Assembly (NCBI GenBank): GCA_903893485.1
Contig: CAITMK010000001.1
Coordinates: forward strand, 1-44,559
Length of the DNA stretch: 44,559 bases
Direction: 5' to 3'
From: Candidatus Magasanikiibacteriota bacterium
Lineage (GTDB): Bacteria; Patescibacteriota; Patescibacteriia; Magasanikbacterales; 2-02-FULL-50-9b
Every line of letters starts with the position of its first letter. Positions within the stretch are counted from its first letter, which is position 1. Shown here one piece after another: positions 1 through 44,559 of the stretch. The notes under the pieces are model-generated. The model did no database searches and was not told where the DNA came from. It saw nothing but the letters and a program-made list of their open reading frames with translations. A program made the translations under genes and the position numbers.

Positions 1-147
1 GACGTCACCCACAAAAATGATACGGTCATCGCGGCACTCAAAAAGCGCTATGATGCGGATGTATTGACCACTACTAGTTCAACACCCGCGGCAAACATTG
101 ACATAATCCTCATTTTAGGGGAGAATGCAAAGGATATAGCACCCTAA
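1..147 (+). CDS. 3' end of a gene, probably LytR_C/LCP-type C-terminal domain (partial)
   Basis: Frame 1 is open from base 1 to TAA at 145-147 and ends ...NIDIILILGENAKDIAP, resembling the DIxxILG end of LytR_C domains; abuts der via TAATATG. Confidence 0.5.
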   Translation, partial: DVTHKNDTVIAALKKRYDADVLTTTSSTPAANIDIILILGENAKDIAP

Positions 148-148
148 T

Positions 149-1522
149 ATGACCGATATTGAACGCCGCCCAGAACTTGTTGACCTTCGCCTCCCTACTA
201 TTGCACTTGTGGGCCGTGTTAATGTTGGTAAATCAACCCTTTTTAATCGCATCGTCGAAAAACGCCAAGCCGTGGTTTCGGATATTCCTGGCACCACTCG
301 AACACGTAACATTGGTATTTTTACCTGGCGCGGTGCGCAGGCGCGCATTATCGACGCGGGTGGTCTTACCTTTCATAACGACCAACCTTTTGAGAAAGAA
401 ATTTTGGAACAAACCAAAATGGCACTTCATGAAGCTGACATTGTCTTTTTTGTGATTGACGTGCGTGAAGGTGTGTTTGTACAAGAACGCGAAATTGCAA
501 AATTTTTGCGCAAACAAAAATTGCCCGTCATGCTCATTGCAAATAAAACCGATGCACCACGCGACCAGGTATTGGTTCACAACGGTGAATTTTTGCAACT
601 TGGTTTTGGCGCGCCACACGCCGTATCTTCACTGAACGGTGTTGGTGTTGGTGACGTACTTGATCAAGCCTTTAAAGTTTTTAACAAAGGTGCACTTCGT
701 CCAAAACAAATTAAAATTAAACCAGACATTAAAGTTGCAATTTTGGGCAAACCAAACGTTGGCAAATCTACTTTGCTTAACCAAATTGCAGGCACGGACA
801 TGGTAATCACTTCACCCGAAGCGCACACCACCCGCGAAACTTTTGACATGCTTGTTAAGTGGAACGACAAATACGTTTCATTTTTGGATACCGCTGGTAT
901 TCGCAAGAAAGCAAAAGTTGACGATGGCTTAGAACGCATTGGCGTAAGCCAAAGTATATACAACATGCAATCAGCCGACGTGGTTATGTTGGTGATCGAC
1001 GCAACCGATCCTGTTTCAGTACAGGAAAAAGTGTTGGCACGTCTCATCGATGAAAAACGTCGCAGCTTAATTGTCCTGGTGAATAAATGGGATTTGATCG
1101 CCGACAAAAGCGAAGAAAATCGTTTGAAATTTATTGATGCATTAAATGCATATTACCCACACATTGCACATGCAGAAATTCTTTTTGTGTCCGCAAAAAG
1201 TGGTTACAAAATTCATCAGCTGTTTGAACTCATCACCGCATGTTACGAAGCGCGTCACAAAGAAATCGATGTGCACACGCTCGACACCTTCATGCGCCAA
1301 CTCATTTCGAAGCATAAACCACAGCGTGGTATTGGTTCAGCGCCACCAAAAATTTACGCACTCAAACAACTTGCAACCGATCCACCAGAATTCCAAATCA
1401 GTGTAAAAGCGCGTACCAGTTTAAATTCGGGCTACATTAAATTCGTAGAACGTGCACTTCGCGAACAATTTGGTTTTGTTGGTACGCCAATTAAAATGTA
1501 TACTAAAAAGATCAAGCAATAA
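149..1522 (+). CDS. der: Ribosome biogenesis GTPase Der (EngA)
   Basis: Two tandem GTPase domains (GRVNVGKST/DAGG/NKTD and GKPNVGKST/DTAG/NKWD) plus C-terminal KH-like domain (FGFVGTPI). Confidence 0.97.
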   Translation: MTDIERRPELVDLRLPTIALVGRVNVGKSTLFNRIVEKRQAVVSDIPGTTRTRNIGIFTWRGAQARIIDAGGLTFHNDQPFEKEILEQTKMALHEADIVFFVIDVREGVFVQEREIAKFLRKQKLPVMLIANKTDAPRDQVLVHNGEFLQLGFGAPHAVSSLNGVGVGDVLDQAFKVFNKGALRPKQIKIKPDIKVAILGKPNVGKSTLLNQIAGTDMVITSPEAHTTRETFDMLVKWNDKYVSFLDTAGIRKKAKVDDGLERIGVSQSIYNMQSADVVMLVIDATDPVSVQEKVLARLIDEKRRSLIVLVNKWDLIADKSEENRLKFIDALNAYYPHIAHAEILFVSAKSGYKIHQLFELITACYEARHKEIDVHTLDTFMRQLISKHKPQRGIGSAPPKIYALKQLATDPPEFQISVKARTSLNSGYIKFVERALREQFGFVGTPIKMYTKKIKQ

Positions 1523-1528
1523 TTTTGT

Positions 1529-2002
1529 ATGTGGCTCATTGTTGGCCTTGGCAATCCTGGCGCGCAGTACGACCGAACGCGACACAATATTGGTTTCCGT
1601 GCCGTAGATTTTTTATCAGAAAAAAATTTGGTTGCAGGCGAAAAAATTATTTTTCTCAAGCCGCAAGACTTCATGAATTTATCTGGCCGCGCGGTTGCAG
1701 AAAAAATTAATTTCTACAAAATTCCTCATGATCATTTAGTTGTGATTCATGACGATTTGGATTTTACATTTGGCGCCGTGAAAGCGCAGTTCGATCGATC
1801 AGCTGCTGGTCACAACGGCATCATCGACATCATCGAAAAAATTGGCGGTCAAGATTTTCACCGCATTCGCGTTGGCATTGGTCCACAAACTGGCGCCGCA
1901 GAAAATTTTGTATTACAACCCTTCACCACCGAAGAAGAAAAGCAATTTCCAGAAATATTTGACAAAGTTTTGAGCCTCGTGCAAGATATCGTCAAGATTT
2001 AA
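1529..2002 (+). CDS. pth: Peptidyl-tRNA hydrolase
   Basis: LIVGLGNPG...TRHNIG, FMNLSG, HDDLD, GHNG motifs. Confidence 0.96.
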   Translation: MWLIVGLGNPGAQYDRTRHNIGFRAVDFLSEKNLVAGEKIIFLKPQDFMNLSGRAVAEKINFYKIPHDHLVVIHDDLDFTFGAVKAQFDRSAAGHNGIIDIIEKIGGQDFHRIRVGIGPQTGAAENFVLQPFTTEEEKQFPEIFDKVLSLVQDIVKI

Positions 2003-2017
2003 AAACTTAAAAACACT

Positions 2018-2890
2018 ATGCAAGGAGGAGCATCGTCTGTTTTGTGTATCGAATTTTCTGATTCACGGTATCCAGCGCAACTGCGCGAGATCACGGATCC
2101 GCCAATGCAGTTATATGTACGCGGCAATCCGGATGTATTATCCGGTCCAATTATCAGCATCGTCGGTTCGCGCAAAAGTTCTGTGTATGGCCACAAGGTG
2201 GTATGCGAATTTGTGCCGCGCCTATTGCCAGCCGCTGCAATTTGCTCCGGTCTTGCGCTTGGTATCGATTCCGCAGCCCATGCCGCAACGCTGGAAAATA
2301 AAGGAATTACCATTGCCGTTTTGGGCAGCGGCGTTGACGACGAAAATATTTATCCCAAAAGTCATTTGCGTTTAGCGCATCGCATTATTGCAAGCGGCGG
2401 CTGTGTAATTTCGGAATATCCGTGCGGTACACAAGCGTTTAAAAGTCAGTTCCCCGCTCGCAACAGAATTATCGCCGGGCTAGCGCGCGCAATTGTAATT
2501 GTTGAAGCCGACGAAGATTCCGGCACCATGATCACTGCCAATCGCGCGCTGGATTATAACCGCGATGTATTTGCGGTTCCCGGATCAGTATTTTCACCTA
2601 CGTCACGTGGCACACACAAACTTCTTTCAAGCGGCGCACGCATCGCAGCATCGCCTGAACACATTTTGCAGGCGCTACAATTTGAGATTCCACCAGCACT
2701 GCAACAGCAACGATTACTGCTTGCACCCGATGAATCTGAGCTTTTTAAACAGCTTTCATCCGAACCAATTTCACTCGACGCACTTGCCCAAAAACTTAAT
2801 CGTCCAATCATTGAAATCGCGCAAATCATGATGAGATTGGAGTTGCTTGGGGCTGTCACGAAAGTGCCTGGACGCGGGTATCTAGTTTGA
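2018..2890 (+). CDS. dprA: DNA-processing protein DprA
   Basis: IVGSR, SGLALGID, FPARNRIIAGL, AVPG motifs, C-terminal winged helix; classic dprA-topA synteny. Confidence 0.95.
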   Translation: MQGGASSVLCIEFSDSRYPAQLREITDPPMQLYVRGNPDVLSGPIISIVGSRKSSVYGHKVVCEFVPRLLPAAAICSGLALGIDSAAHAATLENKGITIAVLGSGVDDENIYPKSHLRLAHRIIASGGCVISEYPCGTQAFKSQFPARNRIIAGLARAIVIVEADEDSGTMITANRALDYNRDVFAVPGSVFSPTSRGTHKLLSSGARIAASPEHILQALQFEIPPALQQQRLLLAPDESELFKQLSSEPISLDALAQKLNRPIIEIAQIMMRLELLGAVTKVPGRGYLV

Positions 2891-2915
2891 CAAAACCGCT
2901 AAAAGCGCGTATGTT
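2887..2915 (+). promoter_or_regulatory. sigma70 promoter of topA (near-leaderless)
   Basis: TTGACA-17 bp-TATGTT, with ATG only 9 nt after the -10 box. Confidence 0.7.
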
Positions 2916-2924
2916 CATATACAT

Positions 2925-5066
2925 ATGTCCAAACTTGTTATTGTAGAGTCTCCTACCAAAGCCAAAACGATAGCTAAGTTTTTGGGCAAAGGTTACGTGG
3001 TCGAATCTTCATTCGGCCATATTCGTGATCTGCCAAAATCAAAGCTCGGTGTGGACACCGAACATGATTTCGAAGTGAAATATTTAGTGCCTCGCGACAA
3101 AACTGCGCGCGTAAAAGAATTAAAAAAACTTGCGGCAGCGGCCGATGAAATCTTATTCGCGACAGATGAAGATCGCGAAGGAGAAGCAATTTCATGGCAC
3201 CTTGCGGAAGTGCTCGGCGAAAATCCAGCAAAAATTAAACGCATCACGTTTCACGAAATTACCAAAAAAGCGATCGAACATGCAATCGAACATCCACGCA
3301 AATTAGATTTATACATGGTGGATGCGCAGCAAGCACGCCGCATTGTTGATCGCCTCGTGGGCTATGAACTCTCACCATTTTTATGGAAAAAAGTTCGCGG
3401 TGGGTTATCTGCAGGCCGTGTTCAATCAGTTACCGTACGTCTCATCGTTGAACGCGAACGCGAAATCCAAGCATTCGTTCCGGAAGAATATTGGACCATT
3501 GATGCCCTGCTCCGCGCTGATGCAACAACTTTTGAATCAAAACTTTCTGCAATTAACGGCGAAAAATTAGATAAATTTGCAATCAAAACCGCCGACGAAG
3601 CGCGCGCAATTGAACAAGCACTTGCCAGTGTAAAACTCACCATCGACGCGGTGGAGAAAAAAGGTGCAACTCGCCAAGCACCAGCACCATTTACCACTTC
3701 AACACTTCAGCAAGAGGCTAATCGCCGTCTTGGTGCCACCGCAAAACTCACCATGATGCTTGCGCAGAAGTTATACGAACTTGGTCACATCACCTACATG
3801 CGTACCGACTCGGTAAACATGAGTACTGATTTTCAGGCAGCAGCAGTAAGCTACATTACCAGCACGTTTGGCGCAGAGTACACCACAGGTCCTCGCAGCT
3901 ACACCAGCAAATCAAAAGGCGCGCAAGAAGCCCACGAAGCAATTCGCCCAACAGATGTTACTGCAACCGCGGAACGCCTTGCTTCAACCGGCGTTGACCC
4001 AAAAATGATTAAAATGTACGAACTCATTTGGCGTCGCGCAGTTGCATCCCAAATGTCTGGCGCAGAATTTACCCAGACAGGTATTGATATTTCAGGCACC
4101 GGCACGGACAAGAAAAAATATACCTTCCGTGCAACCGGACAAATCATTAAATTTTCAGGTTTCATGGCCGTGTATCCAGATGCGCAAAAAGAAACGATCA
4201 TGCCGGACGTAAAAGAAGGCCAGGCAATCGGGATTGAATCGCTCAGCGGCGTGCAACATTTTACCGAACCGCCAGCACGATACAGCGACGCATCAATCGT
4301 TAAAGCGCTCGAAGAATACGGCATTGGCCGCCCATCAACCTACGCGCCAACAATTGCAACCGTTATTGATCGCGGCTATGTTGAACGCGATGACCGCCGA
4401 CTCAAACCAACTGAAATCGCGTTTACGGTAACCGATATGCTTGTTGCGCATTTTCCACAAATCACTGATTACGAATTTACCGCGGACATCGAATCACAGC
4501 TCGACGGAATTGCAGAAGGCGAAAAAGAATTAGTGCCCGTGCTCCATCATTTTTACGATCCATTCAAAAAAAATCTGATCGAAAAAACAAAATCAGTTGT
4601 TGCAGAAAAACCAGCTGATATTCCAACCGACGAAATTTGTGACAAGTGTCAAAAACCAATGGTAATCAAAACCGGCCGCTTTGGTAAATTTTTAGCATGT
4701 ACCGGTTATCCTGCGTGTAAAAATACTAAACCTATTTTTGTTCCAAGCGGAGTAAAGTGCCCAGTCTGTAACGAAGGCGACATCATCGAACGTCGCTCAC
4801 GTTTTGGTAAATTATTTTATTCCTGCAGCCGCTATCCAGATTGCAAAAATGCGTATTGGGACAAGCCAACCGGCGAATTATGCACCACGTGTGGTGCCAT
4901 GATCGTCCAACCACTTAAGGGCGAAGCACGATGCAGCAACAAAGAATGTAAAACCAACGAAGGCCGACCAAAAGGCCGCGGCGGATTTAAAAAGAAGGTG
5001 GTTGAACCCGAAGTTGTAGCCGCTGAGCCAGTGAAAAAGAAAAGAGCGCCCCGAAAAAGCAAATAG
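2925..5066 (+). CDS. topA: DNA topoisomerase I
   Basis: LVIVESP, ATDEDREGE (TOPRIM), SAGRVQ, ITYMRTDS (catalytic Tyr), C-terminal Cys4 zinc ribbons and Lys-rich tail. Confidence 0.98.
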   Translation: MSKLVIVESPTKAKTIAKFLGKGYVVESSFGHIRDLPKSKLGVDTEHDFEVKYLVPRDKTARVKELKKLAAAADEILFATDEDREGEAISWHLAEVLGENPAKIKRITFHEITKKAIEHAIEHPRKLDLYMVDAQQARRIVDRLVGYELSPFLWKKVRGGLSAGRVQSVTVRLIVEREREIQAFVPEEYWTIDALLRADATTFESKLSAINGEKLDKFAIKTADEARAIEQALASVKLTIDAVEKKGATRQAPAPFTTSTLQQEANRRLGATAKLTMMLAQKLYELGHITYMRTDSVNMSTDFQAAAVSYITSTFGAEYTTGPRSYTSKSKGAQEAHEAIRPTDVTATAERLASTGVDPKMIKMYELIWRRAVASQMSGAEFTQTGIDISGTGTDKKKYTFRATGQIIKFSGFMAVYPDAQKETIMPDVKEGQAIGIESLSGVQHFTEPPARYSDASIVKALEEYGIGRPSTYAPTIATVIDRGYVERDDRRLKPTEIAFTVTDMLVAHFPQITDYEFTADIESQLDGIAEGEKELVPVLHHFYDPFKKNLIEKTKSVVAEKPADIPTDEICDKCQKPMVIKTGRFGKFLACTGYPACKNTKPIFVPSGVKCPVCNEGDIIERRSRFGKLFYSCSRYPDCKNAYWDKPTGELCTTCGAMIVQPLKGEARCSNKECKTNEGRPKGRGGFKKKVVEPEVVAAEPVKKKRAPRKSK

Positions 5067-5074
5067 GTACTACA

Positions 5075-5102
5075 GAAAAACCGCCCTTACGGGCGGTTTT
5101 TC
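5075..5102. terminator. Bidirectional intrinsic terminator (topA / minus-strand sRNA-A)
   Basis: GAAAAACCGCCC-TTAC-GGGCGGTTTTTC, perfect stem giving a U-tract in both directions. Confidence 0.9.
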
Positions 5103-5168
5103 AATGTTTGCGCTACTGATTCAATCCCGTTGGCCTGTAGTGATACGGACCAGGGATGAGCAGCGCGT
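5075..5168 (-). ncRNA. Putative small RNA A (~94 nt, long hairpin with loop CGUAUCACUACA)
   Basis: Minus-strand TTGCCA-17-TATATT promoter; stems GCGCUGCU/AGUAGCGC, AUCCC/GGGAU, UGGUC/GGCCA with G-U pairs only on the minus strand; ends in the shared terminator. Confidence 0.6.
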
Positions 5169-5175
5169 AGACCAA

Positions 5176-5204
5176 AATATACCAGAAAAAAATAAGCCTG
5201 GCAA
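5176..5204 (-). promoter_or_regulatory. sigma70 promoter of sRNA-A
   Basis: TTGCCA (5204-5199), 17 bp, TATATT (5181-5176). Confidence 0.65.
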
Positions 5205-5231
5205 GTATTTTTTCTATGGTTTTACGGTGAC

Positions 5232-5346
5232 TCTCTCGGGGGTCATCCGCAGGCGCGGCGGCCCGGAGTCTTGGCCGCGCCAAGACGAGCCGCGTCGAGG
5301 CCGAGCGCAAAATCCCGGCGAGGATTTTGACGCGACCCCCAAGAGA
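5232..5346. repeat. ~100-bp structured palindromic repeat, copy 1 (REP/MITE-like)
   Basis: GGGGTCATCCGCAGGC...GAGGCCGAGCGCAAAATCCC...GGATTTTGACGCGACCCC, shared with 9080-9180; terminal IR GGGGTC/GACCCC. Confidence 0.85.
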
Positions 5347-5361
5347 AACTCCGGAAAATCA

Positions 5362-5390
5362 TTGACACTTTTTACCAATTTTTTTATACT
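5362..5390 (+). promoter_or_regulatory. sigma70 promoter of sRNA-B
   Basis: Near-consensus TTGACA-17-TATACT; predicted +1 at A5397. Confidence 0.8.
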
Positions 5391-5396
5391 GGTACC

Positions 5397-5477
5397 AGTG
5401 ATACGGACCGGCAAAATCACCAATTGTTGGCCCAAAAAAGTCCTGCTTGCAAAACTTGCTCGCACGGGCTTTTTTGC
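5397..5477 (+). ncRNA. Putative small RNA B (~80 nt)
   Basis: Starts 7 nt after TATACT; hairpin GGACCGGCAA/UUGUUGGCCC; terminator AAAAAAGUCC-UGC...GCA-CGGGCUUUUUU (5434-5475); rel has a separate downstream promoter. Confidence 0.65.
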
Positions 5478-5487
5478 TTTTTTACCC

Positions 5488-5516
5488 TTGTCAGGACATC
5501 TTTTTTCCGTTATGCT
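5488..5516 (+). promoter_or_regulatory. sigma70 promoter of rel
   Basis: TTGTCA-17-TATGCT, 21 nt before the ATG. Confidence 0.6.
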
Positions 5517-5537
5517 CTGTATTAGATTGTCTTTCAT

Positions 5538-7034
5538 ATGCAACATCCTCAAGATATTCCGCCGCCAGAAAATCCAACTTTGCAATTATTGCTCGATACC
5601 ATTCGTGAACGCCGCCCCACGGCCGATCTCACCATGGTGCAGTTAGCGTACGAATTTGCAGATGCAGCTCACTCCGGGCAAATTCGTAAGTCTGGCGTAC
5701 CATACATCATTCATCCGCTGTGCACTGCCATTACGCTTGCACAAATGAATTTAGATCCAGTGGTGGTAGTTGCCGGTCTTTTGCACGATGTTCCAGAAGA
5801 TACCGCCGTAACAATCGAAGAGCTTGAAAAAAACTTTGGAAAAGAAGTTGCGCATTTAGTTGCAGGCGTTACCAAGCTTGGTAAAATTAAATATCGCGGC
5901 ATCGAACGCTACATCGAAAATTTGCGTAAAATGTTTGTGGCCATGGCCGAGGATATTCGCGTCATCATTATTAAGTTTGCGGATCGCTTGCATAATTTAA
6001 ACACGCTCGAACATTTGCCACCAAAAAAACAATATCGCGTCGCGCTCGAAACTTTGGAAATTTATGCGCCAATCGCGAACCGATTAGGTATGGGGGAAAT
6101 GAAAGGTCAACTCGAAGATTTGTCTTTCAAATATGTGTACCCAAAAGAATATGCATGGGTGCGCGGCTTAGTTGAAGAACGCTCTGAACAAAAAGAAGCA
6201 TACATTAATGAAGTGAGTCAAAAACTTGAAGCGGAATTAGCAAAACAAAATATCCCTGTCGTTTCCGTAAGCGGCCGATTAAAACGTTTGTACAGTTTGT
6301 ACGAAAAATTATTACGTCACGACAAAGACATTGAAAAAATTCATGATTTAGTTGCGCTGCGTGTGATTGTAAAAAATGCCGCGGACTGCTACACCGCACT
6401 GGGCGTGATTCATAATATTTGGCGCCCCATGCCCGGCCGTTTTAAAGATTATATTGCACAACCAAAACCAAATGGGTATCAATCACTGCACACCACGGTT
6501 TTTGCCGAGCAAGGTAAAATTGTTGAATTTCAAATTCGCGATGAAGAGCAAAATATGAACGCCGAATTTGGTATTGCCGCACATTGGGTGTATGACGAAA
6601 CTGGATCAAAAGCAACGAAACAAATTAAGTGGGTGCGCGAATTGGCGGCCGCGGGCGATGCGATGACGCGCCTCAAAGATTTAGAAAATTTAAAAATTGA
6701 TATTTTTGAAAATCGCATTTTTGTGTTTACCCCAAAAGGCGATGTGATTGATTTGCCAGAAAACGCAACGCCCGTTGATTTTGCATTTGCGGTTCACACC
6801 CAAATCGGCAATCAATGTGCGGGCGCGCGCGTGAATGATCGCATTGTAAGTTTGGACCAACCATTAAAATCCGGTGACGTAATCGACATCATTGTTGATA
6901 AATCAAAAAAAGGCCCAAGCGCCGATTGGATTAAATTTGTAAAAACAACTCACGCAAAAACGTGCATCAAACAATATAGCAAAACGTCACTTGCAAATTG
7001 GCTGAAGCGCGCACTACCAACTCGTGGAAAATAA
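5538..7034 (+). CDS. rel: RelA/SpoT (p)ppGpp synthetase/hydrolase, C-terminally short
   Basis: PYIIHP, LLHDVPED (HD), KFADRLHN, KPNGYQSLHT, EFQIR, TGS (FTPKG..TPVDFAF); 498 aa with no ZFD/ACT. Confidence 0.95.
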   Translation: MQHPQDIPPPENPTLQLLLDTIRERRPTADLTMVQLAYEFADAAHSGQIRKSGVPYIIHPLCTAITLAQMNLDPVVVVAGLLHDVPEDTAVTIEELEKNFGKEVAHLVAGVTKLGKIKYRGIERYIENLRKMFVAMAEDIRVIIIKFADRLHNLNTLEHLPPKKQYRVALETLEIYAPIANRLGMGEMKGQLEDLSFKYVYPKEYAWVRGLVEERSEQKEAYINEVSQKLEAELAKQNIPVVSVSGRLKRLYSLYEKLLRHDKDIEKIHDLVALRVIVKNAADCYTALGVIHNIWRPMPGRFKDYIAQPKPNGYQSLHTTVFAEQGKIVEFQIRDEEQNMNAEFGIAAHWVYDETGSKATKQIKWVRELAAAGDAMTRLKDLENLKIDIFENRIFVFTPKGDVIDLPENATPVDFAFAVHTQIGNQCAGARVNDRIVSLDQPLKSGDVIDIIVDKSKKGPSADWIKFVKTTHAKTCIKQYSKTSLANWLKRALPTRGK

Positions 7035-7035
7035 A

Positions 7036-7908
7036 TTACATTTTTCGCATTCGCGCCACTAAATTTTCCAACTCTTCATTGGAATAAAATTCAATAATAA
7101 TCGTTCCCTTTTCGCCGCGCTTGGTGATGCTCACTTTGGTTCCGAGCGCAGTGCGTAATTCAGATTCTAAATATTGTACGTCCGTTGCTTTTGGACGACT
7201 TGGCATGCGTGTGCGATTTTGTACCGCGGCTTCAACTTCGCGCGTGGTCATTCCTTCACCCAACATACTCGCTAAAACTTCGAGTTGTTCTTTTTCTGAT
7301 GATAAACTAAGCAGCGCGCGCGCTTTGCCCATGGTAATTTTTCCTTGGGTAAGCGCCTCTGCGGCTTGTTCTGGAAGTTCGAGCAAACGCACCATGTTGG
7401 ATACATGCGGGCGCGATTTGCCAACACGCTGGCCGACATCGTCGTAGGTCATGCCAAATTCGTCGTGCAAACGTTTGTAACTATATGCTTCGTCGATTGC
7501 GGACAAATCAACACGCTGCACATTTTCGATAATTGCAAGTTCCAATTTTTCGTGATTACTTGCGGTGCGCACGAGCGCCGGAATCGTAACAAGGCCCGCA
7601 CGTTTTGATGCGCGCAAACGTCGCTCACCAGCAATTAATTCATATCCGCCGTCATTTTTTTCCGTCACGACAATTGGCTGCATCACCCCATGTTCGCGAA
7701 TACTATTTTCAAGTTCGCGTAATTCTTCATCGTTAAATGAACGACGTGGCTGATTTGGATTTGGAAAAATTTGGTCAAGAGGAATTTGCCAAACACGCTC
7801 GCTCGAAAGTTGTGCCGCAGCTATTGGCGCCGTAATTGGCGTTACTGCTGGCGCATCTTTTGGTTTATTTTGTTGAATGATAGATTGTAATCCTCTGCCA
7901 AGTGCCAT
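7036..7908 (-). CDS. parB: ParB/Spo0J partition protein
   Basis: LGRGL N-terminus, NPNQPR, IAGERRLRA, ENVQR, HTH. Confidence 0.96.
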   Translation of the reverse strand: MALGRGLQSIIQQNKPKDAPAVTPITAPIAAAQLSSERVWQIPLDQIFPNPNQPRRSFNDEELRELENSIREHGVMQPIVVTEKNDGGYELIAGERRLRASKRAGLVTIPALVRTASNHEKLELAIIENVQRVDLSAIDEAYSYKRLHDEFGMTYDDVGQRVGKSRPHVSNMVRLLELPEQAAEALTQGKITMGKARALLSLSSEKEQLEVLASMLGEGMTTREVEAAVQNRTRMPSRPKATDVQYLESELRTALGTKVSITKRGEKGTIIIEFYSNEELENLVARMRKM

Positions 7909-7913
7909 ATTTT

Positions 7914-8720
7914 TTAAACAACAAAGTTTTTAACAGGAGCATTTGCTTCATCTTCTGCCGCGTGCGTTGCCAAAATTTCATCAGCAAGCGCATCATACGC
8001 AACCGCACCACGAGAAAATTTATCGTACTGCATAATTACTTTCCCAAAACTTGGCGCTTCTGCTAATTTCACGTTGCGCGGAATAACGGTAGTAAAAATT
8101 TTGTTTGGAAAAAATTTGCGAAGCTCGCCTTCGACGTCTTTTGATAATTTATTTTGCGAACTAAACATGGTAATCACTGCACCTAAAATTTTAACCGTTG
8201 GATTAATACTTTCGCGCACCAATTCAATGGTTTCTAAAAGCTGACCCAAACCCTCGAGCGCATAATATTCTGCTTGCACCGGAATTAAAATTTCGTCGGC
8301 AGCAACCAGTGAATTCACGGTTAAAAGACCGAGCGATGGCGGGCAATCAATGATTACGTAATCGTAGGAATGCGCTGATTCCTGAAGCAAATCGCGCAAA
8401 CGAAATTCGCGGCGATCAACGCTAACTAATTCAACGTTGGCGCCGGCAAGTGCCGGAGTTGCAGGTGCAATTCTGAAACCGTCAACGGATGTTTCGTGGA
8501 TAATATCGCGAAAATTTTTGTCACCAACTAATGCGTCATATAAACCATGCGCCAACTCGCGATAACTTTGGCCAACGCCGCTGGTTGCATTTGCCTGCGG
8601 ATCCATATCAACCAACAAAACAAATTTGCCTTTATCCGCCAAATAACTCGCAACATTAATAGCTGTGGTAGTCTTACCGACACCGCCTTTTTGATTCACA
8701 ACCGCAATAATTCTACCCAT
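7914..8720 (-). CDS. parA: ParA/Soj ATPase (start reassigned to MGRIIAVVNQKGG)
   Basis: KGGVGKTT, DMDPQAN, IIDCPPSLG, EAPSFG; the ORF extension to 8837 would overlap tRNA-Leu. Confidence 0.96.
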   Translation of the reverse strand: MGRIIAVVNQKGGVGKTTTAINVASYLADKGKFVLLVDMDPQANATSGVGQSYRELAHGLYDALVGDKNFRDIIHETSVDGFRIAPATPALAGANVELVSVDRREFRLRDLLQESAHSYDYVIIDCPPSLGLLTVNSLVAADEILIPVQAEYYALEGLGQLLETIELVRESINPTVKILGAVITMFSSQNKLSKDVEGELRKFFPNKIFTTVIPRNVKLAEAPSFGKVIMQYDKFSRGAVAYDALADEILATHAAEDEANAPVKNFVV

Positions 8721-8730
8721 AGATGACGGC

Positions 8731-8760
8731 AGTATAGCAGCCTTTCGCCGGCTTTGACAA
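8731..8760 (-). promoter_or_regulatory. sigma70 promoter of parAB (near-leaderless)
   Basis: TTGTCA-18-TATACT, ATG 10 nt downstream; back-to-back with the tRNA promoter. Confidence 0.55.
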
Positions 8761-8782
8761 CCGGTCAAAAACCTGATAAGAT
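8754..8782 (+). promoter_or_regulatory. sigma70 promoter of the tRNA pair
   Basis: TTGACA-17-TAAGAT. Confidence 0.7.
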
Positions 8783-8800
8783 ATCCCCGTAATAACGTAA

Positions 8801-8887
8801 GCCCAGATGGCGGAATTGGTAGACGCACAGGACTCAAAATCCTGCGGCCGCAAGGTCATGAGAGTTCGATTCTCTCTCTGGGCACCA
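8801..8887 (+). tRNA. tRNA-Leu(CAA)
   Basis: GCCCAGA/TCTGGGC acceptor stem, CAGGA-CTCAAAA-TCCTG anticodon arm, long variable arm, GTTCGA T-loop, encoded CCA. Confidence 0.97.
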
Positions 8888-8912
8888 GCCTCAATTTCAA
8901 AATATACCGCCC

Positions 8913-8985
<73 letters not shown>

Positions 8986-8986
<1 letters not shown>

Positions 8987-9023
8987 TTTAAAAATACCCA
9001 CGCATGCGTGGGTATTTTTAAAT
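8986..9023. terminator. Palindromic bidirectional terminator after the tRNAs
   Basis: ATTTAAAAATACCCACGCATGCGTGGGTATTTTTAAAT, a perfect 38-bp palindrome. Confidence 0.85.
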
Positions 9024-9058
9024 TCATCGGAAGATGAAATTAAAAAACGAAATACGTG

Positions 9059-9201
9059 AGTTTGTTTTTGTTTTGAGAAGGGGTCATCCGCAGGCATTGC
9101 GGGCCGGTGCCGCGCACCATGCGCGGCGAGCAATGCCGAGGCCGAGCGCAAAATCCCGCCGGGGATTTTGACGCGACCCCTGAACAAAATAAAAACAAAC
9201 T
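9059..9201. repeat. Structured palindromic repeat, copy 2 (core 9080-9180) inside a 17-bp AT-rich inverted repeat
   Basis: Same conserved segments as 5239-5339; flanks AGTTTGTTTTTGTTTTG / CAAAATAAAAACAAACT. Confidence 0.85.
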
Positions 9202-9202
9202 T

Positions 9203-10180
9203 TTAATTTGTCGGCCACGTAAAATTATCAAACGTCCACTCCGCAAGCATCGCGGTTTCCGTGAATCGTTTATAGACATCCCCCGCACCCATCACCACCA
9301 CGCGAATTTCATGTCCATCATCACTCCGAATAAGCGAGGCAAAATTATATCCGGCTTCATCGGTGTAACCCGTTTTTCCACCTTCAATCGTTGCCGCCTT
9401 CAGCGGCACCGCACCAGTTAAAACCCAATCAGTTGCTTTCACGGTTTTTTTCTTTCCGCTTTCAAGTTCGTGAATCGAAACTTTTTCTTCAACACTTGTC
9501 ACTTTAATTTGCGCGGATGAAAGCGCAATTTTAATTAAACGCGAAACATCTTTTGCGCTCCCTACATTGTGCGCCGATAAACCCGTTACATCTTCAAAAT
9601 GCATGGTCGGCATTCCCAAATCTGCGGCGCGCTGATTCATAAGCACTGCAAATTGTTCGGGTGTAAAACCACTTGCCTGCACCAGCGCATTCATTGCGGT
9701 ATTCAATGAACCAACTAAACCCGCGGCAAATAAATCATGCAATGTATATGTTTCGCCAGCAACCAAATCTTTTGATGAATCAACCACCGCAGAATTTGAA
9801 ATGGTTGTCGTTGCGTTCCAATTCGTAATTTTTTCTGTAAGTAAAAGCGCGGTCATTAATTTTGTAACCGAAGCCAGCGCTTGTGGCTGATCTGCATTTT
9901 TTGAAAAAATAATTGCATCGCTCGCCGCGTCTTCAACAATCACGTGCGGCGCGGTTAATGTTTTTGTAAATTGCGCACCTGATAAATTAATCGGCGGCTT
10001 TGGTGGTTGATGCGCTTCGGGCAACACATTTTTGAGCGGCGCCGCGGCAATATCAGAAATACGATCAAGCGCGTTTTGAGAATTACTAACACGCGACGCG
10101 GCAACTGCGTGCCCCGCCTGCTGACCGCCAATAACACCGATTACAGCGGCAACTGCGATGATGGCAACAAAGCTTCGCAT
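9203..10180 (-). CDS. D-alanyl-D-alanine carboxypeptidase (peptidase S11)
   Basis: Signal/anchor peptide; SxxK (ASVTK), SxN (SLN) and KTG (GKTGYT) motifs. Confidence 0.92.
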   Translation of the reverse strand: MRSFVAIIAVAAVIGVIGGQQAGHAVAASRVSNSQNALDRISDIAAAPLKNVLPEAHQPPKPPINLSGAQFTKTLTAPHVIVEDAASDAIIFSKNADQPQALASVTKLMTALLLTEKITNWNATTTISNSAVVDSSKDLVAGETYTLHDLFAAGLVGSLNTAMNALVQASGFTPEQFAVLMNQRAADLGMPTMHFEDVTGLSAHNVGSAKDVSRLIKIALSSAQIKVTSVEEKVSIHELESGKKKTVKATDWVLTGAVPLKAATIEGGKTGYTDEAGYNFASLIRSDDGHEIRVVVMGAGDVYKRFTETAMLAEWTFDNFTWPTN

Positions 10181-10677
10181 ACATTCATTTTTTCATACTG
10201 AGGTAACTGTTCGGTGCTGGAAAGGCCCAAATAACGCACAAAATCAATGGTTACACGATACGCAGGAATTTCGGACGTGGATTCCCCGCTCTGCTCAATG
10301 AGCCCGCGCCACTCCAAATTGCGCAAAATTAAAGTACAGTTTATACCACGAATCTGTTCAATGTCTGGCTTCGAAATTGGCCCGCGATACGCAATAATCG
10401 TGAGCGTTTCAAGCTGCGGTCGCGTGAGCTCGCCGGTAATTTCTTCTTTCAAAAAATTCTCAACAACTTCGCGTGTTTGTGGGGCAGAAAAAAACTGCAC
10501 TTCCGCGCCGTTGCGAACTAACATCATACCACGTTCTGGACCAGAATAAATTTCAGATAATTCTTCGAGCCATGATTCAATTTTTTCTGCGTCTGTTTCA
10601 AGAAGCTTTGCAAGTGCGCCCACCGTAAGTGGTTTTGCTGAAACAAATAAAATTGCCTCGAGATGTGCTTTGGTCAT
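10141..10677 (-). CDS. scpB: SMC-Scp complex subunit ScpB
   Basis: LEAILF, LETLTIIAYRGPISKPDIEQIRG. Confidence 0.95.
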   Translation of the reverse strand: MTKAHLEAILFVSAKPLTVGALAKLLETDAEKIESWLEELSEIYSGPERGMMLVRNGAEVQFFSAPQTREVVENFLKEEITGELTRPQLETLTIIAYRGPISKPDIEQIRGINCTLILRNLEWRGLIEQSGESTSEIPAYRVTIDFVRYLGLSSTEQLPQYEKMNVCEALLPSSQLPL

Positions 10678-11366
10678 AGAGTTGCGGTAATATGAATGTC
10701 CGTGAAATGATCTTCTTGCTCCAGCAAAACGCTGCGCTGTTTTGCCAACTCGAGCAGTGCCAAAAACGTTACAATTATATCAGGTTTGGAAGATAAATCA
10801 TCCACCAAATGTTTCATGTGCGTGCGCTGAAATGTTTTAAGCATGTCTTGAACCGCATCAATTTTTTCGCGGATGGACATTACTTTTTGGATTTGCGCTT
10901 CTTCCAATTTTACTGGCGTGCGACGCGTCACGATGTCCGTAATCACCGCGCCCAATTTAAATGAGGTCAATGTTTTTGGCGGCTGAAATCCGCGCGCCAT
11001 GACATGCAATTCTTGGCGTGGATACATGAACCGACGCTGCAATAGCATTTCTTTTATTTCTTCTGCCGCGTGCACAAACTGTTCGTACATTTTGAGCTGG
11101 CGCGAAAGCTCATCCCCGGTCTGCTCGTCTTCAACCACCAACTGCGGCAATAATTCTTTGGATTTCAGGTATAGCAATTTTGCCGCAAGCACCAAAAAAT
11201 CCGCCATTTCAGATTCATCAATTTCAGTTGACGAATTTACAAAGGATAAATATTTGTCCGTCACATCCGCCAAAGAAATTTCGGTAATTTTCAATTCATG
11301 CCCTTCAACTAAGTTGAGGAGCAAATCAAGCGGACCAGAAAATTTCTCGTCGGTGAAAGTAAACAT
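10674..11366 (-). CDS. scpA: Kleisin ScpA
   Basis: FSGPLDLLL, FLVLAAKLLYLKSKELLP, FLALLEL. Confidence 0.95.
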   Translation of the reverse strand: MFTFTDEKFSGPLDLLLNLVEGHELKITEISLADVTDKYLSFVNSSTEIDESEMADFLVLAAKLLYLKSKELLPQLVVEDEQTGDELSRQLKMYEQFVHAAEEIKEMLLQRRFMYPRQELHVMARGFQPPKTLTSFKLGAVITDIVTRRTPVKLEEAQIQKVMSIREKIDAVQDMLKTFQRTHMKHLVDDLSSKPDIIVTFLALLELAKQRSVLLEQEDHFTDIHITATL

Positions 11367-12767
11367 TTATTTTTTGATTTGAATGTGCGCTTCGTCTAAA
11401 GTTTTTTGATCAACATCACTTGGCGCGCCCATCATCGGATCACGTGCGTCGCCCGTTTTTGGAAACGCAATTACCTCGCGAATGTTTGGTTCGCCCGCAA
11501 GCAGCATTACGATACGATCAATGCCAGGCGCAAAACCGCCATGTGGTGGCGCGCCGTATTCAAACGCTTCGAGCATGTGACCGAATTTCAATTCCTGTTG
11601 CTCTGCAGAAATTTTTAGGATATCGAAAATTTTCTGCTGCTCCGCGCGATTATGAATACGAATACTACCACTCGATAATTCATAGCCATTCATAACCAAA
11701 TCATAGGCATTCGCACGCACTTTGAGTGGTTCTGATTCAAGCAAATGTAAATCATCGGGATGCACTGCACAAAATGGATGATGTTTTGCGGCCAAATTTC
11801 CTTCTTCATCGGTTTCAAACATTGGAAAATCCAAAACCCACGCAAATCCTAATTCATTTGGATCATTTTTGTCAGCACGAATATCTGGCTTATCGTTGCC
11901 ATATTTTTCCATCGCTTCGGCGTACGTCATGCGTGGAAATGGAATTTGTGTAATTTTTTTCTCTGGCGTTACGGTTTTGATAAGCTCAATCATCATCGCT
12001 TCGGTATATTGAAAAATATCTTCAGCTTCAACGAATGACATTTCAAAATCAAACTGCGTAAATTCTGGTTGACGATCGCCGCGCTGATCTTCATCGCGAA
12101 AGCATCGTGCGATCTGAAAATATTTTTCGAAACCTGCAACCATGAGAAGCTGCTTGAATTGCTGCGGCGATTGTGGAAGCACAAAAAACTTTCCCGCATG
12201 AAGACGTGACGGCACAATATATTCGCGCGAACCTTCTGGAGTTCCTTTCATCAAAATAGGAGTTTCAATCTCTGTAAACCCATGCGCATGCATGTAATTA
12301 CGAAAGAAAGTCACCACCTGATCGCGCAATTTAATATTGCGCACCATGCGATCGTGGCGCAAATCCAAGTAGCGATATTTCAAACGCAATTCTTCGTTCG
12401 CGCGATTTTCTTCGCTATCAATTTCAAATGGCGGCGTTTTAGATTCATTCAAAACTTTCACTGACTTCGCAAGTAATTCCACGGTCCCGGTTGCCTGCTC
12501 TGGATTAATTTGTTTCGCGCCACGCGCCTGCACGATACCAGTTACTTCAACAACAAATTCGCTGCGAAGTGAATCGAGTGCCACGCGACTTTCATCGGTT
12601 TCCAATTCCTGCGGCACACCAACAATTTGCAAACGACCCGACGCATCGCGTAAATCAAAAAAAACTAATTTACCCATGTTACGGCGTGCATGCACCCAAC
12701 CAAACACGGTTACAATTTCACCAACTTTTCCAACGGTTTCTAGAGCGAGCGTTCGTTTTTCTAACAT
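11367..12767 (-). CDS. aspS: Aspartate-tRNA ligase (bacterial type, no GAD insert)
   Basis: OB fold, TPEGSREY, LPQSPQQFKQLLM, CFRDED, PPHGGFAPGIDR. Confidence 0.97.
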   Translation of the reverse strand: MLEKRTLALETVGKVGEIVTVFGWVHARRNMGKLVFFDLRDASGRLQIVGVPQELETDESRVALDSLRSEFVVEVTGIVQARGAKQINPEQATGTVELLAKSVKVLNESKTPPFEIDSEENRANEELRLKYRYLDLRHDRMVRNIKLRDQVVTFFRNYMHAHGFTEIETPILMKGTPEGSREYIVPSRLHAGKFFVLPQSPQQFKQLLMVAGFEKYFQIARCFRDEDQRGDRQPEFTQFDFEMSFVEAEDIFQYTEAMMIELIKTVTPEKKITQIPFPRMTYAEAMEKYGNDKPDIRADKNDPNELGFAWVLDFPMFETDEEGNLAAKHHPFCAVHPDDLHLLESEPLKVRANAYDLVMNGYELSSGSIRIHNRAEQQKIFDILKISAEQQELKFGHMLEAFEYGAPPHGGFAPGIDRIVMLLAGEPNIREVIAFPKTGDARDPMMGAPSDVDQKTLDEAHIQIKK

Positions 12768-12793
12768 ATCAAAATTCCAATTTTTATATCTGA

Positions 12794-12822
12794 ATAATAC
12801 CCAAAAACGCAGCGTTCGTCAA
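12794..12822 (-). promoter_or_regulatory. sigma70 promoter of aspS-scpAB
   Basis: TTGACG-17-TATTAT. Confidence 0.7.
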
Positions 12823-12823
12823 T

Positions 12824-12872
12824 AAAAAAAACCCGTTCCCCACCGCGAAGTTCGGCGGCTAGGGATTGGGTG
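12824..12872 (-). terminator. Terminator of the lipoprotein gene
   Basis: ACCCAATCCC...GGGAACGGGT stem followed by a T-run on the minus strand. Confidence 0.75.
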
Positions 12873-12889
12873 TTTGCGCTGCGCGGCGA

Positions 12890-13594
12890 CTATGGCTTGA
12901 CTACCAAAAACCAACAACTTGGACTGAAATCAGACCCTTCATTTTGGACGCGCAATCCACGGTGTAGCCTCGGCGCCTCGCCTGCCTCGCTTGGAAGCAG
13001 CGTCTGCTTGAGATACCACACCCCCGTCACCTTGCGATGACCATCAAGCGTTTTCCGCTTGACTCCAAGCGTGACCAGCGCTGGATGCGCCTGATATTCC
13101 GCGGGATCCGTATGCTCAGACAAATACGCGAGGAACTCAGTATCCTTTGCAAATCGTAGATGCCTACGAGCCGCAAAATTGGCCACTGTGGCCGCCGAAA
13201 CAGCTTCATCGAAGTGGATGAGTTCGTACGGCACAAGAACCGTAGAAGGCTGTTTTTTGGCGTTTTTTGCTGATTTGGCAACGAGTTGGGGCAAGCCGGT
13301 TTCCAGCGTAGCACCTTGATCGATTTGCGCCGCTTGCACAACACCGGAAAGATTTCCCCGTGCCAAAACAGCAAGCATGTGGGCTGGATCTGCGGGCATC
13401 GGAACCATCGTGTCAGTCCGCGGCGCCTGTGCACGCATTTTAGCCAGAACAGCGGCCTGGCGCTGGCGCTCAACCAACTCAACCGCGGTCGGCGGCGGTT
13501 GCCGATAACGCAAAGCTTCGTCAATCGCATCATCTTCGACCTTGTGCCGAACACAGCTACAGAAAAGTAACAGAGCAAACGTCAAAAGCTTCAT
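12890..13594 (-). CDS. Putative lipoprotein with a CLec-fold-like C-terminal domain
   Basis: GGAGGT SD before ATG at 13594; MKLLTFALLLFCSC signal/lipobox-like start; C-terminus LRFAKDTEFLAY...PALVTLG...RGLRV...CWFLVVK. Confidence 0.7.
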   Translation of the reverse strand: MKLLTFALLLFCSCVRHKVEDDAIDEALRYRQPPPTAVELVERQRQAAVLAKMRAQAPRTDTMVPMPADPAHMLAVLARGNLSGVVQAAQIDQGATLETGLPQLVAKSAKNAKKQPSTVLVPYELIHFDEAVSAATVANFAARRHLRFAKDTEFLAYLSEHTDPAEYQAHPALVTLGVKRKTLDGHRKVTGVWYLKQTLLPSEAGEAPRLHRGLRVQNEGSDFSPSCWFLVVKP

Positions 13595-13661
13595 TTTTCC
13601 TACCTCCAATAGGCGCAAATGAAAATCGACACCCCTCGGTGCCGACCTCAAAGCTGCTGAA

Positions 13662-13690
13662 TTTATACCAATTTGTCGCCGAAAAGTCAA
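13662..13690 (-). promoter_or_regulatory. sigma70 promoter of the lipoprotein gene
   Basis: TTGACT-17-TATAAA immediately after the asnS stop. Confidence 0.7.
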
Positions 13691-13693
13691 GGA

Positions 13694-14986
13694 TTACGGT
13701 GTTAAACGGTTCAAAAGGCGTGCAAACGGAATCGCCTCGCGAATATGCTCAAGCCCACAAATCCAAGCAACTGAACGTTCCAAGCCAATCCCAAAACCCG
13801 AATGTGGTACAGAGCCAAAACGACGTAAATCCAAATACCACTGAAACATTTCAACCGGCAGATTGTGCGACCTGATACGCTCTTCCAAAAGTGCCAAATC
13901 GTCGATACGCTGCGAGCCGCCAATTACTTCGCCGTAACCTTCTGGGGCCAACATGTCGGCATTAAGCACATAGCGTGGATCCGCTGGATCTGGTTTCATG
14001 TAAAACGATTTTACCTCAACCGGATAATGCGTGATAAAAATCGGACGATCGTATTGCTTGGTCAAAATTGTTTCGTCGTCGGCACCCAAATCATCGCCGT
14101 CTTTAATATCGCTACCAAGTTTTTGAAGCTGTGCGATTGCATCGGTGTAGCGAATGCGTGGAAAATTTCCTTCCGCTGTTTTTTGGAGTGGTGCGATATC
14201 GCGCTCTAATGTTTTTAAATCTTCAGCTCGGCGTTCGAGCACGCGCTTCACTACAAACACGGTCATGTCTTCTTGAAGTTGCATGTTTTCGTTTTGATCC
14301 ATGAAACTTGCTTCGGCTTCAAGCATCCAAAATTCGGTAAGATGACGACGCGTTTTTGATTTTTCGCTGCGAAATGTTGGACCAAAACAATACGTACGTT
14401 TAAGCGCTGACGAAGTCGCTTCTTGATACAACTGCCCTGACTGTGAGAGATACGCGAGTCCGTCAAAATATTTTACTTCAAACAAATCAGTGGTGCCTTC
14501 GCATGCATTTGGGGTAAAAATTGGTGAATCCATCAAAATAAATTTGCGTTCATACAAAAATTCACGAAGCGTAAATTCAATTTCGCTGCGCACACGCATG
14601 ATTGCTTCTTGGCGCGATGATCGAAGCCAGAGATGACGCTCATCCATTAAAAATTCAACGCCGTGTTCTTTTTTTGAAATGGGAAATTCTCCCGAGGTTG
14701 CAGAAATAAATACACATGACAAACCAGTGAGTTCAAAACCCGATGGGGCGCGAGGTTCTGCTTTAACTACGCCAGTTACCATAACTGACGATTCCATGGT
14801 CATCGCTTCGAGTGTGGCCCATGTTTCCGCCGACACTTCATTTTTTGAAAACACAATTTGCACGCGGCCCGTGCCATCGCGAAGTTGCAAAAAATAAATC
14901 GATCCGCTTGAGCGAAAATTGTACGCCCACCCAGAAAGTTCAACCGTTTCTCCGATTTTTTGTGATAATTCAGCAATGTCCAACAT
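13694..14986 (-). CDS. asnS: Asparagine-tRNA ligase
   Basis: LRDGTG, YLSQSGQLY, FRSEKSKTRRHLTEF, PHSGFGIGLER; start set at MLDIAEL. Confidence 0.96.
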   Translation of the reverse strand: MLDIAELSQKIGETVELSGWAYNFRSSGSIYFLQLRDGTGRVQIVFSKNEVSAETWATLEAMTMESSVMVTGVVKAEPRAPSGFELTGLSCVFISATSGEFPISKKEHGVEFLMDERHLWLRSSRQEAIMRVRSEIEFTLREFLYERKFILMDSPIFTPNACEGTTDLFEVKYFDGLAYLSQSGQLYQEATSSALKRTYCFGPTFRSEKSKTRRHLTEFWMLEAEASFMDQNENMQLQEDMTVFVVKRVLERRAEDLKTLERDIAPLQKTAEGNFPRIRYTDAIAQLQKLGSDIKDGDDLGADDETILTKQYDRPIFITHYPVEVKSFYMKPDPADPRYVLNADMLAPEGYGEVIGGSQRIDDLALLEERIRSHNLPVEMFQWYLDLRRFGSVPHSGFGIGLERSVAWICGLEHIREAIPFARLLNRLTP

Positions 14987-15085
14987 AGAAAATATAGGGT
15001 TATAGTACCCCAAAACCCGTGCAGCTGGCAAGACCCACGCCCTTCCCGTTTTAGCCAAAAAACGCTATAGTATACGCCACAGCAT

Positions 15086-15712
15086 ATGCGTATTACCCCA
15101 GCACTTCGACACACATTTTTCTTAGGCGCGATTGCGTCCTGGGGCGCATGGGTTTATCCACTCATCGTACTCGCCATTTTTTTTGAAGGCGAAGCCGTGA
15201 TTTACACGGTCATGTTTTTAACATTTGAAAAAATTATAAGTGCCTGGATTACCGTGCCATTAATTTTTGTGAGCGTCATGTTTACCGATTTTATTTCGTA
15301 CTCAATTGGCGCGCGGTGCCCCAAATATTTTCCACGCATTGCACATTACTACGAAAAATTAACGTCGCCCATGGATGCGCGATTAAAATCAGTTTCATTT
15401 TCCGTTTATTTAATTTCAAAATTTACGTACGGATTTCATCGTGCAGTATTGATTCGCTCCGGCATGATTGGTATTCCAGTAAAAAAATTATTTGCCATAA
15501 ACTTTTTTACTTCAATCATTTGGATTGGCGCAATTTCTGCAATCGCATTTGGTTCATGGCGATCAGTAAGTTATTTACGTTCATTCCGCTACGTTGAAAT
15601 CACGCTGCTCGCGGGAATTATCGGTGTACTTTTGGGCAGCCACATTATTTCTCATTTTGCAAAAATGAAATTGGCCAACGATTCAACAAAGTCCCCGCCA
15701 CTGAAAAAATAA
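15086..15712 (+). CDS. DedA/VTT family membrane protein
   Basis: FEGE, D..SY.IG and SKFTYGF motifs, several transmembrane segments. Confidence 0.8.
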   Translation: MRITPALRHTFFLGAIASWGAWVYPLIVLAIFFEGEAVIYTVMFLTFEKIISAWITVPLIFVSVMFTDFISYSIGARCPKYFPRIAHYYEKLTSPMDARLKSVSFSVYLISKFTYGFHRAVLIRSGMIGIPVKKLFAINFFTSIIWIGAISAIAFGSWRSVSYLRSFRYVEITLLAGIIGVLLGSHIISHFAKMKLANDSTKSPPLKK

Positions 15713-16294
15713 TCGCATGGTAATTGCAAGTTGGTTTTTTTCTGTGGCGTTATATATAATCGCACCTTCGGGTTTAACGCAATTTGCACATACCACACCG
15801 CCCTGCGCTGGGCTAAACCATTTAAAATTTTCGGTGCTCGCACACAAAACACATTCATGAAATTCTGGTTTTAAACCAGCGTGCATGGCGAGCATACATA
15901 AAAATTCACCTGCGTCGCCCGCGCCCGCTGCGGCAGATTTTTGCGCTTCGTACAATAAACCAAACATCACCGGATCCGCATGGCCCGGCTGCGAAAGCGA
16001 CGTGGCGAGTCGCGCATATAATCCTAACATCGCAATGGATTCTGCGCTTGCACCATGCGCAAAATTTTGTTGCGTTACCGCTTGCGCCACAGTAAATCCG
16101 TTTTTACCCGTTGCCAGCATAACATCAACCAGGCGAAGCGGCTCTAAATGGCCAGATAATTTGCTGGTCATTTTTTGCGCGCCAATTGCCGTGCCAATCA
16201 CCAACCCGTGATGCTCGGTAAAAAAAGTTACTCGCTTATCACGCTCGCGCCATTTTTCGCGCCCCACGATAAGCGCTCGATCAGTAAACGTCAC
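15683..16294 (-). CDS. recO: DNA repair protein RecO
   Basis: ERDKRVTFFTEHHG, SKLSGHLEP, Cys4 zinc finger (CVLC...CANC); GTG start. Confidence 0.9.
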   Translation of the reverse strand: MTFTDRALIVGREKWRERDKRVTFFTEHHGLVIGTAIGAQKMTSKLSGHLEPLRLVDVMLATGKNGFTVAQAVTQQNFAHGASAESIAMLGLYARLATSLSQPGHADPVMFGLLYEAQKSAAAGAGDAGEFLCMLAMHAGLKPEFHECVLCASTENFKWFSPAQGGVVCANCVKPEGAIIYNATEKNQLAITMRLFFQWRGLC

Positions 16295-16695
16295 ACTTCA
16301 AAAATATCTTCGCCAGCTGACGCCGCCTTGCTTAAATACGTATCTAAAATAATTGCCGCGCTTGATGCGTCGATGTCGCCTGCGCCGGCGCGCGATGCTT
16401 CCATTGAGCTCATGCGTTCGTCTACAAATTCAACCGGAATATTATATTTTTCAAAAAGTTTTGCGCCAAAATCACGGGCCTTTTCCGCTTGTTCGCCTTC
16501 GCTGCCTGCCATGGTGTATGGCAAACCAACAACCAAAACGCGAGGATTTTGTTTTTTAATCAAATCATCAATTTTGAGCCATTGCGCATCTTCATCGCCA
16601 TCAACCGTAATAAGTGGCAATGCAAAATCCATGTCGTCGGGCACAATCGCAACGCCGATGCGTGCTTTTCCAAAATCAAAACCTAAAAGTGGCAT
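16291..16695 (-). CDS. yqgF: YqgF/RuvX pre-16S rRNA nuclease
   Basis: LGFDFGKARIGVA, VVGLP, VDERMSS, IDASSAAIIL. Confidence 0.93.
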   Translation of the reverse strand: MPLLGFDFGKARIGVAIVPDDMDFALPLITVDGDEDAQWLKIDDLIKKQNPRVLVVGLPYTMAGSEGEQAEKARDFGAKLFEKYNIPVEFVDERMSSMEASRAGAGDIDASSAAIILDTYLSKAASAGEDIFEV

Positions 16696-16699
16696 AAGA

Positions 16700-17518
16700 T
16701 TATATTTTTTCGCCGGGGCGGAGTGTTACAATTTCTGGGCCCGTGGGTGAAATTATAATAGTGTGCTCAAAATGAGCGCTACGTGAATGATCTTCGGTGG
16801 ACACCGTCCAACCATCCTTTTCAGTATACACGTCCGCAGAGCCAATTGTCACCATCGGTTCGAGTGCCAAAACCATTCCAGGTAAAAGGCGGATTGATGG
16901 TTGAAAACGATCGGTGAAATTTGGAACTTGTGGCGCCTCGTGAACCGCGTATCCAACACCATGCCCCACTAAATCGCGCACAATGCCATAGCCAAGTGGC
17001 GTAAGATATTTTTCAACTGCTTTGGAAATATCTTTGATTTCATTTCCAACGGTTGCGGCTTTAATTCCGCGGCACAAACTTTCGTAGGTTGCGGCTAATA
17101 TTTTTTCGTCTTCGGCGCGTGGTGTGCCGGCGATAACCGAAATTGCAGTATCGGTATAATATCCTTTTGGCCCATCTGGTGTGAATGGCCACTCCATACC
17201 AATATCCAAACCAACCACATCGCCATCCTGAATGATGTGATCGACGCGTGGAATCCCGTGCACCACTTCTTCGTTAACCGAAACACAAAGCGACGCTGGA
17301 TATGCAGGATCTTTCGTTGAAATGGTGTAGCCCAAAAATGCCGGACGACCACCACATTGGCGAATTAAAAATTCAGCACGATCATCGAGTGCTTTGGTAC
17401 TAATGCCGGGCGCTACCATTGCAGCACATTCGGCTAAAATTTCACCCAGCTTTTTTCCGCCTTCGCGAATCGCAACAAGTGCGGCTGGATCTTTGATCAT
17501 GCGTGAGTTTTTTTCCAT
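16700..17518 (-). CDS. map: Methionine aminopeptidase type I
   Basis: CVSVNEEVVHGIP, GHGVG..VHE, LEPM, SAHFEHT. Confidence 0.96.
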   Translation of the reverse strand: MEKNSRMIKDPAALVAIREGGKKLGEILAECAAMVAPGISTKALDDRAEFLIRQCGGRPAFLGYTISTKDPAYPASLCVSVNEEVVHGIPRVDHIIQDGDVVGLDIGMEWPFTPDGPKGYYTDTAISVIAGTPRAEDEKILAATYESLCRGIKAATVGNEIKDISKAVEKYLTPLGYGIVRDLVGHGVGYAVHEAPQVPNFTDRFQPSIRLLPGMVLALEPMVTIGSADVYTEKDGWTVSTEDHSRSAHFEHTIIISPTGPEIVTLRPGEKI

Positions 17519-17525
17519 GCAAAAA

Positions 17526-18167
17526 TTATAACACGTGCGCGATTTCCATGAAAATTAGGGGGATGGAAAGTGACGCATTGAACCGCTCTACTAAGTCGTG
17601 ACTCTGATAAAAATCAATTACTGGCTGCGTTACTGCGTGGTATGTTTCCAAACGACGCTTAATAACTTCTGGCTGATCGTCTTCGCGTTGCACAATTTTT
17701 CCTTGGCAACGTGGACAAATATCACCATGTGCTGCGGTGTATTCTGCGGTCGTTTTAAAACGACATTGGTTACATGCGCGGCGACTCGACATACGTGCCA
17801 CAGCGATTTTATCTGACAGGTCAAACACGATCACCTTGGTAGGCGCAAGCCAAAGCATTGAATCTTCTGCTTGCGCCACAGTGCGAGGAAAACCGTCGAT
17901 AATAAAACCTTCAGTCGCATCATATTCGGCGATGCGTTTTTTCAGCATGCCAATGATTACTTGGTCTGGCACCAAATCGCCAGCGCGCATTTCACGTTCA
18001 AACGATTTACCAAGTTCAGTTCCCTTTTCAATTTCAGTGCGACACAGTTGCCCGGTGGAAATTGTTGGGATCTGCAAATACACCTGCAGGAGCTCGCCCT
18101 GTGTACCCTTACCTGAGCCCTGTGGCCCGATTAAGATGAGGCGATGCTGCGCAGTGTTTTGGATCAT
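17526..18167 (-). CDS. adk: Adenylate kinase (Zn-binding LID)
   Basis: GPQGSGKGTQ, ISTG, DGFPRT, CNQC...CPRC, REDD. Confidence 0.95.
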   Translation of the reverse strand: MIQNTAQHRLILIGPQGSGKGTQGELLQVYLQIPTISTGQLCRTEIEKGTELGKSFEREMRAGDLVPDQVIIGMLKKRIAEYDATEGFIIDGFPRTVAQAEDSMLWLAPTKVIVFDLSDKIAVARMSSRRACNQCRFKTTAEYTAAHGDICPRCQGKIVQREDDQPEVIKRRLETYHAVTQPVIDFYQSHDLVERFNASLSIPLIFMEIAHVL

Positions 18168-19438
18168 AAGTGGTCGTATTCACGCATGGTGATTTGTGAC
18201 TCAATTTTGTTCATGGTTTCAATGGCAACCGACACGACGATGAGCAAACTGGTACCGCCAATGGCAAGTGTACGAGTTCCCATGAAGTTTTGCACAATAA
18301 GCGGCAGTACTGCAATGAGTGCCAAGAAAATTGCACCCGCAAGTAAAACGCGATTGGTTACACGTTCCAAATATTCTGCAGTCGCGCTGCCTGGACGAAT
18401 ACCTGGAATAAAGCCACCCTGTTTTTGCAGATTTTCTGCAACTTTGTCTGGTTGAAACACAATGCCTGTGTAAAAGAAGGTAAAACCAAATACCAATACA
18501 AAGTAAATGATGCCGTAATATAATTGATTCTGAAAGAAGCTAATTACATTTTCAGCGAATCCTGCGACCCACGCGGTTTGTGCATGCACAAAGAATTGCG
18601 CAATAAGTGGTGGGAACAACACCATTGAGATCGCAAAGATGATTGGAATAACGCCAGCCATGTTTACGCGAATTGGCAAATGAGTTGAAACGCCGCCAAA
18701 CATACGGGTACCACGTTGCTGACGTGCATACTGAATTGGAATGATGCGTTGACCCTGTGACATGAATACCACGCCAACGATAGTTACCAAACCAAGAATT
18801 GCAAATGCAAGCAGCTGAACCATTTGTGACTTATCAAAAGTTACAAACGCACGCTGCACTGCAGTTGGAAGTGACGAAACGATACCTGCAAAAATCAAAA
18901 TTGAAATACCATTACCCACGTTTTTTTCTGTAATGAGCTCACCGAGCCACATAAGAAAAATCGTACCTGCGGTAACTGTAATAAGAATTGTTGCCAATTT
19001 AAATGGCGTCAGGTCAATGAAAATCGAAGCCTGAGATTGACGAAGCAAATTGATCATGCCGTAAGACTGCAAAATACCAAGCGGTACTGCAAGCAAACGA
19101 GTCCATTGATTCACGCGCTGCTGGCCAGCTTCACCTTCTTTTTGGAGTTCTTCCAAAGAAGGGATGATCATGCCGAGGAGCTGAAAAATAATGGACGCGG
19201 TAATGTATGGACCAACGCCCATCATCACGACAGAAAAATTCTGCAAAGTGCCACCAGAAAAAACATTAAGCAACCCAACAAATTGGTTATTGTCAACGAA
19301 GTTCTTGAGCGCTTCGGCGTTAATACCTGGAACTGGGATATGCGCTGCTAAGCGGAAAATCACTAAAATGCCCAATACAAACAAAATACTTTCCCGGAGT
19401 TCTTTAATACTCCAGACTGATTTCAAGCGTTCCCACAT
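18164..19438 (-). CDS. secY: Preprotein translocase SecY
   Basis: GVGPYITASII, GNGISILIFAGI, FIPGIRPG, GGTSLLIVV; start MWERLK. Confidence 0.98.
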   Translation of the reverse strand: MWERLKSVWSIKELRESILFVLGILVIFRLAAHIPVPGINAEALKNFVDNNQFVGLLNVFSGGTLQNFSVVMMGVGPYITASIIFQLLGMIIPSLEELQKEGEAGQQRVNQWTRLLAVPLGILQSYGMINLLRQSQASIFIDLTPFKLATILITVTAGTIFLMWLGELITEKNVGNGISILIFAGIVSSLPTAVQRAFVTFDKSQMVQLLAFAILGLVTIVGVVFMSQGQRIIPIQYARQQRGTRMFGGVSTHLPIRVNMAGVIPIIFAISMVLFPPLIAQFFVHAQTAWVAGFAENVISFFQNQLYYGIIYFVLVFGFTFFYTGIVFQPDKVAENLQKQGGFIPGIRPGSATAEYLERVTNRVLLAGAIFLALIAVLPLIVQNFMGTRTLAIGGTSLLIVVSVAIETMNKIESQITMREYDHL

Positions 19439-19448
19439 AGGAAAAATG

Positions 19449-19892
19449 TTATGCTGTAACTGTGCCGCCGGCCGCTTCAATTGCGGTGCGAGCACCTGCT
19501 GTTACTGCTACTCCTTGGAGTGTAAATTTCTTTTCTACTTTGGTGTTGCCAACAATCTTAACGGTGTGATTTGCGTGGCCACGAACAAAACCAGCAGTGC
19601 GAAGAGCCTCTGCGGTAATAACAGTACCATCTGCAAACTCTTTCTGCAACTGAGACACTGTTACTGTAACTGGTTTACCAGACATTGATTTGAAACCACG
19701 AAGTTTTGGCAAGCTCTGGATGAGCGCCTTGCTACCTTTGAAGGCAAGCTTATGGCGACCACCTGAACGAGCACGCTGACCCTTGTAGCCACGACCAGCG
19801 GTTTTACCCAAACCGGACGATGTACCACGGCCAACATCAAAACTCTTCATGCGGCTACCTGGTTTTGGTGTAAGTGTATGAGTATTCAACAT
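19449..19892 (-). CDS. rplO: 50S ribosomal protein L15
   Basis: GRGTSSGLGKTAGRGYKGQRARSG; operon position. Confidence 0.96.
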   Translation of the reverse strand: MLNTHTLTPKPGSRMKSFDVGRGTSSGLGKTAGRGYKGQRARSGGRHKLAFKGSKALIQSLPKLRGFKSMSGKPVTVTVSQLQKEFADGTVITAEALRTAGFVRGHANHTVKIVGNTKVEKKFTLQGVAVTAGARTAIEAAGGTVTA

Positions 19893-19902
19893 ATGAAGAA
19901 TG

Positions 19903-20586
19903 TTATGCGGCCTTTGGTGTTTTTACACGAGGGGCTTTAAGTGCGCCCAATGCTTCGATTGCTGCACGAACGTTATTGATTTTATTATTTGCACCCAAAA
20001 TTTTGGATGATGCGTTTGGCACACCAGCGAGCTGGAGTACTACGCGAACTGGACCACCTGCAATAATACCAGAACCAAGTGGTGCAGGCATAATGAGAAT
20101 GCTTGAAGCACCAGATTTACCACGAGTGGTATGTGGAATGGTACCGTTAGCCATAGGCACGGTGATCACACGTTTTTTTGCTTTAGTCGATGCTTTCAAA
20201 ACAGCAGCCTGAACGTCAACACCTTTGCTGGTAGCAAAACCAACGCGGCCTTTGCCGTCGCCTACCACAACAGTTGCGCGGAAACGCATGCGTTTACCAC
20301 CTTTGGTCACACGTGTAACACGTGCCAAATCCAAAGTAACTTGGTTAAATTCGCTTGGTTCACGTTCGCGTCCGCCACGGTCATCGCGACGACCACGTCC
20401 GCCAGCACCACCTGCGCCACCACGTCCACCGCCAGCACCACCGCGACCGTTGCGGCCACCTGCTGGGCGATTTTCTTCTGGCATTGAGCCACGAACCATT
20501 ACTTCAAGTGCTACTGCTGGAGCGATGTCCGCAGGGCCTGCAGTTACTGGAGCTTCTGATTCTGTTGTTGTTTTTTCTTCAGACAT
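19903..20586 (-). CDS. rpsE: 30S ribosomal protein S5 with Gly/Arg-rich N-terminal extension
   Basis: RVTRVTKGGKRMRFRA, GSGIIAGG. Confidence 0.97.
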   Translation of the reverse strand: MSEEKTTTESEAPVTAGPADIAPAVALEVMVRGSMPEENRPAGGRNGRGGAGGGRGGAGGAGGRGRRDDRGGREREPSEFNQVTLDLARVTRVTKGGKRMRFRATVVVGDGKGRVGFATSKGVDVQAAVLKASTKAKKRVITVPMANGTIPHTTRGKSGASSILIMPAPLGSGIIAGGPVRVVLQLAGVPNASSKILGANNKINNVRAAIEALGALKAPRVKTPKAA

Positions 20587-20591
20587 AAAAC

Positions 20592-20960
20592 TTAAAATTG
20601 AAGACCGCCTTCACGAGCACCTTCAGCGAAGGCGCGTAAACGACCGGTGAAACGAAAACCACCACGATCAAAAACTACCGTTGTGATTTTTGCAGTTTTA
20701 GCAAGCTCTGCAAGGGCTTTGCCGCCTAAATAACTTTCCGCGATTTTCCCGGTGCGTTCGCCAGCATCGCCTTTTAAACCAGCGGTTGCAGCGGCAGCCA
20801 AAGTTTTACCAGTGGTATCGTCAATAAGCTGAGCAAGGATTTGCGTAAGTGAACGATAAATTGAAAGACGAGGCACCGCTGGCGTACCAGAAATGCGTGC
20901 GCGGATTGCATGATGACGGCGTGCGCGGCGTGCTCGTTTGTATAATGGAGACTCTTTCAT
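20592..20960 (-). CDS. rplR: 50S ribosomal protein L18
   Basis: PRLSIYRS, VVFDRGG, AREGGLQF. Confidence 0.97.
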   Translation of the reverse strand: MKESPLYKRARRARRHHAIRARISGTPAVPRLSIYRSLTQILAQLIDDTTGKTLAAAATAGLKGDAGERTGKIAESYLGGKALAELAKTAKITTVVFDRGGFRFTGRLRAFAEGAREGGLQF

Positions 20961-20968
20961 AGCGGTTA

Positions 20969-21514
20969 TTATTTAGCTGACTTAGCAGCCTTACCTGCCT
21001 TACGGCGGATGTATTCGCCGGCGTATTTAATACCTTTACCTTTATATGGTTCAGGCTTACGGATGCGACGAATCTGTGCGGCCATTTCACCAACAAGCTG
21101 TTTGTCGATGCCAGTAAGTGTAATGTTTGTTTTTTCTGCGGTTGCAGTGATGCCAGCTGGGATTTCGAAGACAACTGGGTGTGAATAACCCACTTCGATC
21201 TTCAAATCTTTGCCCTGCATTGCAACGCGGTAACCAACACCCACGAGTTCTAACTTTTTCTCGTAGCCTTTGGTAACACCAACAATCATGTTGCGAAGAA
21301 GTGCACCTGCCAAGCCCCAAAGAGCGCGGTCAGATTTAAGACCTTCATCAGCGATTTTCACGCTCAAGATGTCGCCTTCTTTCACCGCAGTGGTGTGTGG
21401 GTGCAAAGTCATCTTTAAAGTACCTTTTGGGCCTTTAACAGTAACTTCCTGATCCTTGACGGTTACGTCAACGCCAGCTGGAATGGTAATAGGTTGTTTT
21501 CCAATACGTGACAT
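20969..21514 (-). CDS. rplF: 50S ribosomal protein L6
   Basis: MSRIGKQPI, PEPYKGKGIKY. Confidence 0.98.
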   Translation of the reverse strand: MSRIGKQPITIPAGVDVTVKDQEVTVKGPKGTLKMTLHPHTTAVKEGDILSVKIADEGLKSDRALWGLAGALLRNMIVGVTKGYEKKLELVGVGYRVAMQGKDLKIEVGYSHPVVFEIPAGITATAEKTNITLTGIDKQLVGEMAAQIRRIRKPEPYKGKGIKYAGEYIRRKAGKAAKSAK

Positions 21515-21523
21515 ATAATTTTA

Positions 21524-21922
21524 TTACCAGACAGTGCAAACCATTTCACCGCCAACACCAAGCTTTTTAGCTTTTTTGTTGGTCATAATACCTTGTGAAG
21601 TGGAAAGGATTGCAACACCGTAGCCGCTCTGAATGGTTGGCAGCTCTTCGGATTTTTTGTATACACGATGACCTGGCTTTGAAACACGGGTAACTTCCGT
21701 GATTGCCGCGCGGCCACCTTCGTATTTCAGACGAATCTTAAGGTCAGGAAAACCTTGTTTGCCTTCTGGAACTTTTTCCACTGAGGTAACAAATTTTTCT
21801 TCAACCAAAATGTCCGCAACTGAATGCTTGAGTTTTGAGTATGGAAGGGTGATTTCATGCTTGTGAGCCATGTATCCATTACGGATACGGGTGAGCATGT
21901 CTGCGATTGGATCTGTTGTCAT
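21524..21922 (-). CDS. rpsH: 30S ribosomal protein S8
   Basis: DPIADMLTRIRN, SKPGHRVY, STSQG. Confidence 0.98.
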   Translation of the reverse strand: MTTDPIADMLTRIRNGYMAHKHEITLPYSKLKHSVADILVEEKFVTSVEKVPEGKQGFPDLKIRLKYEGGRAAITEVTRVSKPGHRVYKKSEELPTIQSGYGVAILSTSQGIMTNKKAKKLGVGGEMVCTVW

Positions 21923-21923
21923 A

Positions 21924-22109
21924 TTACCAGCTAGATTTACGAACACCCGGGAGTTCACCACGGTTTGCTAATTCACGGAAGCAAATACGGCATAAGTTAA
22001 ACATGCGCATATAGCTACGTGTGCGGCCGCATTTAAAGCAGCGGTTAACCTTGCGTGAAGAGAATTTTGGTTTCTTTGCAGATTGTGCGATTTGTGCCTC
22101 TGTTGCCAT
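21924..22109 (-). CDS. rpsN: 30S ribosomal protein S14 (zinc-binding type Z)
   Basis: RCFKCGR...[18 protein letters not shown]. Confidence 0.97.
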
Positions 22110-22114
22110 ATAGA

Positions 22115-22663
22115 TTATTTTACGGCTTCTTTAAATGGGAACCCGAGCGCACGAAGAAGCGCTTCCCCCGCCTTGAATGAACCTGCGGTTGTGTGAATGG
22201 TGATTTCAAGGCCATGCACATTGTCCAATTCATCATTCTTAATTTCTGGGAATGACAAATGTTCTTTGAAACCAAGTGACATGTTACCATTCGCATCAAT
22301 TGCTTTGGTAGAAATGCCACGGAAGTCGCGAACACGTGGGAAAGTAACTGCAACCAACTTTTGGATGAAATCCCACATGCGAGCGCCACGAAGAGTTACT
22401 TTGTAACCAACAACTTGGCCTTCACGAAGTTTAAAGTTTGAAATTGAGATGCGTGACTTTGTTTCTGCAGGCTTTTGGCCGGTGATGCGTGTAAGTGTGC
22501 GGATAACGGTATCGATCATTTTGCTATCTTTACCGATTTTACCTACACCAACAGAGACCACCACTTTAACGATTTTTGGTACCGCGTTAACATTATCAAT
22601 ACCAAGCTGTTTTTGCAGCGCTGGCACGATCTCTTCGCGATATTGTTCTTTTAATTTTTTCAT
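22115..22663 (-). CDS. rplE: 50S ribosomal protein L5
   Basis: [20 protein letters not shown]. Confidence 0.98.
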
Positions 22664-22664
22664 A

Positions 22665-22979
22665 TTACAAGATGGTTCCTGTTTTTTTAGCCACGCGAAC
22701 CTTTTTGCCTTCCTTCACTTCCATTTTCACGCGAGTTGGCTTCTTGGTAGAAGGATCAATCAGCATGACATTAGAAATGTGCATTGGCGCAGACAACTCA
22801 AGGATCTGACCTTTTTGGTCTGAACCACGAGCACGCATGTGTTTTTTCATGAGGTTAATGCCCTCAACCACAATACGATCTTTTTCGGTGAAAATCTGAA
22901 GAACCTTACCAGTTTTGCCCTTGTCCTTGCCGGCAATCACCTGTACCTCGTCTCCAGTTTTGATATGATATTTTGCCAT
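22665..22979 (-). CDS. rplX: 50S ribosomal protein L24
   Basis: GDEVQVIAGKDKGK, HISNV. Confidence 0.97.
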   Translation of the reverse strand: MAKYHIKTGDEVQVIAGKDKGKTGKVLQIFTEKDRIVVEGINLMKKHMRARGSDQKGQILELSAPMHISNVMLIDPSTKKPTRVKMEVKEGKKVRVAKKTGTIL

Positions 22980-22983
22980 ATGT

Positions 22984-23355
22984 TTACAAAACTTCAGGGG
23001 CAAGTGACACAATCTTTTGGTAACCCATCGCACGAAGTTCACGTGCTACTGGTCCAAAGATACGTGTACCCTTAGGTTCTTTTGTTTTTTTATCGATAAT
23101 AACTGCTGCGTTTTCGCTGAAACGCACGTAGGTGCCATCAGCACGACGTGTTTCCTTGCGCTGACGAACAATCACAGCGGTAACCACGTCACCTTTTTTA
23201 GCGGTGCCATGTGGTTCAGCTTCTTTAACACTGCAAACAACCAAGTCGCCAATTGTTGCATAACGTTTTTTGTAGCCGCCGAGTACGCGAAAAGCATAAA
23301 GCTTTTTAGCGCCGGAATTGTCTGCTACTTGGAGCATTGAGCGATGCTGAATCAT
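22984..23355 (-). CDS. rplN: 50S ribosomal protein L14
   Basis: [19 protein letters not shown]. Confidence 0.98.
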
Positions 23356-23356
23356 A

Positions 23357-23602
23357 TTATTTAGTTACCACGAGCCAACACTTTGTTTTAGAAAGTGGAC
23401 GGCATTGTGTGAAAGTTACGACATCCCCGACCTTGTGGGTGCCATGTTCATCATGAACATGATATTTTTTGGATACCACGTACTGTTTTTTATATTTTGG
23501 ATGAATTTTGGTACGGTCAACCTGCACTGTAATGGTTTTCTGCATTGCAGCGGAGATGACTTTACCGGTAAATTCTCGCTTAACGTTAGCTTTTTGTTCC
23601 AT
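23357..23602 (-). CDS. rpsQ: 30S ribosomal protein S17
   Basis: HPKYKK, HDE, RPLSKTK. Confidence 0.97.
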
Positions 23603-23603
23603 A

Positions 23604-23804
23604 TTAGTGACGTGTTAGTGTACCCTGCTCTCCAAGAATTGTCAAGATTTGAGCACGTTCTTTTTTGAGCATCGAAACCTCATTTGGTTTACGGAATGTT
23701 GCAGTTGCAAGACCCATTTCCAAAGCACGGATTTCTTCGGTGATTGTTGCAACACGTGAGGTTAACTCTTCTTTTGTGGCTGAGCGAAGTTCTGTGAGTT
23801 TCAT
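23604..23804 (-). CDS. rpmC: 50S ribosomal protein L29
   Basis: MKLTELR...KKERAQILT; position between rplP and rpsQ. Confidence 0.9.
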   Translation of the reverse strand: MKLTELRSATKEELTSRVATITEEIRALEMGLATATFRKPNEVSMLKKERAQILTILGEQGTLTRH

Positions 23805-23808
23805 AGAG

Positions 23809-24225
23809 TTATCCGTTACGCTTAACCATAATTGCCTTGAGTGGCAATTTGTAGTTTGCAAATTCAAACGCTTCTTTTACCTGTGCTTCTGGCACGCCGT
23901 CCATTTCGAACATAACCGTACCTGGGCGAACGATACACACGTAGTGATCTACACCACCCTTACCTTTACCCATAGGTGTTTCTGCACCTTTCTGAGTAAT
24001 TGGTTTGTCTGGAAAAATACGAATCCACACTTTGCCACCTTTTTTGGTGTAACGAGTGAGCACCTTACGAACAGATTCAATCTGACGTGAAGTTACCCAT
24101 GCGTATGTGGTTGCACGAAGACCAAAGGTACCGAAAGCAACAGTAACTTTGCTGGTAGCGATACCAGTGTTGCGACGGCGGCCCTTATGCCACTTGCGAT
24201 GTTTTACCTTTTTAGGAATCAGCAT
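23809..24225 (-). CDS. rplP: 50S ribosomal protein L16
   Basis: MLIPKKVKHRK, IRIFPDKP, MGKGKG. Confidence 0.98.
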   Translation of the reverse strand: MLIPKKVKHRKWHKGRRRNTGIATSKVTVAFGTFGLRATTYAWVTSRQIESVRKVLTRYTKKGGKVWIRIFPDKPITQKGAETPMGKGKGGVDHYVCIVRPGTVMFEMDGVPEAQVKEAFEFANYKLPLKAIMVKRNG

Positions 24226-24228
24226 AGA

Positions 24229-24921
24229 TTATTTCGAAAACACTTTTTCTTTTGCATCGTCAGTGAAACGATCCTTGCGACCAAAACGTTCGCCTTTGTA
24301 GATCCACACCTTGATACCGATCGCACCATAAATAGTGTGAGCGGTGCCAGTTGCAAAATCAATTTCGCTACGAATTGTTGCGAGTGGAACCTTGCCCCAT
24401 GACAACCATTCGCGACGTGCAATTTCCGCACCGTTCAAACGGCCAGATACTGCAACTTTAATACCAAGGGCGCCGGCGCGCTGTGCGCGTTCGATGGTTC
24501 CCTTAAGTACGCGGCGGAAAGGCATACGCTTTTCAAGATCAGCTGCCATCTGTTCGATAACAACGGTTGATGAAATGCTTGGGTTAGCAAGTTCCTGAAC
24601 ATTCACGCGAAGCTGCGCGTCTTTTTTTCCAGGGAAAAATTTCTGTTGGATTTTTTTGCGAAGCTCGTCGATACCAGCGCCGCCACGACCAATGATCATA
24701 CCTGGCTTACCTGCCAAAATAGTAACCACGGTATCGCGTGCACCCATTTCAATTTTTGTTGAGTCAACAGCAGCACCCTTCAATTCTTTTTTGAGGTACT
24801 TACGAAGATCCACGTCAAATTCAAGTGCTTTAGCGTAGTTGTTCTTAGAGCGATACCAACGTGAGTCCCACGTCCAGAGCTCGCCCATGCGAAAAATTTT
24901 TGGATGTACTTTGTGACCCAT
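24229..24921 (-). CDS. rpsC: 30S ribosomal protein S3
   Basis: MGHKVHP, PGMIIGRGG, SGRLNGAEIAR, GIKVWI. Confidence 0.98.
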   Translation of the reverse strand: MGHKVHPKIFRMGELWTWDSRWYRSKNNYAKALEFDVDLRKYLKKELKGAAVDSTKIEMGARDTVVTILAGKPGMIIGRGGAGIDELRKKIQQKFFPGKKDAQLRVNVQELANPSISSTVVIEQMAADLEKRMPFRRVLKGTIERAQRAGALGIKVAVSGRLNGAEIARREWLSWGKVPLATIRSEIDFATGTAHTIYGAIGIKVWIYKGERFGRKDRFTDDAKEKVFSK

Positions 24922-24922
24922 A

Positions 24923-25324
24923 TTATTTGGTATTAGTTACGGCTTTCGCTTTGGCTGCGGCCTTGCGAGCTGCAGCTGCCTTTACAGGCTTTGGCGAATC
25001 CGACAAAGTAACCATGACGTGTGCCATGTGCTTATGAATTTCTGCTGCGCGACCCATTGCACGAGGGCGGAAGCGCTTAATGAAACCAGCATTGTCTGAG
25101 CTAATTTCTGAGATCCAGAGTTTTTCTGGTTCTGCTTTGAAATTGTGCTCTGCATTTGCCATTGCTGATTTAATAAGTTTTGCAACCGGTGCTGCTGCGT
25201 CGCGACGCACAAAAGCAAGGCGTGTTAACGCTTCGGTAGCATACATGCCGCGCACCATATCAGTGATAAGGCGCACTTTGCGACAAGACATGCGGATTGT
25301 ATTTGCGTGTGCCGTTGTTTTCAT
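24923..25324 (-). CDS. rplV: 50S ribosomal protein L22
   Basis: RKVRL, SAMANAEHN, PRAMGRA. Confidence 0.97.
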   Translation of the reverse strand: MKTTAHANTIRMSCRKVRLITDMVRGMYATEALTRLAFVRRDAAAPVAKLIKSAMANAEHNFKAEPEKLWISEISSDNAGFIKRFRPRAMGRAAEIHKHMAHVMVTLSDSPKPVKAAAARKAAAKAKAVTNTK

Positions 25325-25327
25325 AGC

Positions 25328-25627
25328 TTACTTTTTAGGGGCAGACTTACCAGCGCCTTCATCTTTAGCGAGTTTACCACCGTGGCGGACAAACTTGCGA
25401 GTTAATGAAAATTCACCAAGTTTGTGACCCACCATGTTTTCTACAACATAGACTGGGAGGAAATCTTTGCCGTTATGTACAGCAAAGGTAAAACCAACCA
25501 TAGATGGGGTGATTGTGCTTGCACGTGCCCAAGTTTTGATCACGGTTTTATCGCCAGCTTTTAACTTGCCGACTTTTTCCATGAGTTTTTGGTCCGTGTA
25601 TGGTCCTTTTTTGGTAGATCGCGACAT
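25328..25627 (-). CDS. rpsS: 30S ribosomal protein S19
   Basis: [24 protein letters not shown]. Confidence 0.98.
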
Positions 25628-25628
25628 A

Positions 25629-26468
25629 TTATTTCTTCTTTGAACGACGAGCAATGATAAATACGCTGCTCGATTTTTTCTTGTTGCGAGTTTTTACACC
25701 CAATGCATGCTTACCCCATGGTGTCTTTGGATATTTCATACCAATGGAGTTACGGCCTTCACCACCACCATGTGGATGGTCAACAGGGTTCATAACCTTA
25801 CCACGAACTGTTGGACGAAAGCCCATATGACGCATACGGCCTGCCTTACCAACACGTACCAAGTTATGATCTGGGTTGCTTACCTGGCCGATGGTTGCAC
25901 TGCAATCTGCAGAAACCATGCGAACTTCACCAGATGGCATACGAAGAGTTGCCATGTTGTTTTCTACTGCCATGAACTGAGCACCGTTACCAGCACCACG
26001 AACCATTTTGCCACCTTGAAGCGGTTTGAGTTCTACGTTATGAACAGTAATACCAACTGGGATGAACTTAAGTGGCATACGATTGCCATCGATAGGTTCG
26101 ATTGCCTGTTGTGAAGACATAAGAACTGCACCAACAGCTACGTTGTTTGGAGCAATCATGTAAGCCTTTGTGCCATCTGGGTATTCAAGGAGAGCCAAAC
26201 GAGCACCACGAGCTGGATCGTATTCGATAGCTGCAACAGTTGCAGGTACGTCGAATTTGTTTGAAACAAAATCAACCGTACGTGTGTAACGGCGAGCACC
26301 ACCGCCACGATGGCGAACAGTGATTTTACCGGTGTTGTTACGACCACCATTTGAGGCGCGGAAAAAAATCAGTGATTTTTCTGGTTCAAATTTTGTAATG
26401 TCTTTGAACGCATCAACACTGCTGTTGCGGCGGCCTGCACTGGTTGGATTGTATTTCTTAATCGGCAT
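25629..26468 (-). CDS. rplB: 50S ribosomal protein L2
   Basis: [29 protein letters not shown]. Confidence 0.99.
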
Positions 26469-26473
26469 AGTAA

Positions 26474-27013
26474 TTAAACGCCTTTAAACAAAGAGATCGT
26501 CTGACCTTTTGCAAGAGTCACAAACGCTTTCTTAGTGTTGCTACGGCTACCCGAGTTGCGACCAGCACCAACTTTTTTGCCATCCATACGGCTGGTGTGA
26601 ACACGGATTACTGAAACGCCATAGATTTTCTCGATTGCTTCTTTGATTGCGCGCTTGTTTGCAGTTGGAAGCACTTCAAACATGTGTGTGTTGTGCTCTG
26701 CAGTGCGTGTACCTTTTTCGGTAACCAGTGGGCGAACAATGTATTTTGCAGCACCGTTACCAATCGCACCCTCTACAGCAATTGGGCGAGCAGCATGAAC
26801 CGCACCATGGTCGTGACCGCTGTGGTCATGGCCATCATGTTCATCGTGATCATGAGCAGCTTCAACTGCAGCAACCGCAACTTTTTTTGCTTTTGCTGGA
26901 GCCTTTTTTTCTGTAGCTGGTTTTTCTGCAGCAGCCTTACGTGCACGAGGCTTTTTTTCCTCAGCACCTTCTTCTGCTCCAACCAATTTTTTGACTTTAC
27001 CAAGAATACTCAT
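26474..27013 (-). CDS. rplW: 50S ribosomal protein L23 with long N-terminal Lys/Ala- and His-rich extension
   Basis: C-terminal core RPLVTEK...ANKRAIKEAIEKIYGV...KKAFVTL; start MSILGK after TAAT. Confidence 0.93.
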   Translation of the reverse strand: MSILGKVKKLVGAEEGAEEKKPRARKAAAEKPATEKKAPAKAKKVAVAAVEAAHDHDEHDGHDHSGHDHGAVHAARPIAVEGAIGNGAAKYIVRPLVTEKGTRTAEHNTHMFEVLPTANKRAIKEAIEKIYGVSVIRVHTSRMDGKKVGAGRNSGSRSNTKKAFVTLAKGQTISLFKGV

Positions 27014-27014
27014 A

Positions 27015-27647
27015 TTATTTGACGAACAAGGTTTCAAGACCCTTCAAGGTGTCTTCGCTTACAACCATATATTGATGCTCAAGCATGGCTGCAACGTTAA
27101 CTTCGTTTACTGGGAGCACATCAACACGTTCAATGTTGCGAGCTGCACGGTAAGTTTTTGTATCCTTTTCTGGGGTTACCACCAAAATGCTGCGACCCAA
27201 AACGCCGAGGCCTTTAAGCATTTCTGCGAAGCCCTTTGTTTTGCTTTCGGTGTTCCAATCGGTGATAACAAAAAGTGCTTTGTCTTCAGCGCGGTTGGTA
27301 AGCATCATGCGAAAAGCTTTGCGCATGGTTGCTTTGTTGATTTTACGTTTATAATTTTTTTCTGAGCGTGGACCAAAAGTGATACCACCGCCAACCCAAA
27401 TTGGTGAACGGGTTGAACCATGACGAGCACGGCCAGTACCTTTTTGTTTCCATGGTTTTTTACCGCCACCGCGAACTTCACCGCGTGTTTTTGTGTGAGC
27501 ACCACCTTGGCGCATGCTTGAGGTCAATGAAGTGAAAACTTCATGAAGCACACCCTGTTTCATTGGTTCTGCAAACAAAACACTGTCGGTTTTAAGTTCA
27601 CCAACTTTTTCGCCTTTTTTGTTGTAGGTAAGTAAGGTGACCGACAT
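27015..27647 (-). CDS. rplD: 50S ribosomal protein L4
   Basis: TKTRGEVRGGGKKPWKQKGTGRARHGS. Confidence 0.98.
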   Translation of the reverse strand: MSVTLLTYNKKGEKVGELKTDSVLFAEPMKQGVLHEVFTSLTSSMRQGGAHTKTRGEVRGGGKKPWKQKGTGRARHGSTRSPIWVGGGITFGPRSEKNYKRKINKATMRKAFRMMLTNRAEDKALFVITDWNTESKTKGFAEMLKGLGVLGRSILVVTPEKDTKTYRAARNIERVDVLPVNEVNVAAMLEHQYMVVSEDTLKGLETLFVK

Positions 27648-27648
27648 A

Positions 27649-28356
27649 TTAAGCAGTTAATTCTTCAGTTACCTCAGGAGCAACTTCTGCTTCTGGGGCG
27701 GTGATCTCTTCTACAACAGCATCTGATGAATCTGGAGTATTTTTTACTACCAAATCACCTTCTGCTTCGAGAACGATAAGACCGTTAAAAGCGCCCGGAA
27801 CTGCACCGCGGACAAAAATGTCGTTGGTAACAGGATCGATTGCGACAACTTCGAGGTTCAGTACGGTTACACGAGCATCACCCATGTGACCTGCCATACG
27901 CATGCCTTTAAAAACACGTTGAACACCACCAGCACCAATGGAACCAGGAGCGCGTAAGTTATCTTTATGACCATGTGAAGCAGGACCACCACGGAAATGA
28001 TGGCGTTTTACAACACCAGCAAAACCCTTACCTTTTGATGTGCCAATTGCTTTTACGCGTTCGCCAAGGCTAAACGTATCGACAGTAATGACATCACCGC
28101 GATGTACGGGCTGTGTTACCTGAAATTCTTTGAGTACACGAAACATTGGCAAACCTTTCAAGTGACCTTGAATTGATTTGTTCAATGTTTTTGAGGTTGT
28201 TTCAAATCCAACCTGGATTGCTACTTGCTTTCCCCCACCAAGTTTAACTTGCGTGACAGTTACCGGTCCCGCTTTAATGCGAGTAACCGGAATAACCGCC
28301 CCGTCTGGGCGAAAGATTTGCGTCATGTTCTGTTTTCTTCCGATAATAAATTTCAT
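27649..28356 (-). CDS. rplC: 50S ribosomal protein L3
   Basis: [26 protein letters not shown]. Confidence 0.98.
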
Positions 28357-28480
28357 ACTGTATTTGTTTCCTGCTGGTTATGGTGCAGGTAACAAAAAAC
28401 CAGAAGTTGTGTACAATCGTATCCCTTACGGGACGCATCGTGCGCAGCTTCTGATTTCTCCCCTCCAGAAAAATCGAGTC
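28357..28480 (-). promoter_or_regulatory. Structured rpsJ-rplC spacer (candidate attenuator / ribosomal leader)
   Basis: Three hairpins; central CAGAAG...GUCCC-GUAA-GGGAU...CUUCUG followed by GUUUUUU. Confidence 0.5.
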
Positions 28481-28831
28481 TTACATTTTAATTTCGACAT
28501 CCACGCCGGCAGGTAATGGCAGAGATGTAAGGATTTCAACTGTTTTAGCAGTTGGTTCCACAATGTCAATGAGACGAGTATGCGTGCGCATCTCGAACTG
28601 TTCACGGGCATCTTTGTGAACAAAAGTTGAACGGTTAACAGTAAACTTCTTAATATTAGTAGGAAGTGGTACTGGACCCTTAACTTTTGCTCCAGAGCGT
28701 TCTACGGCCTCAATAATTGAGCGTGTTGCCACGTCAATAATTTTGTGATCGTACGCACGAACTTTTAAGCGAATGCGTTGCCCTGCGATCTCTTCTACCT
28801 TCTTTGTTTTGTCTGATACAACGGTACTCAT
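28481..28831 (-). CDS. rpsJ: 30S ribosomal protein S10
   Basis: [32 protein letters not shown]; GGAG SD before MSTVVS. Confidence 0.98.
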
Positions 28832-28914
28832 GTGATTTTCTCCAGCCGCAATCGGTGGAGTATGACATGTTGCTGAGGCGAACCCCAGCAACACGCTGAC
28901 TCAATCGATTACGA

Positions 28915-30105
28915 TTATTTAATAATTTTTGTTACAACACCTGCACCAACTGTGCGGCCACCTTCACGGATAGCAAAGCGCATTTGGTCTTCCACAGCAA
29001 CTGGAGTAATGAGTTTAACAACCATTTTCATGTTGTCACCTGGCATTACCATTTCAGTACCTTCTGGAAGTGTTACTTCACCGGTTACGTCAGTTGTACG
29101 GATGTAAAACTGAGGTTTGTAGCCGTTAAAGAAAGGCTTGTGGCGACCACCTTCTTCTTTGGTAAGTGCATAAACCTGCACTTCAAATTCAGTGTGCGGC
29201 TTGATTGAACCTGGCTTAGCAAGAACCATACCACGTTCAACTTCTTCTTTCTTGATACCACGGAGGAGGAGACCTGCGTTATCACCAGCCATACCTTCTT
29301 CGAGCTGTTTATTAAACATTTCGATACCGGTTACAACTGTTGCGCGAGTATCTGCGAGACCAACCAATTCAACGGCTTCGTTGATTTTGACCATGCCACG
29401 TTCGATACGGCCAGTTACTACAGTACCACGGCCTTCAATTGAGAACACATCTTCAATAGGCATGAGGAATGGCTTGTCTGTTGCACGTTCTGGGGTTGGA
29501 ATAAAGGAGTCCAAAGCTGCCAAAAGGTCGAGAACAGGCTTTGCAGCACCTTCTTTGTCACCTGGGTTTTCAAGAGCCTTGAGAGCTGAACCACGGATGA
29601 TTGGAGTTGTTGCACCTGGGAATTCGTATTTGTTAAGCAAATCGCGAACTTCTTCTTCAACAAGGTCGATAAGTTCCAAGTCTGAAACCATGTCGCATTT
29701 GTTAAGGAAAACTACGATATATGGAACGCCAACCTGACGAGCGAGCAAAATATGTTCGCGAGTCTGAGGCATTGGACCATCAGTTGCTGATACTACGAGA
29801 ATTGCGCCGTCCATCTGAGCAGCACCAGTGATCATGTTTTTCACATAGTCAGCATGGCCTGGACAGTCAACGTGAGCGTAATGACGAGCAATGGATTCGT
29901 ATTCAACGTGTGCGGTTGAAATAGTAATACCACGTGCTTTTTCTTCTGGAGCGCCGTCAATTTCGTCAACCTTCTTTTGGGTTGCTGCGAAACCAGCTGC
30001 GGTTGACACTGCCAAAATAGCAGCAGTCAATGTTGTTTTGCCGTGATCAACGTGGCCGATAGTACCAACGTTAACATGAGGTTTTGTGCGTTCGAATTTT
30101 GCCAT
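28915..30105 (-). CDS. tuf: Elongation factor Tu
   Basis: [26 protein letters not shown]. Confidence 0.99.
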
Positions 30106-30166
30106 AGGCTAGGTGAATTCGGGGCTTAATTAAGGGAAATATTATGTGTTTCCGAAAGTGAGCAGT

Positions 30167-30262
30167 ACTATACCAGAGAACTCAATTCTCTGCAAGTGGG
30201 GATAAACTGAGCGCTTTTGGAACTTGCTCGATTAGTTTAGCGCAGATTAATGAGCTTGTCAA
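30167..30262 (-). promoter_or_regulatory. Tandem sigma70 promoters for tuf-S10-spc
   Basis: P1 TTGACA-17-TAAACT (30262-30234); P2 TTGCAG-17-TATAGT (30195-30167). Confidence 0.7.
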
Positions 30263-30269
30263 GCGGGTT

Positions 30270-30845
30270 TTATTGAGGTAGCGCGTAGCGTACCAACCCT
30301 CCTGCCCGAGCCACCAAAAATATAGCGTCTGCAAGGTGCGGCGGTGCGCCTATATCGGCCATAAGTGCGCCTAATGCACCATCAATGTTGAGCGGAATAG
30401 TTTTATTTTTTTGTGTGCTCAATTCTGCAGCCACGGCGCGTGCAAAATTAAAATGCGGTGTTGCAGATAATAATTTTGTTGTGGCCGCATATATTTTTTC
30501 TGTACGTTCATCGATTTCATAAATTCTATGGCCAACGCCAGGAATTATTTGTTGTGAAGCAATAAAATCTGCTGGTGAAATTTTATTTTGTACTGCCGCA
30601 ATCCAATTGTGTGCCGCGGCGCTTCCTGCATTTCCATGCACAGGACCGAGCGTTAAAAGTCCTGCGACAATTTGCTGCGCAAAAATTTTGTTGTCTGCTG
30701 CAGCAGCGCGTGTTGCCGCGGCGCTTGGTGAATCAGGGCCATTATCAATGCAAAGTGTCAGGCACAACTCTAATAATTCTGATTGAATTTCAGTTGGCGC
30801 GGTGCCAGTCCAATTTTTCCAAAGTTCTGCAACAAAAGTATTCAT
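30270..30845 (-). CDS. Citryl-CoA lyase-like protein (citrate synthase fold)
   Basis: IDNGPDSPSA, LGPVHGNA, IPGVGHR, LNIDG motifs. Confidence 0.85.
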   Translation of the reverse strand: MNTFVAELWKNWTGTAPTEIQSELLELCLTLCIDNGPDSPSAAATRAAAADNKIFAQQIVAGLLTLGPVHGNAGSAAAHNWIAAVQNKISPADFIASQQIIPGVGHRIYEIDERTEKIYAATTKLLSATPHFNFARAVAAELSTQKNKTIPLNIDGALGALMADIGAPPHLADAIFLVARAGGLVRYALPQ

Positions 30846-31684
30846 AGATGTTTCACAAATTCTTCAACGGTTTGTGTGCACACCATACCATATTTTTCTA
30901 GCGATGCAATATCCGCAACGCCATCATCTAATAGTGCACCAGCATGCCCGTACGCAATACCTTTTGGCAGTAGCGCCATTGAATGACCCGCAATAAGAAG
31001 TACAATTTTTTTATTGTACATAGTTGGCGTAAATAAAAATGGGTTGCCATGCTCGATAAAAATACCAATGGTTTTAATTTCTGGTTCAGTATCCAAGCGT
31101 GCAACCATTTCTGCGATTGATGTTGCAGGTACGAGCGCACCACCAACGCCCCACGCACTGTGTATCCCAATTTTTTCTGCGACACACGCGTGTAGTAATT
31201 CATTAAGCATTCCGCCTGATGAAGAAATAAGTGCAACGTCACCGGTGGTAAGATTTTCAAATGGATGTTCGCCACCTAAATATCCAATGCGCACGCCGGA
31301 TGAGATTACACCAATAGATCCGGGGCCCAAAATGAATGCGCCATGCGTGCGTGCCGCTGTACGAATCAAAATACAATCTCGCACCGGAACCAAATCTGTT
31401 AGCAGATGAATGAATGTAATACCCGCAGCGAGCGCTTCCTGCACAGCGCCAAGCGCCGCAAGTGGCGGCACCACCGTACAAGAAATTGTTGCGCGAGGAA
31501 ATTGTATACGCGCGTCTGAAACGGAATTAAAAATTGGCGTGCCAAAAATTTCTTGGCCACCCTTACCTGGCGTCACACCCGCAACCACGCGCGCGCCAGC
31601 TTGTTTCATCCACGCCAACATACGGCTGCCTTCCGCACCCGTTGCGCCCTGCAAAATAATTTCGTCGTGCGAATTAAAAATCAT
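30842..31684 (-). CDS. CoA-binding/phospho-His subunit (SucD / AclA N-terminal-like)
   Basis: QGATG, AGVTPGKGG, SSSGGM, YGHAGA (phosphorylated His). Confidence 0.88.
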   Translation of the reverse strand: MIFNSHDEIILQGATGAEGSRMLAWMKQAGARVVAGVTPGKGGQEIFGTPIFNSVSDARIQFPRATISCTVVPPLAALGAVQEALAAGITFIHLLTDLVPVRDCILIRTAARTHGAFILGPGSIGVISSGVRIGYLGGEHPFENLTTGDVALISSSGGMLNELLHACVAEKIGIHSAWGVGGALVPATSIAEMVARLDTEPEIKTIGIFIEHGNPFLFTPTMYNKKIVLLIAGHSMALLPKGIAYGHAGALLDDGVADIASLEKYGMVCTQTVEEFVKHL

Positions 31685-32622
31685 ATCAGAAGTTTTGCAG
31701 ATTCAGAAAACGAAATATCTATGCGATCAAAAATTAATTTGATATCATTTCTTTCTGCCCACGCGAATGCATAATTTTCTGCTTCAGTGGTGAGTGGTCC
31801 ATCACGACGAATAATAATTGGACAGGATAATTTTGCAACTTCATATGCATCTAACACTGCGCGCACGGTTTCAAAAACATTGGTGAAATTTGCGTGAGAG
31901 CCTGCGATCCATACGGCGATAATTTTTGGCGCGCTCAAAACTTGTGCGGCGATTGCACGCACCGCGCCGTACGAAGGATTACCACTGATCTCTGTAAAAT
32001 TTGCCGGCCGCGCACCCGCAGCAAATAATGCATCAAGCGCGAGCAAACTTGCGCCACCGCCAAAAAAAATGCAGGCAATATTCCCATCCAACAAAATATT
32101 TTTTGGTGTAATACCGGATTGCTTATACAAAGCCCATTCTGGATGTCGCGCCGCAGCTGCATCATCTAACTCAACTTTTGCATCAAGCGCAATTAACGTT
32201 CCTGCAACCTCAACAAGTGGATTAATTTCAATAAGTGTTGCATCATTTTTTTTGGCGGCCGCAAGCAGCGCGCGTGCAATCGCAGAAAATTTTTCTGGAA
32301 TATTCGTAGTCATGTCTGCGGGTGTAACCGCACCACCGCCAACCTCAGAAAATAAAATTTGATAGTCACCCACTGCACGATCAATCGTACATGCAATATA
32401 AAATTCTTTTTCATGCACAATAAATTCTTCACACAAAAATTTTTTACCACGTTCATCTTCAGTTAATTCCACTTCCGATTGAATATGCCGAATCAATCCG
32501 CGTTCACCACGCCGACCGCTCAAAATTTGCGGTTTTACTACTGCGGGAAATACAAATTCGCGCGGCGCTGCGATTCCCGCATCACGCAAGATTTTTTTTC
32601 CGTCACGTTCAAGTAATTTCAT
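31681..32622 (-). CDS. ATP-grasp subunit, ATP-citrate lyase beta (AclB/CcsB)-like
   Basis: VVKPQ..GRRG, IEINPL, LDAKVELDD, GGGAS, ANFTEISGNP, ANFTNV, IRRDGP (ACL citrate-binding domain signature). Confidence 0.85.
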   Translation of the reverse strand: MKLLERDGKKILRDAGIAAPREFVFPAVVKPQILSGRRGERGLIRHIQSEVELTEDERGKKFLCEEFIVHEKEFYIACTIDRAVGDYQILFSEVGGGAVTPADMTTNIPEKFSAIARALLAAAKKNDATLIEINPLVEVAGTLIALDAKVELDDAAAARHPEWALYKQSGITPKNILLDGNIACIFFGGGASLLALDALFAAGARPANFTEISGNPSYGAVRAIAAQVLSAPKIIAVWIAGSHANFTNVFETVRAVLDAYEVAKLSCPIIIRRDGPLTTEAENYAFAWAERNDIKLIFDRIDISFSESAKLLI

Positions 32623-32625
32623 GAA

Positions 32626-32783
32626 TTATTTTGTAATAAGCGCGCTCAAATCATATTGCGTCCGAGCAGCGCTATAAACAGCATCCGACCACGCCGTAAT
32701 AACATATTCCGGACACATGTGTCAAAAAAGCCATCAAAACTATCCACCAGATCAACACGCTGTGTGATAATAATCGGCTTCAT
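32626..32783 (-). pseudogene. Internally deleted glycosyltransferase (GT4-like) relic
   Basis: MKPIIITQRVDLVDSFDGFF, then in another frame HMCPEYVITAW...YDLSALITK*; the last part resembles HDLAGLVKK of the GT at 43879. Confidence 0.6.
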
Positions 32784-32798
32784 ATGAGATAACGATAA

Positions 32799-34295
32799 TT
32801 AATGTGGTAAATAGTGCACGTGTGTTAATAAAAAATATTTAATAACCCGCTCAAGATGGATTTGTGTTTCTTCAAGCGATCCTTCAGTAGAAATTTTTGC
32901 CACACAAGGAAGACGCTTTTGGGCATGCAGATAATACATTTCTACAGCAGCTGCCGTTAATTCCCCTTTTCGTTCTATAACAGTCGCTGGTGTGGCGGTG
33001 AGTAGAATCGTTTGAACCTTCGGTGGAAATAACCATTTCAATAACGGCCATAACCAAAACGCAGAATCAGCTCTTTGCAAAAACGGATCATAAAATGAGC
33101 GATCGAGAAGTATGAGTGGAGCGGTGTTTCGCCGCAATAACCGTTCATAAGCAAATCGCAACCCCGGCAAACTCTCACGCCATTTTGCTGAAATACGCTC
33201 ACGAATACTCCAATGTCCTACAGGAGGAATCCACCCCTCACGTGCAAAACGCCATGCATGAATAAAACGTTTGGGGAAAATATTAAGTACATCATCCTCA
33301 CAAACCCGTTCGATGTTTGAAAGTAATGTCGTCTTACCGACGCCATCAGGCCCAGTAACCGCAATTTGTACAGGTGCATGTCTCATTGTTTTTTCTATTC
33401 TTAATCTAGTACGGCTCACAGGTACTGCCAAATGTACATCCAAGATTTGTAAATCAAACAAACTATATACATATACCTTCACGTTATCACGCGAATGAAA
33501 AAAAATGCGATGATCGAGATGCGTATGATTGATTGCTTGTACAACAAGTGACAGATGTTGCAAATTTGGAACATAAATATCAACATCTTCACCTGGAACA
33601 TCTGCGATATGTTCAAACTCGACACTTGGAATTTCTTTCACGATATCCCGCACCGAAAACGCCGTTAAAAACGGTTGCATATACGACACCAGCTCTTGAG
33701 GGGCATGCACACGTGCAAGTACCTCACGAACTTCCGCAGCGGTAAAAAGATACATGAGCCGAGGAATAAATTTTCTATAGTCACTAACTCGATCCTGCGC
33801 CTCATGCGTAACTTGCACGTCTTCAAAATCGATTAGATAGAGCCGACCTTCATTTGTAACCAACACATTTTTAGGCTTAAGATCCCCATGAACAATTCCC
33901 GCATTATGCATCTGGACAACGAGTGAAAAAGCTCGAATTAATAAATCAAGTCTTCCAACCACAGAAACTTCATCGATAATAGCCTGTACCAGATCTCGTG
34001 TGTGAGGTAAATATCGGTACTTAACATAAGTATCTGCAAGAATAAAATCTGGCATATATTCGCCAAGTCCACGTACTTTCATTTCGTTATGAATTGCAAG
34101 AAAACTCTTAAACGGCCGATCCCTCCGGAATAAAAAATGAATATTCCAACATTTATACACAAAAGTGCCGTATCGAAACGTAAGACAGTCACCGTTTGCA
34201 CTTTTAAAAAACTCAATTTGAGGTGACCAAAAAAATACTGCGCGAAGCATGGAGTACGTACACGAATTAAAGATATTGCGAAATATTCTCTTCAT
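32799..34295 (-). CDS. Fusion: Kdo/WaaP/RIO-like kinase + nucleotidyltransferase-like segment + thymidylate-kinase-like P-loop domain
   Basis: HGDLKPKN and IDFE; GEDVDIYV; AVTGPDGVGKTT, LLDRSFYD, ERKGEL. Confidence 0.75.
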   Translation of the reverse strand: MKRIFRNIFNSCTYSMLRAVFFWSPQIEFFKSANGDCLTFRYGTFVYKCWNIHFLFRRDRPFKSFLAIHNEMKVRGLGEYMPDFILADTYVKYRYLPHTRDLVQAIIDEVSVVGRLDLLIRAFSLVVQMHNAGIVHGDLKPKNVLVTNEGRLYLIDFEDVQVTHEAQDRVSDYRKFIPRLMYLFTAAEVREVLARVHAPQELVSYMQPFLTAFSVRDIVKEIPSVEFEHIADVPGEDVDIYVPNLQHLSLVVQAINHTHLDHRIFFHSRDNVKVYVYSLFDLQILDVHLAVPVSRTRLRIEKTMRHAPVQIAVTGPDGVGKTTLLSNIERVCEDDVLNIFPKRFIHAWRFAREGWIPPVGHWSIRERISAKWRESLPGLRFAYERLLRRNTAPLILLDRSFYDPFLQRADSAFWLWPLLKWLFPPKVQTILLTATPATVIERKGELTAAAVEMYYLHAQKRLPCVAKISTEGSLEETQIHLERVIKYFLLTHVHYLPH

Positions 34296-34374
34296 AATTT
34301 GTTGATACTACAACACGAACGCCTCCGACACAAACATTCTACTATACACAGGTCGAAAGGCACGTACCTACATC

Positions 34375-36036
34375 TTACCACTTTTCGACTGATCGCCCAT
34401 ACCCAATATGCAGAAATGGACTGTCCTTTTGCGCAACACCACGTGCCCCTTCAAAATATTGATTAAATTTGCGCATATACGCCGGCTCCTGGGATCGTCT
34501 GTTGATACTGTCATCGCATAATCGTCCTACACGCTCCACTGCAGAATATCGAATCAGCCCACAACTGTTTGCATATATGCCTTCACCATTTCCTTGACTC
34601 TCAAGAACTCTATAGCGGTGATGCAGGCTACGTGTTTCAAAAACATCAGCAGAAAGAATACGTTCATGGATCTTATATGCTTCATTCCACGCACGATAAT
34701 CACCCGGATATTTGCGCTCAAGTCTAACAATGCCCACATGCCCATCTTCATCCAAAATATCAAGCGCGTGCAGGATAAAATTATCCGTAAATTCACACAC
34801 CCAGTCATCTTCAACATTCAACAAATACGTTCCTTGTGATTCTTCAAACCAAAATCGATTAATGTTATAAGAAATCCCTCGATTTACTTCATTAAAAAAT
34901 ATTTTATCAAAAAGTGTATTTTTTTTCGCCCAAACTTCTATTTCAGGATTCAGTCCGTCATGAAAAAAAAGTACTTCATACGCAAAACTTGAGCCAAAGC
35001 GCACAAGATATTCATTAAGCGACGCACATGTTCTCTCGAGCAAGTCAAAACGACCACACCCAAAAACACCAATAGATACCATCTTTTTTCGCTTTGAGGT
35101 TGTAGATAACTCCCCACGCTTCCCTTTTTTTTCAAGCTGTATCGCCGTAAGTGCGGTCCTTGAAATGAGTGTTGGTTTTTGCCTCCGAGAAAATAAAAGT
35201 ATTATGGCACGCGCAAACATATTATTTCTTCTTCGATCAAGCCCAGCGTATATGCGACGCATATTCCATCTTGTACTCTCTATCCGATATTGACCATGAA
35301 TAATTTGTTGAAATATTTGTATGGTTGTATCGCGGTTAATTTCCATACGTGGCAAGCAGTGCACGTTGCTGTCCAGCGTCACATAATTCTCGGCGGTTGA
35401 AACCGCGGAGGTAAAACCAATTTTTTTTACAAGCTTATGTAATCTATGATTCTCTCCGCCATATGGATACGCAAAATGCAGTGCCGGCTTGCCAATAAGC
35501 AATTCCACATCTTTTTTTGAACCGTTAATTTCATGGAAGGCTTCAGTGTCTGATAAATCAGTCAAACGAACATGTGTTTTGGTGTGTCCACCGAAATCAA
35601 CAATCCCTGAGACTGCAAGTTCCTGAATTTCATTTTGAGTCAGGTATGGAATGAAAGCGTGATTTATCTTTGCCGTATGAATGCTGCCTGTTATCAAATA
35701 CATTGTCGAAGGAAACTGATATTGTTGTAAAAAAGGAAATGCATCTGAATAAAAATCATGATATCCATCATCAAATGTGATCACCACCGCCCCTCTGAGC
35801 AGTTCCTTTGCAGCAAGTCGACGCGTCAGCTCATCGAGTGAAATCACATCGATATGGTTATCAGCTAGTAACGCCATTTGTTTTTTAAAATCTTCTGGAG
35901 ATGTTGACCAAAAATAATCATTCCGGTTACTTACAGAGTGATACATAAGTATTGTTGCCCAATCTGTTTTAGGCAACTGAAACCATTTTGTGATCACCCT
36001 CAAAAAAGGTCGTGCACGACTTATCAGCCATCTCAT
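34375..36036 (-). CDS. Polysaccharide deacetylase (NodB/CE4) fused to a GT-A/GT2-like domain
   Basis: ILMYH, ITFDDGY, GHTKTH, FAYPYG; then NRGISYN, LNVEDDW, HIG; start likely MRWLIS. Confidence 0.85.
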   Translation of the reverse strand: MRWLISRARPFLRVITKWFQLPKTDWATILMYHSVSNRNDYFWSTSPEDFKKQMALLADNHIDVISLDELTRRLAAKELLRGAVVITFDDGYHDFYSDAFPFLQQYQFPSTMYLITGSIHTAKINHAFIPYLTQNEIQELAVSGIVDFGGHTKTHVRLTDLSDTEAFHEINGSKKDVELLIGKPALHFAYPYGGENHRLHKLVKKIGFTSAVSTAENYVTLDSNVHCLPRMEINRDTTIQIFQQIIHGQYRIESTRWNMRRIYAGLDRRRNNMFARAIILLFSRRQKPTLISRTALTAIQLEKKGKRGELSTTSKRKKMVSIGVFGCGRFDLLERTCASLNEYLVRFGSSFAYEVLFFHDGLNPEIEVWAKKNTLFDKIFFNEVNRGISYNINRFWFEESQGTYLLNVEDDWVCEFTDNFILHALDILDEDGHVGIVRLERKYPGDYRAWNEAYKIHERILSADVFETRSLHHRYRVLESQGNGEGIYANSCGLIRYSAVERVGRLCDDSINRRSQEPAYMRKFNQYFEGARGVAQKDSPFLHIGYGRSVEKW

Positions 36037-36090
36037 ATAATGAGAATATCCTATCACACGACCCTTATTAGCGTAAAGTGCAACAAAACT

Positions 36091-36123
36091 TAAAAAGTCA
36101 CCTCGCAATGAGGTGACTTTTTA
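36091..36123. terminator. Intrinsic terminator after fusA
   Basis: TAAAAAGTCACCTC-GCAAT-GAGGTGACTTTTTA. Confidence 0.88.
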
Positions 36124-36137
36124 TGAAATATGCAAGA

Positions 36138-38216
36138 TTATTTCTTACGACCTTCAACAACTTCCTTCGCAACGTTCTGCGGAACTTCAGCGTAATGGCC
36201 AAATTCCATTGAGTACGATGCGCGACCCTGTGTCATGGAACGAAGTTCAGTTGCATAACCAAACATAGATGCAAGTGGGATTTCTGAATCCACCACTTTG
36301 GTACCCATGCGATCACGCATTTCCTTCACCACACCACGCTTAGATGAAATGTTACCGATAACATCACCCATGTTGGATTCTGGTGTCAAAACTTCTACGT
36401 TCATAACTGGTTCGAGCAAGATGAGGCCTGCTCGCTGGCAAGCTTCTTTGAATGCCATTGAACCGGCGATTTTAAACGCAGCTTCTGAAGAGTCAACTTC
36501 GTGGTATGAACCATCGTACACCGTTGCGCGAATATCGAGCATTGGATAGCCGGCCAAAACACCACGATCCATGGTTTCCTTAACACCTTTTTCGATTGGA
36601 CCAATATATTCTTTTGGAATTGAACCACCTTTGGTAGCGTCAACAAATTCAAAGCCTTTGCCTTTTTCCATTGGTTCAACTTTCATCCAGCAATGACCGT
36701 ATTGACCACGACCACCAGACTGTTTCACATATTTACCTTCAGCTTCCGCTGCGTTGCGAATTGTTTCCTTAAAAGCAACCTGAGGAGCACCCACGTTTGC
36801 TTCAACTTTAAATTCACGTTTCATGCGATCCACAATAATGTCCAAGTGCAATTCACCCATACCGGCGATAATTGTCTGCATGGTTTCTTCATCAGTATGA
36901 ACACGGAAAGTTGGATCTTCTTCAGCAAGTTTCTGCAAAGCCATGCCCATTTTTTCTTGGTCCTGCTTTGTTTTTGGTTCGATTGCCAAAGAAATAACTG
37001 GTTCAGGGAACACAATTTTTTCCATGAGCACTGGTGAGTCTTCAGCACACAAAGTATTACCTGTTGTGGTTGATTTAAGACCTACCGCAGCTGCAATATC
37101 ACCAGAGAAAACCTCTTCTACGTCTTCACGAGTGTTTGCATGCAAACGCACGATACGACCGAAGCGTTCCTTTTCACCAGTTGATGAGTTGAGCGCGTAT
37201 GAACCAGCTTTCAAGCTACCTGAGTACACGCGGAAGAAAGTAAGCTTACCCACGAATGGATCAGCTGCAACTTTAAACGCAAGTGCGGTAAACGGTTCGC
37301 TATCATCTGCATGGCGGAAGATAACTTTGGTTTCGTCATCCGGATCAGTACAACGTACTGGTGGAATGTCGAGTGGAGATGGAAGATAATCAACGATTGC
37401 ATCGAGCAAGAATTGAACACCCTTGTTCTTAAGCGCTGAGCCACAGAACACTGGTACAAATACACCAGCAATTGTTGCTTTGCGGATAATCACTTTGAGT
37501 TCGTCAACAGGGATTTCTTCACCAGCCAAATAGCGGTTCATTGCTGATTCATCGTTTTCAACGATTTTTTCAACCATGGCTGCGCGATATTCTTTTGCTT
37601 TTTCAAGCATGTCTGCTGGCACATCTTCATGGCGGAAGTCCTGACCCATTTCGTCGTAGTAAACTTCAGCTTTCATGTGCAAGAGATCGATAATACCCTT
37701 GAAACCACCTTCCTGACCGATTGGAAGCTGCATAGGTACCGCATTCTTGGTAAGGCGGTTGTGGATTGATTCCACATCCTTGTAGTAGTCAGCACCGGTA
37801 CGATCGAGCTTGTTGATGAAACATAAACGTGGAACGTTTAATTCATCAGCATAGCGCCAGTTAGTTTCTGATTGAGGTTCAACACCTGCAACACCATCAA
37901 AGATAACTGCCGCACCGTCGAGCACGCGGAGTGAACGTTTTACTTCAACCGTAAAGTCAATATGACCTGGGGTATCAATAAGGTTCATGCGAGTGTCCTT
38001 CCAGAAACAGGTGGTAGCAGCTGCAGTAATGGTAATACCACGTTCGCGTTCTTGTTCCATCCAGTCCATGGTTGCTGCACCTTCATGCACTTCACCAATT
38101 TTGTGTTTTTTACCGGTGTAAAACAAAATACGTTCTGAAACAGTGGTTTTACCTGCATCGATATGCGCGATAATACCAAAGTTACGTGTATGTAAGAGTG
38201 AGTAATCTCGGGGCAT
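36138..38216 (-). CDS. fusA: Elongation factor G
   Basis: [30 protein letters not shown]. Confidence 0.99.
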
Positions 38217-38222
38217 AATTGA

Positions 38223-38690
38223 TTAGTAAGCGAAGTGAGCAAATGCACGGTTTGATTCTGCCATGCGATGTACGTCTGCACGTTTCTTCATAGCATCACC
38301 TTCACCTTTTGCAGCGAGCATGAATTCTTCTGCAAGTTTGTCCTTCATCGCGCGGCCTTTTTTGGCGCGTGCGGCGTTAATGATCCAGCGCATTGCCAAA
38401 GCATTTTTGCGTTCTGGTTTAACGGGGACTGGCACCTGGTAGTTTGAACCACCAACGCGCTTTGTTTTAACTTCAACAGATGGACCAACGTTGTTCAAAG
38501 CTGCTTCGAACACTTCCATTGGATCTTTGTCTTCTTTCTTTTTTACGATATCAAAAGCACCGTACACAATTCCTTGTGCAACAGATTTTTTGCCGCTTAA
38601 CATGAGGAAGTTAATAAACTTACCCAAGGTAACATTGTTATATAACGCGTCTGGCGCTGCCTCGCGTTTTGGAGCTTGTTTACCGCGCAT
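38223..38690 (-). CDS. rpsG: 30S ribosomal protein S7
   Basis: GKKSVA, RVGGSNYQVP, HRMAESNRAFAH. Confidence 0.98.
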   Translation of the reverse strand: MRGKQAPKREAAPDALYNNVTLGKFINFLMLSGKKSVAQGIVYGAFDIVKKKEDKDPMEVFEAALNNVGPSVEVKTKRVGGSNYQVPVPVKPERKNALAMRWIINAARAKKGRAMKDKLAEEFMLAAKGEGDAMKKRADVHRMAESNRAFAHFAY

Positions 38691-38692
38691 AT

Positions 38693-39151
38693 TTATTTCT
38701 TCTTTTTACCTTTAGCAACAGCTTTTACTGCTGGAGTCTTTGGACGTTTGACACCGTAAAGTGAACGGCTGCCACGACGATTTGCAACACCTTGCGCATC
38801 ATAAATACCACGCACAATGTGGTAACGAACACCTGGAAGATCTTTCACACGACCACCACGAATCATAACGATTGAGTGCTCCTGCAAGTTGTGACCTTCA
38901 CCTGGGATGTAGGCAGTGACTTCCATACCGTTAGAAAGGCGAACACGCGCGATCTTACGGATAGCTGAGTTAGGTTTTTTTGGGGTCATGGTAGTGACCT
39001 TGGTACAAACACCACGTTTAAATGGTGCGCCATCTAAAATTTGATGGCGACGGCGATGCAAAGAATCCAAAGTCCACTGCATTGCAGGGGATTTGCTCTT
39101 CGTCTTCGCCGTGGTACGCCCCTTGCGGAGCAATTGTGACATTGTTGGCAT
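38693..39151 (-). CDS. rpsL: 30S ribosomal protein S12
   Basis: [31 protein letters not shown]. Confidence 0.99.
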
Positions 39152-39163
39152 AAACACGGTTAC

Positions 39164-39225
39164 TCTGCGCACGGAAACATTCCGAGCCGCGCGGCAGATG
39201 AGAGAATAAATTTGAAAAGGAATGT
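39164..39225 (-). promoter_or_regulatory. Pseudoknotted 5' leader of rpsL (candidate ribosomal leader)
   Basis: +1 ACAUUCC is complementary to loop GGAAUGU of hairpin UCUGC-C-GCGCGG/CCGUGC-GCAGA. Confidence 0.5.
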
Positions 39226-39231
39226 AGCGGT

Positions 39232-39260
39232 AGTTTAAAGGAAATTGGCTGAGCTGTCAA
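39232..39260 (-). promoter_or_regulatory. sigma70 promoter of rpsL-rpsG-fusA
   Basis: TTGACA-17-TAAACT. Confidence 0.8.
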
Positions 39261-39264
39261 GTGA

Positions 39265-39293
39265 TTGACAATGTCCTAGAGGTGTGTAAAAAT
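39265..39293 (+). promoter_or_regulatory. Divergent promoter for the structured RNA
   Basis: TTGACA then TGTGTAAAAAT (imperfect -10, 16-17 bp spacing). Confidence 0.45.
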
Positions 39294-39294
39294 A

Positions 39295-39569
39295 TGCCCA
39301 AACAGCGATGGGCGCTTTTGTTACAAGTGGTCGGTAGTTACCGATGTGCGGGATCCCTTTTCGGGAAATGCAACTCTGACCCTCCCCTCTCTTCCTATTG
39401 CGTTGGACGAGAGGCATTCAAATAGGAGTTGCACAGCGGGCCGAAGGTCCAGGAGCTTGCGACGAGGTGGAGATTCCTCCCCGTCCCCACACAGTCCAGG
39501 CTCCTGGACCCGAGGCAACTCACAATCAACCCCACACCCAAGCCGAACGAACTGTTCGGCTATTTTTTT
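39295..39569 (+). ncRNA. Unassigned ~270-nt multi-stem RNA
   Basis: Stems UGCCCA/UGGGCG, GUCGGU/ACCGAU, UGCAACUC/GAGUUGCA, GGUCCAGGAGC/GCUCCUGGACC; terminator AGCCGAAC/GUUCGGCU + U-run; G-U pairs favour the plus strand. Confidence 0.65.
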
Positions 39570-39570
39570 G

Positions 39571-39631
39571 AAAAAAAAATCGGCAGTAGTACGGACCCGT
39601 GAAGTTCTGGGGTACGTATACTACTGCCGAT
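39571..39631 (-). terminator. Long-hairpin terminator of the orphan gene
   Basis: ATCGGCAGTAGTA / TACTACTGCCGAT 13-bp perfect stem followed by a T-run on the minus strand. Confidence 0.8.
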
Positions 39632-39655
39632 GCAGGGCTTACCTGCATGCGACAA

Positions 39656-40807
39656 TCACTGAAGCGGCAGATCGGGCACTTGCCACGTGCGACCGACGAG
39701 CGAGACGCTCTTCAACATGTCGCCCGCCACCGGTTCAGCAGCCGAGGGAATACGCTTGATTTCGGTATCCTGCCCCGCCGCAATGACATGCAACGCGCTG
39801 TCTGCTTTGATAATCGCGTCGGCCTCGCTGATCTTGGTCGATGCCCGGCTGCCGCCCTTCACCACGAGGTCAAGGCCGTCAGACAGATACGCCGTGAGCG
39901 CCTCAAAAAGCATCCCCCAAGCCGCCTCGCTCGGAGATGCGAAGAAGGTCTTCAGCGCCTCAAGGTACGCATCCCGAAGCGTCGAGCTCCGAAACACGCA
40001 GATATTCTCAGCAGAAAGCCAGCCGATGCCTTCGCTGAGAAGCCAGCCGATGCGCGGATCATCGACCTGCCGCACGAACTGGCCGAGCAGCAAATTCGCG
40101 GGCGACGACACCTCGACCGAGCCGATCGCGTGCGAAGGCGACTGCCGAAGCGCGGCAAGCACTTGATCGCCCCGGAATTCCGGATGGCAGATCATGCTGC
40201 AGCCCAGCAGATCCGGCAGGTTGATCGAGTACGGCGCGCGCGCAATGTCCATGACGAGGTTCTGCTCGGCAACCGGAAGCGCCGGGCAGACGATCTCCTT
40301 CACGTACGTGTTGGTATCAGAACTGGCGTTCGCCCGAAGCAAACGGTCCACGATCGCCGCCGATTCCTCGCTGACGCCGAGCATCATGAGAAAATCGGGG
40401 GCGAGAACGCGACCGGCCATCTTCTTGTAGTTCGCGCCGATCTGCGCCGCCGGAAACGTGAGCGCATGCGGACCAGCCTCAAGGTCAAGCATCTGGGCGA
40501 ATTCAGGACTCGCCGTAATGCCATGCATCTTGCCCTGCGAGACCGCCAGAAACTCCGCGAACGACGGCGCCGTGTCGCGACGAGCTCCGACGAGAATGCT
40601 CTCGCGAAGCAGGAGACGCCCTTCGGGCAAACGCAGAATTCCCTGAAGCGGCTCATTGGTCATGAGCCACGAGTCGGAAATAATCATCCGATCGTAGAGC
40701 AGCGCGTTGAGAACAATGCCGCGCCAAACCCGATCAACGGATTGGCCCGGAATGAGGTTGTCAAAGAGTACGCCGAACGCATCAATGAGAGTAACGGGAC
40801 GAAACAT
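39656..40807 (-). CDS. GC-rich orphan protein (383 aa), function unknown
   Basis: Own promoter, AAGGCAGGTG SD and terminator; protein-like composition; motifs NALLYDRMIISD, PYSINLP, LSAENICVFR. Confidence 0.8.
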   Translation of the reverse strand: MFRPVTLIDAFGVLFDNLIPGQSVDRVWRGIVLNALLYDRMIISDSWLMTNEPLQGILRLPEGRLLLRESILVGARRDTAPSFAEFLAVSQGKMHGITASPEFAQMLDLEAGPHALTFPAAQIGANYKKMAGRVLAPDFLMMLGVSEESAAIVDRLLRANASSDTNTYVKEIVCPALPVAEQNLVMDIARAPYSINLPDLLGCSMICHPEFRGDQVLAALRQSPSHAIGSVEVSSPANLLLGQFVRQVDDPRIGWLLSEGIGWLSAENICVFRSSTLRDAYLEALKTFFASPSEAAWGMLFEALTAYLSDGLDLVVKGGSRASTKISEADAIIKADSALHVIAAGQDTEIKRIPSAAEPVAGDMLKSVSLVGRTWQVPDLPLQ

Positions 40808-40847
40808 GAGTCACCTGCCTTTATTCGCGTCAGTGCGAATTGTACAG

Positions 40848-40876
40848 ATACTAGCAATCAGTACACAAATTGTCAA
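40848..40876 (-). promoter_or_regulatory. sigma70 promoter of the orphan gene
   Basis: TTGACA-17-TAGTAT. Confidence 0.7.
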
Positions 40877-40897
40877 CCCTCTCTTATACAACCCAAA

Positions 40898-41497
40898 TTA
40901 AGCCCCCAAGAGCAATCGTGCGAGCGCTTCAACAGGCACGGTAATGTATTGTCCAAAAAAGAAAACTAAAATTAAAACAGCAAAAAAACCGTAGCGTTCG
41001 AGTTTGTATTTAATGTAGTCGTAACGCACGGGCAGCAGCGCAAGTAAAATTTTTGAGCCGTCGAGTGGAGGAATTGGCACCAAATTAAAAATCGCGAGTG
41101 AGCAGTTGATAATGACCACGCGCACCGCAATATAGGCGATAGCGCTATTAACACCAAAACCGCGCGCGACCAATGCAAATAAAATAGCAAGCACTAAATT
41201 GGTAATTGGCCCAGCCGCGCCAACAGCCGCAGGCCCCCACTGCTGATTTTTTAAATTGTAGGGATTATAAGGAACTGGTTTTGCCGCGGCAAAGAAAAAG
41301 GTCCCGCCAGACAAAAACCAAAGCCCCAGCGGCAACAAAATTGAACCATATAAATCAAGATGCACTAAAGGATTTAAGGTCAAACGCCCTGCTCGCTCCG
41401 CGGTTTTATCGCCGAGCGCGCGTGCGGCCAGCCCATGTGACACCTCGTGCAGCACTGCAGAAAAGATAACAATAATAATGTCGAAAATGAAATCCAT
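40898..41497 (-). CDS. Site-2 protease family (M50) membrane metalloprotease
   Basis: LHEVSHG (HExxH), AGPITN, FNLVPIPPLDGS; start MDFIFD. Confidence 0.93.
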   Translation of the reverse strand: MDFIFDIIIVIFSAVLHEVSHGLAARALGDKTAERAGRLTLNPLVHLDLYGSILLPLGLWFLSGGTFFFAAAKPVPYNPYNLKNQQWGPAAVGAAGPITNLVLAILFALVARGFGVNSAIAYIAVRVVIINCSLAIFNLVPIPPLDGSKILLALLPVRYDYIKYKLERYGFFAVLILVFFFGQYITVPVEALARLLLGA

Positions 41498-41517
41498 AGA
41501 AGTTTTGGTTGCGGCCC

Positions 41518-41546
41518 TTGCCAAAAAACAGAATACCTGATAAACT
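41518..41546 (+). promoter_or_regulatory. sigma70 promoter of rpmB
   Basis: TTGCCA-17-TAAACT. Confidence 0.65.
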
Positions 41547-41575
41547 AGGGCCCATAACGTAACTAGCGTAACACT

Positions 41576-41758
41576 ATGGCACAGAACTGTAAACTCTGCG
41601 AACGTGGCACCACACGCGGCGCAACACGCAGCCACTCAAACATCCAAACAAAAAAATGGGTCGGTATCAATGTACAACCTATGAAATTATTTGGAAAAAT
41701 GATTTCTGTTTGCACCCGTTGCAAACGCACCCTCGCTAAGATGGTAAAGGAAGCATAA
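41576..41758 (+). CDS. rpmB: 50S ribosomal protein L28
   Basis: CKLCER...RSHSNIQTKK...NVQ...VCTRCKRT. Confidence 0.92.
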   Translation: MAQNCKLCERGTTRGATRSHSNIQTKKWVGINVQPMKLFGKMISVCTRCKRTLAKMVKEA

Positions 41759-41787
41759 AAAAAGCAGCTCGCAAGGGCTGTTTTTTT
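41758..41787 (+). terminator. Terminator after rpmB
   Basis: AAGCAGCTC-GCAA-GGGCTGTT + T-run. Confidence 0.8.
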
Positions 41788-41830
41788 AATTGTAAAAAAA
41801 AAGTGCGCGTGTTACATTGTACCTACTTAT

Positions 41831-43102
41831 ATGAAATTTTCAGCACTGCTGCATAAATTGGAAAAGCTACTTAAGATCGACGTGCGCTACGTTTTATCGG
41901 GCGGTTTTTGGTTAACGTTTGGGCAAGTAGTTTCTGCAATCACCGGGCTCGCACTTTCAATTATTTTTGCTCGGTTACTACCCAAAGAAACGTACGGCAA
42001 CTACAAATTCATCACTTCCATTTTTGGCATGATCGCGATCACTTCAATTCCAGGATTGGGCGCTGCAGTAACGCAAGCAGTGGTAAAAAAACACGATAAC
42101 ACGATTTATACCGCAATTAAAACGCGCATTCGTTGGGGACTTTTAGGGGCGCTCGCCAGCATTGGTACGGCAATTTATTTTTATGCCAAATCGAATATTG
42201 ATTTTGCAATTATTTTTGGCGCGGCTGCACTATTTTTGCCGTTCATGGATTCGCTCAATACGTACGATTGCTTACTGCAAGGCCGTAAGGATTTTAAAAA
42301 ATCAAATATTCTTTATAGTATTGGACAACTGATCGTACTTGCTGCGATCGCTGCAACAGTTGTGGTAACAAAAAATATTGTTTGGATTACAATAAGTTAC
42401 ATTGCGAGCTGGACGCTTGTTCGAGGTGCTTTTTTTCTGTATATAAAAAAAGATATTAATAAGGATTCAAGCTCCGACGCATCTGCGATTACCTACGGAA
42501 AACATCTTTCCCTCATGAGCGTACTTGCAACACTTACCGGTCAACTCGATAAAGTATTGGCATTTCATTTTTTAGGCGCCGCACAGATGGCAATTTATGC
42601 ATTCGCAATCGCACTTCCCGAACAAGTACGCGTAATACTTGCGAACATTAATACCCTTCTATTTCCAAAATTTGTGCAACATGACGATCGCGTGATTCAT
42701 GGCGCAATGCGCAATAAATTTATAAAACTTTTTATTTTTAGCTCCGCAATAGTCGGATGTTACATTATTTCAGCGCCGTTTGTTTTTAAAATTCTCTTTC
42801 CAAAATATCTTGATTCAGTTCGCTATTCACAAGTATTTGCTCTGTCAATGCTTAATTTAACGTTTACACCAGCAACGGTATATCTGCAGGCAAAAAAGAA
42901 GGTCAAACATATGTATATTGGAAATATTATAACGCCACTTTTCCAAATCACAACCATGGTTGTTGGAATTATTTGGTACGGCCTTATGGGACTTATCATC
43001 GCACGGGTACTAACCCGTTTTTTCGGCAGCCTCTTTAATTTATTTTTGTATCAAAAATCAAAAGATATCGATATGACTGAACAATCTGCGCAGTCCATCT
43101 AA
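41831..43102 (+). CDS. Wzx/RfbX-type polysaccharide flippase
   Basis: ARLLPKETYGNY, about 12 hydrophobic segments, DKVL...LG...AIY..A pattern. Confidence 0.85.
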   Translation: MKFSALLHKLEKLLKIDVRYVLSGGFWLTFGQVVSAITGLALSIIFARLLPKETYGNYKFITSIFGMIAITSIPGLGAAVTQAVVKKHDNTIYTAIKTRIRWGLLGALASIGTAIYFYAKSNIDFAIIFGAAALFLPFMDSLNTYDCLLQGRKDFKKSNILYSIGQLIVLAAIAATVVVTKNIVWITISYIASWTLVRGAFFLYIKKDINKDSSSDASAITYGKHLSLMSVLATLTGQLDKVLAFHFLGAAQMAIYAFAIALPEQVRVILANINTLLFPKFVQHDDRVIHGAMRNKFIKLFIFSSAIVGCYIISAPFVFKILFPKYLDSVRYSQVFALSMLNLTFTPATVYLQAKKKVKHMYIGNIITPLFQITTMVVGIIWYGLMGLIIARVLTRFFGSLFNLFLYQKSKDIDMTEQSAQSI

Positions 43103-43104
43103 AA

Positions 43105-43875
43105 TTAGACCGGATCGCCAAATTGTTTTTCCGTAAAAATTTTAATAACATCGCTTTTCTTCCGCGCAACGACACCAATTTTTTGAGCCGACGTTGGTAC
43201 CAATTTTACAAAAAGTTTATGCCACCAGCGAGTTGCCTTATCAATGTAAGCAATTTGTTCCACTGCAAATCCATGCATATTTAGCAATTGACGAAGCGAT
43301 GCAGGGCTATAAAAAATTTTGTGTTCTGGCTGACTTTCAATCGCCTTTTGCACAGTGCGATATGCCTTGAAATTATCGATCGACTCCTCAAGTGTTAACT
43401 CTTGTACATCTCCCATCGTATTTTTCTTTTGAAAAAAAACATTTAAAACATTTTTTAGATCATACACATTTGGCGTATCCATGATGAGTGTACCACCTTC
43501 TTTTAAAATACGCGCGCATTCTGAAATCATTTGACCCGGGTGCCATGAATGTTCGATCACTTCACCAATATACACCACATCAAAAGTACCTGATTCAATA
43601 ACACCCGATAAATCATGGAGGTCGCCAAAATATTGATTTTTCAGATTCATTTCTTTTGCTAAATTTTCATTCACATCAAGGCCAGTATATTCCCCACCAG
43701 ATGCTTCAACAATTTTTCTAATTTCAATAGTAACGCCACCATCACCCAAATTACCAACATCAAGCACGCGGCCTTTGAGCGGACTTAAAAAATGCTTTAC
43801 AAAATTAGTACGTGTATGAAATAAAATACATTTTTGTAAATAAATATACGTGTTGCGCGAAATTTTAGTTGTCAT
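43105..43875 (-). CDS. Class I SAM-dependent methyltransferase
   Basis: VLDVGNLG, GLDVN, FDVVYIGEVIEH, LKEGGTLIMDTPN. Confidence 0.9.
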   Translation of the reverse strand: MTTKISRNTYIYLQKCILFHTRTNFVKHFLSPLKGRVLDVGNLGDGGVTIEIRKIVEASGGEYTGLDVNENLAKEMNLKNQYFGDLHDLSGVIESGTFDVVYIGEVIEHSWHPGQMISECARILKEGGTLIMDTPNVYDLKNVLNVFFQKKNTMGDVQELTLEESIDNFKAYRTVQKAIESQPEHKIFYSPASLRQLLNMHGFAVEQIAYIDKATRWWHKLFVKLVPTSAQKIGVVARKKSDVIKIFTEKQFGDPV

Positions 43876-43878
43876 AGT

Positions 43879-44559
43879 TTAAATGCCCTGTTTAATATAT
43901 GCACTCATTTTTTTAACCAGGCCTGCTAAATCATGGCGGCCTTGAACAATTGCGCGTAATTTATCTGGCGCATCCGGGGTCAGTGCTAAAATATATTTTG
44001 CAATCGCTTCCGGTGTTTCATTTTCAGGTGCTGCTGGATATCCAATCGCCTCGGCCTGCGCTTTCGTAATAACCGGTGTCACACCACAATACATGGATTC
44101 CAAAACGGTTTTATCAATCGTACCTGGAACCATATTTACCAACACGCGAAATTGTGGATATACTTTTTTTAATTCTGGCATCGGGCGTGAACCCATAAAC
44201 GTCACGCGATTTTTGAGATCAGTATTTTCCACGAGCGCGCGAATTTCTATTTCATAATCTGGATCGCGCGTTGGATCGAGCGCGCGACCATAGTGTGTAA
44301 GTGTGTATTCGGGTGGTAAAAATTGCAGTGCCTTAATTACCAAATCAATTCGCTTTGAGCGAGAGATGCGATGCACCGCAAGTAAATTTATTTTTGGCTT
44401 ACGATTTTCGTAATCCGTTATGTCAACATTCCAAAATTGCGTATCAATGCCATGCCCTGTTACAATCTTACGAGGATCTCCTTCATATTGCGGCAGACTT
44501 TCTTTGGTCGCCGCAAACATGCGCTTCACTATTTTGTCGCCAATTTTCATGGAAAAGGT
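43879..44559 (-). CDS. GT4 (GT-B) glycosyltransferase, 5' truncated by the window edge
   Basis: GHGIDT, HRISRSKR, IDKTVLESMYCG; frame is open to the window end. Confidence 0.88.
   Translation of the reverse strand, partial: TFSMKIGDKIVKRMFAATKESLPQYEGDPRKIVTGHGIDTQFWNVDITDYENRKPKINLLAVHRISRSKRIDLVIKALQFLPPEYTLTHYGRALDPTRDPDYEIEIRALVENTDLKNRVTFMGSRPMPELKKVYPQFRVLVNMVPGTIDKTVLESMYCGVTPVITKAQAEAIGYPAAPENETPEAIAKYILALTPDAPDKLRAIVQGRHDLAGLVKKMSAYIKQGI

What the first reader, a model, noticed from the sequence alone, without database searches (positions are those of the whole stretch)
5075..5477. Divergent pair of mutually complementary small RNAs between topA and rel: candidate RNA-only module
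Seen: two outward-facing, non-overlapping units. RNA-A (minus, ~5168-5075) has TTGCCA-17-TATATT, a long hairpin and the shared topA terminator. RNA-B (plus, ~5397-5477) has TTGACA-17-TATACT and its own terminator. The DNA direct repeat AGTGATACGGACC (5139-5151 and 5397-5409) makes the first 13 nt of RNA-B perfectly complementary to GGUCCGUAUCACU, which spans the apical loop of RNA-A (14 bp with a G-U). A second repeat, GTTGGCC (5129-5135 and 5426-5432), gives 7 more bp (GGCCAAC:GUUGGCC). G-U wobbles fall on the predicted strand of each RNA, neither encodes a credible peptide, and rel has its own promoter, so B is not simply a leader. Inference: a trans-encoded sRNA/anti-sRNA pair, possibly an RNA-RNA toxin-antitoxin (type VIII-like), a sponge, a two-piece guide/scaffold RNA, or a switch for read-through into the stringent-response gene. 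I recognise no known family.
Basis: partly seen in the sequence, partly recalled or inferred. Interest (0 to 1): 0.85.

Follow-up and report, generated by a model that had tools for sequence, protein, structure and literature searches.

The report
Divergent pair of complementary small RNAs
Between the topA and rel genes of a tiny Patescibacteria genome sit two small non-coding RNA genes, read in opposite directions, whose conserved loop and 5' end can base-pair with each other, so they probably form a regulator and its decoy; this has not been shown experimentally.

Summary

The 13-mer alone is weak evidence. The window holds 4 such repeats, and 46% of simulated windows hold at least one. Conservation carries the case.

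The same two units lie between topA and rel in 3 of 5 genomes of the genus and on 2 metagenome contigs. They were not found elsewhere. Promoter hexamers and RNA bodies are conserved, whereas promoter spacers and stem sequences change, the stems with compensation.

Only an 8-nt core is shared everywhere: B's 5' end AGUGAURC pairs with A's apical loop GYAUCACU. This is the best accessible duplex in 3 of 3 lineages.

No Rfam family matches, no ORF is conserved, and no Hfq was found.

Most likely this is a genus-specific sRNA/anti-sRNA pair. An RNA-only toxin-antitoxin system or a rel switch is neither supported nor excluded. No expression data could be obtained.

In this genome a multi-copy, strongly covarying GC-rich repeat has inserted between the two promoters.

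The parts
5068..5169 (-). RNA-A. The predicted transcript is about 100 nt. A long hairpin spans 5110-5166 and its apical loop carries GUAUCACU, the complement of 5139-5146. It ends in the terminator shared with topA.
   Evidence: Fold of -48.6 kcal/mol, z = -8.3. The minus-strand fold is more stable than the plus-strand fold in 3/3 lineages. There are 22 G-U cells against 5 A-C cells on this strand. Homologues occur in G003 and G004. Eight pairs changed on both sides, reached by 1/500 shuffles. The transcript ends are inferred, not measured.
5176..5204 (-). Promoter of RNA-A: TTGCCA-17-TATATT, with TG before the -10.
   Evidence: The equivalent TTGTCA-17-TATAAT is found in G003. In G004 only TTGTCA-17-TATATA can be read by eye; the scan does not call it.
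5075..5102 (.). Bidirectional intrinsic terminator, a perfect 12-bp stem flanked by an A run and a T run. It serves topA on the plus strand and RNA-A on the minus strand.
   Evidence: and 95 (I3).
5139..5151 (-). A-side copy of the 13-mer. As RNA it reads GGUCCGUAUCACU and lies in the apical loop and upper stem of A. The conserved core is GYAUCACU.
5223..5365 (+). Inserted GC-rich structured repeat, with a three-way junction and AT-rich outer arms. It is one of 14 copies in this genome and separates the two promoters, which are back to back in relatives.
5362..5390 (+). Promoter of RNA-B: TTGACA-17-TATACT.
   Evidence: The equivalents are TTGACA-17-TAAACT in G003 and TTGACA-18-TAAAAT in G004.
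5397..5477 (+). RNA-B. The predicted transcript is about 80 nt. It has a single-stranded 5' end AGUGAUAC, hairpin 1 at about 5405-5432 (loop AAUCACCAA, stem closed by GGCC), and a terminator at 5433-5476 with a conserved AAAACU loop.
   Evidence: Fold of -29.1 kcal/mol, z = -3.4. The plus-strand fold is much more stable than the minus-strand fold in 3/3 lineages. There are 21 G-U cells against 4 A-C cells. Covariance model R1 finds it only in G000, G003 and G004. The transcript ends are inferred.
5397..5409 (+). B-side copy of the 13-mer, forming the first 13 nt of RNA-B. The conserved core is AGUGAURC.
5488..5516 (+). rel's own promoter-like site: TTGTCA-17-TATGCT.
   Evidence: It is also a 70% complementary inverted copy of the RNA-A promoter region (I2).

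Best explanation
Two genus-specific small non-coding RNA genes are transcribed divergently from sigma-70-type promoters.

RNA-A (minus strand, about 100 nt) is a long hairpin. Its apical loop presents 5'-GYAUCACU-3'. RNA-B (plus strand, about 80 nt) starts with a single-stranded 5'-AGUGAURC-3', followed by a short hairpin, an A-rich linker and a terminator.

The loop of A pairs with the 5' end of B. The core is 8 bp in all lineages and extends to 13-14 bp in this genome. The two RNAs would therefore titrate each other. Most likely B is a trans-acting regulator with a 5'-end seed, and A is its anti-sRNA (a sponge or decoy).

In relatives the two promoters overlap in their -35 hexamers, so the two RNAs probably also compete at the level of transcription initiation. 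In this genome a mobile structured repeat has pushed the promoters 158 bp apart.

Shown by sequence and comparison: the conserved units, their strands, their structures and the complementarity. Inferred: the transcripts themselves, the pairing in vivo, which RNA is the regulator, and any target. No link to rel beyond adjacency is shown.
For: Conservation at the same locus:
- Both units lie between topA and rel in G000, G003 and G004, and on 2 metagenome contigs.
- TopA identity among these species is only 73-77%.

Promoters:
- Promoters are called for both units in G000 and G003, and for B in G004.
- In G003 the two -35 hexamers overlap by 5 bp: 3126-3131 and 3127-3132.

Pattern of variation among 4 G004-like variants, as variable sites:
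- A hairpin 0/51.
- B 5' domain 1/39.
- The two -10 hexamers 0/12.
- Shared -35 0/6.
- Promoter spacers 9/17 and 4/17.
- B terminator 14/36, with the structure kept.

Compensatory changes:
- A has 8 pairs changed on both sides, reached by 1/500 shuffles.
- B has 5 such pairs, reached by 12/500 shuffles.

Strand:
- Folds are more stable on the proposed strands in 3/3 lineages for both RNAs.
- G-U against A-C cells are 22:5 for A and 21:4 for B.

Pairing:
- The best accessibility-weighted contiguous A:B duplex is A loop with B 5' end in 3/3 cognate pairs.
- Net energies are -6.7, -5.8 and -5.1 kcal/mol.
- Shuffled B reaches these values in 0/100, 4/100 and 4/100 trials.
- The variable position of the core co-varies: A:U in G000, G:C in G003 and G004. 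A ninth pair is G:C in G000 and A:U in G003.

Other:
- No ORF is conserved in frame.
- No Rfam family matches.
Against: - There is no expression evidence of any kind. No RNA run could be listed.
- Only three independent lineages exist, so the covariation statistics are thin. The shuffle control overstates significance for related sequences.
- The conserved intermolecular pairing is short (8 bp) and modest (about -5 to -7 kcal/mol net).
- Full-length duplex energies are no better than those of shuffled B: 442/500, 301/500 and 209/500 shuffles do as well.
- Non-cognate A/B pairs use the same site with similar energy, so there is no cognate specificity.
- A conserved identical 8-mer on one DNA strand is also what a DNA-binding site would look like.
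- The A promoter in G004 lacks the T at the last position of the -10 and is not called by the scan.
- The module is missing from 2 of 5 genomes of the genus, so it is dispensable.
- A crude scan found no target mRNA.
Confidence: 0.5

Rival explanations
1. The two RNAs are real but independent. Each acts on other targets or partners, and the shared 8-mer is conserved for reasons unrelated to A:B pairing. For example, both arose from one duplicated segment, or each pairs with a third RNA.
For: - The pairing is short and modest, and shows no cognate specificity.
- Global duplex energy is not better than shuffles.
- In B, the last two core nucleotides also take part in B's own hairpin 1.
Against: - The motif sits exactly in the apical loop of A and at the very 5' end of B in 3/3 lineages. 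These are the two classic accessible positions.
- It is the top-ranked accessible duplex in each lineage.
- The variable core position co-varies between A and B.
Confidence: 0.17
2. AGTGATRC is a DNA operator. A transcription factor binds the two direct repeats, which flank the divergent promoters about 89-95 bp apart in G003 and G004, and co-regulates both. The RNA complementarity is a by-product.
For: - The two copies are identical, on the same DNA strand, and bracket the promoter pair.
- B's copy covers +1 to +8, a typical repressor position.
- GTGAT...ATCAC in B is also a DNA inverted repeat.
Against: - The motif is not enriched in the genome or in intergenic DNA. There are 52 copies in total, against about 58 expected from my arithmetic (2 x 947,940 / 32,768). 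Six are intergenic against 4.6 expected.
- In A the site is about +18 to +30 and lies in the loop of a hairpin whose stems co-vary. A DNA site does not require that.
- In this genome the repeat insertion moves the sites 258 bp apart without loss of either.
Confidence: 0.12
3. B is a cis-acting leader or attenuator of rel. Transcription from the B promoter reads through B's terminator into rel under some condition. A modulates this in trans by pairing with the 5' end of the leader.
For: - B always lies directly upstream of rel on the same strand.
- In G003 only about 25 nt separate B's terminator from the rel start codon, and no promoter is called there.
Against: - In G000 and G004 rel has its own promoter-like site downstream of B.
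- In G004 a 140-nt repeat element lies between B and that promoter.
- Relatives without the module express rel from a promoter next to the start codon (sequences).
- No conserved anti-terminator alternative was found in the folds; it was not searched for exhaustively.
- No Rfam riboswitch or leader matches.
Confidence: 0.1
4. The pair is an RNA-only toxin-antitoxin module (type VIII-like). One RNA is harmful when unpaired and the other neutralises it.
For: - The architecture resembles the unconventional, divergently encoded type I loci, where the antitoxin's 5' end pairs over a short stretch. For zorO-orzO this is 18 nt (PMC3919570, passages read). Here there is no ORF.
- Distribution within the genus is patchy.
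- The intergenic region is an insertion hot spot that holds a PemK-like toxin gene in G004.
Against: - There is no evidence of toxicity.
- The module sits at one fixed chromosomal locus. It is not on mobile DNA, not multi-copy, and not found in viral contigs: 0 of 60 pattern hits pass the covariance model.
- SdsR/RyeA are mutually cis-encoded, overlapping RNAs (PMC6610125, abstract seen). These two do not overlap.
Confidence: 0.05
5. A/B is, or derives from, the RNA control cassette of the PemK/MazF-like toxin gene. In G004-like loci that gene follows A's terminator on the same strand. A would be the toxin's structured 5' leader or RNA antitoxin, and B its antisense regulator.
For: - In 4 of 4 G004-like loci a 158-aa PemK-like ORF (PF02452, E = 8e-9) starts about 25 nt after A's terminator, with no protein antitoxin gene between.
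Against: - G000 has no homologue of the ORF, and G003 has none at this locus, yet both keep A and B under constraint.
- Among 30 loci with PemK homologues from the order, only the G004 locus itself has an A-like RNA.
- The homologues carry their own promoter-like sequence directly upstream.
- The two G004 contigs carry PemK alleles only 46% identical next to identical A RNAs.
Confidence: 0.04

Closest known systems
sRNA / sponge-RNA pairs, e.g. RoxS and its sponge RosA in Bacillus subtilis (PMC8216469; search listing and abstract only)
   Same: Two independently transcribed small RNAs; one carries a site complementary to the other's seed, so each controls the other's availability. It works without Hfq, and no Hfq was found in this genome.
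   Different: - Here the two genes are adjacent and divergent, with overlapping -35 boxes in relatives.
- The pairing is between an apical loop and a 5'-terminal tail.
- No mRNA target is known and nothing has been shown experimentally.
- There is no sequence relationship.
Unconventional type I toxin-antitoxin loci with a divergently encoded antitoxin (zorO-orzO, tisB-istR, shoB-ohsC; PMC3919570, passages read)
   Same: Divergent, non-overlapping genes. There is a short continuous complementarity, and it involves the very 5' end of one sRNA.
   Different: - No toxin ORF: neither RNA has a conserved reading frame.
- The complementarity is 8-14 nt rather than 18 nt.
Type VIII (RNA-RNA) toxin-antitoxin pair SdsR/RyeA (PMC6610125; abstract only)
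   Same: Both partners are non-coding RNAs with the potential to neutralise each other.
   Different: - SdsR/RyeA are encoded on opposite strands of the same DNA and are fully complementary. A and B do not overlap and share 8-14 nt.
- Toxicity has not been tested here.
Antisense-RNA kissing control systems of plasmids (RNAI/RNAII, CopA/CopT; recalled, not checked in a paper)
   Same: Recognition starts from an exposed apical loop on a stable hairpin.
   Different: - Those are cis-antisense pairs on replicons.
- The Rfam RNAI match here (23.6 bits against a gathering score of 47) rests on the terminator only.

Membership tests
Any Rfam 15 family | Score at or above the family's gathering threshold | tested here: not met
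   Window-wide gathering scan: only 2 tRNAs. E-value scan of 4500-6200: the best matches are STnc50 at 25 bits against 55, RNAI at 23.6 against 47 and SAM_alpha at 21.2 against 36. All are carried by terminator or promoter sequence.
Type I toxin-antitoxin (divergent, zorO-orzO-like) | One transcript encodes a small toxic protein | tested here: not met
   A and B of G000 contain no ATG. The GTG/TTG frames differ in frame and length among the 3 lineages.
Type I toxin-antitoxin (divergent, zorO-orzO-like) | A divergently encoded sRNA with short complementarity to the partner's 5' region | tested here: met
Type VIII toxin-antitoxin (SdsR/RyeA-like) | Partners encoded on opposite strands of the same DNA (fully cis-antisense) | tested here: not met
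   A spans 5068-5169 and B spans 5397-5477, with no overlap.
Type VIII toxin-antitoxin (SdsR/RyeA-like) | One RNA is toxic when expressed without the other | not testable with these tools
   Needs expression experiments.
Type III toxin-antitoxin (ToxIN-like) | Tandem RNA repeats followed by a terminator and a protein toxin gene | tested here: not met
   No tandem array lies in 4900-5700; the only hit is GCTTTTTT x2. No toxin gene lies downstream in G000 or G003. In G004 a PemK-like ORF follows A, but A is a single hairpin.
sRNA / sponge (anti-sRNA) pair | Two separate transcription units, each with its own promoter and terminator | tested here: inconclusive
   Promoter and terminator sequences are conserved in 3 lineages. 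No transcript data are available.
sRNA / sponge (anti-sRNA) pair | Conserved, accessible complementarity between the two RNAs | tested here: met
   The 8-bp core is top-ranked in 3/3 lineages, and the variable position co-varies.
sRNA / sponge (anti-sRNA) pair | One RNA lowers the level or activity of the other in vivo | not testable with these tools
   Needs genetics or RNA interactome data.
cis-acting leader / attenuator of rel | No promoter lies between the element and the regulated gene, and an alternative structure competes with the terminator | tested here: inconclusive
   A promoter-like site lies between B and rel in G000 and G004 but not in G003. No conserved anti-terminator is seen in the folds.
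Housekeeping RNAs (SRP RNA, 6S RNA) | Match to the family model, and presence in all relatives | tested here: not met
   RF00169, RF01854 and RF00013 give no match anywhere in G000. A and B are missing from G001, G002, G005 and G006.

The most novel reading that the evidence does not exclude
The pair is a self-contained RNA-only switch in an ultra-small Patescibacteria genome. Two non-coding RNAs exclude each other twice: at transcription, through overlapping -35 boxes, and after it, through loop to 5'-end pairing. This would form a bistable or addictive (type VIII-like toxin-antitoxin) module placed at the entry to the stringent-response gene rel, whose transcription B can feed into (as in G003).
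Probability: 0.07. Interest if true: 0.8.

Novelty: new variant of a known kind. Interest (0 to 1): 0.45.

Why it matters
My one literature search on the topic turned up no study of base-pairing small RNAs in Patescibacteria (CPR bacteria). These organisms have minimal genomes and few regulators, and this one has no detectable Hfq.

A conserved pair of small RNA genes that can pair with each other would be a first concrete, testable example of riboregulation in this group. It comes with clear predictions: transcript ends, an 8-nt interaction site, and compensatory mutants. The back-to-back promoters with overlapping -35 boxes make it a compact model for coupled transcriptional and post-transcriptional antagonism.

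Its reach is limited. It is confined to one genus, is dispensable there, and its target is unknown.

The repeat inserted between the promoters is a second lead. It is a strongly covarying RNA or single-stranded-DNA fold of about 140 nt, present in several copies per genome in all seven genomes of this family, and no Rfam family matched either window copy.

Tried and rejected
- **Expression.** The look-up of sequencing runs failed twice because the machine was busy. The third try listed no RNA holder.
- **Full-length duplex and cofold energies.** These were not discriminating; shuffled B does as well. I replaced them with an accessibility-weighted contiguous-duplex scan.
- **Wider homologues of B by pattern.**
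  - Order: 3 of 240 genomes.
  - Genome contigs: 11 stretches, of which 3 are real by my reading.
  - Metagenome contigs: 13 stretches, of which 2 are real.
  - Viral contigs: 60 stretches, none passing model R1.
- **Weak covariance-model hits.** These proved to be terminators. One lay inside an oxidase-like ORF in G006.
- **Candidate target.** A 14-nt match of B's 5' end lies upstream of a superoxide-dismutase-like gene (C11:38214-38227). It falls in that gene's promoter spacer, is not transcribed, and is absent from 5 of 5 relatives checked. It is a chance match.
- **Crude scan for seed sites near start codons.** 47 rows, none convincing.
- **Peptide coding.** No frame is conserved.
- **SRP or 6S identity of A.** No match. 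A short recalled SRP motif found nothing convincing.
- **Link to the PemK-like gene.** Judged incidental.
- **Supplementary files.** Supplements of papers were not consulted.
Full report
**1. What is in the window**

The 471-bp spacer 5067-5537 lies between topA and rel. topA (2925-5066) has Toprim, Topoisom_bac and zinc-ribbon domains. rel (5538-7034) is a RelA/SpoT homologue with HD_4, RelA_SpoT and TGS domains.

- The 13-mer AGTGATACGGACC lies at 5139-5151 and 5397-5409.
- GTTGGCC lies at 5129-5135 and 5426-5432.
- TTGCCA-17-TATATT is on the minus strand (5204-5176). TTGACA-17-TATACT is on the plus strand (5362-5390). A third promoter-like site for rel lies at 5488-5516.
- A perfect bidirectional terminator lies at 5075-5102.

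The minus-strand RNA from about 5169 folds into a long hairpin plus terminator (-48.6 kcal/mol, z = -8.3). The plus-strand RNA from 5397 folds into a small hairpin plus terminator (-29.1 kcal/mol, z = -3.4).

No Rfam family reaches its threshold. The sub-threshold matches rest on terminator or promoter sequence.

**2. Is it more than chance?**

Taken alone, the 13-mer is not. The window holds 4 exact direct repeats of 13 nt or more within 500 nt. Markov-simulated windows average 0.56, and 46% of them hold at least one. The genome has only these two exact copies, plus a one-mismatch copy inside coding sequence. The case therefore has to rest on comparison with relatives.

**3. Relatives**

topA-rel adjacency is common in the order: 25 of 30 Rel loci examined. 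The spacer ranges from 12 to 973 bp.

Both units are present at this locus in G000, G003 and G004, the last on two alternative contigs. They are absent from the spacer in G001 (129 bp), G002 (38 bp) and G006 (12 bp).

Searches for further copies gave the following:
- A strict pattern for B finds 3 of 240 genomes of the order, all in one genus.
- It finds the same genomes among all GTDB species representatives: 11 stretches, of which 3 are real by my reading.
- It finds two more G004-like contigs among metagenomes: 13 stretches, of which 2 are real.
- It finds nothing real in viral contigs: none of 60 pattern hits passes the covariance model.
- Covariance models for B (R1) and A (R2) give strong hits only in those three genomes. 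For R1 the E-values are 3e-10 or better, and all other hits are 0.0127 or worse across the 7 genomes of the family. In 151 genomes of the order, 6 further weak hits are terminators. R2 behaves likewise in the 7 genomes of the family.

A and B were never found apart.

**4. Evidence that both are functional RNA genes**

Across the three lineages, TopA is 73-77% identical to the window's TopA. Over this distance the sequence between landmarks has largely diverged while the landmarks stay:
- The -35 and -10 hexamers keep 17-18-nt spacing.
- A purine start lies 7-8 nt after the -10.
- The hairpins and terminators are retained.

The scans call both promoters in G003 and B's promoter in G004. A's -10 in G004 (TATATA) is not called, which counts against it.

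Among four G004-like variants, variable sites are distributed as follows:
- A's hairpin: 0/51.
- B's 5' domain: 1/39.
- The two -10 hexamers: 0/12.
- The shared -35: 0/6.
- The two promoter spacers: 9/17 and 4/17.
- B's terminator: 14/36, and it still folds.

Pairs changed on both sides number 8 in A (reached by 1/500 shuffles) and 5 in B (12/500). Slid controls are clearly lower. With only three deep lineages these numbers are indicative, not proof.

Strand assignment is supported in two ways:
- Folds are more stable on the proposed strands. For A the values are -49.7, -46.4 and -46.4 kcal/mol against -47.2, -39.7 and -41.0. For B they are -29.1, -33.3 and -28.9 against -22.2, -21.5 and -15.7.
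- G-U cells outnumber A-C cells by 22:5 in A and 21:4 in B.

No reading frame is conserved.

**5. The complementarity**

Only AGTGATRC is shared by A and B in all lineages: 13 nt in G000, 9 in G003 and 8 in G004.

As RNA, this core is the first 8 nt of B. Its first 6-7 nt are unpaired in B's predicted fold. It is also the apical loop of A.

An accessibility-weighted scan ranks this duplex first in 3 of 3 cognate pairs. Net energies are -6.7, -5.8 and -5.1 kcal/mol. Shuffled B reaches these in 0/100, 4/100 and 4/100 trials.

The R:Y position co-varies: A:U in G000, G:C in the others. A ninth pair is G:C in G000 and A:U in G003, and is mismatched in G004.

Several results count against a strong claim:
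- Full-length duplex energies do not beat shuffles.
- Non-cognate pairs use the same site equally well.
- The extra GGACC of the 13-mer has an internal explanation. In both RNAs it pairs with the conserved palindrome GGCC.

**6. Architecture**

In G003 the two -35 hexamers overlap by 5 bp: TTGTCA at 3126-3131 on one strand and TTGACA at 3132-3127 on the other. G004 reads the same by eye. The two start sites would then be about 67 bp apart by my count. Two polymerases could hardly bind at once; this is an inference.

In G000 the promoters are separated by a 143-158-bp element (5205/5223-5365). It belongs to a repeat family with 14 copies in this genome. In G004 another copy of the same family lies after B's terminator instead (G004:C42:3158-3320 and C34:2921-3065). 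The element is therefore an insertion in G000, and it left both promoters intact.

**7. Most likely mechanism**

The most likely reading is a genus-specific sRNA/anti-sRNA pair. I favour B as the regulator because a 5'-terminal single-stranded seed is the layout of known trans-acting sRNAs and of OrzO (PMC3919570). I favour A as the decoy because a stable hairpin presenting one site is the layout of a sponge or antisense recognition loop. The direction is a guess.

- Shown: conservation, strands, folds and complementarity.
- Inferred: transcripts, pairing in vivo, direction, and competition at the promoters.
- Unknown: targets and physiological role.

No Hfq gene was found, which fits a direct loop-to-tail contact.

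**8. Rivals**

- **Independent sRNAs.** This cannot be excluded with three lineages.
- **DNA operator.** The 8-mer is not enriched genome-wide or in intergenic DNA: 52 copies, of which 6 are intergenic against 4.6 expected. Its place in the loop of a covarying hairpin is unexplained by this reading. It nonetheless remains possible.
- **Leader of rel.** This is plausible only in G003, where no promoter separates B from rel. G000 and G004 have one.
- **RNA-only toxin-antitoxin.** There is no positive evidence. The partners do not overlap, unlike SdsR/RyeA (PMC6610125, abstract).
- **PemK cassette.** In G004-like loci a PemK/MazF-like ORF follows A.
  - G000 has no homologue.
  - Only 1 of 30 PemK loci has an A-like RNA, namely the G004 locus itself.
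  - The homologues bring their own promoter-like sequence.
  - The two G004 contigs carry 46%-identical alleles beside identical A RNAs.
  - This looks like an independent insertion into a permissive spacer.

**9. Comparison with known systems and novelty**

The pair works like an sRNA/sponge pair (RosA/RoxS, PMC8216469, abstract only). It is built like the divergent type I loci (zorO-orzO), but it has no toxin ORF. It is not a member of any Rfam family.

I rate it a new variant of a known kind. It is of moderate interest as a candidate example of riboregulation in Patescibacteria, a group for which my one literature search turned up no such study. The interest is tempered by its narrow distribution, its dispensability and the lack of any expression data.

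**10. Limits**

- No RNA data could be obtained.
- Supplements of papers were not consulted.
- E-values of my covariance models are rough.
- Transcript ends are predictions.

Noticed in passing
window 5223-5365 (+) and 9064-9206 (+); also G000 C4:60392-60533, C4:61612-61754, C4:62903-63045, C3:33192-33334, C3:34007-34149, C12:59154-59292, C12:59376-59521, C12:84297-84437, C14:93899-94040, C14:10195-10334, C9:50960-51106, C8:19204-19344: A GC-rich structured repeat of about 140 nt, with a three-way junction and long AT-rich outer arms.
- It has 14 copies in this genome, all intergenic in the 9 places I looked at, for example flanking clpP-like and L7/L12-L10-like ORFs (my reading of the N-termini) and following tRNA-Met.
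- 33 of 47 pairs changed on both sides and 92.8% of cells are paired; 0/500 shuffles reach this.
- It is present in 7 of 7 genomes of the family (4-14 copies each) and in 14 of 151 genomes searched in the order.
- The two window copies give no Rfam match.
- It occupies different sites in the same spacer in G000 and G004, so it is mobile.
- The strand is unclear: 18 G-U against 9 A-C cells.
   Followed up: partly
L021 584-1060 (-) = G004:C34:2199-2672; also G004:C42:3748-4173: A solitary PemK/MazF-like ORF of 158 aa (PF02452, E = 8e-9) is inserted between topA and RNA-A in G004-like loci, with no adjacent antitoxin ORF.
- The two G004 contigs carry alleles only 46% identical at the same site.
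- The family has 4-9 copies in the other four genomes of the genus and occurs in 51 of 240 genomes of the order. It has none in G000.
   Followed up: partly
whole genome G000: No SRP RNA (RF00169, RF01854) and no 6S RNA (RF00013) was detected in a genome rated 98.85% complete. A short recalled SRP motif also found nothing convincing. Either the RNAs are too divergent for the models or they lie in unassembled gaps.
   Followed up: partly
window 5179-5205 and 5487-5513: The RNA-A promoter region and the rel promoter region are 27-nt inverted copies of each other, 70% complementary including the T-rich spacer (I2). This could reflect duplication of a promoter or a shared regulator.
   Followed up: no
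L021 1463-1491; L022 and L019 spacers; G000 C11:38200-38240: In several relatives the -10 of rel ends 6 nt before the ATG (TAACAT-GTACGT-ATG, TAATAT-GTACGT-ATG). The superoxide-dismutase-like gene has its -10 8 nt before the ATG. This suggests leaderless or nearly leaderless mRNAs in this genus.
   Followed up: no
G004 contigs C34 and C42 (L054, L053): The same topA-rel locus is assembled twice in G004. The RNA-A hairpin is identical in both, but the B terminators, promoter spacers and PemK alleles differ. This suggests two strains in one bin, which is rated at about 1% contamination.
   Followed up: no
window 8801-8887 and 8913-8986 (+): tRNA-Leu(CAA) and tRNA-Met(CAT) lie in tandem. They are followed about 80 nt later by a copy of the GC-rich repeat.
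   Followed up: no
window 5447-5455 and homologous positions in G003 and G004: The apical loop of RNA-B's terminator keeps the sequence AAAACU in all lineages, although the stem sequence is replaced wholesale. It may be a second functional site.
   Followed up: no

Follow-up and report, generated by a model that had tools for sequence, protein, structure and literature searches.

In a Candidatus Magasanikiibacteriota bacterium, the region that separates the rpsL promoter from an M50 peptidase gene contains a stretch of DNA (39265 to 39569) which is bounded by a promoter-like site and an intrinsic terminator, has no credible open reading frame, folds exceptionally well, matches no known RNA family and is absent from the relatives searched. 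Positions are those of the window, the whole stretch of 44,559 nucleotides that was analysed, which is contig 1 of a 0.95 Mb genome of 98.85% completeness. We tentatively favour the reading that it is an accessory cassette for a non-coding RNA, present in a single copy and made in part of reused cassette-leader DNA, and would give this somewhat less than an even chance. As such it would be a self-contained non-coding unit in which a sigma-70-type promoter and an intrinsic terminator, both its own, enclose a G+C-rich body of about 270 nucleotides.

The genes fusA, rpsG and rpsL lie on the minus strand of the window. An insert of about 1.6 kb, from 39262 to about 40890, stands out by a G+C content of 56-65% against about 43%; it fills a slot bounded by the rpsL promoter and the M50 peptidase gene. 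It contains two convergent units, the candidate RNA on the plus strand in the left half and the orphan gene P0001 on the minus strand in the right half; the other neighbours on the two sides are S12 and the M50 peptidase. The signals and genes of the slot are as follows.

39232..39260, minus strand: promoter of rpsL (str operon), with the -35 box TTGACA at 39260-39255, a 17-nt spacer and the -10 box TAAACT, found by the consensus promoter scan
39265..39293, plus strand: promoter-like site of the candidate RNA, with TTGACA, 17 nt, AAAAAT and a TG before the -10 box, 10 of 12 consensus matches
39300..39569, plus strand: predicted RNA of about 270 nt, its ends taken from promoter and terminator
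39541..39569, plus strand: intrinsic terminator of the candidate RNA, with a stem of 9 pairs in the scan and 8 pairs in the minimum free energy (MFE) fold, a short loop and T7; probability 1.0
39570..39631, minus strand: terminator of P0001, a 13-bp perfect stem followed by T9, tail to tail with the terminator of the candidate RNA
39656..40807, minus strand: P0001, gene of a 383-aa orphan protein, G+C about 62%, convergent with the candidate RNA
40848..40876, minus strand: promoter-like site of P0001, with TTGACA, 17 nt, TAGTAT and a TG before the -10 box, found by the promoter scan

The rpsL promoter is the last block conserved with the relatives, and its -35 block is present in all five of those compared (G001 and G003-G006). 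BLAST homology to these genomes runs out in the interval 39204-39261, at the rpsL -35 box or immediately before it, and past this box each of the five has different DNA. The M50 gene also neighbours rpsL in G003 and G006, across a gap of 435-590 bp compared with about 1.7 kb here. The slot between the rpsL promoter and the M50 gene is hypervariable, and the candidate unit in it carries its own signals. In four DNA runs from one lake-water study the insert was found without internal differences and no joint skipping it was seen; no RNA run turned up among the sequencing runs that contain this DNA, a result which is neutral as to expression. No convincing insertion-marking direct repeats flank it.

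The quite different DNA in the same slot of the relatives also fits a second reading, which is nearly as likely as the RNA cassette and which we consider possible: the stretch may be debris, a mosaic of decayed or rearranged G+C-rich cassettes, perhaps transcribed, without a selected RNA function. Its components would be an inverted leader with its Shine-Dalgarno (SD) sequence, a former hairpin or terminator and coding remnants, and the fold would stem from palindromes of cassette control regions. An argument against debris is that promoter and terminator of the candidate unit are intact and correctly placed. Both boundaries had been proposed in an earlier note on this DNA, and the scan found them at 39265-39293 and 39541-39569. 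The promoter scan gave 4 sites in 2 kb against a background of 0.9 +/- 1.0 in shuffles. The -35 hexamers of the candidate RNA and of rpsL stand back to back, 4 bp apart, and form a palindrome. As a caveat on the promoter, the A-run in the -10 box of the candidate RNA is shared with a small hairpin at 39296-39313, of which it forms the A-tract.

The body of the RNA would fold into two small 5' hairpins and a multi-branch core with two stable domains, composed of the following elements.

39296..39313, both strands: 5-bp hairpin between an A-run and a T-run, terminator-like on either strand, overlapping the predicted transcription start
39330..39345, plus strand: 6-bp hairpin of the MFE fold
39346..39537, plus strand: multi-branch core of the MFE fold, closed by 3+3 pairs (39346-39352 with 39531-39537)
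39369..39433, plus strand: Domain 1, closed by a 9-bp stem, with a 6-bp helix inside it (39386-39391/39409-39414), pair probabilities 0.76-1.0
39393-39399/39421-39427, plus strand: candidate crossing helix of Domain 1, which would form an H-type pseudoknot
39440..39516, plus strand: Domain 2, a 77-nt rod with a 14-bp stem and internal loops, pair probabilities about 1.0

The MFE of the candidate RNA is -115 kcal/mol, compared with -85.6 +/- 4.8 kcal/mol for 200 dinucleotide shuffles of the plus strand, none of which was as good (0/200; z -6.13). In 240-nt sliding windows across 38400-41519, the two windows over the candidate RNA had plus-strand z-scores of -5.7 and -5.6, and those over coding sequence within the insert ranged from +1.2 to -2.9. 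The folding signal of the stretch is real and local, and a z-score of -5.7, well beyond that of the island's coding sequence (+1.2 to -2.9), speaks against mere cassette debris. The main contributors to the signal are the 14-bp stem of Domain 2 and the 9-bp and 6-bp helices of Domain 1, with probabilities near 1. The closing helix of the multi-branch core, which contains a 4-bp hairpin (39354-39366) besides Domains 1 and 2, has an ensemble probability of only about 0.6. In Domain 2 the stem 39446-39459/39497-39510 is composed of 11 perfect pairs and three more, one of them G-U, and the apical loop of 8 nt carries a CCUCC motif.

The motifs named in the earlier note are all where it had placed them, including the 8-mer at 39369 with its complement at 39426 and the crossing helices 39386/39409 and 39393/39421. 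The same holds for the complementarity 39345/39484, for the repeats (a 7-mer at 39370 and 39515, an 8-mer at 39485 and 39530) and for the perfect stem of 11 bp at 39446/39500, which is part of a longer helix of 14 pairs. Most of these helices and repeats are at chance level, which is in keeping with debris. Among 5000 dinucleotide shuffles an 11-bp perfect stem was rare (31); 8-bp perfect stems were seen in 1491 of them, and repeats of a 7-mer and of an 8-mer in 4354 and 2061, respectively. The description as pseudoknot-rich does not rise above chance either, with an equivalent H-type pseudoknot of 6+7 bp in 625 of the 5000 shuffles.

The stretch had also been called possibly bistable. When forced, the two alternative pairings cost +7.8 and +14.4 kcal/mol and their ensemble probability is about 0; the bistability is therefore without thermodynamic support. 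The same numbers bear on the idea of a sensor-controlled antisense RNA, whose folded domain would decide between a stop at 39541-39569 and read-through antisense into P0001. Its architecture would fit, with a promoter, a folded domain of about 240 nt, a terminator and a convergent gene 87 bp further on. However, there is no known aptamer, the terminator stem has a probability of 1.0 with alternative pairings 7.8-14.4 kcal/mol worse, and the relatives of P0001 at three other loci have no such unit, which makes this idea quite improbable.

We infer from these signals that the plus strand is transcribed into a stable RNA; the assignment to this strand is made because of the promoter, the terminator and the larger z-score. 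The strand is nevertheless uncertain as judged from the sequence. The minus strand of the same stretch has a folding z-score of -4.05, and the count of G-U pairs (5 on the plus and 11 on the minus strand) does not favour the plus strand.

A Pfam search at E ≤ 0.1 was negative for all eight ORFs of 40-137 aa in the region, and the 57-aa ORF on the plus strand turned out to have no relative, which bears out the statement of the earlier note that there is no credible ORF. In the 3' half of the stretch there is a three-base G+C periodicity, with 0.82 in one phase and a spread that was reached by 33 of 2000 shuffles, and its size matches that of the P0001 coding windows. This periodicity is a caveat that hints at a possible coding ancestry, and it counts in favour of debris. 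Against debris stand the lack of any frame with a protein relative or a Pfam match and the arginine codons of the 57-aa frame, all four of which are AGR codons, as opposed to mostly CGN in P0001 (read by eye, not counted). A functional small protein gene, for example the 57-aa plus-strand frame starting at TTG 39429, is highly improbable. The phase of the G+C periodicity agrees with this frame and an AGGAG is located just upstream; however, the AGGAG directly abuts the TTG without a spacer, the frame crosses the terminator hairpin and the T-run into the next terminator, and with neither a relative nor a Pfam match a small protein was already unlikely.

The only outside similarity of the unit is to G118, a genome of another family of the same order.

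39377..39410, minus strand: G118-like segment, 30 of 34 positions identical to the 5' leader and Shine-Dalgarno block of a G118 gene

In G118 the leader and SD stand directly before the ATG of a 121-aa orphan, a G+C-rich gene (60%) with A+T-rich flanks, which is a typical cassette gene. The orientation of the similarity is opposite to that of the candidate RNA, the minus strand of the window being the leader sense. The BLAST E-value is 6.3e-4 for one genome, or about 0.15 over 240, and the match gains weight from its position directly before the ATG. The exact core of the leader module is present in 2 of 240 order genomes with 0 control matches, for a pattern that was derived from the BLAST match and is not independent of it. 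On the minus strand of the window the leader and SD are followed, at 6-nt spacing, by a TTG at 39373 with only 11 codons. The helix predicted over 39377-39410 is not kept in G118, and no second copy of the leader module was found in this genome. By this alignment, part of Domain 1 is a cassette leader that has been reused in reverse. An RNA with an anti-leader, anti-SD tract and the debris of a decayed cassette would both be compatible with that; in support of the latter, the sole outside similarity is a cassette leader and SD in the opposite orientation with only 11 codons after it on the minus strand.

The same segment could instead belong to a minus-strand element, a distal 3' region of the P0001 transcription unit and perhaps a lost second gene, of which a leader, an SD and a micro-ORF (TTG 39373, 11 codons) would be left. 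Such an element would end at the hairpin 39313-39296 with T5, which would shield the rpsL promoter from read-through. Consistent with this, the G118-type leader and SD are in functional orientation with 6-nt spacing to the TTG, the hairpin 39313-39296 with its T5 is terminator-like on the minus strand, and the minus strand also folds well (z -4.05) with more G-U pairs. On the other hand, there is no promoter-like site on the minus strand between 39655 and 39415, the very strong terminator of P0001 itself (13-bp perfect stem, T9) precedes the region, the micro-ORF has only 11 codons and the z-score is weaker than on the plus strand. We regard a minus-strand element as unlikely.

At the gathering score, Rfam 15 (4227 models) found two tRNAs only in the whole window, at 8801-8986. 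Over the region itself six matches were obtained at E ≤ 10 to miRNA, lncRNA and sRNA models, all far below gathering and none of them credible; the best sub-threshold match is a eukaryotic miRNA hairpin model on the minus strand, with 26 bits against a gathering score of 54. The Rfam scan, which had been set as a check, gave no family; a match to a known one, which the earlier note had named as a point against its proposal, did not turn up. That note had itself seen no signatures of RNase P, tmRNA, SRP, 6S, T-box or cobalamin RNAs. ARAGORN found nothing in 39100-39700. RNase P RNA and tmRNA are encoded elsewhere in the genome, at C12:52563-52962 (125.5 bits) and C14:93499-93898 (125.1 bits), and the stretch has no match to RNase P RNA, tmRNA or tRNA. 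SRP RNA (RF00169, RF01854) and 6S RNA (RF00013) were not detected anywhere in this 98.85%-complete genome, and RF00169 is also without a match in all 41 order genomes scanned, this one included; so at least the SRP RNA of the group goes unrecognised by these models. An identity as SRP RNA was rejected, with no model match in genome or region and the unit absent from 6 of 6 family genomes, as was 6S RNA, with no match to RF00013 and no conservation of the unit in the family genomes.

Further candidates were considered and rejected. A riboswitch or cis-regulatory leader has no aptamer match, and the unit terminates and then faces a convergent gene. For an RNA antitoxin of a type III toxin-antitoxin system there is no direct-repeat family within the unit and no PADLOC match for P0001. 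A retron msr/msd or a guide RNA of TnpB, IscB or IS110 finds no partner in P0001, which has no Pfam, NCBIfam or PADLOC family, and the other neighbours are S12 and the M50 peptidase. Moreover, we built a covariance model (R2) from 10 copies of a dispersed structured repeat of this bacterial family. It detects the G006 copy next to rpsL (E 5e-08) and, in the present genome, three copies at other places, with nothing in the window at E ≤ 1, so that the unit is not a diverged copy of this repeat of the relatives. The rod-like elements beside rpsL in G004 and G006, which were considered as SRP RNA, belong to a multi-copy repeat. Among the literature listed on Patescibacteria non-coding RNA with covariation and on CPR SRP RNA, no account of such RNAs was seen.

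BLAST of the unit finds no other copy in its own genome, and none of the 6 other family genomes has it. In the other 239 order genomes there is no real match: 15 of them give hits at E ≤ 0.01, all of which lie on the A/T terminator run (query 283-348) except that of G118. A covariance model made from the single sequence (R1; 201 positions, 56 pairs) found nothing in 150 order genomes, nor in genome G630 and the 9 loci on which it was also run. Among 150 class genomes R1 gave a single match, in G829 (E 0.04 per genome), which lies inside a 658-aa ORF and was discarded as chance-level. Furthermore, blastn in plasmid and phage collections gave no match to the unit, and no exact 25-mers of it were found in metagenome and viral contigs. 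A single copy without conservation also speaks for debris. The earlier note had named in advance the lack of expression and of a conserved structure as points against its proposal, and no conserved structure was found as far as the homologue searches reached; the new ncRNA class that it proposed is not claimable from one copy without covariation.

The earlier note had also offered a housekeeping RNA co-regulated with the str operon, a proposal contradicted by the absence of the unit from 6 of 6 family genomes and from the other 239 order genomes searched and by the end of homology at the rpsL -35 box. A divergent SRP or 6S RNA was worth considering in a 98.85%-complete genome where RF00169, RF01854 and RF00013 are silent, the first of them in 41 of 41 order genomes. 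Yet a housekeeping RNA would be shared, whereas the unit is absent from all relatives searched, has no SRP or 6S match in the region even at E ≤ 10 and sits in compositionally foreign DNA, so that this identity is close to refuted.

P0001, for which the candidate RNA had been suggested as an RNA partner, has no family in Pfam, NCBIfam, PADLOC or PHROGs. Its own family is rare, with 38 representatives including P0001 among 1.84 billion proteins, and in the phylum it is present in 1 of 401 genomes, which is this genome. By tblastn P0001 finds nothing in plasmids and phages, and a search of metagenome and viral contigs for loci of the P0001 family was likewise negative. The locus scan for relatives of P0001, which used an alignment of 6 sequences, found them at three loci (L045/L061, L062 and L063) in 3 of 127 genomes, genomes of about 1 Mb that belong to another order. 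The contexts differ, one relative being located after tsf and another before a CIRCE-groES region, and in all three a terminator or other DNA follows at once after the gene. R1 has 0 of 3 matches there at E ≤ 0.01. The co-occurrence check therefore speaks against a conserved RNA partner of the adjacent protein: the unit is absent at 3 of 3 loci with P0001 relatives, a count that covers L045/L061, L062 and L063, with the closest relatives P0002-P0009 outside it.

The structure model of P0001 has a mean pLDDT of 81, and Foldseek of the model found no PDB match at E ≤ 0.001. VIA-align gave a best Z of 6.6 to tyrosyl-tRNA synthetase and values of 5-6.2 to cyclodipeptide synthases and to toxins of the VapC PIN type, all within a range that is deemed common, and a protein atlas placed it with restriction-endonuclease-like clusters at 0.78-0.81, below the trust bar of the atlas. 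With weak fold matches and no family, therefore, no function is named for P0001. It is very unlikely that the unit is the first member of a new large accessory RNA class of CPR G+C-rich cassettes and forms a two-part conflict module with P0001. Within such a module the RNA could neutralise or guide P0001, or it could silence SD-led cassette mRNAs via its CU-rich loops. The P0001 model shows a faint resemblance to class-I tRNA synthetase, cyclodipeptide synthase and PIN folds.

To return to the favoured accessory RNA cassette, the most speculative step is its action, which might be pairing in trans with the purine-rich Shine-Dalgarno leaders of G+C-rich cassette mRNAs. Such anti-SD or antisense action is proposed because part of Domain 1 complements a cassette leader with its ribosome binding site and because the predicted loops contain two CCUCC motifs; the unit is far less likely to act as an enzyme or a housekeeping RNA. 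That a C-rich 270-mer contains two CCUCC motifs is, by an estimate from its composition, close to chance (expectation about 0.5). In the rest of the genome no extended complementarity was found; the best match there, a 16-mer, runs in the sense direction of a gene. The predicted duplexes with the leader of P0001 (z -0.76, 63 of 300 shuffles as good) and with that of rpsL (z -1.58, 22 of 300) are unremarkable.

If the unit is transcribed, the question is what selects for ORF-less, G+C-rich RNA units in A+T-rich, streamlined genomes of 1 Mb. The negative results are useful in themselves, as the unit is neither the missing SRP or 6S RNA of the group nor tied to the neighbouring protein family.

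The raiA motif, OLE, ROOL and GOLLD are large orphan structured bacterial non-coding RNAs with their own promoter and terminator. All of them are in Rfam, and the families have many diverged members with covariation. The candidate unit resembles them in its size of a few hundred nucleotides, its multi-branch fold with very stable helices, its stand-alone position and the lack of an ORF; unlike them, it is single-copy and has no Rfam match. Another likeness is to phage morons and flexible genomic islets, with which it shares an atypical composition, its own promoter and terminator, a position between conserved genes and a slot of variable content. Morons, however, and most cassettes encode proteins, whereas the unit has no credible ORF and no phage or plasmid relative.

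In sRNAs of the RsaE/RoxS type, which are about 100 nt long and conserved, C-rich loops pair with Shine-Dalgarno regions. The candidate unit likewise has CCUCC tracts in predicted loops, one of which is the exact complement of the G118 SD leader, but it is about 270 nt long and has no target of extended complementarity in its own genome. The B12-controlled antisense to pocR in Listeria is a riboswitch-controlled antisense transcript, and as in that system the order is a folded leader, a terminator and then a convergent gene; in contrast to it, the candidate unit has no known aptamer and no anti-terminator of comparable energy, and it is not conserved with the gene. As a member of no described RNA family, the candidate unit would be filed with the orphan stand-alone structured RNAs and the moron-like accessory units.

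The G+C-rich insert and the str operon meet at a 16-bp palindrome (window 39255-39270), formed by two -35 hexamers set 4 bp apart, one belonging to the rpsL promoter and the other to the promoter of the candidate RNA unit. Judging from this spacing, two polymerases could hardly occupy both -35 sites simultaneously, and the insert may therefore influence transcription of the str operon. On the rpsL side, the 5' part of the gene together with its leader (window 38880-39239, minus strand) folds more stably than shuffled sequences, with z between -3.3 and -4.2 in 240-nt windows. All five relatives (5/5) share the sequence of this leader, which may serve to regulate S12 or the str operon.

The family to which the window's own genome (G000) belongs also carries a dispersed structured repeat. 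In two related genomes, G004 and G006, a copy lies in the exact slot that is occupied by the RNA cassette in the window. The copies located are:

L049:1501-1656, repeat copy in G004, adjoining its rpsL promoter
L017:1950-2059, repeat copy in G006, adjoining its rpsL promoter
C9:53355-53472, repeat copy in G000
C3:71225-71339, repeat copy in G000
C3:71394-71512, repeat copy in G000

At the centre of the repeat lies a conserved core, about 100 nt long, that contains a three-way junction. Around it runs a closing stem of about 20 bp whose sequence differs in each copy while the pairing is always kept. Among ten copies from the related genomes G002, G003, G004 and G006, compensatory changes were found in 37 of the 51 predicted pairs. 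All three G000 copies are flanked by A- and T-runs resembling bidirectional terminators, and two of the three look, by eye, as if they adjoin the ends of tRNA genes. Rfam contains no match for the repeat (best E 0.4).

Among the known RNAs, RNase P RNA and tmRNA were both detected in G000. The small-SRP model RF00169 had no match in any of the 41 genomes of the order (G000 and 40 others), and the large-SRP model RF01854 had none in G000. As the same search detected SRP RNA in 12-13 of 14 control genomes, the SRP RNA of the order is either very divergent or was overlooked by the first-look filter of the search tool.

A G+C-rich gene was found in G118, a genome of another family of the same order:

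L030:642-1046, orphan gene of 121 aa

Pfam holds no family for this gene. Its leader and ribosome-binding block, about 30 nt in all, recur in window 39377-39410 on the opposite strand, and this shared sequence suggests that control modules travel among unrelated cassettes.

The orphan protein P0001, encoded convergently with the RNA unit, belongs to a rare family of 38 representatives, the query included, with proteins of about 380-450 aa. Its members include:

window 39656-40807, minus strand, P0001
L045:2963-4149, relative
L062, locus with a relative
L063, locus with a relative

The relatives examined in other genomes of about 1 Mb appear by eye as G+C-rich single genes within more A+T-rich DNA, in unrelated contexts (for example after tsf, or before a CIRCE-groES region). 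D16, N17, D45, W47, R77, Y127, N166, R190 and Y193 are nearly invariant. Comparison of the predicted fold with known proteins gave weak matches (Z 5-6.6) to class-I tRNA synthetases, cyclodipeptide synthases and PIN toxins.
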